Assembly (NCBI RefSeq): GCF_964204865.1
Contig: NC_135262.1
Span: 12,276,001-12,340,000 of the forward strand
Length of the DNA stretch: 64,000 bases
From: Styela clava
Taxonomy: Eukaryota
Reading direction: 5' to 3'
A program made the position numbers and the translations under genes. The notes beneath the pieces are model-generated. The model ran no database searches. It was not told the DNA's origin and saw only the letters and a list, made by a program, of their open reading frames with translations. Numbering within the stretch: position 1 is the first letter of the stretch; every line of letters starts with the position of its first letter. This document shows positions 1 to 64,000 of the stretch, one piece after another.

Positions 1-2544
1 GAAAAGTGGACTTAGCACTGTTTGGTTTTGATGCGTCGATATATGCGTACATATTTTGCCCAGAAGTCGGTTAGCGGCATGGCTTCAAAGTCGTCTTTTG
101 CAGATGAATCAAATTTCATATCCAAATATTCTTCTTGCAAGTTGCTTGGAAGAATGTCTTCATCGACACGAAATGGATCTCTTGTAAGTTTCCATTCTGG
201 AAGTTCTGTGTCATTCAAATCTGGAAAATAGCGTTCAAATTCTTCTTTTAAAAGACGTAGGTGGGACACAATATCGCTCTTGAAATCACCATCAAGCTTG
301 ATTTGTTTTTCGTCAAGAGCAGTATCGAGATTGGGGAATGAGGCCGCGTTTCCTTGTTGAGCTCGGCGATACCATAATTCAAGCTTCGCTATGTAAGCAC
401 GAATGAAACCGTAGTCAGTTATTCGATTAGTTTCTCTGCCTTGTAATAGTAGATTTAATTTATTCAGAGATTCAAAAATGTCCACAAGGTAGGCCATGAC
501 CAGCACAAATTCATCTGATTTGAAATAAAGGAGAAGATCGTATTTTTCCTGAGCTTCCAGAAATAGCGTAAGCTCATTCCTCATCTCATACACACGTGCT
601 AACATGTTTCCTTTCGATAGCCACCGAACATTTGTATGGAAAAGCAGATTCTCGTAATTACAATCCATATCTTTACAGAATTTGGCAAACATTCGTGTAT
701 TGACGGCACTAGTTTTAATGTAGTTCACGGTTCGTATTATTATCGCAAGCTTATCTTTCATCGAAGTAGAGAGAGTCTTAGAAGCCAAAGCCTCTCGATG
801 GATGACACAGTGCGATCCAATAACGTCGGAATTTTTTTGTTTTATTCTGGCAATAAATCCACTACGAGATCCTATCATAGCCGGCGCACCGTCAGTGCAG
901 ACACCTACAAGTTTATCCCATTTCAATTCATTATTTTCAAAAAGTTCAGCAACAAGTTTGAATACATCTTCAGCTTTAGAGGTCGTCTCGAGAGGTTTGC
1001 AAAGGAGCATGTCTTCTTCAATTGAACTTGATCCTACAAAACGGACATATACCAACAACTGACACAAGTTAGCAATATCAGTAGTTTCGTCACATTGTAT
1101 GGCGAAAAATGGCGACAGCTTTATTTTTTCGATAACCTGAAGTTCAATGTCGTGTCCGTGTGCAATCTCATCAATTCTTGTTTTAATTGTAGAATCCGAA
1201 AGAGAAATCTTTGCAAGTTTCTTACTGCTCGCCTCTCCCAAAACAAGCAGCTTTTAAAATACTCGGTTTTATCAATGTCTCCCCTATACTGTGCGGATTT
1301 TTCTGCTTCGCAATCATATGAGCAATTTCAAAAGAAGCTTCTACTACATCTGCAGAAGGCGACTGACAAAATGAATTTATGCTACAAGTCCTCATTTTTT
1401 TAAATGAATCCTTTTTGCTTTGAAAAAAAGGTAAAGGTTTTTCCTGATGTGCAGGGTGCTTTGTTTTAAGATGTCGCTGTAAGCGAGTTGGCCTCATAGC
1501 GTCATTGCTGAGATTTTCAAAGCACAAAATGCATTGCGGTACAACCTCGCCCTTCACTGTGGTATATATGAAGCCATACCTAAGATAATCTTCATCATAC
1601 TTTCTCTTTTTCCCGCTCATTTTGCAATGCAACTAAATTTCAACTAAATCTACACTAAATTCAATAAATGATTACGTAAAAACTCACTCAATTGTTAAAC
1701 TACTTCATAACATCACTACTGAGCTATATTCAAAAGTCAATCTACTGTTTCTGACAATACACAAGGATTGCAGACTTCATGGCTTGCTCAACTTCTCAAA
1801 TATTCAAAGCCAATCTACCTGATGAGATTACAAACAATACAGTTTACAAAATGGAAAAGTGCAATTAAATATATGTACGTTTTCAGCCCAAAGAAAAGAT
1901 ATACATCAAATGGTCAAAACTGTCAATTTTATCCAAAACTAAATACCGTGTGCCGCTTACAGATACTTATGGCATAAGTTAGGTCATCACAGAGTTTGCG
2001 GTATCAAGTTTTATTACTTATTGCAACTAATCTACAGCTCATCGAAAAATATGATGAAAATTAAGGTATTCGATATACAGCTATTTTTGGAGGCACAACT
2101 GAAAGCTGTCAAATAGGCTAATACACAAAACCACGAAAACGACAAAACGTTAACAGCCATGCTCGAACATCTGTCTGACCGACTTCTATTGTACCGTCAT
2201 TGTTGACTTAATGCTGATTGGTCATTGTTACGACACTAAGCAAGGAAATCAATGCTCGCAGAACCGTTAACACAGTAATCAATTTCAACGCATATTCACG
2301 CATGCTTATCCTATTTTGCCACGCGTAGTCTGGTAGTGAGTAGTGAAAGAAAAGGGTCATTTTGCATCATTTTACGACACAAAATTATAAAGCAACAAGA
2401 CGACGAGTTAAATGAAATTTCAAAATATTAAATTGGCTAAGCAAAATAAAGTCTCAAGTGTGGTTTCTTGAAATCTTTCGCGCCCCCCCTAAAATCTTCT
2501 CGCGCCCCCCTAGGGGGGCGCGCCCCCCAGTTTAAGAACCACTG
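1..2544 (-). mobile_element. hAT DNA transposon (Buster/Charlie type), 3' end beyond window start; lies in an OPLAH intron
   Basis: Minus-strand terminus CAGTGGTTCTTAAACTGGGGGGCGCG starts at 2544, with GC-rich CGCGCCCCCC subterminal repeats (2479-2530). The flanking 8-mer CTCTAAAT (2545-2552) fits the NNNTANNN Buster target. Transposase ORFs lie inside. Confidence 0.9.
12..1632 (-). pseudogene. Frameshifted hAT transposase (ZBED5/ZBED8/SCAND3-like)
   Basis: ORF 1222..1632 has RKYDEDYLRYGF and a BED-like CxxC...HLKTKH finger. ORF 12..1241 has DETTD, CTDGAPAM, HCVIH and RWLS. The two ORFs overlap in different frames near 1222-1241. A second apparent shift near position 25 ends the ORF before the C-terminal dimerisation domain. 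Confidence 0.88.
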
Positions 2545-3009
2545 CTCTAAATTGTCATGACCTATTGAGAAACTATTTAGAATACACTAAAAACTTGATT
2601 TTTGAAACATTCAAATCGATATGGACGAAAAAATATCTCAGCATTTCCTATAAGTAATTTTCTACAGCAGTAGTTGCCAAACTGTGGGTAGCATACACTC
2701 GACTGCCACAAGATAATTATTGATATGCCACAAAATATTAATCCATTTCTAATTTCAAATGTGTTAAGAGTAACGTTGTTGAAAGAGAAGTATAACCAGA
2801 TAAACTGGGCATCTGGATATTATAACTTATTTACTTGATTACATGTGCATAAATTGGAACTATTAAATGTCGTAATTCAATGTCGATAAGTAAAATTTTG
2901 TCCAATGCGTCTCAATTTAAATTGCAGAAAGTAAATGCGTCGTATGTTTGAAAAGTCCAGAGACGTCTGCTTTACAGGATCCTCATGCATGATCTTAATA
3001 CCAACATAC

Positions 3010-4357
3010 CAAATCAAAAATCTTGGGTCTTGATTGATTCCCAATATAGAGCAAATCTTTGAATCCTTTTGTTATAGCCAGTGCCATTCGTTCACCCTTC
3101 CTTTCTAGCAAAGCATTCGTAGCTACAGTTGTACCCATGCGAATAAAATCAATCTCTGATGTATCAATTGGTTTGCTGGGTGGCATTTTTGTGCCAGTTT
3201 CCTGTTCGGAAAAAATGAATTATAAAGTTAGCAAAAACATAGAAATCTTGTTGATATTGGTAGAATAAGTACATATGATTATTTTCACATATTCGTAATC
3301 AATTTGCATAATTTTTTTTATACAACACAATATACACCTTTCGTTCTGAACAAGGCCCTGTCACTGTTATGTAAGGGGCTACTTCATTTTGGAAGGACCG
3401 TAATCTTTCAGGTTTAAAATTGTCTACCCAATTTATTACACCTAGGGTAAGATGGAAGATATGGGATTTGAAACAAAAATTCCAACATGCGATGGCGGCG
3501 ATGCCATTATATTTATAACTAAGCACTAAGCCACTGCCCCCCCCCCCTCCCCCCTAAATTCAAAACAATTATACAGAAGTATCAGTAGAGGTTGCACGAG
3601 ACTAACTCCCAATCCTTCCCGAATGCCTTTGTGCTAGTGGATCCGTATGCAAGTATTGCAAGGATGCTGTAGCAGGAATAAAAATACCATAATACGCAAT
3701 TTAAAAATTCCTGCCGCACCCTAACACAAATATATTTCAGTAACGTTTCGTCTGACCAAAATCAGACTTCCTCAGACAAGCAGTTTACAACAATGGTCAG
3801 ATCAGACAAAACGTTACAAAAATATATTTTTGTTAGTGTGCAGTGGGACTCTTGAATTGCACATAATTATACATATAATTACATATATTATGCATATAAT
3901 TATGTGTAACACATACTAAAGACAGCAAATATTTCTGTAATTGATAAACAATATTAAAAATAATAGCTCAACACATATACAGTATATTAAAGACTAAATT
4001 ATGACTAAACACTGAATACCTCTTCCAATATCCTTCTAATAGCTTCTGTTGGAGCATCTGCATAATTATTTGGATCCACAGACAGCAGTTTCATCACTCT
4101 GGTTTTCCCATCTGAAAAAAACAATCCCACCTTATTGAATATCACAATATGTGGAAATTGATAAAAAAATAATATTTATTTGGAGACATTTCAATACGGT
4201 TGAATATGTTTATTGGAATGTTTTCATTGATTATTTATATTTGCAACAAATACCTATGGTAAACATTCGACTCACTTGGGCATTTTGCAAAGACATCTGT
4301 GAATGTTCCACCTCTATCAATTGAAAACTGAAATTTATTAAAACCAGAGTCTCCCAT
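3010..4357 (-). CDS. OPLAH: 5-oxoprolinase (ATP-hydrolysing), first three coding exons 4276-4357, 4020-4111, 3010-3201; continues beyond window start
   Basis: The spliced translation [58 protein letters not shown]...[19 protein letters not shown]...[15 protein letters not shown] matches the OPLAH N-terminus. All junctions are GT-AG with consistent phases. Confidence 0.95.
3690..3870. mobile_element. Small inverted-repeat (MITE-like) element in OPLAH intron; partial copy at ~4848-4900
   Basis: gcaatttaaaaattcctgccgcaccctaacacaaatatatttcagtaacgtttcgtctga is an imperfect inverse of tcagacaaaacgttacaaaaatatatttttgttagtgtgcagtgggactcttgaattgc. Confidence 0.6.
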
Positions 4358-4611
4358 ATTTTGCAAGCACAATGAAGCAAAATCAGTTATAAATCTGAGA
4401 AAAATTTTATTAAAAATTTGATGAAATATGAAAAATTTTTCCAGCAAAGGAGTTAACACATTCATGTTGATAGACAGGTGATTGAAAGCAGTGAATCAAT
4501 GCTACATTGCAAATTTCAAGATGTACGGTAATGTTGTTAATTTCTATTTTCCCGTAGAAACTTATATCAGGTGACTCAAAAAACAGAACACATAAGTTTA
4601 ATTACTGAGTT

Positions 4612-4720
4612 CAGGAGTGTGCAAGCTGCGACCCGTGGGCCCAACGCGGCCCACAAATAAAAAGTGTGCGGATGCGGCACAAGTTTTTAATTTAGTTCAA
4701 TCTGTGATGCACACCCCCTG
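4612..4720. mobile_element. Tiny non-autonomous hAT-like MITE
   Basis: Ends caggagtgtgca... and ...tgcacaccccctg, with hAT-typical gcggccc subterminal motifs. Confidence 0.5.
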
Positions 4721-5092
4721 ACTTAAGTCTGTTTTTTTGGTCACACTGTATAAGATCCTATGAACATGAATAAAACAGACTAATGACTATTATTGACAAA
4801 TAAAAACAAAATCAAGAGCAAGCATTAATAATTGGGAATGCCAATAACTATGCAATTCGAGAGTCCTGCTGCACACTAACACGAATGTATTTCTGTAACT
4901 ATGTTTTAGATTTAGTGAGGAAATCCATGAAGACAAGCCTATGAATATGATGCAACTATACACTATATAAATGGTATCAAATTGGTTTGTGATTACTAAA
5001 ATGTTTATATTTTGAATACTTTCATGATCAAAAGGAGTTTAGAGAAACAAACGAAAAAATATCGAACGAAAATTAAAATTATCCCAATATCG

Positions 5093-5320
5093 TAGGATTG
5101 ATGGCTAACGGTGAAAATGTTAAGAAGTATTGACATTAAAAGTAAGTCACAATCTCGGGTTTCGATTCCCAGGACAACACCTCACCCAGAGTGTAATAAA
5201 TTGAGCAGGCAATGCCGAAACCACAAAAAATTCGGTCTACTCAAGATATCCTTACATATTGTTAAAAATCATGAGATGCTCGTATGGGACCTTGCTCGAA
5301 GCGATAGATGTGAATAACTG
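5093..5320 (+). mobile_element. Degenerate tRNA-derived SINE
   Basis: B-box-like gggtttcgattccc followed by agagtgtaataaattgagcaggcaatgccgaaac. A homologous copy lies on the minus strand at ~55255-55395. Confidence 0.55.
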
Positions 5321-6331
5321 TTTAATTAAAAAATATCATTTAACATAATGAGATCAAATCAAAGACACAAAAGATAGATTAGAACAGACTATGCTAAAGT
5401 GATGTGGTATATACCACAAATGAACAGCTATGGTGAAAAAGTATAGATTTAATTCTAAAAATAGCTTGTCAATTCGGATTTCTTCATTCAAGAATCAATG
5501 TAGATATTTCAATTTATATGCATAATGCATATTTACGGTAGTTGTTTCAATGTGACATCGAGAGGAAAGGAAATTCGGATGTGAGTTTACTAAGACAATA
5601 ACTTATGTTTAGATACCCATACCACACAGGAGTCAGGACAGCAACGATTATAACAAGTCAGGCATAAAACCATACAGATTGCAACAAAAATTTTCTCACA
5701 TTGCAAATATACAATATTGCATGATAAATGAGAAACTAGAAAATATAAAACACATTCTACAATTATTCAAAATTTAGCTACTGAAAAAAATAGTTTGTTA
5801 TGAACTTATGAATATCATCTCCATAGGCATAGTCAGGTTTGTGACTATAGAAGTGATATTTACCACAAAATATTTTTCCACAATTACAATTTTATGTAGC
5901 AAATCATCCACAATATCAGAGACGCAAATCTAATCGAGATATATAAAATTAGACACTTCCTCACTCAACTCATACAAAAACAAAGACATTTAATGATGGA
6001 ATGATTGCACGATCTTCCCTTCCACATGTACCCATTTGTTGCAAAAATAATCTCACTTTTTGATTTGATCAAGTTGATATACCAATAACCAAATTCGATT
6101 TCTTTTCAATGTTAACTGATAGCTTCTTACGGAAATAATGATACGATTTGAAAATAAGATATTCTAAAAGTTAAACGATTGATATCTTGGTGAATTTCAA
6201 TTATGTGCACTTACAAATTACGATGAAGGCATAGTAAACCTCCAATCGTAATTCATATGTATGAACAAAAACATTTTTCAAAATGGAAAATAATCAAAAT
6301 TCAGTACAGATACGTGTCTCATGTAATTTAG

Positions 6332-6718
6332 TACAACATGTACTTCAAGTTGGCCTGGCTTAACAATTTTAGCATATGTCATTCCTAACCCCCTCCTGAC
6401 TACATTATCCAAAAGTTGAAATAATTAGGCCCTACAAAGTTTATGGACGGCCATGAAAATAGCGCAGACGTTCATTGGAAATCAAGCAAGTCATTTTCTC
6501 GTCGCAACGTTCCCGATATGAGGGAGATTGCTAGCGTTAGTGAGTTCGTTATCGTTGGCACAGATGTTATTTTGGACGATCGTAACTATACTTTGGCAAG
6601 CTCTATGACATGATTGTGAGGTCGTAGTGACGTAATCTTTGGATGGCATAGTCAGGTGGGGGTTAGGAATAACATATGCAAACATTATGCTACGCCCACT
6701 AGAAGTACTTGTGGTACG
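6332..6718. mobile_element. MITE with ~85 bp imperfect terminal inverted repeats
   Basis: gtacaacatgtacttcaag...gcatatgtcattcctaacccccc...tgacta...atccaaaag is an imperfect inverse of ctttggat...tagtcaggtgggggttaggaataacatatgc...gaagtacttgtggtac. Confidence 0.65.
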
Positions 6719-7011
6719 AAACTACACTAGCCCCTACAGTTATTACACTCTAAATATATTCTCATTTGTATCATTCAGATGAATTTATGAAAAGGGCAAA
6801 AATCAGTAATACTTTCAGACTTTTCTTTGTTCTTGATTTGGGGACATGTGCTACTCCATTCACTCACAACATTTTCACACACAAAATATCACTGACATCC
6901 CAGCACTCATTCATGATGTTCATGCATTCCAAGCAACTTTGGGTACCTGCTACATTTCAAGTTTCCCATGCACACTCACCCAGGGTGGACAGCATTTCAG
7001 AATACAATTTC

Positions 7012-7632
7012 TCAAGATTTCCAAAAATTTGGATCTCTTTGCAACTTAGATTGAAATTCTATAAACCATTTATCAAGCGTATTCAGTGGCACAAATTGGT
7101 CAGAAGGGGACCCAACTAAACTGTTGCTTATTGTTTCCCGAGAACATGCAAATGATGACGCATAATTGTAAAATGTTTGCAACATTTTTTGTGTAAATTC
7201 CATCAGAGTGGTCGCTTTTGGTGCACTGATGCCAGAAACGGGAGTTTGTTGAACGAGCATCGTCAATGGCTCGACGGCAATTCCTAGCTGGGCGTGGTGT
7301 GGTTGTGCCGGGGAAGGCAATGCTGTCATTGAACCAAATATATTTGGCGTGCTTTGTTCGAAATCTTTTTTGATTCCAGTTATTTTGTAAATTGAGGAAG
7401 GTTTTTGATTGGTCAAATGTCCTAATAAAAGCCAGTTTGATTCTCCTGAAGCGGACGGTAAATTGAGATAAACAGCTCCGCCAAAACCGTCAGGAAACGG
7501 AGTTTGCCCCGTCATAAAAACGACGATGTGATTCGCATCTGTGATATCTTCAAGATCAAAAAGAACCTTCATTTCCTCAATTTGATGTACATCTGTTTGA
7601 ACAAGTCTACCAGCAACTAAAACAGCAAACAT
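7012..7632 (-). CDS. HIKESHI: Hikeshi (OPI10/C11orf73), Hsp70 nuclear import carrier; intronless CDS, 206 aa
   Basis: MFAVLVAGRLVQTD, NHIVVFMTGQTPFPDGFGGAVY, LLGHLTNQKPSSIYKI, FTQKMLQTFYNYASSF and the terminal DPNFWK are Hikeshi family motifs. ATG is at 7632. Confidence 0.95.
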   Translation of the reverse strand: MFAVLVAGRLVQTDVHQIEEMKVLFDLEDITDANHIVVFMTGQTPFPDGFGGAVYLNLPSASGESNWLLLGHLTNQKPSSIYKITGIKKDFEQSTPNIFGSMTALPSPAQPHHAQLGIAVEPLTMLVQQTPVSGISAPKATTLMEFTQKMLQTFYNYASSFACSRETISNSLVGSPSDQFVPLNTLDKWFIEFQSKLQRDPNFWKS

Positions 7633-7681
7633 TTTGAGTTTAATGTCACTTTCACACCAAACAAAAGCGATTCGCACGGTT

Positions 7682-7790
7682 CTGCAAAAGTTTGTTTACT
7701 ACGGGTGCAGTACTCATCACGTGACATTTAATCAATCAGGCATGACTTGTCACGTCCAGCTGTCAACAAGGTGAGAAAATGACGTCATAA
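7682..7790. promoter_or_regulatory. Probable bidirectional promoter between HIKESHI and NEURL2
   Basis: The divergent ATGs are ~500 bp apart. An E-box TCACGTGAC lies at 7717-7725 and a palindromic CRE TGACGTCA at 7780-7787. A possible donor aag|gtgaga at 7771 could end a non-coding NEURL2 exon. Confidence 0.5.
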
Positions 7791-8136
7791 GGATTATGTC
7801 TTGAACATGTATGCATGCTATTCAGATCATTTTAATTGATTCCGAATTGATATGTAATTGCTTGACTTGAAATTAGTATCAGGAATATACCTACATTTAA
7901 GAAAGGGTTTATATCTTCCAGATACGGGGTTTAAACGTAGGTGCAGTTTATTGGAGGAGAATTGATGGCGTACCTAAAGTTTCAACAATTTATAAGAATG
8001 TCAACTAACGAGCAGGTTTATGTGAGGTATAGTCCTGAGTCAAGCAACATTTTTGCTAGTAGTAATTATCTATCTAACTGTTGTCATTCGCATTTGTAGT
8101 TACAATATCTCACATATAGGCCTACATATTCTTAAT

Positions 8137-10385
8137 ATGGACAGTGAAATTATGAGAAGAGTGAGAAACGATTGGGGTGGTAAAGGCACTACTGGAAAAT
8201 TTAAATTTCATCATATATGCGGTGAAAACATTCATATTAATAAACCCAGAAATGCTGCATACAGAGAAGCCGGTTTTTCACATGGATTATGCTTCAGGTA
8301 AGTATCGAATCAACGTACAGCTTGTGCCATATGTGTATTTAGTAATTGATTAGGATAATAAATATGGCTGCAATGCGGTTGGTTTCGAGTTGTATTTCTG
8401 ATATGCATAGTCAAACGGTCGATAGAAAAATTCTGGTGTATCGATTATTGTCGCGGTTTAGAGATACCTAACACATGCTTAAGTCATATAGGATCTAACA
8501 CAATTTGCCGCGCGATAGGCGAATTTGTTCTCTCACTCGTAGGGTGAGGATGGCCGCCTATCCAACTGCTGATCCCTGTCGAATAGATAGTTTTAATATT
8601 TCCTATAAATATAAATCCATACGAGAGAAAAATAGCACACAACTATATATAAATACATCAAGGCTTCAAACAGCATACAAGTGTAATATATTTTGCTTCA
8701 GAATCATTGTCGTTCAGGAGTTTAAGAACAATTTGATCATATACACTACAATTAACTCAGTGATATATAACTATTTTGTCCCAAATAATAAGATTAGACG
8801 CGCATAGTTAGAAAAAGATTTTGCCATCACACTAAATTCGAAGAATACAATCTATGTGCGAGAAAATTGGGTACTCCCGTAGTATGTGAACCAAGATGGC
8901 GGACACCTGAACGTAGTATGTGTACCATGTTTGGGTTAGGCCATAATTTCAGGTACAAATACTACGGGAGTCACTTGGCTAGTCCCCGAACTCGTAATAG
9001 AACTAAAATGAGAAAAATTGGAAAAAAAAATTATAGCCTAACACAGGGGTCGGCAACCTACGGCACGCGGGCCGGATCCGAACCGCAGAGTAATATAATC
9101 CGGTCCGACAAATGACAACAAATCGCAGATAAATTGATGCTAAGTACAAAGGGTTCAATGGCGCCGAAAATGTTTAAATGAAATTTTTTGAGATGCAATG
9201 CAATGAGGAAATGAATCTATATTCTATTCGAGAGATTCATCGTTCGGTTTTCAACTTTTTAAAATGATGTGCGACCCGCCAATGACTTGCAACCCTTAAT
9301 TTTGGCCCACGAGCGACAAAAGGTTGCCGACCCCTGGGACCTAACCCTAACCTGGTACACATACTACGTTCCAGTGTCCGCCATCTTGGTTCACATACTA
9401 CGGGAGTGCCGAAAATTGTATACATTGCCTGTTGTATCACGTGACCACTGGTCGATTACGGATGCCTCCTCTATCCAATCCGTGAATATACGTAAATTAA
9501 GAAAAAACTGGTCATATATTTCTATTTCGCACTGGGCCTATCTTGATATACATTTATTGAATTCTGAGCCCATTCATTTCAAATGGTGTATTTTAAATTT
9601 TTAGTCACTGCCCTCTTCTTCCTGGCCAATTATTTCTTATTGAAATATCAGACGCTCAAGATGGATGGTCCGGACACTTACGGATTGGAGTAACCCAGCA
9701 TGATCCGTCAGAATTACACACAGTCCCTGAAATGGTAATTCCCGACATGACAACGGGAGGGTCCTCTACAGAAGAGAGACAAATCACAAAAGGTGGTCAA
9801 ACCTGGGCAACGGCGGTTACTAAATTTCATAATAGAATCAGTGGACGACACAAAGAAATTGTAGGAGAGCCCTGTGACTCTGGTAATAAAGAAAGAATTA
9901 AAAATATCGCGTCATTTGCAAACCAACGAATCTCTGTAAAAAGTTTATATTTCTTGGCGCGTAAAGAGTTAACTTTTACATCATCGGGGAATCGATTTCC
10001 AGATTTTGGACAATCTGTTTTTATCGGAAGCAGGATTGGTGTTACGTTGGTTCCCGTTAACAGCGATACTGGAGCTGAACTTGCTAGCGATGAAGAAAGA
10101 ATATGCATTTCGGAAAAGACAGATTATTCTTTATGCAACATGCACTTGATTATAAACGGTGAAGACCAGGGACCATGTGCTACTCTTATACCTCTCGATC
10201 GACCTCTTTATGTTGTTATTGATGTCTATAGTATCACAAAACAGGTCAAAATTGTAGACACTCCATATATTGGGACGCTTGCTGACTTAGCTAGAGATAA
10301 AATCAGGTCCCAAATAAAAAGTGGTCAGAGATGTGAACATTTGCCAATACCAACATCCATAAAGAAATTTTGTCAATATCAATAG
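8137..10385 (+). CDS. NEURL2: Neuralized-like protein 2 (Ozz; NHR domain + SOCS box), exons 8137-8297 and 9605-10385, 313 aa
   Basis: The spliced NHR domain reads FHHICGENI...FSHGLCFSHCPLLPGQLFLIEISDAQDGWSGHLRIGVTQHDP...MHLIINGEDQGP...PLYVVIDVYSITKQV. It is followed by a SOCS box TLADLARDKIR...LPIPTSIKKFCQYQ. The phase-2 intron is AG|gtaagt...ttttag|T. Confidence 0.9.
8869..9411. mobile_element. MITE with ~70 bp TIRs and 6-bp direct flank AAAATT, in NEURL2 intron
   Basis: TIR ggtactcccgtagtatgtgaaccaagatggcggacac / gtgtccgccatcttggttcacatactacgggagtgcc. AAAATT lies on both sides. An uninterrupted second copy is at ~48658-48895. Confidence 0.85.
9044..9336. mobile_element. Non-autonomous hAT MITE nested in the preceding MITE
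   Basis: Perfect 16-bp TIR caggggtcggcaacct / aggttgccgacccctg. It is absent from the homologous host copy at ~48820. Confidence 0.85.
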
Positions 10386-10570
10386 CAGATAATACACGTT
10401 CCCATACCATCAGTAAATAATATTACCTATCACATGTTTCTAGTAATGCTTATAGCCGATAGAACAATTGGGCATGATATGTCAAATAGCCTCTGAAGTT
10501 AGATTAATCCAATCTTTCATGCGAATTTGTTATTCACAGATCTTTCTTCAGAGCAAGTTCCAACTGCTTG

Positions 10571-11080
10571 TTGGACACGTAGTGGACATAACGATCGTTT
10601 CAATATTATGTTGTTGTTGTTCTTGTTCTTTGACACGTTTTTAAAAAGTCGCTTTTCTCTTCGAATACTGGACCAATTGCTTTGAAATTTTCAGTGGTTA
10701 AAGATAAAAATTTCCTCCAGAAGGCTATTACTTTTTTTTTCGCTATGACGTCATCAAAATTATGTGACTCTACGTGTCCATATATTTGAGCATAGCTCTC
10801 TTGTTTTATTTTATATTCTAAATCTAAAACAAGAGAGCTATGCTCAAATATATAGACACGTAGCGCCACCCAGTGGGAATAATTTTGATGACGTCATAGC
10901 GAAAAAAAAAGTAATAGCCTTCTGGAGAAAAATTTTAACTTCAACCACTGAAAATTTCAAAGCAATTGGTCCAGTATTCGAAGAGAAAAGCGATTTCTTC
11001 AAAACGTGTCAAAGAACAAGGACACTAAGAACAACAACAACATAATATTGAAACGATCGCTATGTCCACTACGTGCCCAA
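10571..11080. repeat. Long inverted repeat formed by two head-to-head copies of an AACAAGAG-starting interspersed element (Helentron/HINE-like)
   Basis: Arms 10571-10808 and 10825-11080 are reverse complements with a few indels around a 16-bp spacer. Single copies of the same element occur at ~30513-30875, ~40876-41160 and (tail only) ~48270-48330. Confidence 0.85.
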
Positions 11081-11271
11081 TAATGACTTCTGGTATGATC
11101 GTATTTCATGCAAACGTTTTGTTTCTTACTTTGTCAGTGAATTCTGTCAATGTGTTTCCATATCTCACAGTATTCATGATTTGATTTCTAATTATATCAT
11201 TGTTATTCTGTTTTTTATATTAACGTATTTCATAGCTTTATCGAAGTCAGTTTTTATTTATCATAGAAACG

Positions 11272-11367
11272 TTTTTAAGTTATCTATTGCTTCTTTATCG
11301 TGAATTGATATTACTGCAAGTTTTTAAGTTATCCATCGCTTCTTTATCGTGAATTGATATTACTGCA
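11272..11367. repeat. 49-bp tandem duplication
   Basis: tttttaagttatc(t/c)at(t/c)gcttctttatcgtgaattgatattactgca occurs twice in succession. Confidence 0.85.
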
Positions 11368-12358
11368 CAGTTTGGGTAATGTTTCCTAGGTTATGGTACA
11401 TGCTGAAGTTACCAATTGAAGACATGCAAAATTTACTTTTGGAGTACCTGGTTAGAAACGTACAGTAAGAAATTCGATATGGAATGAAAGCCAATGTTGT
11501 CAATACTATGCATTTGAACCGTAACTTCAGGTAAAAATTCCCGATTGCCATATCCAATCAGCAATCTTGGGAGTACCACAAACAGCCAAATTAACAACAT
11601 TCAGTGTTAGTCTTATTAGAACAATTATGATATATGTTGATTGCGACGTTTGTCGGTGAAACTTGGGCTTTAAATCGCTTTGCTATATTGATGCTGTTGC
11701 TGAGACGAAATACCGCATTAGTGGAACTTCTGGATCAGTGGTTTTATATTTGAATAAATGAATAAAAATGCGTATATAGTCTCTGGACACCTTGCTTTTC
11801 CCAAAATGTGATTTTTTTGAAAAAAATTCTGGATTTTCCGTTGGTCCATTCTTGCTAGCGAGTACTCAACAAATAAAGTATATTATGATGTCAGTACATT
11901 AGCATTAGCGGACTTATTAAAATAAAATTACTGCCCCCCAAATACTTGTTTCAGTAAAAATATGAAAATTAATGTTTTACTCTTTGCATATATTCGACAA
12001 ATTGAAATTACACAGTAGATTAGCAACTACCAAAAACATTTAATATTTCAAAGTATTTAAGCAGGAACTACGTCACTACAGGGACTTCCCCTTTCCCAAT
12101 AATTTTTCATTCACTACGCTCTACATGGCGTTTCCTTTACCCTAAACAGATGCTGGATCATAGCTATATTTGAAATATAAGATACAATTTTGGACAGGGC
12201 ACAATTTACTCGATGACAATATTTGAACTAACGTTTATCATCACTGGCTTATACAGAAATAATGGAAAATAAAAATGAAATTCATGCATATAGTATTTCT
12301 GAATATAACGAAGGCGACGAGATGCCGTCTAAGAGTCTACCAACTAAAAATCTTTTGT

Positions 12359-15300
12359 TTATAATACTCTAATCGTGGTTCTAAAGTTGTGCTGAATATC
12401 TTTTATCTGGGTGCAGTCAAAATCAATGTTTGTGTTGATGCTGCGTCGATTTCCACGAGGTTTTATAACGACATCTTTGACGATGTATTTTTTTCCTGGT
12501 TGAATGGGTTGCCTGCAACAAAAAGTTAATATTACTGCTATGCACGTAAGAAATTTGCTCATAGCGCTTCCAAATACATAATTTTGGAAGGATTATGCAT
12601 GAAACGATCAAATGGGATATGTTCGTCTTATGAGTTGCCCCGTCTTCACCTCGAATGCCTGAGCCTCTGTGCAAATAGCAATTAGGCTAGCGACACCATG
12701 CGGTAGATTTCAACAGTCACAATCACGCTTGCTGTCGCTGTTATCTGCGCATCTTGTGCGATTCATCACCTGATTAACTATTACCAAACCTGAATCAAAT
12801 TGGCTGACAACCGGGTGAGAGGCCTCATGATATATATGTTCAAATTCCAATTTATAGGCGAAGAGTTTATCAGCCACCAATAATTAGTGCGAGCGTCACT
12901 TCATTGACAAAGATGTTTAACAGCTGTAAAATGCTAGTTAATAAATTCGTTTTTTTTAAGTGAAACATGTTACTTACTCCATAATAAACTTTCGATCGTT
13001 CTGTTCATTTCCTCCAAAAGTGACTTCAAATACACCATTAGTAAGAGTGATCGGGAACTTGTTTTCGAAAATGATGTCAAATTTTGTTTCCACGCCGAAT
13101 GGGAAGACATCTGGAGCCTGGTACGAATAATAGAAAAACTTATAGTAATTGAATAGAAAGTTATCACTTGACTTCTTCTTTTAACAAATTTTAAAAATTA
13201 TTTTGAATTGTACAAAAAGACAAATGTATTTCAAGGTTATTGTATTGATGTAAATAGCAAATATCACATAGTGTACATAAAGCTCGAGTAGATTACAATT
13301 TTGGCACTTAGTTTATACTAACTATAAACGTAAGTCCATTTCGGTCCCAAAACCGTAAAGAATTGTAATGTAATGGGGAAAATATGGAGTGATACGTGGA
13401 TCAACAAAAAAGCTGGTAACTTTTCATCCCATATTTATGTGTTTTTATCTTGTTCAGATTTTACCGGTATTAGTACATACCAACAAATCTACTTCGGATA
13501 GCATCTGAATTTTTATGTTTGTTGCCATTGCAAATATGATGGTGAAAAGTTGAACATATAATGGAGAATTGGTAGAGTAATCGCTTGGACTGGCTTATGC
13601 TATTACATTCTGATTAAATTATAATATCCTCACCGTAGTTGTGATGCATTTCGGAATAACGACTTGGACATCCAATTCTTCTACTTTGGTGTTTCCGTCA
13701 TTTGTATCTGTTGCAATGACTCGTATATTGATCACCTTATTATCAACAATGTTGTAGATGTAATCGGCTTGGTCAATTTCAAACGACACAATGATTTCTA
13801 AAACGAAAATTAATTGATAATTGCTATATCATGCCGGCTCGAGTATAGGTATACCAGCAAAATTACCTTTTCCGGTTTCAATCTCTACATTCTGCGATAA
13901 TTTCTTCAGTAAAGCATGGATAGACCCAACATGGCGTTTTGTGCTTCCAGATATTTTAATACTCGCTGCATTCACGTTTGAATCTGAGATATTTTTGACC
14001 TAAAAATGAAGAATCGTGATCGTCGAAATGATAAATGACTGTACATTTATGCACAGATCAACACAAAAGAGTGAACTAGAATGGCCGTCGAAGGTTAGTG
14101 TAAAATATAAAAATATCATCATTCAGTTAAATACAGATTATTTCAAATACCATGATTTGAGCAACAACTTTTGATCCAACAAAAATGTTCTTCTCTTTCA
14201 ATAAGATTTTAATTTCAAACTTGGGCTTCACCAAAGTTTCTGGGTTCTTGATAATAAAGCGTAAAGAATGGTCGCCTTTGCCGCGTCCGTAAGCCCGATT
14301 GAAGGCAATTCGCTCCTCCTGTGAACCTAGAAATTAGACAAATAAGTTATTCAAATTTATTTTTATTAAAATTTTGCAGAATTTAATGTTGTTTGAAGAC
14401 AGTTTTAAATGAATTTTCTCCGACACTTGACCCCAGAGAAATTTATCCTTTCTATGCTTTACTATTGTAAAATTTTTGATATTTATCTTTACTATCTTCA
14501 AGGAAGTTATTGCTTACTGGTTTAAATGTTCACTAGTAATCATTATCAATAGTTAGATTCAAATTTAACCCTAGTCTATCGTTTCTCTTGGGATTTATTG
14601 GGACAATAAGGCTTCTGAGTTGCTTGATTTATACCTAAATTTCAAAATCACAACTAAGAATTGACGAATATCTAGCAAAATTACAAAAACGAGCTAATTT
14701 AAAAAAGAGTCTCAGAGCGGCTACTAAAATTTCAATTGCTACGTCACAGTTGCCGTATTACTCATTAGCCGATGTTACGGAAGTAAGCAATGAATTTATG
14801 CTCTGAAAAACAACCATCATGCATGGTGTCTAATTTTTTTTTTGCTCTTCTATTTTTGTATCAGTATGTTTATATAACTACATAATAATAAATACTCGTG
14901 TGATTTACACTTTGAAGAACGTAGAAGAAACTCACCTTCTGGGTATTTATATTGATCAGTAATATCTTCCATGGTATAAGTTCCGATGGCTTTTGTACTG
15001 ATATTCTTCCCGACAGATCTTCTCAAAATTTCGGGCCCTGGTCGCACTTTGCCTCCACTGACAATCCAGTTGACTTTGTCAGCGTTCACCTAAAGGGAGT
15101 GAATAAACGAAAGTAATGAAAAGGCATAATTTCAGCTATAGATCTCCAAGATATCAATATAGTGCAGTCGTAACTGTACGATGGAGACAAATTCAGAGTA
15201 GACAGACGGCCGATCTATACAGATGAATATTACATTTTATCGACATTAGCAAATTTGATAAAATATACATGGAATTGGAAGAAAGTTCAGCAATAGCAAA

Positions 15301-18300
15301 ATCATTGTCGGTAATTTAAATGCTAAGTGTGCCAAATTGAATAAGATGTAGATGCCAGCAAATGTCGGTTCAACGTGGATCAGAACAAGTAAATGTAGGC
15401 ATCTCCAATGACAGAACATTGTGTTTTTAAGTATCGAGAATTTTATTTCATGTTCCCTACGATGAAATATATCATTAACAAACCTCTCCAAATATGAAGT
15501 TAGAATCGTATCCGATAAGAATATTGCCTTCTTTGATTGCCTTAACAGGTGCAGGACCGCATTGAAACAGTTCTCTTCTTGTGTTTCGCCCTGGATCAAT
15601 AACATCTGATACTTCTTGAGGCGTAGAATCGACGACTTGCCAGCCATCATAACCTGAGTGAATATTTCATTTTTTACATTTATAACTGAAAAAAAAACAT
15701 GAGTAAAATTTGGAAAAATGTTTCAGAGAGCAAAATGCATGCAAATTTGTTTCGTTTCGACAAAAGAAAAACCGCCTGTACTTATAAATATCATATAAGT
15801 ATCATTTTTTTTTGCAAACCATTCTAAATAACGTATTGTATAATTACCAAACTCAAAAAGACTGCAATAATTGCTTTCCGTTGGTTCACTGTTCTCGGGT
15901 CTGATCAGCACGAAATCAGATAAATTGTTATTTATTAAACTTTATTATTCCTTACACACGTACATGTTATTATTTATTTGCAATACAGTGCTGTTTAATT
16001 AATCGTTGTCTTCTACGGTACAGAACAGGATCCGGTATTCAATTAAGTTAGGTCCAGGTCCAGCGTTGATTTAATGATATTGTGAAAATTACAACTGAAT
16101 ATTACAACGGTTAGCACGTTAGGCAAGTAAACGACATACAAGAAACATGTGTCGTCGCTTACGCTACTTACCGCAAAGCAAACGCTAAACAACAGCCATT
16201 GTTACGATATGAATCCGTGCGCACATAAAAATAAATTAATAAACATATTTTGTTTTTATGAATTGAAAAGTGGGGTCGTTTGAGAGAAAAAAATTGTTTG
16301 CGGGTCGCAGTTTGCAGACCACTCCTTTAGAGTATCCGGGCCTATGTTTCACCTTCTGGTAAATCAGGGCGTCTGAAAAATCCTTCATTCCAAACATGAA
16401 AGTTCCAGATTGAGTCGCTAGTTTCCTCAAGCTTATCTCCTGTGTCTTCATCGTAGTACATGTCCACTGTCACATTTGCATTTGTATCATGGGCAGAAGC
16501 AAAGTTACTGATAGTTCTTGCAGGAATGCCAACAGCACGAAGAGCTAAAATATTAAAGTTTTTTTATTTATTCAAGTACAAGTATGTTTTTCTCATTTGT
16601 TCCCATTAGGTTATATATAAATAATGACCTGTAGTTAAGACTCCAGCAAAAACCCAGCATTGCCCGTATTTTACTGGTTGCATGTTTTCATCGGCCCACT
16701 TTTTCAATATTTTTCCACTGTCATTCCAATACCCAGGACTTTTTCCATCTTCATATTTTCCGTTCCATTTGCCCCATAGGACGCCTTTGTCATCGTTGCA
16801 ATTGACCTATAATTGAAGTCGCAGAATTTTAAACAGACCAACAGTACTTAACAGTTAACTTTAAATATACGGGGAAAGTTGTAAAAAAGTAGATAATACA
16901 AAACGAACACCGAACCCCCAATGATTTTTTTAAATGCTTCCAATCACCTTTTGTTTTAATTTACCGTTCGCCAAATTCGATCAACATACCATTGAACTCA
17001 AGACTCTCGAAACGTAGACAGGGTCGTTGTACTTCTTCCAAGTTTTCACTGGTTGTGCAAGATGGCGAGAGTCATTAACGATCATTTTGAGAACGTTATC
17101 CAATACCCCAGCATCGAATTGAGCGTAATCCCAAGATTTCAAACTAATACTCCAATAGCTTCCACGAGCAATGTTTCCTGTGTCGTTCATCACGTATTCT
17201 TGACGCTGTCGTTCATCCTCCATGTAAACGGTGTCATCTAAATATGATTTAACATTTCGAACATAGTTTGTATACATAGACGAAAAGCTTGGGGCGAAAG
17301 AGAACCACCCTGTGGAAAACATAGCGATTTTGTCCAGTATTTTTTACATCGTCGGTGCGTAGTGGACAATCGAAACATTGGAAATTCATACATTGTATGC
17401 ATTTAGTGAATATATTGACATATGTTCGGAATTGCTTATAAAAAGCATTTGATTTTGAAAAAAAATTGTGACAAATACCTGAAACAAACGGATTGAACAT
17501 GACAATAATGCTGTTGTCGTTATGTGTGATTTTCTTGCGACCTCCACTTGTACCACTCACAACCTCCAAGGATACCTGTAATATAGGAATCGATGTTGTT
17601 CATATAAACTTGTGATGAATATCTGTATGTTGACTAATACAGTGCAATTCTATAGGGTCGTCCGACTTGCCTTAACGAGGCTGTTTCCGTCAACAGGAAT
17701 TTTTAGTGAGCGCACGTTAAAATAAAACAACAGAAAACTTTGTCGCTTCAATGTGTAAAATCTGCAGTAAATAGAGTGCACTTCTGTATTTGTACTTCAG
17801 ACTTTACTCACGTTAGCACTAACGTTCGTTTACTTCGTTAATTTGATAGAAAATCAAGATACTGTATGTAAATCAAATGGAATCAGGCGACAGTAGGCTA
17901 ATAGGTAGATCTCTCATTCTAATATTTAAGCAATGGAATGGAATGGACTTACAGAATACTTGGCAATGATTGCATTAACCGGAATGTTGATTCTCACGGA
18001 CAATTTCTTTGTATTTTGTCCTAGCATGTAACAGTGCCAAGTGTTCTTGTCTCCTGGCTTGTTTAGCACAGGGCAGACGAATTTCGTACCCGATGCTTCA
18101 GATGGTTTTGGTCCTGAAAATCACAAAAAAAAATCGATTTTATCGGTTTATATTACTACGGAATTGTCATTATAAGTTTTGCTAAGTAACACGTAAAATG
18201 AAGGTAATGTAATCATTACGGTAGCTTCCTCAAAGTATCTCTTTGAATGTATTTGAAATTATCAATACCGTCACAAATAGACTCACTCAGAAGTAAAAAA

Positions 18301-18862
18301 GACTTATATCTGAGAAAATCAAGGCAGCGCACTAACATGCTAAAACTATAAACTATATGGTGGTAAAGTACTTGCCAATTAATGAAGATTGCCGGGAGAC
18401 TTGACAAAGTTTGAAACAATACAACCTCGATAAAAGCTATGAGATTAAATATTGACCTAAACGAATATTCATTTGCATTCCTCCAGAAATTTATAAGTTT
18501 CACATGAAATACCTTTTGAATTAGATATACCCTGAAATTTTTTACTTACCAACACCAAAATTAAGGGTTAAGTCATCTCTTTCCGATTCGAATCCACGAT
18601 TTCCAAAAATGATTTCAAGGTCAAAGGTTGCTGATCTTCTCAAAATCAATGAATTATTTTCGAACAAAGAAGTATGATGTTCCACTTCGTTCTTTTCTTT
18701 GAGAAAATCGATTCGACGAACCTGAAGATTCTCGGCTAAAGAAGAAGAAGTAGATGTTGATCGGGCAGTGGAACGGCCTCCAGGTAAAGATGACCAAGAT
18801 CTAGAACTTGTTTCTGACGAAGCAAAAGGAGCCGAGAAAAGCCTTCTAAACATTGATTCCAT
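12359..18862 (-). CDS. Protein-glutamine gamma-glutamyltransferase (transglutaminase), 13 exons, ~759 aa: 18550-18862, 17953-18113, 17479-17575, 16990-17237, 16629-16806, 16353-16544, 15484-15653, 14936-15089, 14151-14326, 13867-13999, 13634-13797, 12978-13117, 12359-12512
   Basis: Catalytic motifs [13 protein letters not shown] (Cys), [11 protein letters not shown] (His) and [11 protein letters not shown] (Asp) are present. Also seen: HHT...[30 protein letters not shown] and [16 protein letters not shown]. All introns are GT-AG and the exon total (2280 nt) is a multiple of 3. Confidence 0.95.
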
Positions 18863-20011
18863 ATTTCGTTCGCGTGTGATTTGTAGCGTTGCATACGGCA
18901 GAGAACAGTATTATCCTAGTTTTTATTCCGTTTAACAATAAAAATTAGAGAAAATATAAATTACTGAGTATGACCGACATCATTCCTAACAGTAACTCTT
19001 TTTGAATGTCGATTGTTGTATATTTATAATAAATAGAACACCTTTAATCGGAGTGGAAATGTACAACTCTATTATCAAAATTAAAACATATATATATACG
19101 ATAATTCTCAATTGTACCATATGCACTCAAGTTTTAAAAACTCAATTCTTCTACTCGTTATTAAACAAAATAAACAATTCTTTTTCGTTATTTGCCTCCT
19201 CTTTTCATCTTGCAATCCTATTGCATACCATCCCAGTTACTGATTTGTTTATGTTTATCGTTTACATTATTCACTGATCACGTAAAATAGTGAATAATGG
19301 CAATGAGTATTTCCTATTGAATGAAATGTAGTTCTCAACTCTTGCATTCGCGAAAATATGATGTCTGTTGACCATTCAGATGTTTCACACCCTACGCATG
19401 TCGCCAACAATTATCACTACACAACAAAACTCTCTATATTCTCTATATTCGACTATAGTCCTATTATCACTTTCGATGTGCAGACATGTTGTCTGTTATA
19501 CATACTGTCTTGAGGTTTTTTGAGAACATAACTTCAACGCAAAGTCATGTGAAACATATCAAAAGGGCCCAATACTTTTAAAATGATTCTATTGTATGTT
19601 AATATTGTACGTTAAATTGATGACGTATGCGATTGGCGTATATGACATATTTGAATTCTAGGATTCAAGTCACAATTCTATCACATCCCAGTGGCAGTGA
19701 GTAATAAATTCATTAGGCAAGGGAATCGGGTTTTTAAGTCTTTACAAAAACATAGCAGTTTTCTACGTGTAAAGAGCTGATTGTCTCCCACTCCGTTAAG
19801 TGATGGATGTGTTCAAAACTAATGGAGATCTATCCTAACAGCCTGTGTCACACAAGTATTACTCATATTTTTATTCTCCACAAATTTCGTCTGATTACAA
19901 TTATCCATCCACAAGTTATGCAGAACTTATAGATTGAGGTTTTTTTGTCACCTTAAAGAAAAGCACATTCTTCCACAACCAATAGCAAATGAGATTTTGT
20001 AACTAGAATAC

Positions 20012-21610
20012 CTGGTGATCTTTCCCTGATTCCAATCAACCATCTTTCAACATCTTCCTCCCAAAAATGATCTACGATGTATTTTTCAATAAAATCACGA
20101 TTTGAATTATAATATTGAATCACGACATTTGGATTGTTGTTCATCAATCGCAGCAATTCATCAGGATCTACTGTTCTATCCGGAGTCGCTTCCACTATCG
20201 GTGCTGGAGTGGGAACTGTGGTAAAATGAGGAAACAGGTTTAGTCTACAATGCAAAGAATAATAACTGCAATTGATTCGAGTATATTGTGGAAATATATT
20301 TTGAGAATTTGAACACCCGCATATGGGTTGTAACCCAATCTGGGTCTCAAAAATCTCGTCACCCTTGTCATATTGTCTCCCTTTTTAGCACACTTGTTTC
20401 CACTTTCTACACTTGCCCACAAATGCGCCAGTTGTCCCACTTGTCTCATAAAATAATTCAAATTGTGAAAAGCGAGTTTGGGCGAAGAATTAATGATCAA
20501 ATTAAGTTGGTTGAGAGTAAATGTGGGTGGTGGCCCAATATCCATCTACTACCGCCTATGCGAAGGAAATGACAAAGATATTTATTTTTGGCGAAGTGAA
20601 AGCACTCGATTACTCAATTTTTGACGCTCCGGGTTAATCAAAATATTAAATAGGACTCAGTAGCTCGTATCAGCTATTTTTTTTTTAGATAATCTGAGGT
20701 GGTATAAAAATGATAGCGATTTCTACAAATTAATCCTTGTACTCAGTGTCATGTGGTAAATTCAAAACTAGCGTAACTAAATACAAATATATTCAAATAT
20801 ATAACAACAAAATTGATAAAATTAGTAACCGTAATAAAATTATAATCATTAGTTAAAACCAAAATCGGTTGACCGATTAAAATGCTAACCGTTACCGGGT
20901 ATGAATAAGTCTTTTCATTCTATAATTCATTTATTTTAAAAACCGAAAATACAGTTATATAGTGGATATAATTCAACCAAGTACGGGTTGTGAAACCTCA
21001 CACCCATTTTCATACATGACTCATGTATGTACTAGCTTGATCTCATGCACGTAGAAAACAAAATTGCGCAAAACTATGAAATCATGAAAACAGATTAAAT
21101 ATCAATGCGTAGGATATCACGCGATGAACAGTTCCTGTTTTGCGCTGAGAAAACGTTACTTCAGTCACGTTGTGGGGAAATTCCATTCCTAAGCTGAAAC
21201 TAAGACATCATGGAAGATAATGAGAATTAACTCATTATATATTGAATTCGTTCGAATCTTTGAATCACGTTCTTTTTACTTTGTATCAAGAAATATGTTG
21301 TCGATATGATTAAAAATTGATTTTTACACTTTGCACTCAATAAATGCTGTGGTTCTATTAACATAAACTGCTGACCAGTTAGATACGGATTTCGGTGACG
21401 ATTTTAGTTATCCCTATATTATTATAGCACATACGAACCTGTTTTTCTAATGTGCGACTAAAATAAAATAATTAAAATTGACACCCGGTCATAGAACTCT
21501 CTTTTCCGAACAGCAATTAGTTCTTTCGAATTATTATATAGAAATATAGGCTTTACTTAATAAAACAATTTACCTTCTGGTCTTTCAGGTCTGCTTTCCG
21601 CTGATCCCAT
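20012..21610 (-). CDS. Probable alternative 5' coding exons of the transglutaminase (21574-21610 and 20012-20215), splicing to an internal acceptor at 18735
   Basis: Exon A is ATG GGA TCA GCG GAA AGC...GAA G|gtaaat (phase 1). Exon B is cacag|TT CCC ACT...CCA G|gtattc (phase 1-1, open). The pyrimidine-rich acceptor cttcttcttctttag|CC GAG AAT is in frame with the TGase ORF. Confidence 0.7.
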
Positions 21611-24600
21611 ATTCTTATGCAATCTTTAGTAATGAATTAATTAGAAACAAATTTTTATTTTTTAATGCTATGAACAAAAATATAGAAATGAGAATAAAAA
21701 TGAAATAATAAAAAGGCAAATTTACGCCAATTACTTTTATTATCTGATTATAAAATCTGCTCCTGATGCTCATCAACGCTAAGGAACGTACTAATTAGCT
21801 CTGATTATACATTCTTGAAAGATCATAATCCAACGTGTAGCGACAATGCGTCGTTATACCATACACTATATATATATATCTATTTTCAATTAGTGGTATA
21901 ATTATGACTTATAACTTGATTCTGATCATTCAAGTGCGAGCTAATCTTGAAACGTGGTCCTGTTATGCAGAAGTATAGCTCGATACGATAGAATGGATAG
22001 ATCGACGAAGCTTTTATTATAACACCGGAAAGTACTATTACACCAGACAAAGACTCCGGAATACCTGATTATTAATTCAGCTTTCAAAAATCTTGCGGTC
22101 AGCTGATCTGAAGCACTGACTTTAAAATAACCTAAATAGCGAGAACAATATCCATAGCCGTTTAAAAGAAGCCTAACGAGGTGGCCTATAGTTACTTCTT
22201 CATTCATCATCAAGAATATATATCTTTCCTATTCTATAGTGAAAATATTATTGTCATATAAAGTATAAACTGTTCCACTAATGTTTCAGGAATTGATATT
22301 TTACTGTACATCACCAGTACTGCCAATGAACTCTGACTCCCGTTTGCGAAACTCCACAGAATAACATGATGACTGTATTGTCACAGTTACATACTTTTAT
22401 TATATGTTCTATGTCACCATATGTTGAACCGGGAACATACAAAATGGGATTTTTTTAAGTACTGTACCGTGTGTTCTGCATTGAACTACGACTTCCGCTC
22501 TCGATTCGCAATATTCCACAAAATGTGATGACGTCTCGTAGTCATAATTTCGATTTCAAATCTGCTGTGAAAGGCATTTCGGAAATGCTTCAGCAGGTAA
22601 AATTTGAGTGACTTTAAAGAATACTTATTCTCTAACAAATCCGCAAGCTCACATAACATTGTAAAATAATGTTAGAATATATAAGTATTGATGTGTTTTA
22701 ATTTATCACACTGAGTAACTGTTTATAAAATATTCGATCCAAACTAGGCCACAAACATCAACTCAGAATTACAGTTCACAAGTGCCAAAAAATGAGATAC
22801 CTATGAATTATTCAAAAGTATCAATCACAGGAAGTATCAAACCTTTATAGCTATCTAACAGCCTAATTTGCCCAAGGCTACTGATTTCCCCGCGCCAAGC
22901 TCTAATTAAAAAAAACAGTACGTGATTTTTTATATCTCATGAAAATATTGTTTTTTTGTCCACCATAGGCCATGGATGAACTTTGCATTTTCAATACGAT
23001 TCATCAGTGACGAGTCATCGAAAATTATTTCAACGATTGACGTATTAGTAGCTTTCAAGAGAGTATCAACTCACGTTAACTACTGACAGCACAGAGAAAT
23101 CCAGGTCGTGCTTTTGATTTCGGTGAGCTCAACTGAAGCTAAGGTATTCGCGTTATTTTTTAGTAGGCCTACTAATCCTACCTCAGAAGAATAGCTGTAT
23201 AAAGTTGTTGAATGAATTCGATCGTTAATAATTTCATTCATATATTATATCAGCTTTGAATCAGTACTTTACATATCTCTTGCATTGTAATTGTTGGGTA
23301 TTCACTTTCCCAATTTCATCACAGACACGTACCATTGTGTTTTGTTTTTATCATTATTTGTTCTTATCTCGTTCGTACTTCTATACCATTGTCAACGGCA
23401 GACTAATGAAATTTTTGTCTGTAGACAAGTACACATTACTACGCCGTATAAAACTTATTTTAATGTATAAAATTATATTTTCTATTACGTTGGCTTTGCA
23501 AAGAAACGAAAGATGAAATATATTTACGATCATGTATTATGATATGCTAGTAGTTGCCAAGTTTTTGCTGTCGTGTGTTAATATAAAACATCCCACTCAC
23601 ACCAATATGTTGCACAGACTTTCAAACCTTGTGTCCCTTGGGCTAAAATCCTTAACGCAATAGCGCATAAACGTGAGTGTGGTATATGCCTTACAAAATT
23701 ACTAATTAGGTAGGCTATATCAATTACTAATATCTAGCAGTCACATATTATACTCCGTCTCATAAAAACATCCAAGGTGGATATGGAAGATTAGTGACAC
23801 CAGCCAGGGTATGAAAAACATGTTTACTGGGTTCATCAGACCTTGTTTTCTCTGCCAATATTTATTGCCGTATTCAACCATATGATTGGTCATAATACGA
23901 AAGCTGAATACTGTATGAAAACAAAAGCTAAATACCGTAACAAAGGTAGCGATCTAATCATTTACGAAATCGATCGACCCATATCCACATTGCACAAAAA
24001 CTTTAACATTAAACAATATATAAAACCAGCATAGATTCTGTGAAGCGGGGTCTTTGTGTGCAACACTACACATGGCTCTTATTGTGCGTTAGGGTTAGGC
24101 TATTGCTACAATGCCGTTGTCGCAAAATAACTATCGGATAACATACTGGAACCTAAGCCATCAGAGATCACCTGATACATACATTTCTTGCTTTCGTCTA
24201 GTTTCAAGACTGGTAGATAAATTTTAGCAATATCTGTTATCAATCATGAGTGCCGTACTTGCAGTATTCCTGATAAATTGACTGCCTTCTCAATGTGACA
24301 TATATCTGTTCACAATTCGAGACTACATAACGATTGGGTTCAATACAGAAAAACTTGCTTTAATGTCATAGTCAAAGACGGATGTAACTGCTTAACACAC
24401 TTGCATAGAATGTATTATATATATATATATTCAATTCATTACATCAGTAAGGTCTAGACTTGACACCATGACACTTCGCGCGAGAAGTGCGTTCGATTCG
24501 AACTGCCTCAAACTGCGAACAACGGCTTGCAGTTTTCAGTAACAAAGTTGAATCTATTTCTTTCTATGGTGTGAAAACGAGACTTCGGGCAGCAAGAGAC

Positions 24601-26402
24601 GAACGGATTTATGGTTTTATACGTAATATTTGTTAGTACAGGAATTCAGTCCTAGACGGCATAAGATGTAAATGAAGGTTTACTAGGAATTTCTGAGCTT
24701 ACTTTTACGCATGTCAATATACCTTTACACTTTCCCCTTCTGCGTAACATACGAGCATACCTACATAGGGTCCTTTTCTCCAGTTTGGCCACTTCACTGC
24801 TTGAATAAACAACGTGCCTAGTTGATAATATGCAACAATTAACTACAATTTTATCTCGGCTTATCAAGTCGTGTAATTCAACACCTCTTCCGCGCGCCAC
24901 AGCACACTAACAGACAGATAGCATTAGCACGACACTCTGTAAGCGCAACAAAGGGTACACACCGTAACATAGTTTGAACTAGCTGTGTATGTATATGATA
25001 ATATTTTCATTGCATATATCATAAATGTATATCACATATAGCATATATCCATAGCATACATGACTAATCACGTAACGGGTGATTTATTTACTGTAACCTG
25101 GCCAGTTAATCGAGTCTGCTCTCCATGCGCAGCCTAGCTCTTTGCTAAATACTTTGGCCCATACAAAATGCCCAAACAATACCCTAAAATTTATATTATA
25201 CCGCTCAAGCGCTCAGTCTTTTGAAACGGATATTATCAACCACAATACAGCAGAAGGTATACTGTGTCATCTTTTCCGATATGCACCATAAATAGCTAAC
25301 AAACTATCGACTGAAGAAGCATATTACAACACTGAATATATCAATTTTATTTGAGTATTTCAACCAAACAATAAATACATAGAAGTAAATATATCATTCA
25401 CACTAATAACCAAATTGCGTAAGTATTTTTTGGCAGTTTTAAGTTTTTGTAATAGCGTATGTATTTATTTTCTGTTGACTCAGATTTTATTCGAAGGATC
25501 CCGAAACGTACAAAAATAGAGATTTATGTGACATGAACATTGTTAAAATTGTTTCGTCACAAGGATTATTATTGTTCCCCCACAAGACTATTGTGACCCA
25601 CTCAGCAAATGATTTTTTGAGTAGTTGCATCATAATTAATGTTATAAAAACAGATAATCTGTTTTGGGGTTAGCCATCGTAAGTACTGTGAATGACATAC
25701 GTTTTTCGAATGTTGAGTTTTCAGAACCGATGGATATAATCAAGTTACAAAATTGCGCTTGTCCTCAAATTATAGCCACCAATCTGCGTAAGTCACAGTG
25801 CGCCAATGTGACGTCACATGTCGGCGTCACACAAATAAATTTAAATCCGACTATACAACTCAAAATTGAACCATGTGAAATTATTTACTCTAAAATGTCT
25901 AAGTCTAGATAGCAACACAATATTATCAGCAAGGTTTTTAAGTTATTTCTCAAAACCCATAAAAAATGACTTACGCACTTTTGTTATTAGCGTGACAACG
26001 ACAACGATGGTTGTGGAGAATAACAAAGTTAAAAAGAAAATGCGTTTCAATTCACAAAGTAGAACAACTTGCCATTGTATCACTAACTATCGAAGAAACA
26101 ACAAAACATGAAATTCTTTTTCGATTGGATTCGTTTTAAAAATGGAATGGCTGATGCACCAACTTGCCGACTAACTCGCGAGCGCGAGTACCATCGCGAG
26201 AAGACGCTGAGAATATCACTGCTGTCGCGATGATAAGAAAGTGCGGTATGTGAGAAGAGGTTTATCAGCGTATAAGGTGAAAAATTACAACTACAAGTCA
26301 TCCACTATCTGATCAAGAAAGTAAAATAAAAATAACACAATTTTTCTCGCAGATGTACGAAAAGTACAAAACAAACGAAATAGCTAATAAACTGCGTTAT
26401 AA

Positions 26403-29400
26403 CTACCAACCACAAGTAACCCCAACATCTTCATGATGATAACAATTATGTTTCTCCCAATCAGTTGTTTCGCAGCTTACAATGCTCAACTCGTTTCCCT
26501 TACACTTCGTGTCATCGAGCCATATTTTGCCCTTTCCCTGGCCATATACAAGTGGGTATGTTACATTGTTTTGCACGGGGCTCCAAAAAGTTGGAGGACC
26601 AAACCCAAGCATTCGACAAATAACCCGTGCGTCTTCCTCGTCCCAGGAATCGTTACAAATAGTTCCCCATTCTCCATTGTGAAAAATTTCAACTCGTCCT
26701 CCTCTACTCGTTCCGTTCACCAACTTAACTTTTCCTTCGTATTTAGAAACTGTCGAAATAAAAGTAGCTTGCTTGAATATAGATGTAATTAAACGACACG
26801 GATTTGACTTCATTTCATCCCTCTAAAAATAATAGAAAATAAAATGAGAGTTCAAAACTTATTATTTTTATCATGCAGCAGTGGGCATCCACCGTCTTTT
26901 TGTGATTCACATCTTTAGTAAAATTGACAAATACTTAATGTACAATTGTCTCGTAACGGATTTCACCATATTCGATTAAGAATGCAGTTGCATATTACTA
27001 TGTATGACAAAATTGGGTAAAATGAACTCCGAATTATGAAAAGACTGGATTCTAATATCATTGATATATTTAGCATTCTCTTAAACTGAGTTGGTCCGCA
27101 GAATAAAAATTTCACAACGTTTTATCTTACCTAAAGTATTCATTCTGGAGTCATGATTCAAAGTTGTAGATTTTAGAATTTGAATTTCATTGTTGTATTT
27201 TATCTGCAATTCTGAGATTCAGAAAATAGAGTGAATAACTTTATTTGATTGAAATAAAAGCAATTTAAACTAATATGGCTGTAATTACACTCCAACTAAT
27301 ATTTTCTTACAAAAAATAATAACCTGAAAATTAGCGCATTCATGTGTGAATAAACGATCTGACTGAAGACCGAATAATTCGATTTACGAATATGGAACCA
27401 TGTGGAAAATTACTTAATTTTTATATGATTCGATGTAGTATTCTAAAACAGTATTTTCATCTCCTTATTTTGAGTAAAACTTTTGATATAATATGACACT
27501 TTATTTAGCGAGGAATTATTGGACAAAATATGCATGATTCGAAATTTACACATCCGTTCCCAGCGTTTAAATTATAAATAACTATTCAACTAACCAGTAA
27601 ATTCGTTTCTAAAATTACGAAGCTTTTCTTCGAATTTGCTTTCTTGCTGTTGAAGTTTATTTTCCAAGGCCTTTATTTCTTGCAACAGAAGTAAGAGATT
27701 TAGTATTTTAAAAGATAGAAAATTTGAAAGAAGACTATAATAAGACAACAAGGAGATGAGCCGACGTAATAATCAAAATAAGAACAGTCATTTAAAGAGG
27801 AGATTTAATATTGCAAAGGAATAAAAACTGAAGAAAAATCAAAAAAATAAAATATAGAAAGCCAGAAATAGAGAAACAGAACAACTTAATTAAAAAAGGA
27901 GAAAAGAAGTACTTAAAATTACAAACCATTTTCTCTAGCTATGATGGTCGTATCCTGGATAGATATCGTTTTATTCATGCCTACAATTTCTGTAAAATGA
28001 GGTAATGTTATAAACCATATGAGAAAATGCATCGTCAAAATGGGCCATTACAAAACTCTGAAGGAAAATTCAACAATCGTCAAATTTCTGTACTTGATAA
28101 AATATCTTAACCACAACGAAGTGATCTACCAGAAGTTTCATTTTGAGTTCGATTTTCACATATATTTGTGACCTAAAAATACTTTCGAGCGCAAAATGTC
28201 CTTATTATTCATTGGTGAAGGGCTAACTCAAGTGACACTTTTCAAGAAAGGTGAAAGCTATTTTATGATAGCACATCAGTATTGAGAACTTGTTACATCT
28301 ATGTTTTATCGAATGTCCAATTTCATTGTTTCAGTTTTCAGTCATTAGTTATATTTCAATAGTGATTTATAAAATTTCATACGATAGCCTTTTGCAAACA
28401 ACTCTTCATACGAAAAAGAATTTATGATAGTGTGATATATATAAATACTAATTAAAAAATGCCTTCATAGTTCGATTCATGCTTTTCAAATCATTTATAT
28501 ATATTGAATTTATGCTTGTTCACACCTATTTTCAAATCTTCAATTGTTGCATTTTGTTGAATGTTTGTTTCATTCATTCCATCAATGAGAACTTGTTGCC
28601 AGAACATAGTGCTGTTTAAAAGAAGAACTTCGCCGCTCAGTCGAAAACTTTCTAAAAATATAAAATATTTTAATAGAAATAAAATTTTCTTAAGAAAATC
28701 TTATATGCAGTAATATTATATATTAATACTTCCGTGATTTATATATATATAAAAAAAGATATTTTACACCGTCCCTATAGTTGATTAATTTTTGTAAAAT
28801 GGGGTAATGTGATAAAACTATTTTAAAAAATGCATCGTTAAAATAGGCCATTGCAAAACTAGTAAAGAAAGATTCAACATTCGTTAAACAAGCGATCCAT
28901 CAGAAGTTTAATTTTGAGTTTGATTTTTACATATATTTGTGACCTAAAAAAATGCTTTTGAGCACAACATGTTCTCGTCAGTCATTGGTGAAGGGCTGAC
29001 CTAAAGCACACCAGTTGGGACTAAACACGAGAGGTTGAGGAAAGTTTCCCCAATATGATAGCATATCAGTTTTAAAAACCTAACACGTCTATGATTTATC
29101 AAATGTCATATTTTATTGTTTCAGTTTTCGGTCATTATTCATATTGCAATAGTATTTTATATAAACGTTTATAATCGATAGTTTAGGGCCTCGGCTATTA
29201 CCCTATTTCAAACAACTCAGCATAAGAAACAAAATTTCTAGCAGTCAAATATCTATAAATGATGGGCGGCGGATGGCTTTATAACCCGATATTGATGCTA
29301 TTCAAATCCTTTATATACATTTAATTTATGCCTGTTCTTACCTAATTTTAAATCTTCAATTGTTACATTATGTTGAATGAGTGTTTCATTCATTTCATCA

Positions 29401-31320
29401 ATGAGAACTTGTTGCCAGATTATAGTGTTGTTTAAAATAAGAACTTCGCCGCTCAGTCGAAAAGTTTCTAAAAATCAATAATCATAAAATATTTTAACAG
29501 AGATAAAAAAAATTTGAGCAAATCCTAAAGTAAATTATATATTAATACTTCCGTGATTTATATATATATAGAAATGATATCTTACACCGTCCCTTTGTTT
29601 ATTGCACATGACGGTGCATGGAGTCGTATTTTTGTATGTAACGTTTTTTTATGTAATATTATTTTAATGATACAATGTTCGACTTTTTTCTCCTCTGTAT
29701 TAATTAACTGTTAGGGTGTCGCTGCTCGTTAACCGGCGCTCGTTTTTAGCGCTTCCCTTCATCCTTAAATGCCATTTTTACGCTTTTCTTTATATTTCTT
29801 GTACAAAGTGTATTTTAGTATGGTGAAAAATGAATTAATGATTACTGAATTTACCATTTTGAAGATTGTCAGTAATAGTTGTATTAGCAATTCCTTGCAA
29901 GCCTCTTTCTCCCTGGATTCCCTTTATTCCACGAGGTCCACGGTATCCTCGTGGTCCGTATTCGTAAATTTTAGTGGAACCATTTTTCTAAAAGTGAAAT
30001 AAAACTTAGTTCATTGTCGAGTACCAAAAATAAAATTAGTCCCAAAGTCGAATAGTAACCATATCGAATATAGTTTCCTACTCCAGATTTTTTTTACATC
30101 AGATTGCAACCGAGTAGAGTAGTTAAGTATTGAAAAAGTGCACTTACTGAAACATGCAATTTACACTTTGGACGAGGGAAAATCTGTTGCCATTGTGGTG
30201 TTGCTACTTCGTTATCAGCACAGTAGACAGGTGCAAAGCATTTCTTACCTAAATCAGAACATTTTGCCGGTTTGATTCAATATTTAATTTAATGGAATAT
30301 TCACGGCGCTATATAAATTTAAAAAACGATGTTGGTCACGAAATTCTGACATCAATGTCATTGAAATTTCAGGCAAACGTTGAAAGAATCGTACACATGT
30401 AATGTAAAGGTACAACCGGATGTCATATAAAAGTGTGCCCGTGGAATAAATAACACAAATTTTTAAATGAAATATCCGGTTCCATAGGTTTTGAAAAAAA
30501 TCACTATCGCTGAAACAAGAGAGCGATGATCAAATATTTGGACTCGAAGGCCAACCAGTACGGTTACCGCAATGTTCACGACTTCGCCTGATCACCAGAT
30601 CGCGAACGCACATCCGACACACAGTGCGCAATTCATTAAGTTTGATGACGTCATCGCACACAAAATTAAATGCCTACAGAAATTTTTGAATAAATAAAAG
30701 TAATAGCACTCTAGTGAAAAACACAATCTTTAACCACTAGAAATTGATTAAATCAAAGCAATTGGTCCAGTAGTTAAATGAGAAAACCGATTTTTTTGCA
30801 ACAACAACAATAAAAGGAATTCTAGCAACAGCAACATAATAGCAAAACGATCCATTTGTACATTTCGTGTACAATGAGCACAAGTTAAAAAGAAAAGATG
30901 GCTGATTAAAACACAATGATGTTGACCATTAAATACATAGCAATCGAACTAATAAATACAATTGCTTTATTTGATTCCTGAACTTTCAGCGTTTTCCATA
31001 CCCCCAACAACAAGAACAACAACAATTTAGCGAAGCCTTCCATAGGTCCAGTTCAAATATCATTGAAAGTTTAGCAATTGAATCAAAATACTCGTAAAGG
31101 CGTAATAAAATAATTATAGTCAAATAACTATTCAAGAAATCTAACAATTTGAAATCGAGTAAATTACCGAAATACTGAGTCATGCATTCGAGATTTCAAA
31201 TGTGACATGAAATATAGTGTAGATTTAGCACATATATAGTTATTAATAATATCTCTCACCTTGGGATTCGGTAGAAACTCTAATTGCGAGAACCAAACAT
31301 ATCAACAACTTCACATACAT
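26403..31320 (-). CDS. Secreted collagen/coiled-coil/SRCR protein, copy 1, ~373 aa; exons 31260-31320, 30148-30248, 29855-29987, 29342-29467, 28526-28651, 27927-27989, 27595-27678, 27131-27211, 26403-26749
   Basis: Signal-peptide-like MYVKLLICLVLAIRVSTES; a Cys exon (KKCFAPVYC...PKC); 8 Gly-X-Y triplets GPRGYRGPRGIKGIQGERGLQGIA; heptad-like phase 1-1 exons rich in N-x-T sites; a 6-Cys group A SRCR (GRVEIFHNGEWGTICNDSW...IWLDD...NCYHHEDVGVTC). Exon total is 1122 nt, in frame. Confidence 0.85.
27990..29592. repeat. Internal ~800 bp tandem duplication within SRCR copy 1, duplicating a 126-nt coiled-coil exon
   Basis: ~27990-28775 is homologous to ~28795-29592. The exons read ETFRLSGEVLILNNTIIWQQVLID and ESFRLSGEVLLLNSTMFWQQVLID. 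Confidence 0.85.
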
Positions 31321-33654
31321 AGTAAACGCTTTGAAAAACTTGAAGTCGCAGAAGAAAATTTTATTAGAACCTTTATTATCGACCATTCTATATCAAGTGA
31401 ACTTACGATGTCAGTTTGTGAGTAGTTATAGTATAACGAGATCTGACTCATGATCCGTGTGCCGTCGATGTTCCGTTTTCACTTTATCTAATTTTCAATT
31501 TCTCCTATATAATATATAATGATTGCGTTATTTCATGATCTTGTTATTTCCTGGTAGATACATACAACAACGAAATACCAAAAATTGAAGTCTCGAAAAT
31601 TCAGGATTTTGAGTTGCAAATTTTTCATAGCATCGGGGCAATCAATATTGGGTAAAAATTTTTAAAGTCAATTGTCAGCAGTTTGGGACAATATGAATTT
31701 CATTTCCTTATCGGCAGTTTACATTGGGAGCCATGTAATATCTTCAATCGTATCGCCGGTATTCAAATGCATGTGAAAATAGAAATTTGGCATAGAGAGA
31801 AATATTTCCTGATGTGGTTGACACTCCGAGCGCCAGCTCATTCACCTGATTAGTTTAAATTGGATAGAAATATTTTTGAACTATGTGTAATAGTAGAGAA
31901 AAAATCTAAAAAATATTTATTCATCAACCCAAATTTCATTATATAAAAAAGTAGTTCTTTATTTATACGTGTGAAACTTCTATTCTTATATTTGGGAGTA
32001 AATTTATTATATGAAATAGTTGTAATGTAGAATTTTTTTCATATACATCTGTTTCATATGCAAAAAAATATTTTACCAAAACGCGATGAGGCTATAGCAT
32101 GTATATTTTGAACGATATTGTTGACTGCGCCGAACATTATCGGATAATTGAACAGGGTTTTGTGACTTTAGTCATTCTTGTCACGCGTTCAGGAAAATTT
32201 TATCGACTACTTCCTGCTACCAAATTGCGACTACGTGACGAAAATTGAAAACCCTAATTAACTTAGACATGGATCTCTAGAACAATGAACTAGACATGAA
32301 AACGATGAGTTTCGAAAGGTCTAATCATCATTAGTGATGCATGGTAGCATCAGCTTCCCGTTAGACTTTTTTTTGTGAATACTGACGCTCCAGAATGAGT
32401 CTTCAAAATTCCGATTTCTTTTATCCGCTGACTTAAGATTTTATATGACGTTCCCTACTGTCAAATTCAAAACTGTGCGCTATTGTCAAAGTAAAATGTT
32501 ATCAAACAAGCGTTACCATAACCACACAAAACAAGATAACATAGGAACCCCCAAAAATCTAATTGGGGTCGCCATAATCATAGCAGCGGCATTTTACGTG
32601 TTTATGTCGACGTGTAATATAAGTTGAAATTACTAATTCCTGAAAAACTGAATATATCCCTCGTGTCTTTTGCATTGCAAAATAAATCTTAGTCGAATTC
32701 TACATATGACTATCCATGTTGCATATTTGAAAAAGTAATAAAATTTTGAAAGTTACGTTCCACCAGTGGTGTAGCTGTGCAAAATGGTGCTTACGCCAAG
32801 GTCCAAATTGCGCTGTAAATACCTACTTTTTCAATAAATTCATAAAATGAAGGTTAAGTGGGTAATGGAAACAACTGTGGTCTTTTGGTTGCACAGCCAA
32901 GAAATTTTTCGAATTCAGTTTTGGCTTCACGCGTCGTCCTATACTCAAAAACGCTGATTTACAAAAAAAACTGTTCCAATTCATTGAAACTAAGAAGTAT
33001 GAAGAAATTGGTTTCAGGTGTTGATCTATAATAACTGCTGGTATGTGGGATAAGATGGCTCTACCTGCGTGTCCGTACACCCGTGTTATTCAACACACGT
33101 TGACAGAGTGAAACCCCGATCTGCACTTTTTCAGAGGTCAATAAGCACGCAATGTATTGTAATGTTAAATGGTCGTATATTGTAAAGTTGCACAATCGAA
33201 TTGAATCCAAATACAGATATATTAAAATATACACTTGAACCTTTTAATACAGTTATATGGTCGAATCCAAGCAGTATGTCTGTAACATGGAAAATCCTAT
33301 TTCAACTCTCGGAAATAAAACAGTCGATACAAAGAAAACTAAGGCCTATTTCATTAAATGTACATACTATTAACACAACGGGGTTAAATGACATTAAAGT
33401 CCATAGTTACATTCTACATTCCTCACACTGGCATCATCATTAGTAACGCAGTTGAATAAAAATATACGGGTTTTGCCAGTAGCTTGGGTCATTCATCCCA
33501 TGACACTGGTACGCCACCAATTTTTCGACAACTCGTTTTTTGGTTTGGTTTTCACATTTCAATTCAATTCTGTAATTTAGTTAAATAAAGCTTTTTATAG
33601 TTTTATGACATCACAATGAAACTAAAAATAAGCAAAATTTATATAAATAAAATT

Positions 33655-34305
33655 CATAGGCTGCGTTGCCTGGAAAATCAAATGTAGGCTAACGAACCAT
33701 GTAATTAGGCATTCATACTTTATACCAGACATAGTTTTTTATGGATTAGAAGGAGGTACGTAGCAGACATACTGAAGTTGAACAAGTTAAATTGATGTCA
33801 ATTTATATATCTTGGCATCTAAACTTTAGTCCGGTTACTTCAATTCAACTTTTTACATATCAATAGTTCGTCATGAATTATTTGGTTTTGACAAAAGGCA
33901 TACTATTCAGCCCAATTGCACCAGTCCTCCTGAGACTGATGTGCCATACATGGGCAAAATAACTGTAACAAAATTAGAGTTTTTATACAGCAGTGATTAT
34001 GTCAGTAAAGCAACGAAATGTCAAAAAGTGATGGGGTTTGAAAGTTAGAGAATTACTCATCCAATGTGTGCTTTACAAAAAATGATCAAAACGACTTCAC
34101 CAAGACTATGAATATTGATAATTATATCGTTCGATTGTTTGCTTGAAATGTGAAGGAGCCTCCGGCATCAAACATTCATAACTTCCCCTATCTGTTCTCA
34201 GAAGCCACAAGTGACAGAGTCGCATTATCGGCAGCAACAAGACGGAGACCAAATGTCGCAAATGAGAAGAACCGAATTGTAATAAAAATCAGACTTTTTG
34301 CGTAA
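33655..34305 (+). pseudogene. Relic of speriolin-like gene exons 1-2 in duplication unit 1
   Basis: Relative to unit 2, most of exon 1 including the ATG is deleted between ataaataaaatt and gctgcgttgcc. An exon-2 homolog at 34202-34301 (aagccacaagtgacagagtcgc) has a 1-nt deletion. Confidence 0.75.
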
Positions 34306-34577
34306 AGTTTCGTCAATTATAAAATCATGATATACTTTTAGTGATTTTTCAAATATGCAAGATTTTTAGAACGACCTATACAAGAATTCAATAACAAGTT
34401 GACCAATGATTAAAAACAGAGACTTCATTTAAAAAAAAGATACAATGACAAAACCGTTTTAATGCGCGTTATCAAAAGTCATTGTTTTGAGTTTGTCTGA
34501 TATTAAAGTCGGGTATAGAGCCAAATTTTAGTCGAACCAAAGCAAGAGTCTGATAAAACTTTTCTCAGACTCTAGAT

Positions 34578-34826
34578 CTGACATAAGCAAACTACGGCCC
34601 GCGGGACAAATCCGACGCGTTGGGTAATTCAATCTGGCCCGCCTGATGCTGCCGTAACCAAACTAAAACTAAATTTCGATGTTTTAGCTAACAAAAAGAG
34701 CTCGCTAAATTGTAACACTGTAAATAATGTTTATAAAATGTAACATTATACGTTACACTTACATGGCCCGCCAGTGTAGATGAACAAATTTTTTGACTCC
34801 TGGTCCAAAAACCTTGCCTACCACTG
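34578..34826. mobile_element. hAT MITE with perfect 8-bp TSD CTCTAGAT
   Basis: CTCTAGAT at 34570-34577 and 34827-34834; ggcccgc subterminal motifs. The empty paralogous site is at ~45161. Confidence 0.88.
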
Positions 34827-35643
34827 CTCTAGATCCCGTCCATACATCACTTTATTCGGAAGTGAAAAATATTCGACAATTCCGCATTATTGAAATATTA
34901 TGTATAAGTGTTATAGCATTAATGTTTAAAAATATTTTTCTGCAATATTTTTCGTTTCATTTAAAATCTCTCATCAAATTCTTAATTGTGTGACTTGTTT
35001 TTATTTTAAACTTACAACTATCCAGTATTCTTGAGTAGGTCATGGATATAGCAGGGACGCTATACATCACAAAACTAAGCAAATTACTGTACGGGCAGAA
35101 AGAGCTCAATAATGACATCGTGCGACATGAATATATCATTTATATTGGTGTTAAAATATCATATTACCCTATGGAACCCGAAAATTTAATGCACGTTCCA
35201 TTGCATCCAACGTTTCCAAACAATGGCATATGCAGTTACGTTATATGCATACCTTGTTATATATTTATTTCCGATAGATACTCAATTCCTGTTTCCTGCT
35301 AATCAATCAATACAAGTGTCGCAACCAGTGTTGGTTTATCGCACCTTTTTCATCCTGAAATGCTATATTTACGATTCATAAGTCTGACGTTAAACCAACG
35401 TTCCATTTAATACCAAACTTGGGCATAAGATGTAACTAGAGGTTTACTAGTAATTGCTGAGCTTATCTTTACGTATGTACGCAATATACCCTACTCTATT
35501 CCCTTCTGCGTAACATACAAGCATACCTAAATAAGTTCCTTTCCGCGAGTTGGACACTCAACTGCTTGAATCAACAATGTTCCCGGTTGATAACATGTAA
35601 CAATCAACTTCAGTTTTGTCTCGGCTTACCACGTCGTGCAATA

Positions 35644-36523
35644 TAGGGGTGTCAAACTTGCGGCCCCGGGCAGCATGCAGCCTCAGAGAACGTCCAATGA
35701 GGTCCTCGAACGATTAATAATAATTATAACATTTTGTGAGTTTTTTATTTATCTAAATATAATACATTTTTCAAATCTTTCAAAATGAAATTGATTATTC
35801 ACGACAATTTACAGAAAGTAGTTTTGTGAAATTACAATTTTTTGTTCACATTTTGACCCAATTATTAATACATCTCGCGCTAGCAACGAAATACTTGAAG
35901 AAAATAAATGCAACGCAAAGTACATGAAGAAGGTGGTGAAAAATGGGTTTTGCAATATTTCTGCATTTTCAAATGATGCAAATTAATCGATTATCATGTG
36001 ACCTCATTAATTAATCATTTCAGCCTGATATTGGTAAGCTGGTGGCCCAAAAGAGATGCCAAACGCCAGAAAAAATGTAGTAAAAAAACATTGAGTTTAC
36101 TTTGTATTTTTGTGAATTTTAGGCCTCTCTATTTAGATTAAGCTATTTTAGAGTATATATGTATTATTTTCTTCCTGTCAAAAGTTTGTTCAAAATATTT
36201 TGGACAGTTGTACATAAAATTTTATGATCTTTTGTAATAAATACAGTAAATTGCAAATATAGTGGAATGCAAGAAATTAATATGTAAATGTCATTTAAAA
36301 TTTAAAAAAATAACAAAATTTTCTTCAGCTGTGATTGCATCACAATATATGTCACAAACTACACCTTTCTAAAATATGCGCTAGGTATACCAAGTGGTGG
36401 GGTTCAGCCGGTTCGCACCACTGGGTATACCTCATCAAAATGTATTAAAAACTGTTTGCGGCTTTTGGCACTATTCCCAAAATGCAATGCCGCTCCCGAA
36501 AACCCACGAGTTTGACACCCTTA
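35644..36523. mobile_element. Non-autonomous hAT element
   Basis: TIR taggggtgtcaaact / agtttgacaccctta. It is absent from the paralogous site at ~24875. Confidence 0.8.
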
Positions 36524-38202
36524 GTGTCACTTTTATTTTTGCGCGTAGGATGGGTTTTGAATGACTAAGGTCTATTCAGGCTATACTTCCGCGCGCCACA
36601 GCACTTAAATAGAAAGATAACAGAGCGCTTGGTAAGCGCAACAAAGTAACAAATTGGGTGGTTTATTTACTGTCATCGGGCCCCTTAATCGAGCCATAAT
36701 TATTTGGCTTTTCATACGCAGCCGAACATTTTTGTTAAATACTTCAGGCCATACAGAATGCCCTAGCAATACCATAATATTTGTATCATACAGCTCAGAC
36801 GCGCAGTCTTTTGAAACGGATATTATCAACCACATTACAGCAGAACGTATACTGTATCATCTTTTCCGATATGCACCATAAAAAGATAACAGACTATCAA
36901 CTGATGAAGCACATCACAACACTATGTCAATTTTGTATTTCAACCAATCAATCAATATTTAGAAGTAAATATATCGTCACGCTAATAACAAAATAAGTCA
37001 CTCTTTGACGGTTTTGGATTTTTGTAGCATAGTTATTTGTGTAAAGCTGCGCACCTGTCAGATTTTATCCAAAGATTCCGAAGTGCATAAAAGGAGAGAT
37101 TTATGTAACATACACAATGTTGTACAATGTTGCAATTGTTATTGCGGCGTCAAATGTCGAAATAAACTTCGGCGAAGCATTTTTTGAGTTTTTGCATCAT
37201 AGATTCTAGCTTAGCTGTTTTAAATTTGAACTTACATTATTGAATAAGAACTTGGAGACTTGTGAAGATCCTTTTCTGAGTCCAATTTATATTGTTTGGA
37301 ATTTATTTATAGATGCATCATTATTTTATTCTTTATATTTATTATTTATGGAAAGTCGTGTTTTCGTTTGGTGTGCAGAGCAAGTCATATTGGTAAAATA
37401 TATATATATTCAAAAAATTAAAAAATAATTTTTAAAAACAGATATCCTGTTTTGGGATTGGACATCGGAAATACTGCAAATTCCATACATTTTTTCGAAT
37501 GTTTGGTTTTCAGTACTGATGGATATAGCAGAGTTAAAAAATGCCTGTGTTCATAAGTCCAAGGCAAATTTCTGCGTAAGAAGCTGTGTGCCATTATGAC
37601 GTCACATATTGGCATCATACAAATAAATTTAAATCCGATTACAACAAAAAACTGAACGATGTGGATTGTTTTACTCTTAATGGCGGGTCGGCGGGACTAT
37701 ATCTTCAGAATTCTTTTTTCTGTTTTTCTCAAAACCGATAAAAATGGCTTTTAAATTTCTGTTATTAGGGCAGCGATATGGTGTTAATATTAATATATTA
37801 CAACGGTGACCACGGTGAACAGTAAAGTTAAAAATAAAATGTGTTCCAATTCAGAAAGTATAACAACTGGCTATTGTATCACTAACTATCAAAGAAAAAA
37901 CATATGAAATTCTTTTTCTATTGGATTCGCATTTAAAATGAACTGGCTGATGCTCTAAGTTAGCTTATTGCCGACTAACTGTTACAAATACCATCGCGCG
38001 AAGACGCTGTGAATATCACTGCTGTCGCGTTGATAAGAAAGTGCGGGATATGAGAAGAGGTTTATCAGCGTATAAGGTGAAAAATTACATTTTATTGAAG
38101 AGAACAAGTATCTACTATCTGAATGAAAGTGAAATAAATTTTTTTTTTATAGATACGAAAAATATAAACAGGCCAAATAGCTAATAAACTGTGTTATAGC
38201 TG

Positions 38203-41200
38203 TCATTTACAAGAAACCGCAGCATCTTCATTATGACCACAATTATGTTTATTCCAATCACCTCTTTGGCAGCTTATATTGCTCAACTCGTTTTCCGTGC
38301 ATTGTATGTCATCGAGCCATATTTTTTCCTTTCCCTGGCCATATACTAGTGGGTATGTTACATTGTTGTCATCCGTCCAGTAAATGGGAGGACCAAACTC
38401 AAGCATTCGACAAATAACCCGTGCGTCTTTCTCGTCCCAGCCATCGTCACAAATAGTTCCCCATTCTCCATTGTGCAAAATTTCAACTCGTCCTCCTTTA
38501 CCCGTTCCGTTCGCCAACCTAACTTTTCCTTTGTAATCAGGACCTGTCGAAATAAAAGTAGCTTGAATGAGTATAGATGTAATTAAACGACATGGATTTG
38601 ACTACATTTCATCCCTCAAAAAATAATAGAATATAAAATGAGAGTTCAAAACTTATTATTTTCATTATGCAAAAGTGGGCATCCACCGTCTCTTTGTGGT
38701 CCACATCTTTAGTAAAATTGCCAAACACAATGCAGATGTATATTACTCTGTATGACAAAATTGGGTAAAATGAACCCGAATTATGAGAGGAATGTATTCT
38801 AATAACATTAAAATGTTTACCATTCTCTAAAATTGAGTTGTTCCGCAGATTAAAAATTTCCTAATGTTTTATCTTACCTAAATTATTTATCCTGGTGTCT
38901 TGATTCGAATTTATAGATTTTAGACTTTGGATTTCATTGTTGGATATTTTTTGTGATTCTGAGATTCAGTAAATAGAGTATGATTTTATAGGTTTGAAAT
39001 AAAACAATTTAAACTAATGTGGCTGTAATTACACAACAAGTAATATTTTCTTACAAAAAGAATAATCCGAAAATTAGCGCATTAAAGTGTGAAGAAACGA
39101 CCTGACTGAAGACGGAAAAATTTAATTCATATATATCGAACCATGTGAAAATTCACACAATTTTTGATGATTCGATGTAGTATTATAGAACATTATTTTC
39201 ATCTCCTTATTTTGAGTAAAACTTTTGAAAAAGTATGACATTCTGTATCACGTTTATATTAGCGAGGAATTGGACAAGATATTGCACGATTCGAAATTTA
39301 CACATCCATCCTAGCGTTTAAATTATACATAACTATTCAACTAACCAGTAAATTCATTTCTGAAATTACGAAGTTTTTCTTCGAACTTGCTTTCTTGTTG
39401 TTGAAGTTTTTTTTCCAAGGCTTTTATTTCTTGAAAGGGAAATAAGATATTTATTATAATAAAAGAAAAAAATATAAAAAGAAGAATAGAATTAGAAAAC
39501 AATAAAAACAGACGACATAATAATCAAAATGAGAGCAGTCATTCAAAGAGGAGATTTAAATTCTGTAAAGGAATAAATACTGAAGAAAAGTCATATGCAA
39601 AAAAGTAAATATAGAATAAATAAAGCTAGAAATAGAAAAACAGTAAAACATATTTGAAAAAGCAGGAAACAAGTACTTAAAATTACGAACCTTTTACTCA
39701 TTTAATTTATGCCTGTTCTCACCTATTTTCAAATCCTCAACAGTTACATTGTGTTGAATGATTGTTTCATTCATTTCATCAATGAGAACTTCTTGCCAGA
39801 TTATAGTGTTGTTTAAATGAAGAACTTCGCCACTCAGTCGAAAAAATTCTAAAAATCAATAAATATAAAATATTTCAACATAGATAAAAATTTTCTTGAG
39901 CAAATCTTAAAATAAATTATATATTAATACTTCCGTGATTTATATATACCGTAGTATATAAATGATATCTTACACCGTCCCTTTGTTTATTGTACATGAC
40001 GGTGCATGGAGTCGTAACGTTTTTTATGGAATATTATTTTAATGATACAATGTTCGACTTTTTTCTCCTCTGTATTAATTAACTGTTAGGGTGTCGCTGC
40101 TTGTTAACCGCCGCTCGTTTTTAGGGTTTCCCTTCGCCCTGAAATGCCATTTTTACGCTCTTTTTATATTTTTTGTACAAAGTGTATTTTTAGTATAGTG
40201 AAAAAATGAACTAATGATTACTGAATTTACCATTTTGAAGATTGTCAGTAATAGTTGTATTAGCAATTCCTTGCAAGCCTCTTTCTCCCTGGATTCTCTT
40301 TATTCCACGAGGTCCACGGTATCCTCGTGGTCCGTATTCGTATATTTTAGTGGAACCATTGTTCGAAAAGGGAAATAAAACTTGTTCATTGTCGAGTATC
40401 AAAAATAAAATTAGTACCAAAGTCGAATAGTAACCATATCGAATATAGTTTCCTACTCCAGATTTTTTTTACATCAGATTGCAACCGAGTAGAGTAGTTA
40501 AGTATCAAAAAAGTGCCCTTACTGAAACATGCAATTTACACTTTGGACGAGGGAAAATCTGTTGCCATTGTGGTGTTGCTACTTCGTTATCAGCACAGTA
40601 GACAGGTGCAAAGCATTTCTTACCCAAATCAGAACATTTTGTCGGTTTGATTCAATATTTAATTTAATGGAGTATTCACAGCCTTACATAAATTAAAAAG
40701 AAACGATGTTCTGCCATCAATGTCATTGAAATTTCAGGCAAACTTCGAAAGAATCGTACACATATAATGTGAAGGTACAGCCGGATGTCATATAAAAGTG
40801 TGCCCATGGAATGAAAAACGCAAATTTTTAGTGGATCTATCCGGTTTCATAGGATTTGAAATATTAAATATCGCTGAAACAAGTGAGCGATGACCAAATA
40901 TATGGACTCTAAGGCTAGCCGGATCCGCAGTGTTCACGACTTTGGCTTATCACCAGATCGCGAACGAGTAACCGACACATGGTGCGCATTTTTTCAATTT
41001 TGATGACGTCATGGCACACACAAGCATAACGAATTCCTTGGAATCCGCTGAAATTTTTAAAAAGAAATTAGAAGGCAATTCGTTCATAACAACAACAATA
41101 AAAAGAATTTTAACAAGAACAAAAACCAAAACGATACATATGTGCATTTCGTGTTCAACAATCACGAATTAAAAAAACATGTCTAGTTGTGGTTAATTAA

Positions 41201-41629
41201 TTATGTTGGTGACTCTTAAATCCATAGCAATCGGGCTAAAAAATACAATTGCTTTCTTTAATTTCTGAAACTTTGAAAGCGTTTGTTCCTACCCCCAACA
41301 ACAAAAACAGTAACAACAATTTAGCGAAGTTTTTCATAGGCCCAAATTGTGTCCAATGAAATGAAAAATTCAGCATAGAAATCGAGATACTCGTAATAGC
41401 GTAATAAAATTCAGAATAATATAAATTAAATGAATATTCAAGAAATCTAGCAATTTGAAATCGAGAAAATATTACGAAATATAGAATTATTCATTCGGGA
41501 TTTTAAATGTGACTTTTGAAATTTGGCTTAAATTTTACACATATATAGTTATCAAAAATATCCCTCACCTTGGGATTCGGTAGCAACTCTAATTGCGAGA
41601 ACCAAACATATCAACAACTTCGTATACAT
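38203..41629 (-). CDS. Secreted coiled-coil/SRCR protein, copy 2; predicted exons 41569-41629, 39723-39848, 39346-39429, 38878-38958, 38203-38543 (~230 aa, collagen-less)
   Basis: Signal exon MYTKLLICLVLAIRVATESQ, three intact phase 1-1 exons and an intact 6-Cys SRCR exon. The homologs of exons 2 and 3 (~40522-40623 and ~40231-40363) have lost their AG acceptors, and the 63-nt exon is deleted. Confidence 0.72.
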
Positions 41630-44011
41630 GGTAAACTGTTTGGAAAACTTGAAATAAAAAGAAAGATTGTTTTAAGAACCTCTATTATCGACCATTCTAT
41701 ATCAAGTAAACTTACGATGTCAATTTGTGTGTAGTTATAGTATAACGAGATCTGACTCACGATTCGTGTGCCGTCGATGTTCCGTTTTCACTTTATACAT
41801 TTTTCAATTTCTCCTATATAATATAAAGCGAATGCATTATACCATGACCTTGTTATTTCCAGGTAGATACGTATAACAACGAAATACCAAGAATTAGAGT
41901 CATTTAGAGAATTTTGATTTGCAATTTCTTCAGAGCACCAGGACAATCCATATTGGCAAAAATCATTTAAAGTCAATTGTTAGCAGTTTAAAATATTGTG
42001 ATTTTATTTTGTTGATTGGTATGTTGTTTTTCGAAACCAGGAAATATTTTCAATAGTCTTAACAGTATTCAAATGCATGTGAAAATGCAAATTTGGCATA
42101 GAGAGAAATATTTCTTAATGTGGTTGACGCTCCGAGGACTGGCTCATCCTCCCGATTAATTGAAACTGGAGAGAAATCTTTCCAAACCAATATCTTTAAA
42201 CTATGTGTAAAATCAGAGAAGATAATCTGAAAATATCTATTCATCAACCCAAATTTCATGGTATAAAAGTAATTCTTTTTTCTTCATAAGATGCTTTTCT
42301 TTTCACATTTTTCAGCTTGAGGCTACAGCCACTAGTGCGTATGAAGCTACTGTTCTTATATTTGAGTGTAAATGTATTATATGAAATAGTTGTAATGTAG
42401 AATTTATTTCATAAATATGTTATTTGTTTCATATGCAAAAATGGTATTTTACCAAATATATTTTACATATTCCGAACATTATCGGATAATTGAACTGGGT
42501 TTTGTGACTTTAGTCATTCTTGTCACGCGTTCAGGAAAATATTATCGACTATTTCCTGCTACTAAATTGTGACTACGTGACGACAATTGAACACCCTAAT
42601 TAACTTAGACATGGGTCTCTATAGAACAATGGACTATACATGAAAAAGATGAGTTTCGAAAGGTCGAATCATCATATGTGATGCATGGTAGCATCAGCTT
42701 CCCGCTAGACTTTATTTTGTGAATACTGACGCTCCAGAATGAGTCTTCAAAATTTCCATTTCTTTTATCCGCTGACTTAAGATTTATGACGTTCCCTACT
42801 GTCAAATTCGAAACTGTGCGCTATTGTCAATGTAAAATATTATCAAACAAGCGTTACCATAGCCACGTAAAACAAGATAGCTCTTTATGTTTTACTACAG
42901 TAACATAGGAACCCAAATAAAATCTGATTGGGGTCGCCATAATCATAGCAGCGGCAGTTTACTTGTTTATGTCGCCGTGTAATAACGGTTGAAATTACTT
43001 ATTCATGAAAAACTGAATATATCCCTCGTGTCTTTTACATCGCAAAATAAATCTTAGTTAAATTCTACGTATGACTACCCATGATACGTACTTGGAAAAG
43101 TAATACAATTTTTAAAGTTACGTTCCACCAGGGGTGTAGCTGTGCAAAATGGTGTGCTTACGTCAAAGTCCAAATTCCGCTGTAAATACATACTTTTTCA
43201 ATAAATTCATAAAATGAAGGTTAAGTGAGTAATGAAAACAACTGTGGTATTTTGATTGCACATCCAAAAAAATTTTCGAATTCAGTTTTGGCTTCACGCG
43301 TCGTCCTATACTCGAAAACGCTGATTCACAAAAAAAAAACTGTTCCAATTCATTGAAACTAAGAAGTATGAAGAAATTGGTTTCAGATGTTGATCTATAA
43401 TAACTGCTGGTATATGGGGTAAGATTGGCCCCATCAGCGTGTCCGCACTCCCGTGTTATTCAACACACGTTGACAGAGTGAAACCCCGATCTGCACTCTT
43501 TCACAGGTCAATAAGCACACAATGTATTGTAATGTCAAATGTTCGTATATTGTAAAGTTGCACAATCGAATTGAATCCAAATACAGATACAATAAAATAT
43601 ACACCTCAACCTTTCAACACAGTTATACGGCCGAATCCAAGCAGTATGTCTGTACAATGGAAAATCCTTAAATTTCAACCCTCGGAAATACAAATACAAT
43701 ACAAAGAACGCTTGATACAAGGAAAACTAAGGCTTGTTGCTTGTCGTTATAAATCATTATCAGGAAAATAGCTAGAATGACCTATTTCATTAAATTTACA
43801 ACAGTATCCCGAGTTATTCACCCAGGGCACTGGTACGCCACTAATTTTTCGCCAACTCGTTTTTTGGTGGGGTTTTCACAAGTCGATTCAATTCTGTAAT
43901 TTAGTTAAATATACCTTTTTATAGTTTTATGACATCACAATGAAACTAAAAATTTATATAAATAAAATTGATTTATTTATATGTTAGTAAAATAATACCA
44001 CATAATTCAAC

Positions 44012-47000
44012 ATGGAAGAGATGGAATTAAATTTAACGGAAGATGAAATTCAGTTCGAGAAAGAAAGGTTAGAAAGAGAAAATGCGTCTTTGATACAAGA
44101 AATTGAAAGATTAGGAGGATTTGCGGACTCGTGTTTTCTGCCATTAAAACCAGATACATACAATGAGAAGACATACTCTACGGAAGCAGTTCCTCCTGCA
44201 TCAACTCTTACATCCCTGTCATCCTCTTCTACATCATATGCTGCGTTGCCGGGAAAATCTAAGGTATCTAATAACGAATCATGTGGATATGCATTCACAA
44301 TTTTATACCAGCTATATTTTTTACGTTTTAAAATGAGGTATGTAGCAGACATACTAAAACACAACAAGTTATGGTGGTGTCAAATTATATATCATGACAT
44401 CTAAACTGTAGACCCTGGTATTTCAATTCTACTTTTTATATGTCAAGAGTTTGCCATGAACTATTTGGTTTTGACAAAAAGCCTATCATACTATTCAGCC
44501 CGACGTTACCAGTGATTCACATAGCATGGGCGAATAGAACTGTAACAAAATTAGATTTTTGTATACAGTGATTAAATCAGTGAAGAAATGGAATGTCTAT
44601 AAAAGCTAATGGGGTTCGAGAACAAAAAGTTTAAGAATTACTCATCGAAGATGTGCTTTATCAAAAATAATAAAAACAACTTCACCAAGAGAATGATGAT
44701 TACTGATATACAACTCGTTCGATTGTTTGTTCAAAATTTGATGTATTCTCCGTCATCAAACATTCATAACTTCCCCCTTTTGTTCTCAGAAGCCACAAGT
44801 TGACAGTGTCGCGTTGTTGGCTGCAGCAAGTCAAAGTCCAAATGACGCAAATGCCAAGCGAATTGTAATGAAATCGGACTTTTTACGTAAGGTTTTGTAA
44901 ATTATAAAACCGTGATATACTATTAGTGATTTTTCAAATATTCAAGACTTTTAGAACGATGATACAAGAATTCAATGAGAAGTTGGCCAATGATTAAAAT
45001 CAAAAACTTCATTTTAAAAAGATAAAAAACGTGACACGAAGAAACCATTTTAAGGCACGAAATCGATGGTCATTGTTTGGAGTTAGTCTGATATTGCAGT
45101 CGGGTATCGAGTCAAGTTTTAATCGACCCGGAGCTAAAGTCGGATAAAGGCTTTCTCAGATTTTAGATCCCCGTCCACCCGTCATTTCAAACAGTAAACT
45201 TTTCAATATTCGTGAAGCTTAGAATCAATCTTCCATCCTATTTTCTGAGCTTGCTTTAACGCTCCTTTTTAATCTAAGATAAAACTATTAAATCTTACTC
45301 AGAATCTTACGATGATCTGAAGCTCAATGATACCAAAAAGAATGACAATCCACTATCATCTTTGTCTGAAGGTGCTCTAAGTTTTGATCAAATTGGAAGT
45401 GAAAAATATTCAACAACTCCACAAAGGTATTATAAAACAGATTAACAGTTGTTATCTGCAAAAAAGCAAAAAAGTTTGAAAATATTTTTCTGCAATATTT
45501 GTTTATAGCATTAAATATCTTCAATCAAATTCTTAACTTGTGTGTCATGTGTTTGTTTAAAACACACAACTGTTCAGTATTCTTGAGTATGTCATGGATA
45601 TAACAGAGACACTATATATCATAATACTAAGAAACTTGCTGTACTATGAAAAAAGAGCTCAATAGTGGCATCGTGCGACAGAGTAAATCATTAATCATGG
45701 TGTTAAGAAATCAACTTACCTTATGAAACCCCAAGATTTAACACAAGTGCTATTGCCTGAAACGTTCTTAAACAATTGCATATGCAGCTACGTTATATCT
45801 TAATTGCTTATAGATACTTCATTCCTGTTTCCTCCGCGGTGTTTACGAGTAGGGCCTGATCGATACTGCCTTTTTAAACCGATACCGATAGTTTTCTAAA
45901 ACTAGGCCGATAAGCCGATACCGATGTTTCCACACATAAAAAGATGGCTACAAGTAACAAGCAACACTCTGATAATTCTGTGTTTTTCTTGCAAAAGAAA
46001 TGAAATCTATAACAAAATGTTTAACTCATGCAATGATAACAAAAAATTGCATAACAAAATTTAGAGATCCCTAAAATTGGAGTTTCGAAAACTGTCGAGT
46101 GTCGACAGTTGAAAATTGTACATACTCTCAATACTTTTTTACTCAATTCCTATGAATTCAGTTTTATTAGGGCATGCGAAGCCCATAGGTGCTATTTTAA
46201 TCCCATTATCGTTAGTCCTAACTTTGGAGGTGTTTTGTGTAATTTTCAGATAAATTATTAACAATCATTAATAAGATAAAACTGTTGCCAAGAAATTTTA
46301 AATTGCATTTAGGGAAGTCTTGAATTCGGAGCTAGGAATGACATTATTATTTGATGATTGTGTTGTTACTGTACAACAGCCATCAAAATGCAAGAGTACA
46401 ATTATTTGTCATAGTAATAGACGTATATTACAAAGTATTGCCATCATAGGAAAATACGAATTCCATTGAAAGCAGGTATTGCCATCATAAGGATCCCCCA
46501 GCATGTGTTTCAGCTTCAAGTTTCTGGTACAATGTTCTTATGATTACTGACTCAACAGCTCAAATCTATTCTATTTATACAACTAGCATTTTCAGCGGAA
46601 ACTAAATTGCCTTTTCCCCCATGTGTACTCTCTCAAATAATATTATCGATAATAACCTTCCAGTTATGGCCATACATGAAATGAATAAATACACGCCACC
46701 CGACTTAATTTTGACACTTTGGCAGTCACATGATTGCCGATAACTATCGATAAAATTAGCCGATACTGATAGTTCGAAATTTGTGAAAAACAAAGTCGAT
46801 ATATCGGTCTGGCCCTATTTACGAGTAATTTTTACGAATTTCTCAGTGTTGAAATGTATAAAAATTATTGGTAGTCGCTAAATCCAGAGTATCGAGCCAA
46901 GTCGGTCGTCGAAAGCTCGAAACTCCCATCAATTTTGAGGTTCGAGACTCAGGGCCAGTTGAGTCACTACTCACTACACTCCCGATTTATGAGTCTGACG

Positions 47001-47981
47001 TTCAATCAACGTTCTTTTTAACACCAAACTAGGTATTATTCATGTGACAAAATTTACCACGCCATACCAGGGCTAATTTCAAATTCTTGCTGATGAATTT
47101 TCGATTTTTCAATACAACTTTAATCGACGTGGTAAATCATTGCAATGTTATTTTTTTGTTTCAAGCTATATCCGTGTGGTGTCAAGGCTCACTGCACTGG
47201 TTCGAACCTTAGTTTACTTTCATTTATTTTGTCTAGATGACTCGGTTCACTCCGGGTGAAAACCAATTACCAACTCTGCTCATTCAGGTTCTTCGAGCCC
47301 GGTCGTCAAATCGAGATAGGAAGAGTTCTAGACAAAAGAGGCGAAAGGAGCGAGGAAGGCACAATCGGACAATCTGTGCAACAACAATCAACTGGTTTTG
47401 GATCTGATTCTACACTCAGCAAAAAGTTAAATTTTGACAGCAGTGAAGAGGAGTTTGAGAACATCACTAAAATGACCAAATCCTACGACAAGAAAGGAAT
47501 TTTTGGCCGCAAGGACAAAAATTGGCAGAAGAGGGTGGTTGGGGAAATTGCATTCCAGCTTGACAGACGAATTTTGCAACATATATTTCATCACAGACGT
47601 AGACTGTATGGGTTCACTGTCCGGAATATTTCCGAAAAGATAGATGAAATAGCCACAGATGCAAATGGTGTTTATGACGTACGGAAAGCGACAGAATTGC
47701 ATGGACGCCAAAACTTTGTAATGTCGATGTTAGCCGAAAAAGCCGAATTCGATCCAAAATACCATCCGATGTTCTCAGAACTTCTGGTAAATAAGTATGG
47801 CATTTTGAAGGTCAATCCGTGGGAAGATAAAGAAGAACTGAAATCTCTCCAAAGTGTTGATTTTTTGACCAAACTTGTGACAGAGAATGCATTACCTGAA
47901 TATAGAACTGATGCTGTTATTTTACTCCGGGCACTAAATGCTATTTCTAGTTGGGATAAAAAGCCTATATTAATGTGGTGA
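44012..47981 (+). CDS. SPATC1L: Speriolin-like protein (SPATC1/SPATC1L family); exons 44012-44263, 44790-44886 and a last exon ending at 47981 (its acceptor unresolved)
   Basis: N-terminal coiled coil EKERLERENASLIQEIERL. C-terminal RVVGEIAFQLDRRILQHIF...RLYGFTVRNISEKI...YHPMFSELLVNKYGIL...DKKPILMW is the speriolin C-terminal domain. Confidence 0.8.
45850..46817. mobile_element. Non-autonomous hAT element with CCGATA subterminal repeats and perfect 8-bp TSD TTTACGAG
   Basis: TIR tagggcctgatcgata / tatcggtctggcccta. TTTACGAG at 45842-45849 and 46818-46825. Confidence 0.9.
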
Positions 47982-48657
47982 TAACTGATAAACAGATGTA
48001 ATAAATTGTTTCACATTGCTACTAGTATTTGAAAGTTGAAATTCCCAGCACATAGAGCTAATTAAACATAACCTAGACACCTCCACGCATTTTAACCAAA
48101 AACTTGTATACGGGAAAATAATAAATAATTTATTCATTTAAAATTCAAATTGCTATGCTATTAAAACGACAAATCTAATTAAAAAAGTAAGAGCGTATAT
48201 TGCTATCATTGCTGTATTTCATGTTTTTGAGTTGTTTTTCATAACAACAATAAGAAGAAGAAAATACCAACACGAATAAGAACAACAACATAATAACAAA
48301 ACGATCCATACGTACATTTCGTGTCCAATAAAAGTCAGCTAGCGCCCAACACAAGCATGCTATAAACATCAGGCATCATATTGTAAACAGTCTGTCACTG
48401 GTCTGTGATGTTTTGCATTCCTGCACGCTGCAAATAGAATTTTCTTTCTGACGATGCATCACAACAGCCACATACATATCCTGGGCAATGTTAGAGGATC
48501 GCAAGTAATCACTGATGCATAAATAAAAACATTTTATTCCATTCCCATGATACGATGATTGCTGTATAAGTGGTTCGTTGACCCAACTATTTTTACATTG
48601 CTGAGTTAGGGGCTAGTTGTCATGAAGTGCCTTTAATCAGATTACAACAAATTTAAA

Positions 48658-48895
48658 GAATACTTCCGTAGTATGTGCAACAAGATGACGGGCATCAGAA
48701 CGTAGTATGTGTATCAGGTTAGAGTCAGGCCGTAATTTTAGATACAAATACTACGGGAGTCACTTGGCCAGTCCCCGAACTGGTAATAGAACTAAAATAA
48801 GGAAAATTGGAATAAAATTTTGGTCTAACCTTAACCTGGTACACATACTATGTTCAGGTGTCCGCCATCTTGTTGCACATACTACGGGAGCGCCA
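48658..48895. mobile_element. Second copy of the 8869-9411 MITE family, without the nested insertion
   Basis: Same TIRs and same core tacaaatactacgggagtcacttggc.agtccccgaact. It is flanked by TTTAAA on both sides. Confidence 0.85.
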
Positions 48896-49268
48896 TTTTA
48901 AAGAGAGGCTACATAAAACCCGAATTGTGGTCTGATGTATTTTGACGGCTTACAAAAATTTGTTCGAGACGGTGGTATAAGAATGTCGGAAGCGGTTGTC
49001 CTGAAGATGAGTTGTGCAGGGTTGCCATACTGGCTTTTTAACGCCAAGATTAACATATTTCAAGGGTTGTGGTGCTTGTACCATTTGCTCGTTTAAATAG
49101 TTTTGACCTGACTTTTTTGATCACTGGAATCTGGCAACCCTGGATTTGTGCCAAGCGTCCTTTTGTATCAAGAATTGATATATGTTTAGGCGTTTCTCAC
49201 TACCGATACACCAATGCCAAGCGACATGTTGGCCCAACATGGTAATTGCAGATTCTCTTCAACAGAAA

Positions 49269-52200
49269 TCACGAGCATTCTTTGATGTAAAGATTATTTT
49301 CGTCTTCTTTGGTACGATTGCCGTCGTCTAGGGCTGCCTCTGTTTCGAACTCCTCTCCGTCTACCTCGTCTTTTTGTTTTGGTACCACGTTCCGCCTATT
49401 TTGAATTCTTTTCTTACCTGCATTTTTGAAAAAAATATTATGCAATATTTATCTTTTCGTTTAATTTGTGGATAGTTTGAATATAACAAATACCAATTAC
49501 TTTTATCCACGTGGCATAAAATATCTATACTTACACTAGAGCCAGTGTTTTTCAACCTTTTTTTTATCGTGGTATGCCTTTTACAAATTTTCAAGAATTT
49601 TGTATAGGCTTACCTTACCAATAACACTTGAATAAACAATAAATTTTAATCACATATTGTACTGCAATATCATTATGCAATCTAATAGGCCAGTGTCCGC
49701 AAGTTATAAATTTGACTGATGGCCTTAGCGTCAACGGGAATAATGTTCAACGTAAATCAAACGAAGTGCATAGCAGCCGAAATCACCAACCCAGACGCGT
49801 GACCGCATTATCTATATAATTTGTGATGTAACAATGTGTTCACTTTCTTAGATTTAATGGCATTTTATATTTCATGTGTGCCGCGTTTGTATTGTTGTCT
49901 CCGATTGAATATTTTATAATTTATTATATTAGAGTTTAGAATCCCTGACTTAGGCTGTACACCCTTCGTATACCCTTTACCTGTTGTAAACCAAACTTAT
50001 GATTCGGTATACACGTGGGTGTACCGTATACCCGGTTGAAGAGCACTGCGTGACTAGACTAATAAATTAAAAATATACCTGTTAAAAATTTTATGAACTA
50101 ACATCTTTGGATAACTTATGTTAAGCACATTTTGCACTTTTAGGAAATTGAGGTTTTATAAATATTATGCTGTGATGAATTCATTTTATATATACATAAT
50201 CTTGTTTTCAACGGGGGGTTAATAGTATCTTAAGCTTCAGTTACCCTTCTTTCCTGTTTCTTTGAAGAAATTGCTGATGAGTGACATCACTGTCGCCATA
50301 AAAGCCATACCGAATAAAATCCAAAAATAAACCATGATACGATAAATCGGAATGTATTTTGTGCTTGGATCGGTTCCTGAACAAGGAAACTCAATTAAAA
50401 TCATACACAAATCATCAATTATGTTATCAATTATGGTAGTCTGAACATGTTTACCAGTTTTTAGTCGCCCACTCGTGAAACACTCTCAAAATAAGTATAA
50501 ATAATTGGGTAACAATGGTACCTGTGGTTGAGTGTAGAAATAAATTTTCTGGGGTCAAAGGTTAGAGAAACATCCAATGGGTGGCGTGAACTAATTTAGG
50601 CAGAAAACTATTGACTATATAAATAAAATAGGCAGAGTATGAACAATAAATATAATTCACCTGCAACAATGTCTCCAAATCCGATAGTTGTTATTGATAT
50701 GAAGGAGTAGTAAAGAGCATCTTCGTAGCTCCAAGGTTCAAATGAAACAAAAAGAATTGATGGAATCAGTAGACAAAGAACAGCGTACATCAGAGATATA
50801 ACAGTGATAAGAAGAACTTTGCTAACCCAAGTCCGAGTTGCCTATATTTTAAAATACCAATACATAAGTTCGAACCAATTCCTACACCGCATATAAAATA
50901 GTTTTATAAAGTGATAATTCACTAATAAAAGTCATAAATAAATAGCATGCGTCAGAACTAACACTTAGACTGCCTAATAAATTGATATTTGGTTTCATTT
51001 TGAAAGATTATGATCTATAAATTGTTAAATGAACGAGACAATAATTCTAGTCCAAAATTGACAAAAATTTACCAAATAAATATTTCACACCAATAGATTA
51101 ACAAAATATCCTTTGTGAGATGTTTGTATTTTGTATTCTTTGTACCTTTCCATTTATTCTTGTTTCTAGTTTCAATACCAGTCCTGCTATCTTTCCACCA
51201 AGTCCAGTGAACATGATAGTAAATAAAGGAATTCCTATAAGTGCATAGATAATGCAAATTGCTCGACCCAGATGCGATTTTGGGTACAGATGACCATAAC
51301 CTGAAAAAGAAAATTTGGAATGCCGTATTCTGCTGATGAATAATTTAGATTAATTAAGAATTACGCAATGGACATGACGCGGGGGTAAATGATAGTCTTC
51401 TTAACGTAACGAAATGTAAAAATAATATCTTGAAAAATGAGAGAGAAATAAAATAATGGACGCCGAGATGGTGTTGTAGTTAAACGTATATTTGCTGATA
51501 TCGCAACTGTAGTCGTACTTTTGAATATTTTGTGTTCCGAGAGACTAATTTTCAAATTTGCATATCTCAATGTCAAACTTAGAGTCGGAATTGTTCTTTC
51601 AAACAGTGTGAGGTTATTTTCATGCTCAAATTCAATATTTTCATGAGTAAATCTGGCAATCAAAAGTCGAGTTTTGTATTAGATTTCCGATAGTAGCAAT
51701 GGGAAAGAAACTTTTTCAAACTAATTTGACAGAAACCATTACGGAACGGGGCAACAGAAACCAATCAATATTAATTAATTAACATACCAATTGTAGTTAC
51801 TACAGTTCCAGCGAAAAACACCGATGCCTCAAAATGCCAGTTGTTGACGCACGTTGAAGTCATTGTGGTAAAATCAAATATAAACCCATATTTCTCCGCG
51901 TTCGAAATTTCCTAAATGATATGAAATAAATGAGTCAAACTACGTGCTTTTTGCATAAAATTCACACCGGTAAAGAAATAAAATGCATATAATAATATAT
52001 GACCAAAATATAATAATTCATTTTCAGCTCAACTCCAGACAGTGTACTTTTAATAATAGAAATGCATATTACGGACGCAAGTTAGGATGGCGCCATGCTA
52101 GATAATCTAACTTTAGTTGTTACAAGTAATGAAGTGCGACAGCAACATACTCGAAGCCACTTTGAATGGATGGGAAATCCTATTAATAAATAATGCCCAA

Positions 52201-53084
52201 ATATATTCTATATTTCCCCGACTAGCTTGTTAGTCACCTTTAGCATTCTTCTTATTGGGGAAGCACTTGCAATCTTCTTCAATGATCACCAAAGTAAGCA
52301 AAATGATAAAATAGTATATATATTGTTTTTATGTTACAAATTGTTGAATTTTATCATTGTTGGCAACAATTCTTTACTAAATCATCTTCATGAATTGACA
52401 TTTATTCAGTTTTGAATTGTTTTTTGCGGAATTACTAGTATTATCTACTTGGGATAAAAAGTTAAATTAGGTATGATATTTGTACAATGTTTACTATTAT
52501 ACATGGCACTGAAGGTTTGTCGCCATATTCGTCAGGGCACTGATTCCAATACGTTTAGCCTATTTCAGACGAACTATTTTTAGTCATGATTAAATTGTCG
52601 TCTGATATGTCTACCCATTTGCGCCGCCAAAACATTGATTTGTTCAATGGGTAGATTCAGTGCCTAATAAACTACTAATTAGTTTCAATAAACCAAAATG
52701 GGAAATTCTGTTTGAAAATTTGTCTTGTCATTTGAGATTTGCCATCTAACATTAGTTTACACTGCATTCTGCTTATGACAAATTATATTTCGGAGAAGAT
52801 GCATACACCTAGTATACTAAAGTATTGTAAAATAACAACAGAAGAGAAACCATGTATAAAGTATTTGCATTTTATGAATTTACCTGTGTGAGATCCAGTA
52901 GAGATGTGATGGGTATAGCTGATTTATTCATGTCAACTTCGAAGATTATATTTTCTATTGTGTGGGTGGTTTCTTCGCATTTTTGAGCGTCGTAATTCCC
53001 TTCAACGATCATAAAAATTATCCCACCAACTATAAGATAAATAAAATAACATATGACAAGTCCAAGCAAAATTTTCCAATTCAT
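49269..53084 (-). CDS. Two-pore-domain potassium channel (KCNK, TALK/TREK-like), 6 exons 52884-53084, 51788-51911, 51146-51300, 50661-50841, 50245-50376, 49269-49417; ~313 aa
   Basis: M1 YLIVGGIIFMIVE; pore 1 WHFEASVFFAGTVVTTIGYGHLYP; M2 GRAICIIYALIGIPLF; pore 2 WSYEDALYYSFISITTIGFGDIVAG; M4 YRIMVYFWILFGMAF. Phases are consistent (942 nt). Confidence 0.93.
49543..50048. mobile_element. hAT-type MITE in the last KCNK intron
   Basis: TIR cagtgtttttcaacc / ggttgaagagcactg. No clear TSD. Confidence 0.7.
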
Positions 53085-55254
53085 TTCAAATCAGATAGTG
53101 TTTTATTCAAGCTTCAAAACTAACAAAAAAAATGGAAATTAATTTAAAAATCGTCCAAATATGATCGTATTTTGTTTGGACTTTCCACTCGGATATAATG
53201 TATAGGTTTACAACGTATATTCTGTCTTACTCTGACTATGTCAATATTTTGTCAGTCTCGCTCTGTTTCTGTTACTCTCAATGTTGTCTGTCTACAGTAA
53301 GATATTCAGCATATTTCTCAGATGTGCAATCAATAGTCATTAGTCAGTCAGACATCTAAATTGAGAAGCCGTGTCAGAAACGATGATGATAATGCGTTTG
53401 CTCGACCGCAACGTTGAAATTCACTCACTCTTGTCTTTATCTATTGGACGACACGCGGTGACAGTAATTCTGATTCTACTCAAAAAATTCAAGTAAAATC
53501 TACCGACGTTTTGTTACGCGTGAGCCCGTATAAGGGAATTACAAAGGTATTTAACGTTAAGGGTAAAATAATACTATATGAAAGGATCTTTGATAAATAT
53601 TCTCTTATTTACTTATAAAACTATCCGGAATTCATCACAGTTGCGGAAGAAATAAATAAATCAGTTGTATCATTCTCATCTTCAAACAGGAAGGAAACAT
53701 ATATTATTCATTTAAGCTCAAATATGAAATTACTAATCTTGATTCTTCTTTTGAGTCAACGGAAAAAACGAATGCTTCCGAGATTGACTGTCACTGGCAC
53801 TATATTTGTAGAGTAGATAGTAAATATACCTTTGAACGATATATATGCTCTCTATTTGCACATAATGTTGGATGTCTTGTACGCATTTAAAGGAAAATCT
53901 AACAATCTGATATACACTTCAGTACGATACATTCCAATTGCGAGTACACATATCATCGTATTTAAAATACTGATCACAATTTTAGTCATATCGTGAAGTT
54001 ACCCCAGCATAACTAATCCACTATAACAAATAAAAACCAACTTCCAAAACTCCAGTATTTTGTGAGCACTGGAACGTCTAGTGGTAAAAAATTGTTCTTA
54101 TTCTCTTCATACCACGAGCAAGTTTCAAAACAGACTTTATTCGAAAGTCTTTAATGCACCGTCATCGATCAGTGGGTTTAGAATCGATCAATGTTTTTTT
54201 TTCAAATATGCGCCGAATATAATCTGTTTTTTGCAAATGAGACAACCAAAACAAGCTATAGCACAATCTCAGCTAGCTATAACAGAATATAAAAAATCAG
54301 AATATAGAAAATACAATTCCGAATATATGACGATTTATAGATTTCAAAGCATAACGTCATCGGTGTTATACTCCTCGTTCAAATATATTCGTACCATACC
54401 ATTTATAAAACAAGTACTAAATAGTACTTTTGTTAGTTTAATAATGTTTACCCTCTTTAAATAAACGCCATAGGTGTTGACGACGTGATATATTTATCAG
54501 CGGGGTTTACATTTCTCACTACATGCCCTCATTATAAAAATTCTTTTTCGTTAGCTTTAACTTTATGAATTTAACTTTCGCATCTATAAAAATTGCAAGC
54601 ATTGTTTCGCAATTGCGCTATTTGTATTGTACGGTATATTTATGTCTAGCTTCAACATCCACTTGGGAACGTTCCTGTAATTCTTTCTGCCTGGTAATCC
54701 AACTCATTAGTCGCCAAACATAATGCTTTGACTTCTTAACTTTGTTGAATGCTTTCAATAACAGCTTTTATTATACCGATGTCAATTCATAGTCTACAAA
54801 TCTATTTGGCTGCTGAAATTTCATTTAACCGTTAACTAACCGCTTCACTACATATCGAAAACAATTATAAAATTTCTTTTATTATTTTCTTTTCTTTTTC
54901 TGCCACGTTTGATGATATGTATTATGAATAGATATAACCAATATAAATCATTTTGCTTGGCATTTGTGAAGGTAACGAATGTCGGTTAGGATTCTTTGTC
55001 TAATTCAGTTTTCAACACACGTGCCTATAAAATATTTATTGTGCTGTAATTGTTTGTATAAGGTAATTTTGTCTAGGTATAGTTTTACATATCTATCTGA
55101 ATTTATACATAGTTTAGATTAGAACAAACAGCTGAAAAATTCATATACCATGCTTTATAGAAATACGGCGTATTTATAGGCATCTGGATGTAAACACAGC
55201 TTACACAAGCAGTTACTTATATGCAAAGAGCTATTCCTATTTTGAAAAAACCGG

Positions 55255-55395
55255 ACAATTTGCGTTTCGTCATTGCCTACCCAATTCATTACACTCAGGT
55301 TAAGATGGTGGGAATGGGATTCGAACCCGAGATTTTATTCTGCAATGCCATTATAGGTAAAACTAACAATTCAACCATTAAGCGACTGTGACCAT
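55255..55395 (-). mobile_element. tRNA-derived SINE fragment
   Basis: The minus strand has B-box GGTTCGAATCCC followed by a body homologous to 5150-5225. No tRNA cloverleaf can be formed. Confidence 0.55.
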
Positions 55396-58309
55396 CCAAG
55401 CTGGTAAATATTACAATAGGATTTGATGTGAATACATAAAAAAATTGTAAATATTTTTTATAAAAAAAAACACTTTTAATCAAAATCCCTAAGAAGATTA
55501 AATCTTACTCATTCTCTGAAATTGCAATTTTTTTTTATTAATTTAATAATTTTAAACTAAAATTCAAAACTACAATGAGCTTTGATAAAATGTTGCTCTA
55601 GTTTTCTCTTAATTAAACAATACAAAATTCTACATAAGAAATGAATAATGCAGCTGCTCTGTTTTGTTCTTTAAACATTAGGGAAACCTAGCCATATTTT
55701 ATTCATTTGAGCTCAAATATAAAATTGCTACTTTTTATATCTCAATAAAAAAGCTAAGTTTACGTCTGCTGTCATTGTCTTTATATTTGTAGATTAGAAG
55801 AACCTTTCATACTTTTTCACACATTTTAAAAAGCTTGGAAAGTTGACCACTAGTCAAATAGAAATTCAGAGCAAAGCTTCTATTTCTTGTCAATATAGGC
55901 TTTCTTTGAGCATATTATCGTTGTATACAAAATCTACTTAAGGACTTGTGAGTGTAGTGGGCTTGGCTTGAGAACTCAGCTTCCGACATATACTGGTATT
56001 ACGACTTGAATCTAAACTCGAGTGTTATAATTTTGCACTCAAAGTTGAGTGATTTGCTGTTCTTTCATAGCTGCAATGAAGCTAGTTTATTGCTCTGGGT
56101 GATTTGGGGATGAATGAGGACTAACACTGGGACATATTTTAGAAAATAAAATTATTCTATTATGTAAACGTTTTCATTAGTTTACGCCACAATGCGGGAG
56201 TATTTTAGGGCTTATGTTGTATGCAAATGATGCAGACCCAATGCCGAACCATTGTTTTATTACATCACAGTGCTTACCTTGGCCCCGCTATGTCACGGTT
56301 GTATTTGAAACGCAATGCCTACATTAGCTAGACTACTTACTACGGTTTTATTACTACACAGTGCCTGCCACGATCAATCGTTTTAACTACAGCGTGAGAA
56401 ACGACGCTGAAAACTGGCATGGCGGTCAGTCCTGAGCTGAGCCATGAAGGTTTGTCTTTGTTGGACTTGTGTTTTGAGCTATGACTGTGGAGTCGGAGTT
56501 TGGCAATTTTTCACTGAAGCCAGAGTCATATTTTCCAACTGTCCGAAGTCATTTTGAATTCTCGAGTGTCCGATTTGGAATTTTGTACTTTTCAATGATG
56601 ATGATGAGGGACAAAATCTTCTCAAAAAGGAATTAAGTATTTTGAGCATTTTTAACAATATATCGCCCTGCTTACGAGTGCGAAGCTGAAGTCGACAATT
56701 TTTACAACCCGGAGTTGGAAAAAACAAATTTTTCCTAATCCGGATTCAATTTACCGATCTTAAGATCGATAAGTAAAAACACAGAAGATCAGATAAGGGA
56801 AATTCTATTTTTGGTAATACAACATACCCTGGATTTAAAATGGATGGTTAATAGTTACCGATATTATAACTGTTTTCTTACAATAATGTACACGAGACCC
56901 ACCTTCGGAGCACCTCACATTATTGTGAAAGATGCGCGGCTTCACAGGTAATACGTGACGCTATTACGCTTTGGTTTTTCTCGCCCTTCCCCGTTCCACG
57001 TTACGCCCTATTATTATCACAGGTATTCTCACTTTTGCACAACCTAATTCATTTTTGTTACAATTTAATATGTTTCTCCCATTGCCAAAATCATTCAATG
57101 GTGTAATTCTCAGCACTAGCGAACGAAATGAAGGAGGCAAACGAACCGTATTTCATCATAACAATTCATTATTATCGCCAAAACACTAAATAGGTTTAAA
57201 GTTGATTTATAAACAATTTTATTTTCACGTTAGGAATTTCGTGCAAGGCCCGATAATAATTTGATGGCAAAGATCGTAGCATTTACTATGTCGAAACGCT
57301 TATTCGACTTTTCAGACCGCAGAAACTATCCGAAAAATAACCGTTTTTGTGTTCGAGATATGAAATAATCGTCAATTCCACCATGCTTTCGTGAAATAGT
57401 GCAATTTAATAAATTTAATGACGTTTTTACTATTGAGTTTCATTGCATCGGTGTTTATGCTACCACGCGTTTCGCCAGATTACCGGCATGATTACAGATC
57501 GCAAGGGTGGGTAAAATAGAATATTTAAATCGAATCGAATAATTAGAATAATTTTAACGAATTTTCGAATATCGGGTATTTTTAATACACATACAACGGA
57601 TATCCAGAATGCTAGGCATTCTAATGTTGGTGAGCTATTTCCGGCCGTCCACTCTTTTTATACAAGGACTACTTCCTACGCAACGTTTGGTTTTTATATT
57701 CCAGAGAGAACTATGCGTTCATGGGGGCGACATATTTTAAAGACGGCTATTAAAGAGTGAATCCGGGATTTTATTTCGATATTTATTGTTCACGCCTGTT
57801 TTGATCTTTCTCCCCACCGATAGTAAATTAACTGTCCCAATTTTAAGCTAACAATATTATCATTTCTGACGTTGAAATGCGGATATTTATAGTGAGGATA
57901 GTTGACCTTCTTGTGATATTACTTTCCTATTGTGTCTGTTTTATTTTCGTATTAAATAGTGAACAAAAAACCCTGCAAGGTCATTGCGTGAATCCTGAAT
58001 GTTATTTTGATTTTAAATAATACTTCAATAAATCGGCAATTATGGCAAGTCTACTAGTCAAATAATAATTCCTTGGTCAAATTTAGGAAAAATTTTGCAC
58101 AATAATTTGTTACCTTGTTTGGCATTTTCAATTTCACGAAACGGGGTTGGCGCGCATTGTGCAAAACTTAGAATTAAAACAATACCCAAATACCTGAAAT
58201 ACGACTCCTCAAATTTGTCGTTTCTGTTTGTTAGCAAGAGCCGTGGGTAATTCTTGTGGAATTTAAAGGATTTGAAATTGGAATCATTTGAAATAAATTC
58301 AAAAATGAA

Positions 58310-58381
58310 ATATTCTCGCGGCACATCAAAATCTTTTTGCGGCACACTAATGTGGCACGGCACCCTGGTTGGGAACCACTG
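58310..58381. mobile_element. hAT terminus (related ends at ~58727-58739 and ~59670-59683)
   Basis: ggcaccctggttgggaaccactg is followed by ctctatgt (NNNTANNN). This is the same class of CAGTGGTTC terminus as at 2544. Confidence 0.55.
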
Positions 58382-59099
58382 CTCTATGTCCTTTATTTTC
58401 TGTTACGTAGTGTTTGCCTCTATTGTCACGTAACAACAGAGGTAGACACAGCTTTATGCAATTTTGGAAGCTGCAGTTTCTTTATCTGCTGAACTGAGTT
58501 TAGCGAACATGAGAATGATTTTTTCAGTATTTCAAAGGAAAATTGGGCAGAGATGGGGAAGAAGAGTTGACATTGCCTTCACTCTTTAGGCCTATATATT
58601 TAAAAAGCATAAAGTACACATAAACGATCACAAAATTGGGTTTAACTTGAAGGCAGCAATTTTTGTTTCGGGTGAGGGTGCCGTGTGTTTTGTCCCTGAT
58701 AATTTGGCGCTGCATGAACAAAAAGTCTGGGAACCGCTGTCGTAAACAGAGAATGACTTATTACTTATCGATTTTAATCGGTAAGTATGTTGATAGGTAT
58801 TTGTCTGTTTGTCTGTTAGATGTTCGCGATATCTCACGAAAGCAAGATTGAATCTGCTAAAGATTTTGCATGTACATTCATTATAAGTCGTACCAGTAGC
58901 CTATTGATTTTGGATGAATTTTGTCGTATAATTAGCGAGTTATTGATTAATTAGTGATGGGACACAAGGTGACACTATGGAGTAAGAGGGTTGTTTTGGG
59001 GGATCCCCTAACTTTCGATCGATAAGTCTTCGGTCTCTGACCGATATTCTCGTTTCTCAGTTGCTGCCGTGACTCTGATGGTGATGCTTTTCTTACAGT

Positions 59100-59420
59100 G
59101 AGCGCTCTTGCGAAAGAGAATTGAAGAGAAACGCTACCCTGTGCATTTGCCCTATATGTCGAGTAGCCACCCAACACATTTCAGAAAGGCGAAACCATTT
59201 GAGGCAGATGAGCGATGGATGGCAATTTTTTCGTACATATTGTGGTGGTGCTTTTTTCGCTTCTTCTATATTGAGCGCCTTTGTAAAAGATAATTGAATA
59301 GATACGCTTGGCTGAGCATGTGCGTTATATATCAAGTTGCAACACAACAGGTTGCCAGGTGAAATCATTTGAGGCAGACGGGGGGTTAATGGAAATATTT
59401 TTGTACAATATTGTGCCAGC
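59100..59420. repeat. Diverged ~173-bp tandem repeat, two copies
   Basis: gagcgc...aaaga.aattgaa.aga.acgct...gcat.tgc and aaa.catttgaggcaga...atgg.aat.ttt..gtaca each occur twice at the same spacing. Confidence 0.65.
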
Positions 59421-59817
59421 GGCATCCAACGAGTCGGGTATATTCGTACACTTTATATCAACTGCATCGAAAGGCATGACCGCATATGAATATTGAGTTG
59501 ACTATACATGCCTATGACATTGGGTATGTATGTAGGCCTACATTACTTGAATGGCTGTATATTTATATTGAATTGGCTGATTACAATCACTAATACTTTT
59601 ATATTTTCCATTTCGTTTTTATATTACACATGCAGATCTCACAGACCTACCTCCAAAATCACCACTGGGGTTTGGTAACCACTGCCATAAATCTAAAATC
59701 CTTCGCGTATTCAAGATTTCCCTATTTTGACTACGAAGAAAAAAAGACGGTCTTTACAAGGTTTTGATTTTGTTGATTTATTTCCCCAAAACATGGAGGT
59801 TTCAAAGTACGCAATGC

Positions 59818-62800
59818 TTATGCACCATAACCGTCGATTGCGTGAATAGGTTCCTGAATTGCATCAAGGTAGCAGACGCCGCCAAAATCACAACTCGATG
59901 CTGAGGGTATTGCATTATAATATGCTGCAAAAACAGCCCCTGCACCTTGCCTCAAGCGATTGTTATCACATGAGTATGGATCAACATTGCAGCAAGCTTG
60001 AACGTCGGCAGCATCACTACACTCTGGATCGACCTGAAAAATATCAATATGGAACAAAGCGTAAGACTTAGACTACATCACTGTTGATGATGGCTAATAA
60101 TGCCTTGTCGAGTAACGTCCCTAATAATTGATTGTGCTATCTGTCTTGTTCTAACGTGTCGCAGTTGCGTCACTCGCTAGTATGTTCTGTTGCTGTAGAC
60201 ATCTTATGTTGTGTGTTATGCTGGTGTAATGAAGAAGTGTAAGCGTATTCAGTTGAACCCTTATTCTATAATAGCTTGGGTGTAGAACTTAACATATAAC
60301 CAAGACATTATTAACAATCACTCTCTCATAAGTTCTTCTAGAATCTAGAGTTTGAACATTTGAGAATAATTGAAAGTGTCGTCTCCTGCGATGAAATATA
60401 CTTACATTTGCGTAGGTGTTGTCACTGCTGCATGCCCATAACATACTGCCGCAAATGTCAGCATTGTTTGCGTCGTCTTTGATACGGCATTCGGGATTTG
60501 GTGCATAACCATCATGTAACACATATTTGCGCATAGCCGTACCGCCGAAGTTGCATGAATCTCCATCGTTTATTTGTTCGTCGTATGCAGCGAATACTTC
60601 GGTTGCCAACGCTAAAATAAATTTTGATTCGGGTAAGACGTAAACTCAATATTGTCACTTTATAGCTACCCATTTCCATACAACGCTGTGTGAACCATAT
60701 TTTCATCAGGCACGAAGATTCTGATTTCAATAATGCTGTTATAAAAATATTCTATTATGCGGCTTGGTTTTATTTACTTACTTTGTACTCTAGTAATTTC
60801 ACAGCTTCTTGTCGCGCAGCAATTCAATAGTTCGGAAGTACATTGGGCACTTACATCAGCCTCCAATTGATTATAACAAGCCCATTCCACGTTTCCACAT
60901 ATATCGCCGTAAGACGCTGTAGGCTTGACACCACATTTGAATGTCGATATGTCCTAAAAGTATCGTTTGAAAAAATCATTAATTTCTGAACCAATTGCTA
61001 TGAAATATTCAGCGGGGAAAGATTGTATTTTTCGCTAGAAGTCTATCACTTTTTTTATTTAAAAAAATTCTGCGGGTTCTATGAGATTCGTTTTTGTTGT
61101 GCGATGACGTCATTAAAAATTTCACACCTTGTGGCGGTTTCACTTTCCGATTGTTGCGTTCTGGTAGTCAGTCAAAGTCGGGAAGGCTACGGTATCGGTA
61201 CTGTAAAAGGTTTTATACTCGCATTGCTTCCTTTTGGCCATATATTTGAGCAGTGTTTCTTGTTTTTAAAAGTCAGGAAGTAAATTTAATTTTTTTCACA
61301 GAGATAGTCACACAGTCCCGATCCGAGTAAAGCTATATAAAGCATTATCTAAACAGTTACGGCTTACAAACCTCTAGTGGATAAGCTCGTACGTAGTCGA
61401 CCTTCATTTCAGCATCCGGATAATTCCAGGTAGTGGTTGGTGTTGGATCCGTAACGTAATGTCCCCCAACAGCAACATTAAGAATTATGTAAAAGTATTG
61501 ATTGAAAGGATCACCTATAAAAAATTACTGTAAATAATCACAAATGTTTAAATGTCGGTGACATATGTGTGATAGTGAACAGAGAAAAATATAATATATA
61601 CCTGTTTTAGTCTATTAAAACGAAGTAAGATATTTTTTTCCAATTTCAAAATGGTTTTGAATAGGCTATTATTATATTAGGCTATCCTACACTTCACACT
61701 TAGTAATGCTTGAGTTCCGACTATTTGGTGACTGGTGATGACATTATTTATTTGGTCAAAAATTTCAATCTGACCTTTATTTCCGTACATCCATCCTACT
61801 TGTCTGTCAAGATTGTGCATATGATAAGGCTTGCCATCCAAGCTGTATACCTACGAATTCAATTCAGAGTTAGTAGATCACCGTGATACGTTACCTTAAT
61901 TCATGTCATTGCCCTAACTTAATTGCAAATAATTTGAATATGGCTACAGATACTAAAAAAATTTATAAGATCTTAACGCGCGTCTATTGAAACAAAAATA
62001 TTTTAAACCCAAAATCGGGGGCATGTGACCCACCTTGATGCAACTTAGTACTCGGATGATCATTCGTGAGTATTACGGTAGCATATGAAGTTTTTAACAA
62101 AAGTATATCTAGACAATTTTCAAACCAACTTTTAATATGCCAATAGTATTCTCCCGATGGAAAAAATCAAGTAGAGGCAAAATGTGAGGGTAGCTCAAAA
62201 TAGCTTTGATTTGAAAATCAATGCGGTAATTGCAGCATAAGTATTTGTCCTAATTTTCTATACGCACGACGGTTCATTAGAAAATGTTCCACATTCTCTT
62301 AAACATTACTAAAATCGAAATGGCCAGTATTATGATACCCCATTCCAGTGGCTCTTAACCTTTCCGAGCCTGCTGAACCCCTGCGCCATTTGGCATGCTC
62401 CCGCCGAACCTCATCGTACTGAACGGTTAAAATTAGGAGCCCAATTCTAACTTTATAAAAAAGAAGCTAATTTCGTGCAAGGTTATAAAAAATGAACATT
62501 ATGGAAGAATCTCAGATACCAATACCACGTGCGGAAATAGCTATTGGCTTGTCACAATAGTGTCGGCGGCGGGGAAAAAGATGTGTTTTGTTGTATAACC
62601 TTATTGGGTGAAATGGCAAAAATGGATAAAAAATTAGCAACTTTGAAAATCCAAGATATGATTATATGCCTCAAAAACGTTGGTAGCTAAAGTCAGTCGT
62701 TTCTTAAACTTCAAACTACATTGAAATGCGTATAAAGCTTTTGACAATTGTTTTATTTTACAGAAATAGAGATATGATACGGTACGGATGACGATAATTT

Positions 62801-64000
62801 TAAGCAAAGCTCTGCAATAAAGTATTCTTTGTTGCAAATTTATCACCTAGTGAAATTCATACACGCTCTGATTTTGCAGTGATTTATGTACATCTTCAAT
62901 CATTCGCAAAACTGAGGTATTTAAAACTGAGTTAAATTTTATTAGTACGTTAGATTATGAATAGGTGTTACGCAAATATTCAGCCTGAAAATCCTTGGTT
63001 TGTCATAACAACCCAGGATATTTCAAAGCCATAAACAGAAAGAATCTTAAAGCACTATCATAGATAAGTACAAACACCAAAGCGCACGACATATGTGGAG
63101 ATATGAGCTTTTGATGAAACGTACTAGAATCCAAGAACATCGACAGGTCCACTAAAACTTATATCTGCGCAAATCTATACACACAGCTAAGCTTATTTAT
63201 CGATTGTTGGACGTATAGGTTTGAATATCTCCTATGAACTACCAGTATAGTTATTTTTGCATAATTAGTAGACGAGGTAATAGTGAAGTCCCGTAATATA
63301 AAAATGTTTCAGAGGACTTTCGGAAGACGATCGATCGATCGTACCCCTTGAACAGCTCCACCGAACCCCAGTGGTTCGATCGAACTCAGGTTAAGAACCA
63401 CTGCCCTCTTCCGTAAAAGGATGACCGTACATTTGATACCATGCGTATATCCGCGGGTTCAATCTATATCCGGATGCTAAAACCTACGGGTTAGGGTTAG
63501 TATGGGTTCAAATATCCGTGAAACAAAAAAATTCCCATAGGTGCAATAGTATGCAGTTGCAATTGTCGTGGGTTCAAATGTACGGGAACCCTGTAAAGGT
63601 GCTTATTTAATTAAACGGCAATATCCCGTCAGCAGTCAAAATAAAATTGTGTCCATTAACCAAAGTAAACGCGTCAAAGTCATAATGCTGTTTTCTATAG
63701 TGCGAATATTGTACGATACCAAGCTTGGCCATTGTATGTATATAAGTTGTTTATTCCATTCATCAACGCAGGATCGCCAAATTTTCGAAAGGACTTGGAC
63801 GTATGAGTGAGCAAATGTTAATGAAATCAAACACCTACCAACTCTGTTGGTGTCCAATCAAGTTGATAAACGTGATATTGGTCAATTGAACCGTCAATAT
63901 CGAGATCGCCACTGTTCTCATAGTAATGGTAATCACAACATGGAAGATCTCCAAAATGAATTGTACTCTGGATCTCAGCCATGTTGTCGCCTCTAGCTTC
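59818..64000 (-). CDS. GH16 beta-1,3-glucanase / glucan-binding protein with two C-terminal X8 (CBM43)-like Cys-rich repeats; 3' exons 63839-64000, 61775-61850, 61372-61514, 60782-60953, 60406-60611, 59818-60033; 5' part beyond window
   Basis: EARG...STIHFG...YHVYQLDWTP...PFNQYFYIILNVAVGG...EMKVDYVRAY is the laminarinase-type GH16 C-terminal half. Two repeats follow: C.VKP.AS..DICG.VEWAC...ATEVFAAY...SCNFGGTA and CRIKDDAN..DICGSMLWAC...VFAAYY...SCDFGGVC. Splice phases are consistent. Confidence 0.88.
62346..63403. mobile_element. Non-autonomous hAT element in GH16 intron
   Basis: TIR cagtggctcttaacct / aggttaagaaccactg; ccgaaccc subterminal repeats; degenerate 8-bp TSD ccccattc / ccctcttc. 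Confidence 0.8.
63419..63591. mobile_element. Small MITE containing GGGTTAGGGTTAG
   Basis: Imperfect TIR ggatgaccgtacatttgatacca / tgggttcaaatgtacgggaaccc, with gtaaa on both flanks. Confidence 0.6.

Follow-up and report, generated by a model that had tools for sequence, protein, structure and literature searches.

A laminarinase-type GH16 gene of Styela clava encodes two tandem cysteine-rich repeats with remote similarity to X8/CBM43 modules

The gene at the far end of the window (the whole stretch of 64,000 nucleotides of Styela clava DNA that was analysed, NC_135262.1, positions 12,276,001 to 12,340,000) encodes a GH16 domain followed by two tandem cysteine-rich repeats; it is expressed, and both parts are transcribed as one mRNA. 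The repeats exhibit a statistically supported remote similarity to the X8/CBM43 family, of which they are, judging from profile comparisons, putative and very divergent homologues. CBM43/X8 is considered a module of plants and fungi, and our search of the literature found no report of X8/CBM43 in animals or amoebozoans. The enzyme part has already been published as a tunicate gene of likely horizontal origin, while the binding modules appear to be undescribed. We consider the product to be probably a digestive endo-β-1,3-glucanase with a CC-containing variant of X8.

The gene lies on the minus strand and consists of nine exons (1371 nt, 456 aa), six of which are within the window. A further 10 kb read beyond the window end contains the rest of exon 4, two GH16 exons and one signal-peptide exon. 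The features, with the evidence for each, are as follows.

63839..64000, minus strand: 3′ part of exon 4 (GH16), whose first residue is the last Glu of EIDICE; from reading, with the donor joint 2351|4340 (L004 numbering) in run X1
Window-equivalent 64049 (L004 4550), minus strand: far end of exon 4; from the sequence beyond the window
61775..61850, minus strand: exon 5 (GH16), 76 nt; joint with exon 4 in RNA-like contigs, identical to P0001
61372..61514, minus strand: exon 6, the last GH16 exon (ending ...VDYVRAYPLE), 143 nt; joint 1454|1873 (L004) to exon 7
60782..60953, minus strand: exon 7 (first two thirds of repeat 1, with Cys 1–7), 172 nt; reading, RNA-like contigs and repeat alignment
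60406..60611, minus strand: exon 8 (remainder of repeat 1 with VFAAY...SCNFGG, then the linker and the beginning of repeat 2), 206 nt; RNA-like contigs and a weak X8 match
59818..60033, minus strand: exon 9 (last two thirds of repeat 2, then a short tail), with the stop codon TAA at 59820-59818; RNA-like contigs
59763..59817, minus strand: 3′ UTR to the limit of the RNA-like contig, with an AATAAA-like signal within; contig start at L004 264
60517..60947, minus strand: repeat 1 (X8-like; residues ~262–348), split by intron 7; alignment, model pLDDT 80–91
59863..60498, minus strand: repeat 2 (X8-like; residues ~355–442), split by intron 8; alignment, model pLDDT 72–89

The original prediction had described six in-phase exons giving GH16 sequence and then the repeats, and it agrees with the coordinates, the GT-AG borders and the compatible phases of all six window exons. 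Exon-by-exon translation is identical to P0001, a database protein of 456 aa encoded by the same contig, and a RefSeq model of the gene already exists (LOC120333148). Six of the eight predicted introns were matched exactly by joints with CT..AC ends in the RNA-like contigs of run X1. Among these was the exon 6/exon 7 joint, which connects GH16 to the repeats and places both sets of exons on one transcript, a point that the prediction had left to be checked. Splice joints were absent from a DNA-like run examined at the same introns. The closeness of the GH16 domain to bacterial laminarinases, among solved structures, might suggest microbial or protist contamination or an assembly artefact. However, the gene is inside a 20-Mb contig, contains eight spliceosomal GT-AG introns (one of which, intron 4, harbours an interspersed animal repeat), has the GC content of its surroundings (0.37), is spliced in RNA-like runs labelled as the same organism and has orthologues in three ascidian orders. 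Taken together, introns, spliced RNA and orthologues rule this reading out, and the probability left to it is negligible.

The catalytic part matches Pfam PF00722 (GH16) over residues 52–252 of P0001 with 76 bits against a cut-off of 22, and exons 3 and 4 together scored 49.1 bits to the GH16 profile in a genome scan. Exon 4 reads WPKSGEIDICE, an intact E-x-D-x-(x)-E catalytic motif, so that the Glu at 63998-64000 is indeed the last residue of the EIDxxE motif, as had been supposed from the window; both this motif and a signal peptide, which were to be sought upstream, are present beyond the window end. Residues E128, D130 and E133 are invariant in four ascidian orthologues. The domain adopts a β-jelly-roll fold like that of solved GH16 enzymes, and fold searches with the whole-protein model returned a list filled by GH16 and jelly-roll matches. 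Its best PDB sequence matches are laminarinases, and the closest solved relatives are bacterial GH16_3 laminarinases (3iln, 4crq, 7wwc and 8xph; 33–36% identity), which have the same motif and fold but carry other CBMs or none and lack the introns and X8-like repeats that the Styela gene has. The Ciona orthologues were assigned to GH16_3 at E 1e-72 (PMC13390645). The signal peptide and the intact motif indicate that the Styela protein is most likely a secreted laminarinase-type GH16 that hydrolyses β-1,3-glucan.

In four ascidian orthologues the two repeats can be aligned over ~88 residues at 34–43% identity, with their eight Cys in register. They resemble X8/CBM43 (PF07983; 2jon; GH72 glucanosyltransferases, e.g. 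8pe2) in size (~80–90 aa), in the order of an N-terminal Cys strand, a W-x-C helix, a central Cys, an aromatic-rich long helix and a C-D/N-F-G-G end, and in being appended to a β-1,3-glucan-active catalytic domain, whereas their animal host and GH16 partner differ from the GH17 or GH72 partner of X8/CBM43. Within the aligned span, the five Cys of the X8 consensus all fall on Cys of the repeat. Each repeat has three extra conserved Cys: one follows strand 1, and the other two form the CC pair, located in an additional short helix; the upstream Cys of protist X8 is without a partner. The CC pair is a conserved addition relative to genuine X8, in line with the earlier proposal that it marks a distinct X8 variant.

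No repeat reached the Pfam X8 gathering cut-off of 25.7 bits, the scores being 13–16 bits. Exon 8 gave 15.9 bits to the X8 profile in an exon-by-exon Pfam search, for which the other exons were too short to be informative; P0004, P0005 and P0006 gave 13.3, 15.2 and 15.1 bits, each spanning X8 profile positions 2–75/76 on one repeat; and the whole of P0001 gave no X8 match in Pfam. The proposed Pfam check thus produced an end-to-end alignment on single repeats but fell short of the cut-off. An HMM of the tunicate repeats does not detect the genuine X8 of the relative L016, a phmmer search of 1.84e9 representatives with exon 9 retrieved no more than three clusters, the gene itself plus two exon-like fragments, and the ESM Atlas gave no usable match to the repeat region or to a single repeat. 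Fold-level matching to a solved CBM43 yielded none, GH16 having swamped the whole-protein search. The sole repeat-only model, a truncated 77-aa piece of the relative L080, is of low confidence (pLDDT 61), and fold searches with it are meaningless; because the model is this poor, the result does not count against a CBM43 fold. The missed threshold, the three extra Cys per repeat, the three phmmer clusters, the failure to detect genuine X8 and the lack of a structural match would all fit a Cys-rich fold peculiar to tunicates and unrelated to X8, whose C...WxC...C...YY...CDFGG pattern would be convergent and which would bind something else, such as the cellulose or chitin of gut linings or mucus, or would only stabilise the enzyme in the gut. 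Such a tunicate-restricted fold would be of narrower interest.

Profile–profile comparison, however, argues against an unrelated fold. With hhalign, the repeats matched 16 genuine X8 domains at P 8.5e-6 (probability 83%, 72 columns) in an alignment that is full-length and co-linear. The score was ~8 sd above column shuffles, none of which (0 of 200) reached it, and the reversed control scored 17.8. Against a 29-domain X8 set P was 8.4e-5; a profile of repeat 1 only gave a weak match (P 0.006), and an unrelated Cys-rich CBM used as control gave P 0.53. The top PDB sequence match of the repeat profile was 2jon_A, a solved CBM43. Moreover, genuine X8 domains of different lineages match one another at only ~17 bits, and genuine X8 domains occupy the same place in the nearest protist GH16 relatives. 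Together with the matched consensus Cys, these results make an unrelated fold unlikely and uphold the predicted resemblance to X8/CBM43. If the repeats are true, functional X8 relatives, the family would extend to Metazoa and an eight-Cys subtype would be defined.

The locus represents the Styela orthologue, present in one copy, of the tunicate GH16_3 endo-β-1,3-glucanase (laminarinase). In the gut lumen the secreted enzyme would most likely cut the laminarin or chrysolaminarin of eaten algae and diatoms, as well as wall glucan of fungi and yeasts. The two tandem disulfide-rich ~88-aa modules that follow the catalytic domain most likely anchor the enzyme to particulate or insoluble glucan and increase the local substrate concentration, a binding role proposed by analogy with CBMs appended to other glucanases. 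If they are true, functional X8 relatives, they would form a compact tandem β-1,3-glucan-binding unit on a laminarinase, with a bearing on the digestion of algal storage glucan by filter feeders.

Among animals, the GH16-derived proteins GNBP/LGBP and factor G act in glucan sensing, and insect GNBP/βGRP, which have a GH16 fold and deal with β-1,3-glucan, carry CBM39. These classical animal GH16 proteins (insect GNBP/βGRP and horseshoe-crab factor G α) belong to another subfamily with other modules, and many are catalytically dead, sensing GNBPs typically having lost the triad, whereas the Styela E-D-E triad is intact and invariant. Their precedent would suit a protein acting chiefly in immune pattern recognition or defence, by glucan sensing or fungal wall lysis, and protection from pathogens has also been raised as a role (PMC13390645). 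Nevertheless, the tunicate domain is laminarinase-type GH16_3 rather than metazoan GH16_4, and the Ciona orthologue is expressed only in the stomach (PMC13390645), which by analogy suggests a digestive role in Styela. An immune role is therefore quite improbable; digestion is more likely than sensing, so that of the predicted 'glucan-degrading or glucan-sensing' function the former part has gained and the latter has lost ground.

The architecture of GH16 and two repeats is conserved in ascidians, with orthologues in three orders. Ciona LOC100181198 has the same layout (52% identity over the repeat region), and the Styela gene is orthologous to the tunicate GH16_3 family that includes KY21.Chr9.350/.347 of Ciona, reported in July 2026 (PMC13390645, Genome Biol Evol). 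That study presents the tunicate genes as candidates for horizontal gene transfer (HGT), describes only the GH16 domain (IPR000757), is silent on CBMs, cysteines and any C-terminal modules, and leaves the donor (bacterial vs protist) 'unclear'. The suggestion of horizontal acquisition followed by intron gain agrees with this account and with the non-equivalent intron positions. The architecture called unusual in the original prediction is real but less new than it seemed, given the RefSeq model, the 2026 paper on GH16_3 HGT and the occurrence of GH16 with X8 in amoebozoan-type protists.

A metagenome scan gave the relatives L016, L080 and L015. The amoebozoan-type relatives, Planoprotostelium fungivorum GH16 (P0054) and the environmental transcripts P0014–P0016, P0019 and P0020, have a signal peptide, a laminarinase-type GH16 domain (39–41% identity to the tunicate domain) and then one to three tandem X8 domains, which pass Pfam at 39–114 bits and have six Cys without the CC pair, whereas the tunicate repeats remain below the cut-off. 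In the GH16 tree these proteins form a clade (100/99) apart from the tunicate group, and a joint amoebozoan–tunicate clade was neither favoured nor rejected (AU p 0.23). An apparent split between bacteria and eukaryote-type sequences was rejected as a sign of a eukaryotic donor, because three clades share one node in an unrooted tree. As a tentative possibility, the whole cassette of GH16 and tandem X8 may have come from an amoebozoan-like protist donor already bearing the fusion, with X8 then becoming the CC variant and introns arising at non-equivalent sites. Such an origin would represent a multi-domain eukaryote-to-animal transfer and the first CBM43-type module in Metazoa as far as we found. 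The repeats, if true X8 relatives, would serve as a second linked marker for the transfer of GH16_3, able to tell a bacterial from a protist donor. A search of this Styela genome revealed no paralogues of the repeats, the gene being single-copy, in contrast to the tandem paralogues of Ciona.

The gene lies on the minus strand and consists of nine exons, and the six located in the window have GT-AG borders and consistent phases, in agreement with the original prediction of a spliced fusion between a GH16 domain and two Cys-rich repeats. The Glu codon at window positions 64000–63998, proposed earlier to close the catalytic motif, is the last residue of E-x-D-x-x-E, since exon 4 reads WPKSGEIDICE. 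The adjacent 10 kb upstream (L004, whose coordinates plus 59499 give window positions) revealed both the complete motif in exon 4 and a signal peptide in exon 1.

Exons of the GH16-repeat gene (window coordinates unless marked L004)
L004 5249..5198, minus strand: exon 1, ATG and hydrophobic signal peptide (read from sequence beyond the window)
L004 5077..4912, minus strand: exon 2 (read from sequence beyond the window)
L004 4802..4674, minus strand: exon 3 (read from sequence beyond the window)
Start L004 4550, window part 64000..63839, minus strand: exon 4, contains WPKSGEIDICE (GT-AG border, phase)
61850..61775, minus strand: exon 5 (GT-AG borders, phase)
61514..61372, minus strand: exon 6, last GH16 exon (GT-AG borders, phase)
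60953..60782, minus strand: exon 7, first repeat exon (GT-AG borders, phase)
60611..60406, minus strand: exon 8 (GT-AG borders, phase)
60033..59818, minus strand: exon 9, stop TAA at 59820-59818 (GT-AG border, phase)

The exons total 1371 nt (456 codons plus the stop), and their translation matches exactly the database protein predicted from this contig, P0001 (456 aa). At 90% identity, P0001 clusters with Styela clava XP_039256442.1, 'glucan endo-1,3-beta-glucosidase-like isoform X2' (456 aa), and with isoform X1, and the gene is already modelled in RefSeq as LOC120333148. Isoform X1 (P0008, 490 aa) starts from a different first exon, which lacks a signal peptide, and is elsewhere ~98% identical to P0001. 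This exon, at L004 5500-5622 on the minus strand (G000:C17:12340999-12341121, outside the window), provides a non-secretory N-terminus in place of the signal peptide; in the runs examined it had no coverage from RNA-like contigs.

Six of the eight predicted introns (exon 9/8, 8/7, 7/6, 5/4, 3/2 and 2/1) were matched exactly by joints in RNA-like contigs of sequencing run X1, with CT..AC ends corresponding to GT..AG on the minus strand, and the exon 9/8 joint was also present in run X2. No contig bridged introns 6/5 and 4/3 among the contigs listed, and none of the six joints occurred in a DNA-like run from the same organism. The RNA nature of the runs is a guess, but it is difficult to explain contigs spliced at canonical ends in any other way. 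Since a single contig spans the exon 7/6 joint, and with it the last GH16 exon and the first exon of the repeats, the fusion is carried on one mRNA, as originally predicted.

P0001 scored 76 bits against the Pfam GH16 profile (cut-off 22), and its best sequence matches among solved structures are laminarinases, for example 3iln, 4crq and 7wwc (E 3e-38; 6e-48 with a profile). Orthologues with the same architecture were identified in Clavelina lepadiformis, Ciona intestinalis (LOC100181198) and one further species; their repeat regions are 50-55% identical, with no variation at any of the 16 repeat cysteines or at the catalytic residues. The window was placed at G000:C17:12276001-12340000 of the 377-Mb genome, where the gene is single-copy and its repeat exons match only themselves. 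Contamination would be an exceedingly improbable source of such a gene. Other GH16-like loci (G000:C5:24076110-24076728; C6:13707521-13708532; C10:9621476 and 9631382) are similar only around the catalytic motif and lack the Cys-rich repeats, and may be of the classical metazoan GH16 type.

Each repeat comprises ~88 residues with eight conserved cysteines, and repeats 1 and 2 share 34-43% identity within each species. AlphaFold2, given the four-orthologue alignment, confidently modelled a strand, a helix, a short helix with the CC pair, a long helix and a strand (pLDDT 80-91 in repeat 1, 72-89 in repeat 2). Plain sequence search yielded just three clusters among 1.84e9 representatives, which makes the module very rare by that measure, and the repeats had no match in the ESM Atlas. 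After repeat 2, the orthologues carry a ninth and a tenth cysteine (…GGxC…PLxC…); the Styela tail (P0001 residue 439 on; window 59818-59875) keeps C439 and has lost its partner (…PIHAI…), and C439 is thus unpaired.

The repeats had been described as X8/CBM43-like, but by Pfam's criterion they are non-members: the cut-off is 25.7 bits, exon 8 reached 15.9 and three orthologues 13-15, and no X8 match was obtained with whole P0001. X8 was nevertheless the only recurring non-GH16 family in Pfam searches of the orthologues, and profile positions 2-75 of 76 span exactly one repeat unit. Styela repeat 2 aligned co-linearly with the genuine X8 of L016, a metagenome transcript (27% identity, E 0.004). 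Comparison by hhalign of the eight tunicate repeats with 16 genuine X8 domains gave a probability of 83% (P 8.5e-6, score 34.5, 72 columns), against scores of 11.7 ± 2.9 (maximum 26.3) for 200 column shuffles and 17.8 for the reversed alignment; with 29 X8 domains P was 8.4e-5. The signal came mainly from repeat 2 (P 4.6e-5; repeat 1 alone, P 0.006), and a different Cys-rich carbohydrate-binding module used as a specificity control gave P 0.53. A true-X8 HMM scored five of the eight tunicate repeats above the 99th percentile of 1596 decoys matched in composition, and the X8 consensus cysteines in the aligned span (5/5) coincide with repeat cysteines. Among 177,635 distinct PDB sequences, the best match to a profile built on the repeat's C-terminal two thirds was 2jon_A, a 101-residue 'Beta-1,3-glucanase' chain aligned in register (14 bits, E 0.49), which we take to be the C-terminal domain of Ole e 9, the archetypal CBM43 structure.

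That the repeats instead represent a novel, unrelated Cys-rich fold is unlikely, although two results count against homology: the tunicate-repeat HMM missed the genuine X8 of L016, and no fold-level match emerged from whole-protein model searches, which were filled by GH16. The incomplete 77-aa repeat stretch of the marine relative L080 was poorly modelled (pLDDT 61), and its hits were confined to generic helical proteins. The genuine X8 of L016 itself scored only 17 bits (E 0.06) against the solved CBM43 of the 1,3-beta-glucanosyltransferase 8pe2, and sub-threshold scores are therefore normal between X8 lineages. The profile comparisons lend statistical support to X8 homology, and the repeats are most probably highly divergent X8/CBM43 relatives with three extra cysteines.

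The Styela protein is likely to be a secreted digestive endo-beta-1,3-glucanase that would hydrolyse beta-1,3-glucan while its two X8-like modules, presumably glucan-binding, tether it to particulate or insoluble substrate. A recent study (PMC13390645; July 2026, Genome Biol Evol evag170) placed the Ciona genes in GH16 subfamily 3 by dbCAN, described them as HGT candidates with an unclear donor, reported expression almost only in the stomach and proposed digestion of planktonic beta-1,3-glucan; by analogy, the Styela enzyme may act in the gut. A mainly immune role, or the sensing function also envisaged for the architecture, appears very unlikely. The gene model and the GH16_3/HGT account are thus already public. 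GH16 is the sole domain named in that study, whose text lacks the words CBM, cysteine and carbohydrate-binding, and the searched literature held no report linking CBM43/X8 with tunicates, invertebrates or amoebozoans. Three points appear to be new: ascidians conserve tandem X8-like modules, these modules form a CC-containing variant, and amoebozoan-type protists have genuine GH16 + tandem-X8 proteins, which offer the nearest parallel in architecture.

The architecture, considered unusual for an animal, occurs in its X8-like form in ascidians but is not unique to animals. L016 (= P0019) is a complete intron-less transcript encoding a signal peptide, a GH16 domain 39% identical to that of tunicates and a genuine Pfam X8 (40.7 bits), and related transcripts have as many as three genuine X8 domains in tandem (summed 104-114 bits). 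Their named relatives are from the amoebozoan Planoprotostelium fungivorum, with one protein annotated GH16 + X8; several mites possess forms with GH16 alone. P0017 (Logan transcript, 591 aa) carries a protist-type X8 triplet N-terminal to a different catalytic core (Pfam PF11790), and the X8 cassette has therefore been shuffled among glucanases in that protist lineage. Three intron-bearing marine contigs, L080, L015 and L018, group with tunicates. In L080, GH16 is accompanied by one repeat of tunicate type (HMM E 4e-11). L015 (653-1900; marine metagenome contig Ga0115011_10077079; GH16 46% identity) has CC-type Cys-rich repeats N-terminal to GH16, joined by a poly-Thr linker, an order opposite to that of the ascidian gene.

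An unrooted IQ-TREE phylogeny of 62 GH16 domains resolved three well-supported groups: 27 sequences of bacterial appearance (25 metagenome contigs together with P0131 and P0132; support 100/95); tunicates with L015, L018 and L080 (100/99, long stem of 0.58); and the remaining eukaryote-type sequences (94/96), within which the X8-bearing sequences and Planoprotostelium are nested as a clade (100/99). All three converge on a single node, so no donor can be read from this unrooted tree. Union of the tunicate group with the X8-bearing clade was not rejected by the AU test (p 0.23, delta lnL 13.9), so a single origin of the GH16-X8 fusion is possible but not favoured.

The introns are consistent with the intron gain suggested to have followed the proposed horizontal acquisition. 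A phase-0 intron lies exactly at the GH16/repeat boundary. Repeat 1 is interrupted after residue 316 in phase 1 and repeat 2 after residue 385 in phase 0, while the L080 intron follows 'YDSQ'; the three positions are not equivalent to one another, a pattern that fits intron gain following acquisition and duplication. Intron 4 contains a very high-copy interspersed repeat (window ~63370-63720; summed contig depth ~1e5 in a DNA-like run) with no match in Rfam or to tRNA. Copies of its ~170-bp core, 90-94% identical, are spread over dozens of sites in the genome, among them a tandem array with a spacing of ~2452 bp at C16:9498092-9508067.
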